From an uncultured Chloroflexia bacterium (GTDB lineage: Bacteria > Chloroflexota > Limnocylindria > Limnocylindrales > CSP1-4), in assembly GCA_963720755.1 (NCBI GenBank), contig CAVRGP010000012.1, positions 1 to 34,168 on the forward strand: a stretch of 34,168 bases of DNA. The letters run 5' to 3'. A program made the translations under genes and the position numbers. Under the pieces are notes generated by a model that was given only the letters and a program-made list of their open reading frames with translations, ran no database searches and was not told where the DNA came from. Positions 1-34,168 of the stretch are shown piece by piece. Every line of letters begins with the position of its first letter. Position 1 is the first letter of the stretch.

Positions 1-4
1 CTCG

Positions 5-787
5 TCAGATCGTCTTCGCGCTGAAGCCCCCGTCCACGCGAACGATCGAGCCCGTCACGAACCCGGACGCTCGCGCCGACGCGAGCCAGACGGCCGCCCC
101 GACCAGCTCGTCCGCCTCGCCGAGGCGCCCAGCCGGGGTATGCGCCAGGATCGCTCGAACGCGCTCCTCCGATAGCAGCGCCCGGTTCTGCTCGGCCGGG
201 AAGAAGCCCGGCGCGATCGCGTTGACCCGGACGCCGCGCGGGGCAAGTTCCGCGGCCAGGTACTGGGTCAGGCTGTTCACTCCGGCCTTCGCGATCGAGT
301 AGGTCGCCACTCGTGACAGCGGCGGCCCGGACGACGCGGACGAGATGTTGATGATCGATCCGCCGGACCCGCGGTCGGCCATCGCCTTCCCGAATACCTG
401 GCAGGCGAGGAACACCGACGTGAGGTTCCCGTCGAGGACCCGATACCACTCATCCAGCCCGATCTCGAAGAACGGCGTCGCGCTGTTCAGGCCGGCTGCG
501 TTCACCAGGATGTCGACCGGGCCGAGTCGCGACTCGGCCTGTTCCAGGGCAGCCTCGAGCGACGGTCGATCGGTCGCGTCCACGACGATGGCCACCGCCT
601 CGATGCCGTCGGTCGCGAGGGCGGCCCGTCGTGCCTCGGCCCGCTCTGGTGAACGGCCCATGACCGCGACGGCCGCCCCCGCCGCACCGAGCCCGTGGCA
701 CAGCGCGCCCCCGAGGACGCCGGTCCCGCCGATCACGGCGGTAACGCTCCCGTGCAGGTCGAACCGGTCCGATGGCGAAGGCGTCAC
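5..787 (-). CDS. SDR family oxidoreductase, D-mannonate oxidoreductase/gluconate dehydrogenase-like
   Basis: GGTGVLG nucleotide-binding loop, NAAG, catalytic YSIAK and AIAPGFF..QNRALL segment. Start overlaps the ackA stop (784-787). Confidence 0.85.
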   Translation of the reverse strand: MTPSPSDRFDLHGSVTAVIGGTGVLGGALCHGLGAAGAAVAVMGRSPERAEARRAALATDGIEAVAIVVDATDRPSLEAALEQAESRLGPVDILVNAAGLNSATPFFEIGLDEWYRVLDGNLTSVFLACQVFGKAMADRGSGGSIINISSASSGPPLSRVATYSIAKAGVNSLTQYLAAELAPRGVRVNAIAPGFFPAEQNRALLSEERVRAILAHTPAGRLGEADELVGAAVWLASARASGFVTGSIVRVDGGFSAKTI

Positions 788-1947
788 GCGTGCCCTCCGT
801 GGCCGTCCGACGGCGCGCTCGGTCCGCCAAGGACCGTTCGGACCTCGCGGGCGATCTCGCGGTCCTCTCGAGCGGCGATGACGAGCACCCGGACGGGCGC
901 GCCGTCCGCGCCGATCTCGCGGTCGGCCGGGCCGGATCCGTTCCGTTCCGCGTCGATCTCGACGCCCAGGAACGCGAGTCCGTCGGCGGCCATCGCCCGG
1001 ATCACCGGGGCGTGCTCACCGACACCACCCGTGAAGAGGAGGGCGTCGAGTCCGCCGAGCGAGGCCGCCATGGCCGAGATCTCGGCTCGCAACCGATGGA
1101 CGTAGACGTCGAGGGCGAGAGTCGCCCGTGGCTCGCCGGTCTGCGCTCGCTCGATGATGATCCGCATGTCCGCCGTGCCGGCCAGGCCGAGCAGGCCGGA
1201 CCGATGCTCCAGCGTGGCGGCGAGTTCGGCCGGCGGCATCCCCACGTGCTCCGCCAGCCAGAGCACCAGACCCGGATCGACGCTACCGGACCGGGTCGCC
1301 ATGACAAGGCCCTCGAGCGGGGTAAAGCCCATCGTCGTGTCGACCGAGATGCCGTCACGGATCGCGGCCAGCGACGCACCGGCACCGAGATGACAGGTGA
1401 TGACGCGCAGGCCGTCGGCCGGCCGCTGGAGCAGCTCCGTGGCGCGCCGTGCTGCGTAGGCGTGAGACAAGCCGTGGAACCCGAATCGCCGGAGGTCCCA
1501 CCGTTTGCGCCACTCGACCGGCAGGGCGTAGGTCGAGGCGGCCGCCGGCAGCGTGGCATGGAACGCGGTATCGAAGCAGGCGACGGCCGGCACGTCCGGC
1601 AGGACGGCCGTCACCGCCGCATACGCCGCGAGCGACTTGGGCTGGTGGAGCGGGGCGAGGTCGGTGAGGCCCTCGAGACGCTCGATGACGGACGCGTCGA
1701 TGCGGACCGGCCCGGAGAAGGCGGTGCCCCCATGGACGATCCGATGGCCGACGGCGCCGACCGGGCCGAGGTCATGGACGGCGTCCGCGACGGCCGCCGC
1801 GTCCGCAGACCCTCGAGGCGCCGCCAGGTCCGCCGTGGCGACGATCGAATCGTCTGAGTCCAGCACGCGGAGCTTGAGGCTGCTGGACCCTGCGTTCACG
1901 ACGAGGATCCGGCCGGCGAACTCCCCGTCGTCGCCTAGGACGGCCAC
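784..1947 (-). CDS. ackA: Acetate/propionate kinase
   Basis: Motifs [53 protein letters not shown] and FTGGVGE. Confidence 0.95.
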
Positions 1948-4337
1948 ACCCAGTCCGCGATCTCGGGGGCATCCTCGCCGGCGACGCGCGTATAGGCACG
2001 CGCCTCGATCCGCTTGTCGACCATCAGCTGACGGACGTGACCTGCCCGCGGCCCGAGTCCGGGCACCCGGTCGATCACGTCGATGACGAGGTGGTACCGA
2101 TCGAGGTCGTTGAGCATGACCATGTCGAACGGCGTCGTGGTGGTGCCTTCCTCCTTGTAGCCGCGGACGTGGAGGTTCCGATGGTTCGTCCGGCGGTAGG
2201 TCAGGCGGTGGATCAGCCAGGGATAGCCGTGGTAGGCGAAGATCACCGGCTTATCGTTCGTGAACAGGGAGTCGAACTCGGCGTCTGTCGCGCCGTGGGG
2301 GTGTTCGGACGTCGGTTGCAGGCGCATCAGGTCCACGACATTGACGAACCGGATCTTGAGGTCCGGCAAGTGGGTCCGCAGGAGATCCACTGCCGCCAGC
2401 GCCTCGAGCGTCGGGACGTCCCCGGCGGACGCGATGACGACGTCCGGATCGCCACCCTCGTCGTTGCTGGCGAAGTCCCAGATCCCCATCCCGCGCGTGC
2501 AATGGAGGATCGCCTCGTCCATCGACAGCCAGGCGGGAGACGGCTGCTTGCCTGCCACGATGACGTTCACGTACTGACGGCTGCGCAGGCAGTGGTCGGT
2601 GACCGACAGCAGGGTGTTCGCATCGGGCGGCAGGTAGACCCGGATGACGTCGGACTTCTTGTTGACGACGTGGTCGATGAACCCGGGATCCTGGTGGCTG
2701 AAGCCGTTGTGGTCCTGGCGCCAGACGAGCGAACTCAGGAGGTAGTTGAGCGACGCGATCGGTCGTCGCCATGGGATCTCGTCGGTCACCTTCAACCACT
2801 TGGCATGCTGATTGAACATCGAATCGACGATGTGGATGAACGCCTCGTAGCAGTCGAACAGGCCGTGCCGTCCGGTCAGGAGATAGCCCTCCAGCCAGCC
2901 CTGGCACTGGTGCTCGGACAGGACCTCCATCACCCGGCCCTCGAGCGCCTGGCCTTCATCGGTCGGCAGGATCTCGGCGTCGAACTGTCGATCGGTGACC
3001 TCGAACACCGCGCCGAGTCGATTCGACGACGTCTCGTCGGGTCCGAACAGCCTGAAGGTCTGGCGATTGCGGTCGATGACGTCGCGGATGAAGGTGCCCA
3101 CGACCCGGGTCGCCTCGGCGGTCGTGGCACCGGGAGCCTTGACCTCCACCCCGTAGTCGCGGAAATCCGGCAGCGCCAGCTCGTGCAGGAGGAGGCCGCC
3201 GTTGGCGTGTGGGTTCGCACTCATCCGTCGGTAGCTGTGGGGTGCCAGCTCGGCGAGTTCGGGGATCAACGCGCCCTGCTCGTCGAACAGCTCGTCCGGT
3301 CGGTAGCTGCGCAGCCACGTCTCCAGGATGTCGCGATGCGCGGCGTTCGTGCGAACTTCGCCCATCGGGACCTGGTGGGCACGCCACGTCCCCTCGATCT
3401 TCTTGCCCTCGATCTCCTTGGGACCCGTCCAGCCTTTGGGCGTCCGCAGGATGATCATCGGCCAGCGGGGCCGTTCCGTGACCGAGCCGTCGCGGGCCGC
3501 CCGCTGGATCTCGTGGATCTCCTCGATCACGGTATCCATGACGGCTGCCATCTGCTGATGGACCAAGGCGGGATCGTCGCCCTCGACGACATAAGGATGG
3601 TGCCCGTACCCCTCCATCAGGGAGAGCAACTCCGCCTGCGGGATGCGCGCCAGGACCGTCGGGTTGGCGATCTTGTAGCCGTTCAGATGCAGGATCGGCA
3701 GGACGGCCCCGTCGTTGACCGGGTTGAGGAACTTGTTCGAATGCCAGCTCGTGGCCAAGGGCCCGGTCTCGGCTTCGCCGTCGCCGACGACACAGCAGAC
3801 GACGAGGTCGGGGTTGTCGAATGCGGCGCCATAGGCATGGGAGAGCGCATAGCCGAGTTCACCGCCTTCGTGGATCGAACCCGGCGTCTCGGGCGCCACG
3901 TGACTCGGGATCCCGCCCGGGAACGAGAACTGGCGGAACAGCTTGCGCATCCCGTCTGCGTCCTGGCTGATGCTCGGGTAGACCTCGCTGTAGGTGCCCT
4001 CGAGGTAGGCGTTGGCGACGATCGCCGGACCACCGTGGCCCGGCCCGATCACGTAGATGGCGTCGAGGTCCCAGTTCCGGATGACCCGGTTCATATGGGC
4101 GTAGATGAAGTTGAGCCCCGGCGTCGTGCCCCAGTGGCCGAGGAGGCGCGGCTTCGTGTGCTCCGCGAGGAGCGGCTCGCGAAGGAGTGGGTTGTCGAGC
4201 AGGTAGATCTGGCCGACCGACAGGTAGTTGGCGGCCCGCCAGTACGCGTCGATCCGGGCGAGGTCGGTGGCCGAAAGCGGACCCGCAGCGGCCGTCGCGG
4301 CACCGTCCGTTCGGTCGGCGTGTTCGTCCGTCTGCAT
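1935..4337 (-). CDS. xfp: Xylulose-5-P/fructose-6-P phosphoketolase
   Basis: 800 aa with [28 protein letters not shown] (ThDP motif), LSEH and [21 protein letters not shown] at 4344-4349. Confidence 0.97.
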
Positions 4338-4376
4338 CGCGGTCTCCTTGGCATCGCCGGTCTCGTGTCCAGCTCG

Positions 4377-4382
4377 AGTCTA
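4377..4382 (-). promoter_or_regulatory. Putative -10 element (TAGACT) for the xfp-ackA-SDR operon
   Basis: TANNNT hexamer about 40 nt upstream of the xfp ATG, followed by an AAGGAG RBS. Confidence 0.5.
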
Positions 4383-4461
4383 GGAGCCTCCGGATCACCG
4401 CGTCGGCCGGCGGATCGCGGCGCCAGGTCCTTCGTTCCCGTGCCATCCAGGATCGATGGCT

Positions 4462-6852
4462 TCATTCGCCCTGGAGGATCGGTGCGATCGGCGCGCGCGC
4501 CGCTCGCTGCGCCGGGAGATAGGCGCCCACCGCGGCGATCGCAAGCCCGACGAGGGACAACGCGACGATGGTCAGTGGAGTGAAGACGTCGAAAGTGACC
4601 GCTGCGACGCGCGTCTCGGCGGCGACCTGGCCCATATAGCCGAGCGCGATCCGTTGGAGTGCCATCCCGACCGGCACGCCGACGAGGCCGGCGACCAGCC
4701 CGACCGGCACCACGGAGGCGACGACCATCGTCACGACCTGGCGTGGCGTCATCCCGACGGCCTTCAGGATCGCCATATCGTGAGCCCGTTGTCTCGTCTC
4801 CAGGACGACGACGTCGAAGACACCGGCGATCGAGACAGCCACGAGGACGAACCCCATCGTGGCGACGACGGACAGGAACAGCAGGAAGCCAGTGTCGAGG
4901 GAACTGTCGAACGTCCGAGTCACGGCCCGTCCACGGAGTCCCTGCTCGAGCTGGTTGGCGTAGACGCCCGGCGAGGTTTCGGCGACCGGCTGGATCTCCC
5001 AGCTGGAGGGACGCGCGGTCGGGTCGAGGGCGAGCACATCGGCCCAGCTGCCGCGCAGGAACACGTGGTCGGCGAAACCTTCGGCCGTATCGAAGATCTC
5101 CCCGACAAGACGCTCGGTGATCGATCGATCGCCGAGCGAGAGCGTGATCGTGTCGCCGACTTCGAGGCCGGCTCGGCTGAACAGGCTCGACGTTGCGACG
5201 ACCTCGCCGGGACCCTGGAACCAGCGCCCGGAGATCACCGCGTAGCCCACCCAGCTCGCGTCGCCGTCGTAGCCGACGAACGGGATGGCCCCGAGGCCGG
5301 GCACGTTGGCGTGGACCTGGCCGAGGCCGACCGATCGAGCCGTGTCCGATCGCGCGGCGATGATCGATCCGATCGACGCCGGATCGGCCGCTGGATCGAC
5401 CTGTTCCACGCGGACCGGGCTGTCTGCGCTCCGGTCGGTCTGGGTCTTCACCCGCACGAGTGAGAGGTCGAGGCCGAGCGCGAACGTCATCGATGCGACG
5501 CCGACGATGAGGGCACCGAGGGTCATCGCGGCCCGGATCGGATGCGATACCCCGAGGGCGATGCCCAGCCGGGAAGGAAGACCGACCCGCATGCGCAGTC
5601 CGGCACGACGCAGGCGACCACCGTCGTGGCCGAGCGATGGCGCCGTCCCGCGGGTGATGGCGGCCACGGTGCTCAGCCGTCCCGCCTTGAGCGCCGGCAC
5701 GACGGCGGAGATCGTCGAGACGAGGATCGCGAACATCGGCACGACCACGACGACCGACCAATCCGGAGTGAACGTTCGGGGAAGTCCGAAGGAGGACGCC
5801 GTGTCGCCGACGATGGGTCCGCTGGCAACGGTTCCGGCGATCGCACCCGCGATGGAGCCGACGACCACCGGCACGAGGATCTGGCCGACAAGGGTCGACG
5901 TCACCTGACCCGGGGTGAACCCGACCGCCTTCATCACCCCGATGTCGCGATAGCTGGTGAGGATGATGCCGCTCACGACGTTGGCGATCGTGAATGCGGC
6001 CGCGAGCAGCGCGAATATCGAGAACGCGAGCAACACGGGGACGTACAGCTGGGCGATCCGATCGACGCCTGTCTTGATCTGAAGATAGGTCGAAGCGCTC
6101 GCGACGGCGTCGGCCGGAAGGTCCGCGGTGATCGCCGTCACAGCGGCTGACAGGTCAGCTGCGGTCGCCGCTGGTGCGACGCGATACAGCATCTGCTGGT
6201 GCAGGCCCTGGCCACCGACGGCCAGTGCGGCGACATCGCCCGGGCTCATCCAGGCGGCGACGTCCGGCGTACTGACCGACGCGGCGATCCCGACGACGGC
6301 CAGTCGGAGAGTCGGGACGCGGTTCGGTGCGCCGGATCCCGGATCGGGCGGCAGCTGGTCCATTGTCCCGGGTGTCGCTGATCGGTAGAAACCGATCTCC
6401 TGTCCGAGCGAGGCGCCGAGCATCGCGGCCGTATCACGATCGAGGACGACCTCGCCGGGCATGGCCCACCACCGGCCGGCGCTGATCGTCACCCGATCGA
6501 TGGAGTCCCCCGGCGTCGGTCGCCCGGATACGGTTTGGCCGTCGATCTGCCCGAACGTGCCGGGCACCGCGGCGATCGTGACCGGCCACGGGCCCGCGCT
6601 GGCGGTGACGGCGCTGGTCGTCGCGGTCTTGGCCAGGAGCGCGTTGTCGACCGATCCGTCGTAGTCGATCACGAGATGCGCACCGTTCGCACTCGCAAAG
6701 GCTCGTTGGAATGGCTCGTGCGTCTCGGCCAGGACGCTGAGTGCGAGCGTGGCCGCACCCGCTGCCAGGAACAGGACGATCGCGAGGATGGAGGACTGCA
6801 GCCGTCGGTGTCGCAGGTCTGCCAGCGTCTTGGCGGCGACGGCTCCCATCAC
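4462..6852 (-). CDS. ABC transporter permease, FtsX/MacB-like (two FtsX domains)
   Basis: Two repeats of TM, extracytoplasmic domain and 3 TM, with RDIGVMKAVGFT and HDMAILKAVGMT motifs. Confidence 0.9.
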   Translation of the reverse strand: MMGAVAAKTLADLRHRRLQSSILAIVLFLAAGAATLALSVLAETHEPFQRAFASANGAHLVIDYDGSVDNALLAKTATTSAVTASAGPWPVTIAAVPGTFGQIDGQTVSGRPTPGDSIDRVTISAGRWWAMPGEVVLDRDTAAMLGASLGQEIGFYRSATPGTMDQLPPDPGSGAPNRVPTLRLAVVGIAASVSTPDVAAWMSPGDVAALAVGGQGLHQQMLYRVAPAATAADLSAAVTAITADLPADAVASASTYLQIKTGVDRIAQLYVPVLLAFSIFALLAAAFTIANVVSGIILTSYRDIGVMKAVGFTPGQVTSTLVGQILVPVVVGSIAGAIAGTVASGPIVGDTASSFGLPRTFTPDWSVVVVVPMFAILVSTISAVVPALKAGRLSTVAAITRGTAPSLGHDGGRLRRAGLRMRVGLPSRLGIALGVSHPIRAAMTLGALIVGVASMTFALGLDLSLVRVKTQTDRSADSPVRVEQVDPAADPASIGSIIAARSDTARSVGLGQVHANVPGLGAIPFVGYDGDASWVGYAVISGRWFQGPGEVVATSSLFSRAGLEVGDTITLSLGDRSITERLVGEIFDTAEGFADHVFLRGSWADVLALDPTARPSSWEIQPVAETSPGVYANQLEQGLRGRAVTRTFDSSLDTGFLLFLSVVATMGFVLVAVSIAGVFDVVVLETRQRAHDMAILKAVGMTPRQVVTMVVASVVPVGLVAGLVGVPVGMALQRIALGYMGQVAAETRVAAVTFDVFTPLTIVALSLVGLAIAAVGAYLPAQRAARAPIAPILQGE

Positions 6853-7541
6853 CCCGCCCGCCGCACGGCGTCGTCCCCGGTGATCCGACCGTCGACGAGT
6901 CGAACGATCCGATGCGCTCGAGCCGTGGCCAGCGCCTCGTCGTGGGTCACGAGGATGATGGTCTGCCCGCGACGATTCAGATCCTCGAGGAGCGCCAGCG
7001 CCAGGTCGCCGTTGTGTCGGTCGAGCGCACCCGTCGGCTCGTCGGCCAGCAGCACCGCCGGGCGATTGACGATGGCGCGCGCGATGGCCGCGCGTTGTCG
7101 CTCACCCCCGCTCAGCGTGGCCGGGAATCGGCGGGATCTGTCGCCGAGTCCGAGCTGGCCGAGGAGCTCCGCCACGGACCGTTCCGTCTCTTCCCGGGAA
7201 CGCCCGGAGAGGAGGGCCGGGATGGCAACGTTGTCGGAGACGCTCAGATCCTCGAGCAGGTGGAAGAACTGGAACACGAAACCGACGTTCGTCCGACGAA
7301 ATCGAGCGGCACCGGTTTCGCTCAACCGATCGACCCGGACGCCGTCGACGACGATCTCGCCACTGCTCGGACGGTCGAGACCGCCGATCACATTCAGCAG
7401 CGTCGACTTGCCGCCGCCGGACGGACCCATGATCGCGGTGATCCGTCCTGGCTCGACATCGAGGTCGATGCGGTCGAGCGCAGGGAGCGGCGAACCGTCG
7501 TAGCGCTTGGTCACGCCGCGGAGCGAGATGAGTGGTGGCAT
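6849..7541 (-). CDS. ABC transporter ATP-binding protein (LolD/MacB-type)
   Basis: Walker A GPSGGGKST, LSGGE, LADEPTGALD and VTHD. True start is ATG 7541 (MPPLISL) after AGGAGA, not the ORF-track start at 8321. Confidence 0.92.
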   Translation of the reverse strand: MPPLISLRGVTKRYDGSPLPALDRIDLDVEPGRITAIMGPSGGGKSTLLNVIGGLDRPSSGEIVVDGVRVDRLSETGAARFRRTNVGFVFQFFHLLEDLSVSDNVAIPALLSGRSREETERSVAELLGQLGLGDRSRRFPATLSGGERQRAAIARAIVNRPAVLLADEPTGALDRHNGDLALALLEDLNRRGQTIILVTHDEALATARAHRIVRLVDGRITGDDAVRRAG

Positions 7542-7594
7542 GGTCGGTCTCCTGTGTCGAGGCCCCGACGTTGTCACCACGACCCACGGGTTCA

Positions 7595-7674
7595 CATCCG
7601 CCGTGGGGTGGGATGCGACCCAGCCGAACGGATGACCGGTCAGCCACTTCCGCCGTTCGGATGAGCTTCCATCC
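7595..7674. promoter_or_regulatory. Candidate NarL-family response-regulator operator repeats
   Basis: CATCC-N11-GGATG (7595-7615) and direct repeat GCCGnnCGGATGA at 7623-7635 and 7652-7664, between the divergent ABC and TCS genes. Confidence 0.5.
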
Positions 7675-7721
7675 CTCTCGCGGCGGAGGGACCGCGGGTC
7701 AGTTGCGGCTACAGTTGCGCG

Positions 7722-8906
7722 ATGGCCGAGGAGACCGTTCGAACGCCCATCGACGTGCCGCCGCCGGATCGGCGCTGGCTCGAGTGGCTCCAGGCGCTCG
7801 GCCCCGTGGTCGTCCTCGTCGCGATCGGGCTGGTGACCCAGGACCGACCGCGGTCCGGTGGTCTCGAGGCCACGATCGTGCTCGTCGTCCTGCCACTGGT
7901 CGTCCGACGCGTCTTCCCGCTCGCGGTCCTCGTCACCGTGGCGGTCGGATCGCTGTTGACGGCCGCCGGTTCGCCCGCGCCCTGGATCCAGGTCTGCGCG
8001 GTGGGGTTGGCGAGCTACACGTTCGGAGGACGAGCCGAGAGCCGGACGGGCTCTGGCCTGGCCGTGATCGCCGTGGCCTCGGGCATGGCGGTCGGTTTCA
8101 TGGCACAGGACGCGAGCGCGATGCTCGGGTTGGTCCTGCCGTTCGTCGTGGTCGTCCCGACGTGGCTGATCGGAGACCTGGTTCGGTCGCGCCGGATCGA
8201 GTCCGAGCGGCGGGCAGAGGCAGCGGAGCGATCCGTACGTGAGCGAGAGGAGCGCCTTCGGGTCGCCGCCGCCGAGGAGCGGCGTCACGTCGCCCGCGAG
8301 CTCCATGACGTGGTAGCCCACGCCGTCAGCGTGATGGTGATCCAGGCGGGAGCGGCACGTCAGGTCGTGAGGACGTCGCCCGAGCAGGCTGAAGCGTCGC
8401 TGCTCGCGGTCGAATCGACCGGCCGTCAGGCGATGACCGAACTGCGTCGCTTCCTGGGGGCGTTGAGCGACGAGGACGAAGCTGCCGGTCTGGCTCCGCA
8501 GCCGGGGATGAGCGAGCTGGAGAGCCTGCTGTCCCGCGTCCGTGCGGCGGGACTCCCGGCGTCGCTCGAGGTCGATGGTCTGCCGCGCCCGGTCCCCACC
8601 TCGCTCGACATGACGATCTATCGCATCGTCCAGGAGGCGCTCACGAATGCGCTCCGCTATGCGCGCCAGGCGACGACCCTTGTCCGGTTGACGTGGGAGC
8701 CGGACCAGCTCCGCCTCGAGGTCCTCGACGATGGCCCGCCGACGCCTGACGCGAGCGATGGCAGCGGCCGCGGCCTGACCGGGATGCGCGAACGGGCGTC
8801 GCTGGTCGGAGGTCGACTCGAGGCCGGGCCGAGGGTCGGTGGCGGCTATGCGGTCCGGGCCTGGCTCCCCCTGGACCGTGTGTCTCTCGAGGCTGATTGT
8901 TCATGA
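7722..8906 (+). CDS. Membrane sensor histidine kinase (HisKA_3, DesK/LiaS-like)
   Basis: Several N-terminal TM helices, ARELHDVVAH H-box, QEALTNALRY N-box and GRGLTGMRER G-box. Confidence 0.93.
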   Translation: MAEETVRTPIDVPPPDRRWLEWLQALGPVVVLVAIGLVTQDRPRSGGLEATIVLVVLPLVVRRVFPLAVLVTVAVGSLLTAAGSPAPWIQVCAVGLASYTFGGRAESRTGSGLAVIAVASGMAVGFMAQDASAMLGLVLPFVVVVPTWLIGDLVRSRRIESERRAEAAERSVREREERLRVAAAEERRHVARELHDVVAHAVSVMVIQAGAARQVVRTSPEQAEASLLAVESTGRQAMTELRRFLGALSDEDEAAGLAPQPGMSELESLLSRVRAAGLPASLEVDGLPRPVPTSLDMTIYRIVQEALTNALRYARQATTLVRLTWEPDQLRLEVLDDGPPTPDASDGSGRGLTGMRERASLVGGRLEAGPRVGGGYAVRAWLPLDRVSLEADCS

Positions 8907-9619
8907 CCGATCGCCGGTTGCGGGTGCTCGTCGCCGACGATCAGGCCCTGGTGAGAGCCGGGTTCCGGTTGATCCTCGAGGCCCAACCGGACATCACGGT
9001 CGTCGCCGAGGCGGCCGAAGGCGATTCCGCGATCAGACTGGCTCGTCGGCATCGACCGGACGTCGTCCTGATGGACATCCGGATGCCCGGTCTCGATGGG
9101 CTCGAAGCCACTCGTCGCCTGCTCGCCCCGACCGACGATGGACGGGTCACCCTGGAGGTGGCGCCCCGGGTCGTCATCCTGACCACGTTCGACCTCGACG
9201 AGTACGTCTACGCGGCGCTCCAGGCGGGTGCGTCGGGCTTCCTGCTCAAGGACGGTTCCCCTGAACATCTGGTCGCCGCGGTCCGTACCGTGGCGCTCGG
9301 CGACGCGCTTCTCGACCCGACCATCACTCGTCGCCTCGTGGAGCGATATGCGCACCCGCCGGCAGCCCCCGACGTCGCCCTGCACGCCATCGCCGAGCTC
9401 ACGGTTCGCGAGACCGACGTGTTCTACCTCGTCGCTCGAGGGATGAGCAACGCCGAGATCGCCGAGGCGCTCGTGGTCAGCGAAGCGACCGTCAAGACGC
9501 ATGTCGCATCGATCCTCGCGAAGCTTGGGGTCCGCAATCGCGCGCAGGCGGTCGTGTACGCCTACGAATCCGGCCTCGTGACCGCAGGCGCCCCGCTTCC
9601 GACGGCCACGCCCCGCTGA
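8903..9619 (+). CDS. NarL/LuxR-family response regulator
   Basis: REC domain (VADDQ, DVVLMD, LTTF, FLLK) plus LuxR HTH (SNAEIA..TVKTHV). ATGA overlap with the kinase stop. Confidence 0.95.
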   Translation: MTDRRLRVLVADDQALVRAGFRLILEAQPDITVVAEAAEGDSAIRLARRHRPDVVLMDIRMPGLDGLEATRRLLAPTDDGRVTLEVAPRVVILTTFDLDEYVYAALQAGASGFLLKDGSPEHLVAAVRTVALGDALLDPTITRRLVERYAHPPAAPDVALHAIAELTVRETDVFYLVARGMSNAEIAEALVVSEATVKTHVASILAKLGVRNRAQAVVYAYESGLVTAGAPLPTATPR

Positions 9620-11421
9620 TGGGAGCAACGACGCGCAGCAGATGGATCGCCCCGCTGCTCGTCGTCCTCCTGGTCGCTGCCTGTACTCCGGCGAGCCCGA
9701 CGCCGTCACCCGCGACACCGACCGAGAAGAGCGGATCGGCATCGGCGACACCGACCGAACCGATCGCGTCGGCATCCTCGACACCATCGTCGCGTCCGGC
9801 GTTCGATGCCTCGGGTCGACCCCTCGTCTGGTTCGCGCCGCTCGGGCCACGGGCCGATCACCATGGCTACGGTGGGGCCAACGACTTCTACGACCTGTTC
9901 GAGCCGGGAGCGCCATGGCCGACGGCCGTCGCCGACGTCGATGTCTTCCAGGTCTACGGCACCTGGGTCACCCACTACTCCACCGACGACGAACTCACCC
10001 GTGTCATCGACGGCGTCGCCGAGCGAGGACTCGGTCTCGGCCTGGAAGTCGGTCCGCTCACGGGGACGAACGAATGCGAACAGGGCGAGGGTTGGGCAGC
10101 CGACGAAAGCCTCGATGTCGTCCGCCGGATCCAGGCGCACGGTGGCCGGGTCGATGTCGTCGCGCTCGACGAGCCGTATGCCTTCGGCCACGTGGCGACG
10201 AGTGATCGGTCGTGCCTGTACCCGGTCGATCGGGTCGCCCGCGAGGTTGCCGGGTTCGTGGCCGATCTTCGGGTTCTCGAGCCCGACGTGATCGTCGGGG
10301 ATGTCGAGCCGATGTGGTCGGACATCACACCCGACGACATGGCCGCGTGGATCGATGCGTACGCGACCGCTGCGGGTGAGCCGTTCGCGTTCCTTCATCT
10401 CGACGCCGACTGGACCCGCGCCGACTGGGCGGAGGCGCTCCTGGCGACAGAGCAAGTGTGCCGTGATCAAGGCGTCCCGTTCGGGATCATCTACAACGGC
10501 GGCGACGCGCCCTCGGACGAGGAGTGGACCCGACTCGCGATGGACCGTGCGGTCCACTACGAGGAGGAGACGGGTGGTCGGCCCGACCACGTCGTGTTCC
10601 AGTCGTGGTTCGACCACCCGGATCGCGTGCTGCCGGACACCGACGTGACGACGTTCACAGGCTTGATCGCTCAGTACTCCGGAGCCCGGACCGAGATCGC
10701 GGTCGACCAGCTGGGTTCCGCTCGTGCCAGGGTGATCGAGGTCAGCGGCGCGGTCACCGTAGCCGGGCGGGCGGTCGGTGGAGCCAGCTTGACGATGAGC
10801 GCAACCCCGCTCGACGGGGCCAGACAGGAGTTGACCCTGGCCGGCCAGGTCCCCGCTGGGGCGAGCCACGCGGTGGTCGGCATTCGAGCGAATACCGAAG
10901 ATGCGGGCCCGGGTCCGATCGACATCGAGTTGTACCGGTTGAGCTACCAGGAAGCGGTGGATGGGACGAATCTGGTCCCGAACCCGCGGTTCGCCGCCGG
11001 GCTCGATCATTGGGGCATCACCGGTTCCGGATCGGCCAAACTCGTGGCCAGCGACTCGGGTCCGGGCCGAGCGCTGCAACTCGCGGGGTCCGCGACACGA
11101 TGGCTCAGCATCGACTCCGGCGAATTCGCGGTGACGCCGGGGGCTCGCTTCGAACTGAACGCCCTCGTCAGCGTGCCGGCGTCATCTGCCGCCAGCGCCT
11201 ATGCCGCCGTGATCTTCCTCGGCCCGACCGAGCTCGCACGCGAACGACTTCCGCTCGAACCGCGTGCGATCGTGCTCGGCACGGTGGCGAGCGACGCGGA
11301 GGGCCGGTTCCAGGGGATCGGCGAGGACCTTCCTGCCGGGCGCTACCGCGTCCGCATCGACGATCGCGGAAGCGCCCAGCGTTGGCCGGCCCGTTGGTCT
11401 CAGGAGGTTCTCGTCCGCTGA
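9619..11421 (+). CDS. Lipoprotein: putative TIM-barrel glycoside-hydrolase-like domain plus Ig-like domain with inserted CBM-like module
   Basis: Lipobox LVAA-C, Pro/Ser/Thr linker, acidic beta/alpha domain (VALDEP, GDVEP, VFQSW) and NLVPNPRF..W CBM4/9-like segment. The function is inferred. Confidence 0.6.
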   Translation: MGATTRSRWIAPLLVVLLVAACTPASPTPSPATPTEKSGSASATPTEPIASASSTPSSRPAFDASGRPLVWFAPLGPRADHHGYGGANDFYDLFEPGAPWPTAVADVDVFQVYGTWVTHYSTDDELTRVIDGVAERGLGLGLEVGPLTGTNECEQGEGWAADESLDVVRRIQAHGGRVDVVALDEPYAFGHVATSDRSCLYPVDRVAREVAGFVADLRVLEPDVIVGDVEPMWSDITPDDMAAWIDAYATAAGEPFAFLHLDADWTRADWAEALLATEQVCRDQGVPFGIIYNGGDAPSDEEWTRLAMDRAVHYEEETGGRPDHVVFQSWFDHPDRVLPDTDVTTFTGLIAQYSGARTEIAVDQLGSARARVIEVSGAVTVAGRAVGGASLTMSATPLDGARQELTLAGQVPAGASHAVVGIRANTEDAGPGPIDIELYRLSYQEAVDGTNLVPNPRFAAGLDHWGITGSGSAKLVASDSGPGRALQLAGSATRWLSIDSGEFAVTPGARFELNALVSVPASSAASAYAAVIFLGPTELARERLPLEPRAIVLGTVASDAEGRFQGIGEDLPAGRYRVRIDDRGSAQRWPARWSQEVLVR

Positions 11422-11435
11422 CGCTCGGCACGCCC

Positions 11436-11453
11436 CTGCGCTGACAGGCGCAG
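11436..11453. terminator. Hairpin between convergent lipoprotein and LysR genes
   Basis: CTGCGC-tgacag-GCGCAG stem-loop with no U tail. Confidence 0.35.
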
Positions 11454-11468
11454 ACCTGCAACGCGGAC

Positions 11469-12387
11469 CTAGGCGAGGATCGTCCCCCGAGTCGGCAGGA
11501 TTTCGCCGATCCGGTCGAGCACCTCGAGGAAGCCCTGGAGCGGCGGTGGGAGCAGACCGGCTGACGGCCGATGCACTGCCACGATCCGGCGGCGTGTCGG
11601 AGCGACACCGGCGATCGGCACCGCCCGAAGGTCGCCTCGGGCGATGTCGCTGGCGATCGCAGTAAGTGGCAGGAAGGCCACGCCGAGGCCGTCTCTGACC
11701 ATGTGCTTCGCTGCTTCGATGTTGTCGAGTTCGATCGTGCTCCGCGGTACCACCCCGGAGGCCCGGAAGATCGCGTTGGTCAGGTCGTAGTAACTCGACG
11801 TCCGGTCGAAGAGGATCAAGGTCGAAATCCGCGAGACGGTCGACGCCGATCGGATCGGGACCCGCGAATTCATGATGAGCAGGGACGACCAGGATGAGTT
11901 CGTCCTCGTACAGGGGTCGCGCGATCACGCCCGGGCGATGGAGCTCCCGGATGAGCCCGATGTCGAGCTCGTTGCGCTCGACCTGCTCGACGATCTCTTC
12001 CGAATGGCCGGTCCGAACGATGAGTCGAACGCCCTCGAAACGCTGGACGAACCGGGTCAGGATCCCAGGCAGAACGTAGGCGCCGACCGCTGGGGCTGTC
12101 CCGATCGTCAACTGCCCGGTGATCCCTCGGGCGTGCTCACGCACCTGGCCCCGCCCCGCATCCAGGGACTGTATCGCGCGATCCGCGTACGGCATGAAGG
12201 CGCGACCGGCGTTCGTGAGTCGCATCCCTCGATTCGACCGCTCGAACAACGGAGTACCGAGCTCCTCCTCGAGCAGTCTGATGCGTGCCGTGAGCGCGGG
12301 TTGTGTGACGTGCAGGGCCGTCGCTGCCCGGCTCAGGTTTTGTTGACGCGCGATCTCGAGAAAGCCCTCGATCTGGGTGATCAGCAT
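11469..12387 (-). CDS. LysR-family transcriptional regulator (apparent 1-nt frameshift near 11826)
   Basis: HTH NLSRAATALHVTQPALTARIRLLEEELG plus a substrate-binding domain split over two frames. Removing one base of AAA at 11825-11827 gives ..DRLADSTLILFDR.. Confidence 0.9.
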
Positions 12388-12401
12388 GGAATATCCCAAG
12401 G

Positions 12402-12438
12402 CATCACTTAGATTGATGGACATATCATATCAATCGAT
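12402..12438. promoter_or_regulatory. Tandem LysR T-N11-A boxes
   Basis: CATCA-N7-TGATG (12402-12418, perfect) and ATCA-N7-CGAT (12424-12438), 21 bp apart in an AT-rich divergent spacer. Confidence 0.7.
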
Positions 12439-12493
12439 TGGACTGATGGGCAGGCGGACGGCAGAATCAACCTCCCTTCGAAGGAGGCTTCTC

Positions 12494-12688
12494 ATGTACC
12501 AGCTGCCGGAACCCATTCGCTCGTCGCGCGAGCTGCTCGATCGCGGGGTCCAGACCCCCGGCTTGACGGTCGTCACGTGGACCACGTTCGGCCCACGGCT
12601 CGCCTGGCCACCGACGCCACGATCGCAAGCCGAGACGGCCGAATGCACCTGCCCGACCGATTGCATCCGCGATCACGAGAACGAGTGA
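12494..12688 (+). CDS. Small 64-aa protein with C-terminal CxCPxxC-x-RDH motif, upstream of isocitrate lyase
   Basis: AAGGAGG RBS 6 nt before the ATG. Ends [14 protein letters not shown], and the stop overlaps an in-frame GTG of the ICL gene (GTGA 12685-12688). Confidence 0.6.
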
Positions 12689-15033
12689 TCGACTCGATCC
12701 CCACGATGACCACGACGCCTGTCGTCAGCGATCCGCACGACGCGATCGTCGATCCGGAGATCGCTGAGACCCAGGATTGGTTGGACAGCCCGCGCTTCGA
12801 CGGGATCACCCGACTGCATAGCGTTCGTCAGGTGGCCGAACAGCGAGGCACGATCCGGACCGACTCCGTGGTCGCCCGTGACGCGGCGACGGCGTTCTAC
12901 GATCGTTTGCGCGAGCTGTTCTCGGAGCGGCGTTCGATCACCACATTCGGCCCCTACTCACCGGGTCAGGCGGTCATCATCAAGCGCCTGGGGATCGAGG
13001 GCATCTACCTCGGCGGATGGGCGACGTCGGCCAAGGGATCGGCGGCGGAGGACCCGGGGCCGGATCTCGCCAGCTACCCGCTGTCGCAGGTGCCCGACGA
13101 GGCTGCCGCCCTGGTTCGGGCCCTGCTCACGGCCGACCGCAACCAGCACTTCCTTCGGTCACGCATGCCGCCTGAGCAGCGGGCAGCCACGCCGTCCGTC
13201 GACTACCGACCATTCATCATCGCCGACGCCGACACCGGCCACGGCGGCGACCCCCACGTTCGCAACCTCATCCGGCGGTTCGTCGAGGCCGGCGTACCCG
13301 GGTACCACATCGAGGATCAGCGGCCCGGCACCAAGAAATGCGGTCACCAGGGGGGCAAGGTGCTGGTGTCGTCCAGCGAGCAGATCAAGCGTCTCAATGC
13401 CGCGCGGTTCCAGCTGGACGTGATGGGCGTGCCCGGGATCATCGTGGCTCGGACCGACGCCGAGTCGGCAAGCCTGCTCGAATCGCGGGGAGACGAGCGC
13501 GACCAGCCGTTCATCCTGGGTGTCACGAACCTGTCGGTTCCGTCGTACAAGGTCGCCTATCTCAGCCTGCTCCGGCGCTTCCACGACAACGGGATCGAGG
13601 AACTCAACGGGCATCGCGCCTATGCGATCAGCGACGACGAATACCGAGTCGCCGACGCCTGGGCGGACGAGCACGGCATCTCGGACGCGGTGATCGCGGC
13701 GGCCTCTCAGATCAACGGCGGCGCGGACCTCGACGCCACATTCGATCGAGTGGCTGAGCGCTTCCTCGGGGCCTGGGAGACGGATGCCGGCCTCGAAACG
13801 TACGCCGAGGCGGTCGCGGATCTCATCGAGCAGCGGGAGCGTGACGGCGACCTCGACACACCGACGGTCGCGGAGACCGAAGGGGCGTCCCCGGCCATGA
13901 CTCGCGAATCCTGGCTGGCATTCGCGCGTGGCGCCTCACACGCCGTCGCACAGGCCCGGGCGCGCGAGCTCGGACTCGACGTCGACTGGGACTGTGAGCT
14001 GGCGACGACCCCGGAGGGGTACTACCAGGTGGACGGCGGGATCAGCTATGCCATCGCCAAGTCCCTGGCTGCTGCGCCGTTCGCGGATCTGCTGTGGATG
14101 GAGACGAAGACGGCCGACCTTGCCGACGCCCGGACGTTCGCGGAGGCGATCCATGCCGTCCACCCTGACCAGATGCTCGCCTACAACCTGTCGCCTTCGT
14201 TCAATTGGGACTCGACCGGCATGAGCGATGAGGACATGCGACGGTTCCCCGAGGAGCTCGGGAAGATGGGCTTCGTCTTCAACTTCATCACCTACGGTGG
14301 CCACCAGCTGGACGGCGTGGCCGCCGAGGAGTTCGCGACGGCCCTCCGCCAGGACGGGATGCTCGCCCTCGCCCGGCTACAGCGGAAGATCCGCCTGGTC
14401 GAGTCGCCCTATCGCACGCCACAAACGCTCGTCGGCGGTCCACGCCTGGACGCGGCGCTCGTCGCTTCATCGGGTCGGACGGCGACGACGATGGCGATGG
14501 GCAAGGGCTCGACCCAACACCAGCACGCGCTGCAAACGGAAGTGCCCAAGCGGCTGCTCGAGGAATGGCTTGCGCTGTGGTCCGAACACAATGCGTTCGA
14601 GCAGCGCCTGCGCGTTCGATTGCTGCCTCGCCGGGGGGATTCAGAGCTGCTCGAGCTCGCGATCCTCGGCGATGACGACCGGAGGCTGGCCGCGATCGTC
14701 TTCGCCCCCATCCACGACCGCCGGGGCCGGAGCATCCTCTCGGTCCGGGACCAGAACACATTCGAGCCCGCGCTTCGACGCCGGCGGCTGATGACGCTTG
14801 CGCACGTCTACTTGATCCACCGCTACCGCGCCGGCTCCGTCCACTACGTCAGCCCGACTGCGGACAACCAGGTCCAGACGGAACGCATGCGCGATCTCGG
14901 CATCTACGGCGACGTGACCACGGAGGTGGGCGAGATCATCGTCGCCGAGGTGAGCTCGACGCGGATCGCCGAACTGCTGGCGCCAGACCGGATCGAACTG
15001 GAGCGATTGATCAGGCGCGACACGTCACTGTGA
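12685..15033 (+). CDS. aceA: Isocitrate lyase, long ICL2 type with C-terminal GNAT-like domain
   Basis: [15 protein letters not shown], catalytic KKCGH, ARTD, LWMET and [10 protein letters not shown], with a helical insertion and a C-terminal extension ([24 protein letters not shown]). Start is GTG 12685 or ATG 12706. Confidence 0.93.
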
Positions 15034-15038
15034 TCCTC

Positions 15039-15079
15039 GAGGCGCCACGGTACACGGTCGTGTACTCGGTGGTGCCCTC
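15039..15079 (+). terminator. Long hairpin immediately after aceA
   Basis: GAGGCGCCAC-GGTACAC ggtc GTGTACT-CG-GTGGTGCCCTC, an imperfect stem of about 17 bp. Confidence 0.5.
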
Positions 15080-15221
15080 ATCGTCTCTGCGAACGGTACG
15101 GTCAGGACCGCATTCGGCCGCTGTTCGTTCTTCAGTCAGTGCGTAGGCAGCCCGATCGATGCGGGCCAGGTCCGATGTATCGTGCACCGAGGTTCCGTCC
15201 TGGAACGAAGAGGAGGGCATC

Positions 15222-15509
15222 GTGACTGACGCGTCGGCGCCAAAGCTGCTCAACAAGTGGCGCTATGGCATCCACCCTCAGGCAGCAGGAACGCAGCTCG
15301 ACGCGCTCGGTCGCGTCGAGCTGCCGCTTGGTGAGGCGCTCCGGCTCGAGATGGTGGACCACGCGCCGGATGCCGAGGACCTCGTCCACATCCAGTACTA
15401 CATCGCGACCGAGTCGGGCGGCTGGGCTCTCTGGATCTCGTGTCCGAGGGCCGATCTGGCAGCCCGCGAGGCCAGCCTGCAGGAGTTGGCCCCGCCGGAT
15501 TCGGAGTAG
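15222..15509 (+). CDS. Hypothetical protein (95 aa)
   Basis: AGGAGG RBS 5 nt before a GTG start. Globular-looking sequence (HIQYYIATESGGWALWISC); I do not recognise the family. Confidence 0.6.
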   Translation: MTDASAPKLLNKWRYGIHPQAAGTQLDALGRVELPLGEALRLEMVDHAPDAEDLVHIQYYIATESGGWALWISCPRADLAAREASLQELAPPDSE

Positions 15510-15566
15510 CCCGAGGTCCGGAGGGCGGCCAAGCCTCGCAGGTAGCCGCTCAGGCGCCCGTCCTGA

Positions 15567-16289
15567 TCACTTCGTGCCGGTGATCAGGTGTTCCCGGTCG
15601 AACGCCCGCGAGGTGATCCGCCAGCCGGCCGAGTCGAGGGCGAGCAGCAGGGCCGCACCGCCGACGGCGAGCGCGGGCGTGACCTCGATCACGTTGACCG
15701 CGATGAGCACCACGATGAACACGGCCGGGAGGCTGGCCAGGACACCGATCTGCTGTGCGACGCGCACGTCATTCGACCGGGCGGAGATCGCGATCCCCAC
15801 CCAGATCGTCCACATGGCGAGCAGCGGCGTGAAGATCAGCTGGGCGATCAGGTCGGGCGGCTGGATCAACGCGGAAGCGATCCCCGCTGGAGCGAGGAGT
15901 TCAAAGACGACGAGGAAGGCGGCGAAGACCGCGTACGAGATCAGGAGCGACGGCAGGAGTGCGGCCAGCGCCTTGCCGAGCAGGAACTCCTCCCGCGGGA
16001 TCGGCGTCGTGAGGATCGGCTCGAGCGTGCCCTGCTCGCGCTCGCCGACCACGGCGTAGGCGGCCACGAACGCAGGCACGAGCGCTGGGATGCCGAGCAG
16101 GTAGAGGAGGACGTGCTCGTGGCTGAGGGGCCCGGATGCGGACGTCGGTAGACGCAAGGCGGCGACGAGCGGTTGGATGCAGAACACGAGCGGGAAGATG
16201 GCCATCGTCCAGACGACCGAACGGTTCCGTCGGTACTCGCGCAGTTCCTTGCGGGTGATCGCCCAGATCCGCCGCCTGTTGAGCTTCAC
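15567..16289 (-). CDS. ABC-2 type transporter permease
   Basis: Six TM helices and the VVGEREQGTLEPILTTPI..FLLGK motif. Confidence 0.9.
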   Translation of the reverse strand: MKLNRRRIWAITRKELREYRRNRSVVWTMAIFPLVFCIQPLVAALRLPTSASGPLSHEHVLLYLLGIPALVPAFVAAYAVVGEREQGTLEPILTTPIPREEFLLGKALAALLPSLLISYAVFAAFLVVFELLAPAGIASALIQPPDLIAQLIFTPLLAMWTIWVGIAISARSNDVRVAQQIGVLASLPAVFIVVLIAVNVIEVTPALAVGGAALLLALDSAGWRITSRAFDREHLITGTK

Positions 16290-17266
16290 CGTGCCGCGGC
16301 CTCGCGATCTTCATTGATCAGCTCGAGATAGACGTCCTCGAGCGAATGACGCGACTCGCTGATCGACAGGACGTCCGCCCCCGACGCGACCAATGCGCGG
16401 GTCACCGCCGGTGCGGCGAGCTCAGGGTCGGACACCGCGAGGGCGTACGTGTCGGGCTCGTCCTGTCGCCAGTGATCCACGCCCGGAATGCTGAAGACGC
16501 GGCTCGGCTCGGGGAGGGGAGCCTTGGTCCTGACGATCAGGGACCGTGCGAACAGCTGGTCGCGCAGTTGTTCGGGCCGGCCGATGGTTCGCAGGGTCGT
16601 ATTCAGGATCGCGACCCGATCGCACAGTCGCTCCGCTTCCTCCAATCGATGCGTGGTGAGGAAGATCGTGACGCCCCGTTTGCGAAGGCCGTCGATCAGT
16701 TCGTGCACCTCGCGAGCGGCGACCGGGTCGAGCCCGGCGGTCGGTTCGTCGAGGAACAACACCTCGGGGTCGCTCAGCAGCGCCCTCGCCAGCGCGACCC
16801 GCTGGCGCAGCCCTTTCGACAGCGTGCCGCCGGCATCGTGCGCCCGGTCGGTCAGGTTGACGGCGCGTAGCGCGTCATCGATCCGCGCGCGTGGGTCGGC
16901 CACCTCGTACAGGTCGGCGAAGCACTCCAGATTCTCGAGCACGGTCAGACGCAGGTACAGGCCGGGCGTCTCGGGCATGATCGAGATCCGGCGCCGGATC
17001 TCCTGACCGTTGTCCTTCGTGAGCGGGATGCCGGCCACCGTTGCCGACCCCGACGTCGGGGCGATCAGGCCGCCGAGCGTCCGGACCGTCGTCGTCTTCC
17101 CGGCGCCGTTGGGCCCGAGGAAGCCGAACACCTCGCCGCGGCCGACCTCGAACGAAACGTCGTCGAACGCGACGCGATCACCAAACCGCTTCGACAGATG
17201 ATCGACCGTGATCGAAGGACCGCGGCTGGCGGCCGCTGATGAAGGATCGGCCATGGCGAGACTCAC
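16286..17266 (-). CDS. ABC transporter ATP-binding protein (DrrA-like)
   Basis: GPNGAGKTT, LSKG, FLDEPTAGLD, TTH and C-terminal SLEDVYL. Confidence 0.93.
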   Translation of the reverse strand: MSLAMADPSSAAASRGPSITVDHLSKRFGDRVAFDDVSFEVGRGEVFGFLGPNGAGKTTTVRTLGGLIAPTSGSATVAGIPLTKDNGQEIRRRISIMPETPGLYLRLTVLENLECFADLYEVADPRARIDDALRAVNLTDRAHDAGGTLSKGLRQRVALARALLSDPEVLFLDEPTAGLDPVAAREVHELIDGLRKRGVTIFLTTHRLEEAERLCDRVAILNTTLRTIGRPEQLRDQLFARSLIVRTKAPLPEPSRVFSIPGVDHWRQDEPDTYALAVSDPELAAPAVTRALVASGADVLSISESRHSLEDVYLELINEDREAAAR

Positions 17267-17350
17267 CGATGGATTATCCGCCGATGTCGGCGAATGCGGC
17301 GTCGCGCCGTCAAGGGGCGCACGCTACCAGTGCTCGCGTAGGATTGCCCG

Positions 17351-18433
17351 ATGGCGCCGATGGATCCGACCGACACGCTCCGCCCGACGGACGGTCCCCT
17401 GACCTTCGAGGAGCTCCACCTGGCCGGCCGAAACCGCGGCATGCCCCTCGAGGCGCTTCGGTACGACCGCACGCCGACCGGCCTCCACTACCTCCTCGTC
17501 CACTGGGATATCCCGACGATCGATCCGTCATCGTGGCGGCTGCGGATCGCCGGTCGCGTCGAGCGCGAACTCGACCTGTCCCTGCTCGATCTCACGACAC
17601 TGCCGAGGCGAACCATCTCGGTGACGATGGAGTGTGCCGGCAACGGCCGGGCGCTCCTGGACCCGCGGCCGCTCAGCCAACCATGGCTCGATGCGGCGAT
17701 CGGGACCGCCGAATGGACCGGGACGCCGCTGGCGCCGCTGCTCGAGAAGGCCGGGCTGACCGACGACACCATCGAACTCGTGTTCACCGGTCGCGACCGA
17801 GGCATCCAGGGCGGCGTGGAGCAGGACTACCAGCGCAGCCTGACGGTGGAAGAGGCGATGCGGCCGGACGTCCTCATCGCCTACGACATGAACGGACGGC
17901 GCCTCGAGCCGCAACATGGCGCGCCGGCCCGCCTTCTGGTCCCGGGTTGGTACGGCATGACCAGCGTCAAGTGGCTCACCGGCATCGAGGCCGTGACGGC
18001 ACCGTTCGAGGGGTATCAGCAGACGCCCGCGTATCGATACCAACGCGACGAGGACGACCCCGGCGTACCGGTCGACCGGATCCGGGTCCGCGCGCTCATG
18101 ATCCCGCCGGGGATCCCGGACTTCTTCACCCGACGCCGGTACGTGGATGCTGGCGCGGTCCAGCTGTCCGGCAGGGCCTGGTCGGGGAACGGTCCGATCG
18201 AGCGGGTCGAAGTCGCGGTCGACGGCGTGTGGGCGGACGCGACCCTGGACGAGCCGATCGGTCCGTACGCGTGGCGTGGCTGGTCATTCGATTGGAAGGC
18301 AACGATCGGCGAGCACGAGCTCCGGTGCCGCGCGACCGACGAGTCGGGCGACGTCCAGCCGCTCGAACCGCCGTGGAACTTCCAGGGCCTGGGCAACAAT
18401 CTCGCGCAGACGATCGCCGTCACCGTTCGCTGA
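17351..18433 (+). CDS. Sulfite oxidase-family molybdopterin oxidoreductase with dimerisation domain
   Basis: MECAGNGR (Mo-ligating Cys), HGAPARLLVPGWYGMTSVKW, GRAWSG..IERVEV and RATD. No signal peptide. Confidence 0.9.
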   Translation: MAPMDPTDTLRPTDGPLTFEELHLAGRNRGMPLEALRYDRTPTGLHYLLVHWDIPTIDPSSWRLRIAGRVERELDLSLLDLTTLPRRTISVTMECAGNGRALLDPRPLSQPWLDAAIGTAEWTGTPLAPLLEKAGLTDDTIELVFTGRDRGIQGGVEQDYQRSLTVEEAMRPDVLIAYDMNGRRLEPQHGAPARLLVPGWYGMTSVKWLTGIEAVTAPFEGYQQTPAYRYQRDEDDPGVPVDRIRVRALMIPPGIPDFFTRRRYVDAGAVQLSGRAWSGNGPIERVEVAVDGVWADATLDEPIGPYAWRGWSFDWKATIGEHELRCRATDESGDVQPLEPPWNFQGLGNNLAQTIAVTVR

Positions 18434-18437
18434 GAGA

Positions 18438-18454
18438 GGGGCCCCCACGGCCCC
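18438..18454. terminator. Hairpin between convergent genes
   Basis: GGGGCC-cccac-GGCCCC. Confidence 0.4.
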
Positions 18455-18469
18455 GCGCCGCCGTCCGGG

Positions 18470-19849
18470 TCAGTCGACCAGGGCGAACCGGGCGGTGAAG
18501 TGGCGGAGGGCCGGCGGCTCCTCGACGATCCGGTAGCCGCGCAGGTCGCGACCGCGTTCGGCGACCCAGCGGACGACTTCGATCACGTAGTCGATGTGGC
18601 TCTGGGTATACGTCCGTCGTGGGATGGCCAGGCGGACGAGGTCCATCGGAGCTGCCGTCTCCGTGCCGTCCGGATGCCGGCCGAACATGACGGTGCCGAT
18701 CTCGCAGCCGCGGATCCCGCCCTCACGGAACAGCGCGATCGCCAGCGCCTGGCCCGGGTACTCGAGCGGCGGGATGTGGGGGAGCAGCGCCCGGGCATCG
18801 ATGTAGACAGCGTGCCCGCCGACCGGCCGGACGATCGGGATGTCGGCCGCCACGAGGGCATCGCCGAGATAGCCGGTCGAGCGGATCCGGTAGCGCAGGT
18901 AATCCTCGTCGACGACTTCGCGGAGGCCCTGGGCGATGGCCTCGAGGTCGCGCCCGGCAAGCCCGCCGTAGGTCGGGAACCCCTCGGTCAGGATCAGCAG
19001 ATTGCGGCAGCGCTCCGCCAGCGCATCGTCGTTCACGGCCAGCCATCCGCCGATATTGGCCAGCCCATCTTTCTTCGCGCTCATGGTCATCCCGTCGGCG
19101 AGGGAGGCCATCTCCCGGACGATGTCGGGGATCGCGCGGGTGGACTGCCCCTCCTCCCGTTCGTGGATGAACCAGGCGTTCTCGGCAAAGCGGCACGCAT
19201 CGAGGAACAGGGGCACGCCGAACCGGTCGCACACGTCCCGGACCGCGCGCAGGTTGGTCAGCGAGACCGGTTGGCCGCCACCGCTGTTGTTGGTGATGGT
19301 GACGAACACGGCAGGCACGTTCTGCGCCCCCTGTTCGGTCAGGAATGCCTCCAGGGCCGGCACGTCCATGTTGCCCTTGAATGGATGGATCGCCGATGGG
19401 ATCCGGCCCTCGGCGATGACCAGGTCGACCGCTTCTGCCCCCGTGGCCTCGACATTGGCCCTGGTCGTGTCGAAATGGGTGTTGTTCGGGATCGCCTTGC
19501 CGGGGCCCCCGATCGCCGAGAACAGGATCTTCTCGGCCGCCCGACCCTGGTGCGTCGGGATGACGTGCTTGAACGGGAACAGCGCCTGGACCGACTCGAG
19601 GAACGCATACCAGGACGGCGATCCCGCATACGACTCGTCGCCGCGCTGGATACCGGCCCACTGGTCGCGCGACATCGCCCCGGTCCCCGAATCGGTCAGG
19701 AGGTCGACGATGACGTCGTCGGCATGGACGTTGAACAGGTTCCAGCCGGCCTCGACCAGGGCGGCCTCTCGCTGCTCGGGGGTCTTCAGCCGGATGGGTT
19801 CGACCGAATGGATCCGGAACGGCTCGATGATCGTCTTCCAGCGTTCCAC
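18470..19849 (-). CDS. tnaA: Tryptophanase (tryptophan indole-lyase)
   Basis: EPFRI, DLLTDSGT, HQGRAAE and PLP lysine MSAKKD. LRHFTARF and CEIG are TnaA-type rather than TPL-type (LRFF/MERG). Start GTG 19849. Confidence 0.88.
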   Translation of the reverse strand: MERWKTIIEPFRIHSVEPIRLKTPEQREAALVEAGWNLFNVHADDVIVDLLTDSGTGAMSRDQWAGIQRGDESYAGSPSWYAFLESVQALFPFKHVIPTHQGRAAEKILFSAIGGPGKAIPNNTHFDTTRANVEATGAEAVDLVIAEGRIPSAIHPFKGNMDVPALEAFLTEQGAQNVPAVFVTITNNSGGGQPVSLTNLRAVRDVCDRFGVPLFLDACRFAENAWFIHEREEGQSTRAIPDIVREMASLADGMTMSAKKDGLANIGGWLAVNDDALAERCRNLLILTEGFPTYGGLAGRDLEAIAQGLREVVDEDYLRYRIRSTGYLGDALVAADIPIVRPVGGHAVYIDARALLPHIPPLEYPGQALAIALFREGGIRGCEIGTVMFGRHPDGTETAAPMDLVRLAIPRRTYTQSHIDYVIEVVRWVAERGRDLRGYRIVEEPPALRHFTARFALVD

Positions 19850-19887
19850 CCGATGAGCATAGGCCTCAGCGGGGGAGCGAGTCGGCG

Positions 19888-20355
19888 TCAGCGCTCGCCC
19901 GGGACGTGCGCCTCCCCATCGATCCGGCCGAGCTTCACGGCGTCGAAGTCCCAGCCGTTGAGCTCGCACATCGCCTGGACGTGGCGGTCCCACGTCGGCT
20001 CGGCCGGATCCGGGCCGGCCACGAAGCAGTCGATGCTCAGGTAGACGAACCGCTCGGGACCCGGGCAGCGGACCGAGTGCGGGGTGCCGGGCGGCGTTCG
20101 GACGAAGTCGCCGGGCTTCAGCGGATAGCGTTCCGTCGCGTCCGGCCCGATCCCCAGCTCGCCCGCACCTTCCAGCACGAAGAACAGCTGCTCGGCATCG
20201 GGGTGGACGTGGATCGGCGGCGCTTCGCCGGGTTCGAGGATCACGAAGAAGGCTTCCGCCGCGGACGCATCGGCGCGGTCCATGATCAGGTCGTTCGTGT
20301 GGGTCGGGAACCGGTATCGAACCACGTCCTTCGAGTCGAAGACGTATCGGGTCAT
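19888..20355 (-). CDS. Cupin domain protein
   Basis: PIHVHPDAEQLFFVLEG and PGDFVRTPPGTPH metal motifs; GGAGGAGG RBS. Confidence 0.88.
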   Translation of the reverse strand: MTRYVFDSKDVVRYRFPTHTNDLIMDRADASAAEAFFVILEPGEAPPIHVHPDAEQLFFVLEGAGELGIGPDATERYPLKPGDFVRTPPGTPHSVRCPGPERFVYLSIDCFVAGPDPAEPTWDRHVQAMCELNGWDFDAVKLGRIDGEAHVPGER

Positions 20356-20378
20356 GGCAGCCTCCTCCGGCATCTCGA

Positions 20379-21293
20379 CTAGAACGCCGCCCGCAGCTCG
20401 CGCAGCGCTCCCAGTCCGACATCGGCCGGCGAGTCGCCTCGAACCTGCAGGCAGACGTGATCGGCGCCCGCATCGAGGTGGGCTCGCACGCGCTTCACGA
20501 TCGCGTCCACATCGCCCCAGGCGACGACGGCGTCGATGAGCCGGTCACTCCCATCCCCGGCGAGATCGGCCTCGCCCCAGCCGAGCCGACGAAGGTTGTT
20601 CGCATAGTTGGGCAGGGCCAGGTAGGTCTTCGCGAAGGCCCGCCCGATCCGTCGACCCTCGGCCGGGTCCGTGGTCAGCACGGCGGTCTGCTCGACCACG
20701 AGGAACGGCTCGGGGCCGAGGTGCTGGCGAGCGAACGGCGTGTGGTCGACGGGGACGAAGTAGGGGTGAGCGCCATCGGCCACCTCGGCGGCCAGTTCGA
20801 GCATGCGCGGTCCGAGGGCCGCGAGCACGAGCGGCACCGGGGGGTCGGGGACCGGACCGGGAAAGTCGACGGCGGCCATCGCATCCAGATACGCCCGCAT
20901 CGTCTCGATCGGCCGGCCATACGTCCCGCCACGAGTCGCGACGGAGGGGGCATGGCTCACCCCCATCCCGAGGATGAACCGACCCGGATACGCCTCGCCC
21001 AGCGTTCTCGCGCCGTTGGCCATCGCCAGCGGATCGCGAGCGTGGATGTTGGCGATCCCCGACCCGATCGTCAGCCGGTCCGTTGCCGCGAGCAGGATGC
21101 CCGCCAGGCTGAAGACCTCCTTGCCGGCGAGCGTCTCCGGGATCCAGGCGACCGGGTAGCCGATCGCCTCGACGTCGCGGACGGCGGCCCCGGCCTCGAC
21201 CGCCGGGACGCGCTGGAGCGCGGAGCTCCAGATCCCGAGCGGTCCACTCGCCTGCGCGAGGCGGCGTCCTCCGTAGCCTCCGATGCCGTCCAT
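20379..21293 (-). CDS. LLM-class (probably F420-dependent) oxidoreductase, MSMEG_4141-like
   Basis: GIANIHAR, LGMGVSH, LAALGPRMLELA..ADGAHPY and HLDAGADHVCLQ. Confidence 0.85.
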   Translation of the reverse strand: MDGIGGYGGRRLAQASGPLGIWSSALQRVPAVEAGAAVRDVEAIGYPVAWIPETLAGKEVFSLAGILLAATDRLTIGSGIANIHARDPLAMANGARTLGEAYPGRFILGMGVSHAPSVATRGGTYGRPIETMRAYLDAMAAVDFPGPVPDPPVPLVLAALGPRMLELAAEVADGAHPYFVPVDHTPFARQHLGPEPFLVVEQTAVLTTDPAEGRRIGRAFAKTYLALPNYANNLRRLGWGEADLAGDGSDRLIDAVVAWGDVDAIVKRVRAHLDAGADHVCLQVRGDSPADVGLGALRELRAAF

Positions 21294-21326
21294 CGGCCGG
21301 TCGCCCCGTCCGCCGTCGCCGCGCGG

Positions 21327-22178
21327 CTACTTCTTGTTGTTGCCGAGCTGCTCCGCGACATCGGAAAGGGCGCCGGCGGAGCCGATCTCCTCCATCCCCT
21401 GTGCGGCCTCGGCCATCCCGGCTGCCCCGAGTTCGACCGCATCCTCGCGCACGTCCTCGCCCACTTCCATCTCCTCGGCTCCCTCGTAGCTGAGCGCCGC
21501 CCCGGCTTCCTCGAGATCCTCGCTCTCCTCGGCGAGCTCCTCGGCGGCCATGAGTCGGGCGATCCCCTCCGCTTCCTCGTTCTCGCCGAGCAACTCGACG
21601 CGCTCGCCCGCATCCGCCAGCGCGCGCGAGATCGAGCGGGTCCCGCCGGCACGCACGATGGCGTCGACGGAGACCTCGAGGAGTTCGTCGGCTCGATCCG
21701 CCAGGAACGCGGCCAAAACCGGCATGCCGATCCGCTCGACGACGATCGCCACGGCCCCCATCTCGCCGCTGATCCGGGCCACCTGCATGCCACGATCCAG
21801 GTCGTCCTCGCTGATCGCGCCCACGACGGCGCCGAGGATCGCGATGTCGTCGGATGCCGCAACGAGTTCGACGCCCTGTTCGACGTCGTTGATCCCGGCG
21901 ACCGCGACCGCATCCGCGAGTGCCGCCACCCGGCCTGCGACCTGGACTTCGTCGGACCCTCGGGTGAGGTCGCTGGCGCCCTTGGTCACGGCTGCTCGAC
22001 CGGCCGCCGCCGCATCGGCCGCCGCCGCGACGGCATCCAGACCGGCCTCCACGCGCTCGGCGCCATCGGCGGCCTCGGCTTCGGCTGTCACGGAGGCGAG
22101 CTCGGCGGCCTGCTTGGCCTTGCTCTTGCCCCGCGCCTTCGTGTCGCGCTTCCCGTTCGTTGCTGACTTCGCGGCCAT
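21327..22178 (-). CDS. Hypothetical acidic Ala/Gly-rich helical protein with small-residue heptad repeats
   Basis: AGGAGG RBS, basic N-terminal tail, and G/A/S at every 7th residue over almost the whole length. Confidence 0.75.
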   Translation of the reverse strand: MAAKSATNGKRDTKARGKSKAKQAAELASVTAEAEAADGAERVEAGLDAVAAAADAAAAGRAAVTKGASDLTRGSDEVQVAGRVAALADAVAVAGINDVEQGVELVAASDDIAILGAVVGAISEDDLDRGMQVARISGEMGAVAIVVERIGMPVLAAFLADRADELLEVSVDAIVRAGGTRSISRALADAGERVELLGENEEAEGIARLMAAEELAEESEDLEEAGAALSYEGAEEMEVGEDVREDAVELGAAGMAEAAQGMEEIGSAGALSDVAEQLGNNKK

Positions 22179-22264
22179 GTTCGACCTCCTGGGCGTAACG
22201 CTGATCCCGGATGTCTTGGCCTCGGTTCACCCATCCGATGGATCGCTGGTATGGTCTCGACTCC

Positions 22265-23229
22265 ATGGTACGTGCAACCCGCGACAGAAGTTCCCGTCGC
22301 CCGTCCGCGCGCCGGTCACGGTCGATTCGTGCCGCCGTCGGGATGTTCGCCGTGACCCTTGTGCTCGCCGCCTGCGACGTCTCCGTCCCGTCCCTGCCAC
22401 CCGGCGTGTCCATCCCGCCGATCCCGACCCTGCCTCCGATCACCTTGCCGTCGAGGGCGCCGACCGAGCCTCCGACCGCGCCACCGACCCCGAAGCCGAC
22501 CCGGACCCCTCGGCCGACCGCCGAGCCGACCCCAACCGCCGAGCCGACGGCCAAGCCGACCGCCGAGCCGACGGCGAAGCCGACCGCCAAGCCCACGGCC
22601 GAGCCGACACCGACCCCGGAGCCGACGGCCACACCGACCCCCAAGCCGACACCGACCGCCAAGCCGACCGCGACCCCGACGGCCGAGCCGACCCGACCCC
22701 CACACCGACCCCGACGGCGGAGCCGACACCGACCCCGACCCCGACCCCGACAGCGGAGCCCACCGCGACGGCCGAGCCGACCGCGACACCCGCCGCGTCC
22801 GCATCCGAGAACCCATCGACGCCACCGGCCGAGTCCACCGGCGGCGTGTCGCCCTGGCTCCTGGCGCTGGCCGTCCTCGTGGCGATCGGCCTGGGCGTGA
22901 CCCTGTACATGCTCAGCCAGCAGCGGAAGGATCCGCCGGAGCCGCCGGCCGGGACCCCGCCTGAGCCGCCTGCGGGCACGCCGCCAACCGACACGCCGCC
23001 GGCGGGCACGCCCCCGGGGCCACCTGCCGGGCCACCGCCGACCGATCCATCCCTCGACGCCACCGTCGCGATGGCAGCTCCTGGAGCAGCCATCGCCGGA
23101 ACGGAGCCGCCCGCCGGGGCAGAACCGCCGGCCGCAGGCAACGGGGCCACGGAGCCGCCTGCCGGGACGGAGCCGCCGGCCGCGGCACCACCCGCCGCCG
23201 ACACGCCCCCGGCCGAACCAAGGGTCTAG
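22265..23229 (+). CDS. Pro/Thr-rich lipoprotein with C-terminal TM and Pro-rich tail (apparent 1-nt frameshift near 22693)
   Basis: Lipobox [17 protein letters not shown] repeats continue in another frame after 22693, followed by [22 protein letters not shown] and EPPAG repeats. Confidence 0.7.
22460..22790 (+). repeat. Degenerate coding tandem repeats (CCGACnGCCGAG/AAG; [10 protein letters not shown])
   Basis: Visible low-complexity 6/12-nt periodicity. Confidence 0.85.
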
Positions 23230-23254
23230 CCTCGGCCGACCCCGGATCGCTGCG

Positions 23255-24535
23255 TCAGCCGATCGACCAGCTCGAGCCGTCGGCCTCATCGCGGATCTCG
23301 ACCCCGGCCTCGACGAGCTGATCGCGGATGAGGTCGGCCGTCGTCCAGTCGCGTGCTTCGCGCGCTCGACCGCGAAGGCTCAGCAGCGCCTCGACGAATG
23401 GCGCCACCACGGTTCGCTCGTCGGTCCCGGCGGGGGTGGCCTCGCCCAGCCGGACGATCAACGCCCGGAACGTCGACGTGGCGTTATCCAGGTCCGGGCT
23501 GTCTTCGCCGGCGCGCATTCGGGCCTCGATGGCAGAGTCGAGATCGAGGAGTGCCGCAACCGCCGCGCGTCCGTCGCTCCGCCCGAGCGCATCGATGAAG
23601 CTGCCCTCGAGTTCGGTCATCTCGTCGCGGATGGGTTCGGCTGCCCGTGGCGACTGGCCGCCCGCCACGTCGCCGCCTGGCGATGCCACCGATATCGCAT
23701 CGCCCGGGCGGTCGTCGGCGTCGGCTGAGGCGAGCGTTCGGGCGGCGTCGGACAAGGCCTCGATGGCCACCTCGCTGCCGCTCGGGAAGACGGAGCTGCG
23801 CCCGGCGACGCGGATCGTGACGCCACCGAGTCCGGACACCGTGGCCGTCCGCGCCTCGAGGTCGAGGACCAGCGCGGTGTGGCTGTCCACGCCGAGGATG
23901 AACGTGCCGGCCGGCATCTGCGTTTCGAGGACCCGCAGCCGCCGCTCGCCCATGTAGCAGAACCGCGTGTCGTGATTGCCGCCCTCGGCGTTGTCGTAGT
24001 GCGGCACCACCGCCGCGGTGAGCCCGGTCGCCGGGCCGATGAGGTCGAGCCCGGCCATCCAGGTCGGATCGTCGCCGACCTTGTAGATCTCGTAGACCGG
24101 GATCGTGACGACACCCAGGGTCAGTGCCGCGGCACTCGCCATCGTGAGGATGCCGCCATCGCGAAGCCCGTCTGCCAGGGCGGTCGGGATCGGCCCGTCG
24201 ATCCATTGGCGAAGCGCATAGCTGGGGCTGCCCGGGCCGGCCATCAGGTAGCGGGCCTCGCGGACTCGTGCCACGGCCGTGGCCGCGGTCACCGCGTCGA
24301 CGTCCCGGGATCGGTAGGAGGCGATGCCGACTTCCCGGCCGAGACTCTCCTGGAAGAACCGGACCGTCTTGGCGCTGAGGTCGTCGGCGTTCTCCTGGAA
24401 CCCATACGGCGTGTCGAGGATCGCGGCCGGGACCGTCCCCGAGCCGAATCGGTCGAACAGGCTGCGGTGCACCTTGGCCATCGTGGGCGCCGTCTCACCG
24501 GAACCCATGATCGCGAGGATCCGGGGGCCGGCCAT
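23255..24535 (-). CDS. Peptidase S51/cyanophycinase-like (class I GATase-fold) protein with CysRS-type C-terminal domain
   Basis: IMGSGE, AGPGSP, elbow MASAAA, VVPHYDN and LGVDSHTA. C-terminus is R..AREARDW..AD.IRD.L...GVEIRD...GSSW. Confidence 0.7.
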   Translation of the reverse strand: MAGPRILAIMGSGETAPTMAKVHRSLFDRFGSGTVPAAILDTPYGFQENADDLSAKTVRFFQESLGREVGIASYRSRDVDAVTAATAVARVREARYLMAGPGSPSYALRQWIDGPIPTALADGLRDGGILTMASAAALTLGVVTIPVYEIYKVGDDPTWMAGLDLIGPATGLTAAVVPHYDNAEGGNHDTRFCYMGERRLRVLETQMPAGTFILGVDSHTALVLDLEARTATVSGLGGVTIRVAGRSSVFPSGSEVAIEALSDAARTLASADADDRPGDAISVASPGGDVAGGQSPRAAEPIRDEMTELEGSFIDALGRSDGRAAVAALLDLDSAIEARMRAGEDSPDLDNATSTFRALIVRLGEATPAGTDERTVVAPFVEALLSLRGRAREARDWTTADLIRDQLVEAGVEIRDEADGSSWSIG

Positions 24536-25404
24536 CAGAAGAACCCGTCCTGGGTCATCGCGTGCATCACACCGGCCAGTTCGTCGGGGTGCTGGGCATG
24601 GATGTCGTGGTCACCGGTGAACCAGTGGACGCGAGCGTTCGGGATCGCGCCTGCGGCCGCCTCGACCTCCCGGCGTTTGTGCTCGTCCCGGTCCGTGTGA
24701 CCACTGTCTGCGGGCGCGAGCAGGACCGGGACGGCCACGTCTGCGTAGCGCTCCATCGGGTGGTTGTCCCAGAGGCCGCGCAGGATGGCGATATGGCGGT
24801 CGAACGTCAGCCACGGGCTGATCGTGCCGTCCGGGTGGACCTCGAAGTTCGCCAGCGTTCCCTGGATCCCGCTCTCGGGCCAGTCCGGATGGGCGGAGCG
24901 GATGTAGCCCTCGATCTCCTCGAGACGCCGTCCGGCCAGCCGGGGTGGTGCGAGGGCGGCGCGACAGGCGTCCCAATCCGGGAACACGAGGCTCGGCTCC
25001 AACCAGCCGCCGTCGACGCAGACGATGCCCCGGACCAGGCCGGGATGCCGGGCCGCCAGTTCGAGGACGACGTTGCCGCCCCACGACTGGCCCGCCACGA
25101 CCGGCCGGTCCATGGCCAGGCGCTCGATGACCGCCGCCACGTCGCCGGCGACCGTCGGCACGTCATAGGGCCCATCGGGTTTCGCCGATCGACCGTGCCC
25201 GCGGAGATCCACGGCGGCCACGCGATGACCCTGCTCGATGAGTGCCGCCGCGACTCCGTCCCACAACCGGGCGTTGGACGCCAGGCCGTGGACGAGGAGG
25301 AACGGTGGCGCGTCGCCGGACGCCCGCGCGTCGTCGGACACCGGCTCCCAGGTGTCGACGGCGAGGTCGACGCCGTCCGCGACAGGAACCCGATCGGTCT
25401 GCAT
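24535..25404 (-). CDS. Alpha/beta hydrolase
   Basis: LVHGL, DLRGHG, nucleophile GQSWGG and GDHDIH. Confidence 0.92.
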   Translation of the reverse strand: MQTDRVPVADGVDLAVDTWEPVSDDARASGDAPPFLLVHGLASNARLWDGVAAALIEQGHRVAAVDLRGHGRSAKPDGPYDVPTVAGDVAAVIERLAMDRPVVAGQSWGGNVVLELAARHPGLVRGIVCVDGGWLEPSLVFPDWDACRAALAPPRLAGRRLEEIEGYIRSAHPDWPESGIQGTLANFEVHPDGTISPWLTFDRHIAILRGLWDNHPMERYADVAVPVLLAPADSGHTDRDEHKRREVEAAAGAIPNARVHWFTGDHDIHAQHPDELAGVMHAMTQDGFF

Positions 25405-25531
25405 CGCCTCGATGGTAGTCGTTGGGATAGGCCTCGGCTAAGGAATCGCAAGGCGGGGCCAGTTGTCATCTGGCTCTCAGAAATCGGCCCAAGTCTGGGG
25501 AGACGTCACGCCTGTCAAGAAGGAACTCGCC

Positions 25532-26893
25532 ATGTACGAACCGTTGATCCCGCCCGCCACGCCCGAAGCACCCTCGGCGGGTACCGCCGCGGAACCGACC
25601 GCGCCCATCTGGACGCCGAGCATGTTCGAGGCGCCCGTCGGCGGCCCCACCGTCCCGCCGATGGCTCCGACCCCGGTCAAGCCGGTCGACTCGCCCCCGC
25701 CGCGACGAGGTGTCGGCATCGGGTCCGTGATCGGTGCCGCCGTCCTGGCGGCCGCGCTCGCCTCAGGCGGCACCTACCTTGCCGTCGACGGTGGCCGCCA
25801 GACCAGCCCGCCGAGTGGCGCGACCGCGACCGTGGTCAATGCCCCGGGCACGACCAGCCCCACCGCTCCGGCGGCCACGACCGGCAACAGCACGGATCTG
25901 GTCAACATCGTCAAGGCCGTCAGTCCGGCGGTCGTCACGATCGTCGCCGACGGCATCACCTCGACCGACCCCACGACCGGGCAGACCGGCGTCGGGAGCG
26001 CCACGGGCTCCGGCGTCATCTTCGACTCGAACGGCCTCATCCTCACCAACCGCCACGTCGTCTCCGGCAACCCGCAGAGCCTCACCGTGAACCTGGCGGA
26101 CGGCCGCTCGTTCCCCGCGACCATCTACGGCATCGACACGCTGACCGACCTCGCCATCGTCAAGGTCGACGCGACCGGCCTGCCCACGGCCCCGATCGGT
26201 GACTCGTCGACCATCCAGGTCGGCCAGGAGGCCATCGCCATCGGCAGCCCGCTCGGCACCTTCACGGGTTCCGTGACCAGCGGCATCATCTCGGCCCTCG
26301 GCCGGAGCATCCCGGTCGACAACGAGGTCCTGACCAACCTCATCCAGACCGATACCGCCATCAACCCCGGCAACAGCGGTGGACCGCTGCTCGACCCGAG
26401 CGGCAACGTCATCGGCATCAATACCGCGGGGGCCAGCCAGAGCCAGGGCATCGGGTTCGCGATCCCGATCGACATCGCCCGTCCGCTGCTGGCGCAGGCA
26501 ACGGCCGGCCAGCCCCTGGCCCGACCGTGGCTCGGCATCATGTTCCAGACGATCGATCCCACGATCCAGCAGGCCAACAACCTGCCGGTCGCCAACGGGG
26601 CATGGATCCCGACCGCCGCGGCCATCGCCGCCGAGAACCAGGGCCAGGGCCAGGGTCAGTTCGGCGGGGCACCGCAGGCGTCCGTCGTCGCGGGCAGTCC
26701 AGCCGATCAGGCCGGTCTCCAGCCCGGTGACATCATCACCGCGGTCGACGGGACGACGCTCGACGCGACCCATCCACTCGACATCGTCACGAGCCAGTAC
26801 GGCCCGGGCCAGAGCGTCACGCTCTCGGTCCTCCGCGACGGCCAGACGATCCAGCTCACCGTCGTTCTCGGGACTCGCCCGGCGACCCTGTAG
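25532..26893 (+). CDS. htrA: HtrA/DegP-like membrane-anchored serine protease with one PDZ domain
   Basis: TM helix, LTNRHV, DLAIVK, AINPGNSGGPL and PDZ (PWLGI, GLQPGDII). ATG 25532 follows AAGGAA. Confidence 0.92.
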   Translation: MYEPLIPPATPEAPSAGTAAEPTAPIWTPSMFEAPVGGPTVPPMAPTPVKPVDSPPPRRGVGIGSVIGAAVLAAALASGGTYLAVDGGRQTSPPSGATATVVNAPGTTSPTAPAATTGNSTDLVNIVKAVSPAVVTIVADGITSTDPTTGQTGVGSATGSGVIFDSNGLILTNRHVVSGNPQSLTVNLADGRSFPATIYGIDTLTDLAIVKVDATGLPTAPIGDSSTIQVGQEAIAIGSPLGTFTGSVTSGIISALGRSIPVDNEVLTNLIQTDTAINPGNSGGPLLDPSGNVIGINTAGASQSQGIGFAIPIDIARPLLAQATAGQPLARPWLGIMFQTIDPTIQQANNLPVANGAWIPTAAAIAAENQGQGQGQFGGAPQASVVAGSPADQAGLQPGDIITAVDGTTLDATHPLDIVTSQYGPGQSVTLSVLRDGQTIQLTVVLGTRPATL

Positions 26894-26949
26894 CCACACC
26901 GTCCATCGCGTCCCAGCCAGACCGAGGTCGTCGCGCGTACCATCAGACG

Positions 26950-27804
26950 ATGTTCGACGACCTCGGTTGGGACGGCCAGCAGGAGGCTCCGGTCGACCCG
27001 GAGCCTCCGGTCGTACCGGAGCCTGTCGCCGAGTCGGAGGCTTCGGCCGACTCGGAGCCGTTCCGCTATCCACCGACGTGTCCGTATCTCGGACTCCCCG
27101 ATGATGCCCGAACCCATTTCTCGTTTGCCGACCCGGCCCACCGCTGCCACGTCAAGGCGAAGCTCGTCCCGATCGACCTGGGCCACCAGGGGTCCTTCTG
27201 CCTGACGCCCCAGTTCCCCGCCTGCAAGCGGTACGTCCCCCCGAAGGCGATCGGCGCGGCGGGCGGCTCGGCGCCGGTCCCCGTTGCCACCTCTGACCCG
27301 CCTGCCGCCGCGCCGGTCGCACCGGTCGCGCCCGTGACGACCGCGACGAAAGGCGCCTGGATGCCGCCGACCGACCCGGGCAAGGGCAGGGGAGTGGGTC
27401 GGCCCGCGGCCCTGGTGGCCGTCCTGGTCGTGCTGGCGCTCGTTGCACTCATCGGCGCGGGATCCTTCACCGATCTCGTGGGCGGCTCGGCTGCGACCGG
27501 AACACCCGAGAGCAGCGTGGAGGTATCGACGCCGCCATCGGCGTCGATCCAGCCCACGGTGTCGACGCCGACCGAGGCGCCGACGGTCGCGCCGACTCAG
27601 GCCCCGGCATCGGAGGCGGCCGCGACATCCGCACCTACGCCGGAGGCGACGGCGACGATCTATGTCGTCGCGCGCGGTGACAGCCTCCTGTCGATCGCCG
27701 CCAGGTTCGGCGTCACGGTGAAGGCGATCCGGAAGGCGAACAACATCACCGACCCGAACCTCATCGTGGTCGGACAGAAGCTGGTGATCCCACTGCCCCG
27801 CTGA
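26950..27804 (+). CDS. Membrane protein: Cys/His-rich N-terminal domain, TM, Pro/Thr linker, LysM
   Basis: CPYLG..HRCH..HQ..FCL..FPACKRY, one TM, and C-terminal YVVARGDSLLSIAARFGV..NNITDPNLIVVGQKLVIP. Confidence 0.88.
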   Translation: MFDDLGWDGQQEAPVDPEPPVVPEPVAESEASADSEPFRYPPTCPYLGLPDDARTHFSFADPAHRCHVKAKLVPIDLGHQGSFCLTPQFPACKRYVPPKAIGAAGGSAPVPVATSDPPAAAPVAPVAPVTTATKGAWMPPTDPGKGRGVGRPAALVAVLVVLALVALIGAGSFTDLVGGSAATGTPESSVEVSTPPSASIQPTVSTPTEAPTVAPTQAPASEAAATSAPTPEATATIYVVARGDSLLSIAARFGVTVKAIRKANNITDPNLIVVGQKLVIPLPR

Positions 27805-27901
27805 CTCACCGGCCTTGTGGCCGGGTGTACGATGGCTCCGCGGAAGGTCTCGGCGTTCTTGACGGGGTCCCGCGAGATCCGTGTGTAACGGAGGGCGCCC
27901 A

Positions 27902-28423
27902 GTGACTCGTCGCAGCAGAATGTTTGCCGGACTCGCAGGTGCGGCTCTGGCCATCGTCATGGCGGCGACGGCCCTCGGCTATGCCGGCCAGGTCCTCGGG
28001 ACGATCACCGTCGCCGGGCCGGGCGGGACCCTCAAGTGCCACACCAACATCACGGTGACGGCAACGCTCCTGGACGTCGGCGGGAAGCCGTTCACTGGCG
28101 AGACCGTCAAGTGGAAGTTCACGTCCACGCCGTCCAGCGCAGACAAGATCAACAAGACGCCCACCACGACGAACAGCGCCGGCGTGACGAAGACCACGGT
28201 CTACCTCGCGTGCGTCGCCGGAAACCGGAAGATCACGGCCACGAGTGCGGGCATGAGCGCCGGCGCGGTCCTGAGCCTCACGGCCGCCGGGTTGCCGCGA
28301 ACGGACACCCTGCCCGGCACTGACCCCGCTGGAGACTTCTCGCTCGGGACGCTCCTGGCTCTGTTGGCGGTCCTCGCCGGTGGCGGCATCATGATCCGCA
28401 GGATCGCGACCAGCCCACGCTGA
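27902..28423 (+). CDS. Secreted Ig-like protein with sortase-type sorting signal (LPRTD-TM-RR)
   Basis: GGAGG RBS plus GTG, signal peptide, Big_1-like strands (ITVTATLLD..G..F.G..V.W..TNSAGV), LPRTD at 28292-28306, hydrophobic helix and RR tail. Confidence 0.8.
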   Translation: MTRRSRMFAGLAGAALAIVMAATALGYAGQVLGTITVAGPGGTLKCHTNITVTATLLDVGGKPFTGETVKWKFTSTPSSADKINKTPTTTNSAGVTKTTVYLACVAGNRKITATSAGMSAGAVLSLTAAGLPRTDTLPGTDPAGDFSLGTLLALLAVLAGGGIMIRRIATSPR

Positions 28424-28456
28424 TCCTCTTCCGCTGAACGCTCGGGATCGCCCAGG

Positions 28457-28478
28457 AACGCGCCCGCCAGGGCGCGTT
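28457..28478 (+). terminator. Hairpin after the sortase-substrate gene
   Basis: AACGCGCCC-gcca-GGGCGCGTT followed by TCC. Confidence 0.55.
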
Positions 28479-28514
28479 TCCGCGTCTGTCACGCGTTCCG
28501 GGTAGTCTCCGCGC

Positions 28515-29225
28515 ATGAGCGAACCGTCCGGCCGCCGCCGTCGCCGCAGGTCGGGCGACCCGGGTTCGTCAAGCTGGACGACGGGCAGGCGACGAGCCTT
28601 CCTGGCGATCGGCGTGGTCGCCGCCATCGTCCTCGCTGCCGCTGGACTGTCGATCGCGCTCGGTGGCGGGGGCGTCACCCCGTCGCAGGTCGCTGATGCT
28701 TCGCCCAGTTCAGGCACGCCCGCCTCCAGCCAGGCGACCTTCAGTTTCCCCCCAGTCGGCTCGCCCATAGCGACGAGCCCCAGCCCGAGCCAGGACGCCA
28801 CCCCCGTCTCGACACCCAGCCCGGTTCCCGGCAAGGCGATCAGGGCGAACCGGATCCAGATCGATCGGCTCGGCATCGACCTCAAGATCGTCGAGGGTGA
28901 CGGCATCGATGCGCCGATGGGCAAGGCCGCGCACTATCCGGGGACCGGCTGGCCCGGCGGCGGGACGAACATCTACATCTACGGCCACGCCCAGACCGGG
29001 ATGTTCCTCTCGCTCTGGGACGTGAAGGTCGGCGACGTCGTCGTGCTGACCCTCGTCGATGGCTCGCAGCGGTCGTACACGGTCGCAAAGATCATCCCCA
29101 AGGCTCCATGGGACGCGATCCAGTACCTCGACCCGACGCCGAAGGAGCAGCTCACCCTCCAGACGTCGACGTCGTACCACCCGACCTCGCCCCGCTTCGT
29201 CGTCATCGCCTTCCCGACCCCGTGA
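28515..29225 (+). CDS. Sortase-family protein with Ser at the catalytic Cys position
   Basis: N-terminal TM, Ser/Pro linker, RIQI..LGID..IVEG, HYPGT..PG..N..IYGH, F..L..VKVGD, LTLQTS and conserved R in PRFVV. Confidence 0.88.
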   Translation: MSEPSGRRRRRRSGDPGSSSWTTGRRRAFLAIGVVAAIVLAAAGLSIALGGGGVTPSQVADASPSSGTPASSQATFSFPPVGSPIATSPSPSQDATPVSTPSPVPGKAIRANRIQIDRLGIDLKIVEGDGIDAPMGKAAHYPGTGWPGGGTNIYIYGHAQTGMFLSLWDVKVGDVVVLTLVDGSQRSYTVAKIIPKAPWDAIQYLDPTPKEQLTLQTSTSYHPTSPRFVVIAFPTP

Positions 29226-31308
29226 CCGAGTCCCCGAACGACCCGGAGCCGCCCCAGACCGAGGTGGCGTCGCCACCGACCGCCGTGTCGCCACCGACCG
29301 GCGCGGCCTCGACCGACGGCCCCCATCGCCATCGCCGACGCCGCCGGACGAGCCACCGCCGCCGGAACATCCTGGCGGGGACCGGGCTGGCGTTGCTGGT
29401 CCTCGTCGTCGCGGGCGGCCTGCTGGCGGCCCTCCGCTACCTCCCGGCGCTGGACGATGCGAAGGCGCTCCGGACCGATCTCGAAGCGATGGCGTCCCGG
29501 GCGCAGGCCGCCGGTCTCGCGATCGATCAGCCGACGCTGGACGGACTCGATGCGGACCTGACCGCCGCCCGGGGCCGCCTCGATCGGTTGGCCGGCCTGC
29601 TCGCCGACGACCCGCTCGTTGCCGTCGCGCGCGTCTTCCCGCCCACCTCCGCCAACGTGCAGGGCGCCGATGCCGTCGTCGCGGCCGCCACGGACCTGTT
29701 CGATGCGGCCGAGCAGGGCCTCGCCATCGGGGGTCGATTCGTCGCGATCAAGGAGGCGCAGGCGGCCGATCCGGCGACGGCCTCCGCCCTGTCCCAACTC
29801 GTCGAGCTGATGGCCACCTCACGGGACCAGGCCGTGGCCGCGCAGGCGGCCCTGGCCCGGGCCCAGGAGACGCTGGCGACCATCCCGGATGGGCTGGTCG
29901 GTCCCGTGGGCGGCGCGCGCGACGCGATGATCGAGCGGGTCGACAAGTACGGCCCGCTGCTCGACTCGTACGTCACGGCCAGCGCCCGCCTGCCGGCGAT
30001 CCTCGGCTGGGACGCCCCGCGCCGGTATCTCGTCCTGACCCAGAACCCGGCGGAGCTGCGGCCGACCGGCGGCTACATCGGCAGCTACGGGATCATCGCC
30101 TTCGACAAGGGCCGGATCACGGAGCGGACCTTCCGGGACATCTTCCTGCTGGATCTTCCCTGGGACTACCCGTTCATCACGCCACCCACGGAGCTCGCGG
30201 ACTACCTGCTCGGCCCCACCCAGCCCTGGCAACTGGCGGACGCGAACTGGTCGCCGGACTTCCCGACGAGCGCGCAGGACGCCGTCCGGCTGTACGCGAA
30301 TGAGTCCGGCGACACGAAGATCGATGGGGTCCTCGGGATCACGACCTACACGATCGATGCGCTGCTCAAGGTGACCGGTCCGGTCACCGTTCCGGACTAC
30401 GAGGTGACGATCGCGTCGGGGGAGACGACCCTCAAGACCCTCCAGCTCACCCGCGTCGCGCAGGATCCGGCCGACAACCGCAAGGCGTTCCTGTCGGCGT
30501 TCGCGGACCAGCTGTTCGGCACGCTGCTCAGCCTCCCTCCGGCGAAATGGGGCGACCTCCTCGGCGAGGCGAGCACGTTCCAGTCGCAGCGGCTGCTCCT
30601 CGCCTGGTTCAAGGATGCCGCCGACGAATCGCTGGTGACGCAGGGTGGGTTCGGCGGCGAGGTCCGTCAGGACGAGGGCGACTATCTCTACCCCGTCGAT
30701 TCGAACGTGGCACCTGCCTCCAAGATCAACGCGATCGCGACACGCTCGCTCAAGCTGGACGTCGAGATCGACGACTCGGCAACGCCCGGGACACCCTCGA
30801 CGTGACCTGGCAGAACCCGATCGATACCGCGATCGGCAAGCCGTACCGCGAGCTGCCGACCCTGGAGAACCTCAGGATCCTGGGGATGTATTTCCGGGCC
30901 CTGACACCGGATCGGAGCCGGGTGGAGTCCGTGTCGGGCGGCAGCTTCGTGCAGCTCACCTCGCCGGCCGAGGTGGGCGTGGAGGCCGGCCGGACCGTCA
31001 TCGGCGCATACATGGCCGTGCCCCCCGGTCAGGCCAGCCTCCGGTACAGCTGGACCAGCCCGTATGCCGCCGACGCCGACGAGACCGGCGGCGTCTACCG
31101 GCTGACGATCCAGAAACAGCCCGGCCTCCTGCCCGGCCCGCTGTCCCTCACGATCCGCGTTCCGGAGGGCTTCCGGATCACGAACGCGAGTGATGGCCTG
31201 ACGGTCACCGGGCGGACCGCGACCCTCGACACGACGTTCACCCAGGACATCGAGCTGGGTCTCAGCTACGCACCAACGACGGCTCCGACACCGACCGCGC
31301 CGCAGTAG
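29222..31308 (+). CDS. DUF4012 domain protein (apparent 1-nt frameshift near 30775)
   Basis: GTGA coupling to the sortase stop, TM, long helical region and YLVLTQNPAELRPTGG..DANWSPDFPTSA motifs. The C-terminal part (Y.LTIQKQPG) is in the next frame. Confidence 0.82.
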
Positions 31309-31311
31309 CGT

Positions 31312-31350
31312 CGGCCGCAACGCGGCCGCCGCCGCCACCGCGGCTATACT
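31312..31350 (+). promoter_or_regulatory. Hairpin (31312-31328) followed by -10 element TATACT (31345-31350) for polysaccharide genes
   Basis: CGGCCGC-aac-GCGGCCG; TATACT about 45 nt before GTG 31396. Confidence 0.5.
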
Positions 31351-31395
31351 CGGGCCGACGAACCCGCCAACCGGAACAAGGGGACCCGACCGCTC

Positions 31396-33020
31396 GTGGA
31401 GCTTCGCCAGCAGTTCAACGTGATGCGCTCCTGGTTCTGGCTCATCGTCGCGGCCATCCTGCTGGCCGGCGGTACGGCCTTCCTGGTGTCCAGTGCCCTG
31501 CCCAAGTCGTACGAAAGCACCGCGACGCTGATCGTCGGCCAGAGCATCCAGTCGGCGAACCCGGACTACAACCAGCTCCTGACCAGCCAGCGGTTGTCGC
31601 AGACCTACGCGGACCTCGCGACGACGACGCCGCTCCTCGAATCGGTCATCGAGCAGAACGGCCTGACCGTGACGCCCGATGAGTTCCGCAACTTCGTCTC
31701 GGCCGATGCGCCGCGCGACTCCACCCTCGTCCATCTCACGGTCAAGGACGGCGACCCGGTGCAGGCGGCGACCCTCGCGAACTCGCTTGCGGCGGAGATG
31801 ATCGCGGCCTCACCGGCGATCGCGGGGCGCGACTCGAGTGTCCAGCAATTCATCGATGCGGACCTGGCCGCCATCCAGGCCCAGATCGAGAGCACCCAGG
31901 CGGAGATCACCCGGCTCACCAACCTGCCGGCTCGCACCGCGGCGGAGGAGCTCCAGCTGCAGGCGCTCCAAGGCCGGATCGTGACGCTCCGGCAGACGTA
32001 TGCGACCACCCTCGGCTTCTCCAGCAGCAACGGCGCGAACCTGCTGACCGTCGTGAACCCAGCCACCCCGCCGGAGGCTGCCGCATCGCCGAGGGTCCTG
32101 CTCAATACGATGCTCGCCGCGCTTGGTCGGGCTGCTCCTGGCGCTCGGTTTCGTGTTCGTCCTGGAGCATCTCGACGACACGGTCAAGTCCAACGCCGAT
32201 GTCGAGGCGGTCACCGGCCTGCCGACGCTCGGGACGATCGTCAAGATGCGCGCCAACAAGGGCCAGAAGGAGATCTACCGGCTCGCGACCATCCTGTACC
32301 CGAGGGCGCCGGCGGCCGAGGCGTATCGGACCCTCCGGTCCAACGTGGAATTCGCCGCCGTGGACGCGCCGGTCAAGACGCTGCTCGTCACCAGCTCCAT
32401 CCCCGGCGAAGGCAAGACGACGACCGCGGCCAACCTTGCGGTCGTGTTCGCGCAGGATGGCCGCCGGACGATCCTGGTCGACGCGGACTTCCGCAAGCCC
32501 GGCGTCCACAAGATCTTCGACCTCCCGAACGCCGAGGGGCTGTCCAGCCTCCTGCGGACGGACGACGTCGAGATGGACCACGTCGCCCAGGCCACGGAGC
32601 AGGAGAACCTGCGGGTGATCACGACGGGACCGCTCCCGCCCAATCCGTCCGAACTGCTCGGGTCGCAACGCATGCGCCTGATCCTGGAGCGGCTTGTCAG
32701 CTCGTCGGACCTCGTCATCATCGATAGCCCGCCGCTCCAGGCCGTCACGGATGCGGCCATCCTCGCCGCGATTGCCGATGGCACGCTCTTCGTGATCGAC
32801 GCCGGCCGGACCCGCCGCGGCGCCGTCGAAAGCGGACGGGAGGCGCTGGCCAAGGCCGACGCCCGCACCCTCGGCGCGGCGCTCAACCGGATCCCGGAGC
32901 GGTCCAACGGCGGCTACGTCTACTACGACTACTACGGCGGCTATGGCGCCGGAGCGGCGAGATGGCTCGGCTGCCAAGGGCCAATCTGCGCAGGCTCCGT
33001 ACGCCGAAAAGCCAGGGTGA
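31396..33020 (+). CDS. Polysaccharide co-polymerase / BY tyrosine autokinase (Wzc/CpsCD-like), apparent frameshifts near 32123 and 32958
   Basis: Wzz N-domain (PKSYESTATLIV), TM2, AEAYRTLRSN, PGEGKTT, LVDAD, IIDSPP and Tyr cluster YVYYDYYGGY. Likely stop TGA 33018-33020. Confidence 0.85.
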
Positions 33021-34168
33021 CGGTCACGCGCGAGCCGGGCACCCGCCGGCGGGTCCTGATCATCGGGATCAACTATCGCCCGGAGTTGACCGGGATCGGA
33101 CCGTATACCGCGGGACTCGCGGAGGCGCTTGTGTCGAGGGGTGACGACGTCACCGTGCTGACCGGGCTGCCGCATTATCCGGCCTGGCGGCATCGCCCGT
33201 CGGCACGCCGCGAACGCTCCTTCGTCGCGAGACGATCTGCGGGGCGTCGACATCATCCGCGCGGCGCACTACGTTCCGACGAACGCAGTCGGCGCATCCG
33301 CCGGGCGCTCTACGAAGGGACGTTCGGGCTCACCGGCCTGCTCGCCGGCATCGGTCTGTCGCGTCCTGATGCGATCCTGGGCATCGTCCCGAGCCTGTCC
33401 GGCGGGGTGCTGGCTCGACTCATCGGGCAGCGGACTGGGAGCGCCCTACGGGCTGCTCTTCCAGGACCTGATGGGTCGTGCCGCGAGCCAGTCCGGGATG
33501 GTCGGCGGGAGTGCGCGTCGCGCGCGTGACCACCACGTGCCGAGGCGTGGGTGTCGCAGCCACGCGACGCGCGATCGGCGTCGTCGCTGAGGCATTCACG
33601 CCGTATCTCGTGTCGCTCGGCGTCTCGGCCAGAAGGATCACCCACGTCCCGAATTGGACTCGTCCGATGGCGCCGACGATGACCGTGCCGGAGACACGCG
33701 CCCGGTTCGGCTGGATGGATGGCGAGCAGGTCGTCCTGCACGCCGGCAACATCGGGCTGAAGCAAGGGCTTGAGCAGGTCATCGAGGCGGCGCGGATCGC
33801 CGCAGATCGAGACGAACCCATTCGGTTCGTCCTGTCCGGCGGTGGGAGCCAGGCCACGGCGATCCAGGCCGCGGCTAGCGGGCTCCCCAACGTGGACTTC
33901 CTCGGTGTCCAGCCGGATGGGATGCATGCCAGCCTGCTGGCCGCGGCGGATGTGCTCCTCCTGTCCGAGCGTGCGACCCAGATCGACATGAGCCTTCCCA
34001 GCAAGCTCACCGCCTACTTCGCCGCGGGCCGGCCGATCGTCGCGGCGGTCCCGATCGGCGGAGGGTCCGCGAACGAAGTGCGCCGCTCAGGAGCCGGTCT
34101 CGTCGTCCCGGCGGGCGAGCCGGAGCGGTTGCTCGAGGCCATCGAACGCCTCCGGACGGAGCCGATGC
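33017..34168 (+). CDS. GT4 glycosyltransferase, WcaI-like (multiple frameshifts, truncated by window end)
   Basis: IIGINYRPELTGIGPYT, GLPHYPAW, FQDL, PNW, HAGNIGLKQGL and SLPSKLTAYFAAGRPI, distributed over several frames. Confidence 0.85.

What the first reader, a model, noticed from the sequence alone, without database searches (positions are those of the whole stretch)
28515..29225. Cysteine-less 'serine sortase': TLQTS replaces the catalytic TLxTC
Seen: all sortase scaffold motifs are intact, including His158 (IYGH) and Arg227 (PRFVV), but residue 218 is Ser and the protein has no Cys at all. The codon TCG (29166-29168) differs from either Cys codon at two positions, so one miscall cannot explain it. 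Known: characterised sortases use a Cys nucleophile and a thioacyl intermediate. Inference: this is either a Ser-nucleophile (oxyester) transpeptidase, which would resist oxidation and is of biotechnological interest, or a catalytically dead sortase acting as chaperone or scaffold. An intact gene with its own predicted promoter and an adjacent substrate argues against simple decay.
Basis: partly seen in the sequence, partly recalled or inferred. Interest (0 to 1): 0.85.

Follow-up and report, generated by a model that had tools for sequence, protein, structure and literature searches.

The report
Natural serine-for-cysteine sortase family
This gene encodes a sortase (an enzyme that attaches proteins to the bacterial cell wall) that has a serine where all studied sortases have their essential cysteine, and the same swap is conserved across a whole class of Chloroflexi-type bacteria, so it is probably a working serine-based variant.

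Summary
ORF 28515-29225(+) is a 236-aa membrane-anchored sortase-fold protein (Pfam PF04203, 62 bits) with His158, Arg227, TLQTS218 (codon TCG) and no Cys.

It is not decay. 112 of its 120 closest homologues also have Ser and 8 have Cys. One Cys form differs from a Ser form at only 2 of 129 domain residues. No third residue occurs among these 120. dN/dS against the nearest DNA relative is 0.10.

With the nucleophile column masked, a tree of 118 representatives needs at least 5 Cys/Ser switches. An AU test rejects a single Ser clade (p 7e-6).

In the window's class, 29 of the 30 best loci are Ser. In 10 of 10 genomes checked from two other families, a Ser form is the only Pfam-detectable sortase. 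The 5 searched for sorting signals each still encode LPST-type signals. All 20 regions sampled from other classes have Cys.

An Ig-like protein with an LPxT[S/D]x sorting signal lies directly upstream in 12 of 12 informative loci.

Best reading (about 0.65): an active Ser-His-Arg sortase working through an oxyester. No biochemistry exists, no structure could be predicted, and no paper describing this was found. The "own promoter" claim is not supported.

The parts
28515..29225 (+). Ser-type sortase gene, 236 aa plus stop
   Evidence: ORF listed. Pfam PF04203 at 62.2 bits. Residue checks.
28515..28598 (+). Arg-rich N-terminal tail (residues 1-28), inferred to be cytoplasmic
   Evidence: The sequence shows RRRRRR and RRR before the hydrophobic stretch. 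Topology is inferred from the positive-inside rule.
28599..28661 (+). Single membrane anchor (residues 29-49, FLAIG...SIAL)
   Evidence: Uncharged hydrophobic stretch read directly from the sequence. Not tested with a topology predictor.
28662..28835 (+). Pro/Ser/Thr-rich linker (residues 50-107)
   Evidence: Read from the sequence. It lies outside the Pfam match, which covers 114-232.
28836..29222 (+). Sortase catalytic domain (residues 108-236)
   Evidence: Pfam match, profile match to solved sortases, and dN/dS 0.10 over these 129 codons against L035.
28986..28988 (+). His158 codon (IYGH), the predicted general base
   Evidence: The only invariant column in the 148-sequence alignment. Aligned to the sortase GH motif.
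29166..29168 (+). Ser218 codon TCG, at the position of the catalytic Cys of TLxTC
   Evidence: aligned to the C of TLVTC. Homologue tally is 112 Ser and 8 Cys of 120.
29193..29195 (+). Arg227 codon (PRF), the conserved sortase Arg
   Evidence: Conserved in at least 90% of rows of A1. Aligned to the catalytic Arg of solved sortases.
27881..28423 (+). Adjacent predicted substrate: a small Ig-like (Big_1-like) surface protein with a C-terminal sorting signal
   Evidence: Big_1 at 28.5 bits, below the 34.9 cut-off. Homologues stand directly upstream of the sortase in 12 of 12 loci that have upstream sequence.
28292..28306 (+). LPRTD sorting motif (residues 138-142 of the substrate), followed by a hydrophobic stretch and RRIATSPR
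   Evidence: The consensus in related loci is LP[RNS]T[SD][TV].
28455..28480 (+). 11-bp G+C-rich hairpin in the 91-nt spacer between the substrate and sortase genes; possibly an attenuator
   Evidence: Fold (whole spacer z = -1.9). The terminator scan did not call it because it lacks a T run. A function is inferred only.
29222..30805 (+). DUF4012 gene. Its likely GTG start overlaps the sortase stop (GTGA)
   Evidence: PF13196 at 109.7 bits. The in-frame GTG at 29222 was read. Homologues lie downstream of the sortase in 11 loci.
26950..27804 (+). LysM-domain protein gene, first gene of the conserved cassette
   Evidence: PF01476 at 58.6 bits. Found upstream in L005, L007, L009, L034 and L035.

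Best explanation
The gene encodes a working sortase that uses Ser218 as its nucleophile in place of the usual cysteine. The protein is anchored by one N-terminal membrane helix, with its catalytic domain outside the cell. It recognises the LPRTD signal at the C-terminus of the Ig-like protein encoded directly upstream. His158 acts as general base for Ser218, which attacks the Thr carbonyl, and Arg227 stabilises the transition state. The result is an oxyester acyl-enzyme in place of a thioester. An amine then resolves it, presumably a cell-wall precursor or another protein's lysine, so the protein becomes attached. Shown here: the fold, the residue positions, conservation, selection, synteny, and the fact that Ser forms are the sole sortase in genomes that keep sorting signals. 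Inferred: every chemical step, the cleavage site and the acceptor.
For: 1. Sortase fold with the catalytic positions aligned to solved sortases.
2. Of the 120 closest homologues, 112 have Ser, 8 have Cys and none has another residue. 107 of the 120 have no Cys anywhere, so no substitute thiol exists.
3. A Cys form (P0056) and a Ser form (P0074) differ at 2 of 129 domain residues. The other 7 Cys forms are 76-93% identical to their nearest Ser form.
4. Among the 151 aligned rows (150 representatives at 50% clustering plus the query), 80 have Cys and 53 have Ser. The Ser rows keep His in 45 of 48 non-gap rows, Thr217 in 52 of 53 and Arg in 42 of 53.
5. With the nucleophile column masked, a tree of 118 rows needs 9 changes, of which at least 5 are forced by well-supported branches. 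An AU test rejects a single Ser clade (p 6.8e-6).
6. In the 74 rows carrying QT[S/C], no other column differs systematically between the 40 Ser and 34 Cys forms.
7. dN/dS is 0.099 against L035.
8. In 5 of 5 genomes of family f3 (91-97% complete) and 5 of 5 of family f4 (88-98% complete), the only Pfam sortase match is a Ser form.
9. All 5 of the f3 genomes still encode at least one protein with LPST[STAG]x, a membrane stretch and a basic tail. These include an SdrD_B/SpaA adhesin-type protein and an Ice_binding-like protein.
10. A substrate gene with LP[RNS]T[SD][TV] lies directly upstream in 12 of 12 loci that have upstream sequence, including the Cys-type locus L008.
Against: There is no biochemical evidence. 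An engineered C184S in S. aureus SrtA is reported to lower activity 'dramatically'; I saw only a Discussion passage of PMC4827206 citing another paper. No invariant acidic residue that could complete a classical triad is present. In 11 of 53 Ser rows the Arg is replaced (Glu 6, Lys 4, Ala 1), against 1 of 80 Cys rows. That could mean relaxed catalytic constraint in some Ser lineages. The genomes are metagenome-assembled and 88-98% complete, so a missed Cys sortase cannot be excluded. No expression data exist and no RNA run was listed.
Confidence: 0.65

Rival explanations
1. A Ser-dependent processing peptidase and not a transpeptidase. It forms the oxyester, but water resolves it, so the enzyme trims or releases the Ig-like protein without attaching it to the wall.
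For: An oxyester is less reactive toward amines than a thioester (general chemistry, not tested here). All the evidence for catalysis listed under the best explanation fits this reading equally well.
Against: The substrates keep the full tripartite sorting signal, with motif, membrane stretch and basic tail, that retains proteins for wall attachment. Cys and Ser alleles share the same substrate type and cassette (L008 against L004-L007). Ser-based transpeptidation is well established in the penicillin-binding proteins (recalled knowledge).
Confidence: 0.17
2. A catalytically dead pseudo-sortase that binds the sorting signal as a chaperone, scaffold or retention factor.
For: Engineered C184S SrtA is reported as strongly impaired (passage in PMC4827206). 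Some Ser lineages have also lost the Arg. The f4 and L003-type forms have no adjacent substrate.
Against: A dead site should drift, yet only Ser or Cys occurs in all 120 close homologues. Ala, Thr, Pro and Leu are each one base change from TCG or TCC, and none is seen. His158 is invariant across the 148 sequences of alignment A1, Ser and Cys forms together, and among Ser rows Thr217 and Gln216 are each kept in 52 of 53. The Ser form is the only sortase in 10 of 10 genomes checked, and the 5 that were tested for sorting signals (family f3) retain them.
Confidence: 0.15
3. A sequencing or assembly artefact, or a recently inactivated pseudogene.
For: The window comes from a metagenome-type assembly. 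The public contigs laid on it do not cover 28934-29311, so the codon has no independent read support.
Against: TCG is two changes away from TGC/TGT. The same Ser is present in 112 of 120 independent homologue clusters and in 29 of the 30 best in-class loci. The frame is intact and dN/dS is 0.10.
Confidence: 0.01

Closest known systems
Canonical sortases (MEROPS C60, Pfam PF04203; classes A-F)
   Same: Same fold family: Pfam 62 bits, and the family profile matches class C, A and D structures at E 1e-26 to 1e-19. It has the N-terminal membrane anchor, the His, the TLxT motif and the Arg at homologous positions. Its substrate carries an LPxT-type motif, a membrane stretch and a basic tail, and is encoded next door.
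   Different: The nucleophile is Ser, not Cys. It falls below the NCBIfam cut-offs of every named class. The best is TIGR01076 at 36.4 bits against 39.35, and classes C, D, E and F score 17-26 bits against cut-offs of 160-166. It has a subfamily-specific Gln in TLQT[S/C] and a YxY[AG]HA[RQ] motif. The signal reads LPxT[S/D]T and not LPxTG.
Engineered S. aureus SrtA C184S
   Same: The same single substitution at the same catalytic position.
   Different: The laboratory mutant is reported as strongly impaired. I saw only a Discussion passage of PMC4827206 and a supporting-information figure-legend text in PMC5578623 that uses C184S as a 'cys-less' scaffold. Here the Ser form is the natural, conserved and often sole sortase of its genome.
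Cys-type members of the same TLQT[S/C] subfamily (for example L002 in this genome, L008, P0056, P0125)
   Same: Up to 98% identical in the domain. They share the cassette of LysM, Big_1 substrate, sortase and DUF4012 (L008).
   Different: Only the nucleophile differs. No other column tracks the swap.
Ser-for-Cys families in other cysteine-peptidase folds (papain-like superfamily)
   Same: A conserved Ser at the nucleophile position of an otherwise Cys-dependent fold. The authors describe it as rare but recurrent (Discussion passage of PMC10318531).
   Different: A different fold and clan. That paper mentions the sortase fold only as one of the cysteine-peptidase scaffolds.
Penicillin-binding DD-transpeptidases (functional analogy only, recalled)
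   Same: Cell-wall transpeptidation through a serine ester acyl-enzyme.
   Different: Unrelated fold and substrates. Nothing here tests this analogy.

Membership tests
Sortase fold family (Pfam PF04203 / MEROPS C60) | Sortase beta-barrel domain detectable above the curated threshold | tested here: met
   PF04203 at 62.2 bits against a 26.6 cut-off. The family profile matches 62 solved sortase sequences at E <= 1e-5.
Sortase fold family (Pfam PF04203 / MEROPS C60) | Catalytic Cys in the TLxTC motif (cysteine transpeptidase) | tested here: not met
   Ser218 (TCG) aligns with the Cys, and the protein has no Cys at all.
Sortase fold family (Pfam PF04203 / MEROPS C60) | Catalytic His and Arg at the conserved positions | tested here: met
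   His158 is invariant and Arg227 is conserved in at least 90% of 148 sequences. Both align to the solved sortases.
Sortase fold family (Pfam PF04203 / MEROPS C60) | Membrane-anchored, extracytoplasmic enzyme | tested here: inconclusive
   The Arg-rich N-terminus and the 21-residue hydrophobic stretch at 29-49 were read from the sequence. No topology predictor was run.
Sortase fold family (Pfam PF04203 / MEROPS C60) | Substrates with a tripartite C-terminal sorting signal | tested here: met
   LPRTD, a hydrophobic stretch and RRIATSPR are encoded directly upstream. The same arrangement holds in 12 of 12 informative loci.
Sortase fold family (Pfam PF04203 / MEROPS C60) | Transpeptidase activity through an acyl-enzyme | not testable with these tools
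   Needs enzyme assays and mass spectrometry.
Named sortase classes A-F (NCBIfam) | Score above the class-specific cut-off | tested here: not met
   Class E 26.4 against 160, class D 26.1 against 165, class C 24.6 against 160, class F 16.9 against 166, and TIGR01076 36.4 against 39.35.

The most novel reading that the evidence does not exclude
A whole class of Chloroflexota has moved its cell-wall protein sorting from thiol to hydroxyl chemistry. The class is probably Limnocylindria, judged from one homologue's source name and one record title. In the TLQT[S/C] sortase scaffold, Ser and Cys act as interchangeable nucleophiles that have switched at least five times and still segregate between near-identical orthologues. 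These would be the first natural serine sortases, which are cysteine-free ligases that form an oxyester.
Probability: 0.6. Interest if true: 0.85.

Novelty: new variant of a known kind. Interest (0 to 1): 0.78.

Why it matters
Sortases are textbook cysteine transpeptidases and widely used protein-ligation tools, and every characterised one depends on the Cys thiol. A natural, conserved and often sole Ser-type sortase would have three consequences.
- It would show that the fold supports a second nucleophile. The clan would then hold mixed catalytic types, as the trypsin-like and papain-like folds do.
- It offers natural Cys/Ser allele pairs differing by as few as two domain residues (P0056 and P0074). 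That is an ideal system for asking what makes a Ser work where engineered C184S SrtA is reported as strongly impaired.
- It could yield oxidation-insensitive, thiol-free ligases with a new recognition motif, LPxT[S/D]T or LPSTST.
It also bears on how surface proteins are displayed in an abundant, uncultured soil and freshwater lineage.

Tried and rejected
I used a sequence-profile search of solved structures instead.

Read-level check of the codon. The look-up of sequencing runs listed 3 soil-metagenome runs from one study, all kept as contigs. The contigs laid on the window do not cover 28934-29311, so nothing can be said about TCG against TGC from reads. No RNA holder was listed, so there is no evidence either way on expression.

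Promoter. The scan found 0 sigma-70-like sites in 27700-29400. The scan does not cover non-canonical promoters, so this does not show that a promoter is absent.

Taxon names. The listing of cluster members returned no names for 10 NCBI-sourced homologues. The class name rests on one source name, 'Candidatus Limnocylindrales bacterium' for P0097, and one record title, 'uncultured Chloroflexi bacterium' for L034.

Collection scans. The genome contigs and metagenome-contig scans gave only 1 and 6 loci.

TIGR01167 search. It is unspecific, ringing in 14 of 14 control genomes at E <= 1. I used it only to propose candidates and kept only ORFs whose C-terminus shows the motif, a hydrophobic stretch and a basic tail.

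Residues that track the Cys/Ser swap. None was found. Gln216 is present in 52 of 53 Ser rows against 35 of 80 Cys rows, but this is confounded with phylogeny.

Rows dropped before the tree. 33 of 151 rows were dropped: fragments, very long proteins, rows lacking the His, and rows with a residue other than S or C at the nucleophile column (list). Filtering on the His removes some Ser rows that lack it, so the unfiltered figures are given in the report. The first tree (8 changes) still contained the trait column. It was repeated with that column masked (9 changes).

dN/dS at larger distances. Values of 0.24-0.40 come with dS of 0.6-1.4, which is near saturation, so I give them little weight.

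Literature. Eight full-text searches found no paper describing a natural Ser-type sortase. Subscription journals and supplementary files are not covered, so this is not proof that none exists. PMC13251363 was checked (passages only) and is not relevant.

Complex prediction was not used. The tool text advises against enzyme-substrate jobs.

Unpublished genomes. The class tally includes G106, G112, G067, G096 and G123. Locus L020 (G106) is one of the 29 Ser loci. The phylum tally includes G393, from which no sequence was fetched.

Full report
**1. What is in the sequence**

The ORF at 28515..29225 (+) exists as described. It encodes 236 residues with no cysteine. IYGH ends at His158, LQTS ends at Ser218 (codon TCG, 29166-29168), and PRFVV begins at Pro226 with Arg227.

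The protein has four parts:
- an Arg-rich N-terminus;
- one 21-residue hydrophobic stretch (residues 29-49);
- a Pro/Ser/Thr-rich linker;
- a C-terminal sortase domain.

The Pfam Sortase model scores 62.2 bits against a cut-off of 26.6. A profile built from 148 family members (alignment A1) matches 62 solved sortase sequences at E <= 1e-5. The best is a class C sortase, 8t28_A, at E 7.5e-26. The printed alignments put the family's His under the sortase GH motif, the Ser/Cys column under the C of TLVTC, and the Arg under the catalytic Arg. So Ser218 sits exactly where the nucleophilic Cys belongs.

NCBIfam places the protein in none of the named classes. Scores are 17-26 bits against cut-offs of 160-166 for classes C, D, E and F, and 36.4 against 39.35 for the general sortase model.

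**2. It is not decay or error**

A word-indexed search gave 629 hits at E <= 1e-3, and the best 120 were stored. Of these, 111 read LTLQTS, one reads LSIQTS and 8 read LTLQTC. That is 112 Ser, 8 Cys and no other residue. 107 of the 120 have no Cys anywhere.

Over the 129-codon domain, dN/dS against the nearest relative with DNA (L035, 90% identical) is 0.099, with dN 0.05 and dS 0.51. More distant pairs give 0.24-0.40, but dS there is close to saturation.

Public contigs from three soil runs of one study do not cover 28934-29311, so no read-level check of the codon was possible.

**3. Cys and Ser alternate within one sortase subfamily**

The exhaustive search of 1.84 billion representatives gave 1830 hits at E <= 1e-3. 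I aligned the best 150 with the query. At the nucleophile column, 80 rows have Cys, 53 have Ser, 9 have a gap and 9 have another residue. Those 9 are fragmentary, very long or poorly aligned rows.

| Position | Ser rows (53) | Cys rows (80) |
|---|---|---|
| His158 | 45 of 48 non-gap | 79 of 79 non-gap |
| Thr217 | 52 of 53 | 77 of 80 |
| Gln216 | 52 of 53 | 35 of 80 |
| Arg227 | 42 of 53 (Glu 6, Lys 4, Ala 1) | 79 of 80 |

I built a tree of 118 domain rows. 33 of the 151 rows were dropped, and the reasons are listed.
- With the nucleophile column masked, the tree needs 9 Cys/Ser changes, of which at least 5 are forced by well-supported branches.
- The earlier tree with that column left in gave 8 changes.
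- An AU test rejects the tree in which all 41 Ser rows form one clade: log-likelihood difference 241, p 6.8e-6.

Among the 74 rows with the QT[S/C] motif (40 Ser, 34 Cys), no other column differs systematically between the two types.

The switch is also very recent. P0056 (Cys) and P0074 (Ser) differ at 2 of 129 domain residues and are 94% identical overall. The other seven Cys forms among the top 120 are 76-93% identical to their nearest Ser form.

**4. Distribution**

The window is contig C12 of a 3.0-Mb, 15-contig genome that is 93.6% complete. That genome has three sortase-fold genes:
- this one;
- a canonical Cys form (ITLQTC, contig C13);
- a second, more divergent Ser form (LWLQTS, with Lys at the Arg position, contig C2).

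In a sample of 151 genomes of the same class, 134 have a match at E <= 1e-5. This tally includes the unpublished genomes G106, G112, G067, G096 and G123. Of the 30 best loci (L004-L033), 29 have Ser and 1 has Cys (L008) by tblastn column.

The nucleophile codon could be read in 28 of these 30 loci; the motif search missed L010 and L028. Of the 27 Ser codons, 23 are TCG and 4 are TCC, and the one Cys codon (L008) is TGC. None of these Ser codons is AGY, so every one lies on the one-step TGC-TCC path.

The close orthologue is patchy. In the window's own genus, only 1 of 9 other genomes has a strong match.

Two other families of the class carry their own Ser types.
- Family f3 has TLQTSTGPNxxDPRF.
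- Family f4 has TLQTSQG[FY]NRNWGE[FL], with Glu at the Arg position and an inserted segment.

In 5 of 5 f3 genomes (91-97% complete) and 5 of 5 f4 genomes (88-98% complete, 1-7 contigs), the Ser form is the only match to the Pfam sortase model.

Outside the class, 53 of 301 sampled genomes of the phylum have a match at E <= 1e-8. This tally includes the unpublished genome G393, from which nothing was fetched. I fetched 20 regions from 19 of those genomes. All 20 have Cys: 16 by tblastn column and 4 by reading the translation.

The class is probably Limnocylindria of the Chloroflexota. That name rests on one homologue's source name (P0097) and one record title (L034).

**5. Substrates**

The ORF directly upstream (27881..28423) is a 180-aa protein with a weak Big_1 Ig-like match (28.5 bits against a 34.9 cut-off). 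Its C-terminus reads LPRTD, a hydrophobic stretch, then RRIATSPR.

The same arrangement is found in 12 of 12 related loci that include upstream sequence. These are L004-L010, L034, L035 and L038-L040. L036 and L037 begin at a contig edge. The signal reads LP[RNS]T[SD][TV]. The 6 neighbours tested all show the Big_1-like domain. The Cys-type locus L008 has the same substrate type and signal (LPNTST).

The gene order LysM protein, substrate, sortase, DUF4012 protein is conserved. DUF4012 lies downstream in 11 loci, and LysM lies upstream in 5. The DUF4012 frame has a GTG at 29222 that overlaps the sortase stop codon, which suggests coupled translation (read; inference).

In the f3 genomes whose only sortase is a Ser form, each of the 5 encodes at least one protein ending in LPST[STAG]x, a hydrophobic stretch and a basic tail. 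G016 has three such proteins, and G133, G034, G022 and G004 have one each. Among them are an 856-aa SdrD_B/SpaA-domain protein and an Ice_binding-like protein encoded directly upstream of the sortase.

**6. Interpretation**

A dead active site would be expected to drift. Ala, Thr, Pro and Leu are each one base change from TCG or TCC. Yet only the two nucleophilic residues, Ser and Cys, occur in the 120 close homologues. They swap repeatedly in an otherwise unchanged active-site background, and His158, Thr217 and usually Arg227 stay fixed.

Lineages whose only sortase is a Ser form still keep canonical sorting signals on typical surface proteins. The simplest reading is that Ser218 is a working nucleophile. 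His158 would act as general base and Arg227 would stabilise the transition state, giving an oxyester acyl-enzyme that an amine resolves. I put this at about 0.65.

The main reservations are these:
- There is no biochemistry.
- Engineered C184S SrtA is reported as strongly impaired (a Discussion passage of PMC4827206).
- No invariant acidic residue is present to complete a classical triad.
- The Arg has been lost in 11 of 53 Ser rows.
- The genomes are incomplete metagenome-assembled genomes.
- No structure model was available.

The rivals are:
- a hydrolytic processing peptidase (about 0.17);
- a non-catalytic pseudo-sortase (about 0.15);
- an artefact (about 0.01).

**7. Comparison and novelty**

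This is a member of the sortase fold family that fails that family's defining chemical feature, the Cys nucleophile. It also belongs to no named class.

Eight full-text searches found no description of a natural Ser-type sortase. Subscription journals and supplementary files were not searchable.

Conserved Ser-for-Cys replacement is known in the papain-like fold, where it is called rare and poorly explored (a Discussion passage of PMC10318531). I therefore rate this a new variant of a known kind, not a new kind.

The 91-nt spacer instead holds an 11-bp G+C hairpin at 28455-28480.

Noticed in passing
L003 (G000 contig C2:149368-150009); L055, L056: A second, divergent Ser-type sortase paralogue in the same genome reads LWLQTS, with Lys at the Arg position. 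Its Pfam score is 23.1 bits, below the cut-off. Orthologues in two same-genus genomes read LWLQTSEG...GKTQVIA. No adjacent sorting-signal gene was seen.
   Followed up: partly
L051-L054, L058-L062 (family f4 genomes): A third Ser-type form reads TLQTSQG[FY]NRNWGE[FL]. The catalytic Arg position holds Glu, and an extra segment precedes the motif. It is the only Pfam sortase match in 5 of 5 near-complete genomes. Whether Ser-His-Glu means a different mechanism is open.
   Followed up: partly
L002 (G000 contig C13:11576-12064): A canonical Cys sortase (ITLQTC, 186 aa, Pfam 62.5 bits) coexists with the two Ser forms in the window's genome.
   Followed up: partly
L103 (G000 C6:243000-247000), L104, L105 (G000 C15): Four proteins in the window's genome end in APPTD, a hydrophobic stretch and an Arg-rich tail. 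Two of them are tandem, and one is a DUF4397 protein. This is a possible second sorting motif whose enzyme is unknown.
   Followed up: partly
window 29222-30805: The DUF4012 gene probably starts at a GTG overlapping the sortase stop codon (GTGA). It follows the sortase in 11 related loci, so it may be a functional partner of the cassette. Its role is unknown.
   Followed up: partly
window 28455-28480: A perfect 11-bp G+C-rich hairpin lies in the spacer between the substrate and sortase genes. It has no T run. It might lower read-through into the sortase gene.
   Followed up: no
L010 (G098:C3): The orthologous sortase matches in two pieces. The open frame covers query residues 54-210, and a separate hit carries the TLQTS...R end. 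This suggests a frameshift, a pseudogene or an assembly error in that genome.
   Followed up: no
window 25463-26893 and 26950-27804: An HtrA-like protease (Trypsin_2 plus PDZ) and a LysM protein lie just upstream. Together with the Wzz-domain ORF at 31396 they make this a cell-envelope neighbourhood.
   Followed up: no
window 31396-32727: The Wzz match covers only residues 2-87. The last ~200 residues of the listed ORF are Arg/Gly/Pro-rich, as out-of-frame reads are in a 69% G+C genome. This may be a frameshift or a wrongly extended ORF.
   Followed up: no
window ~11470-11790 and G000 contig C5 (ORF ending at 37459): An identical 105-aa ORF tail occurs on contigs C12 and C5, which indicates a repeated sequence shared by the two contigs.
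   Followed up: no
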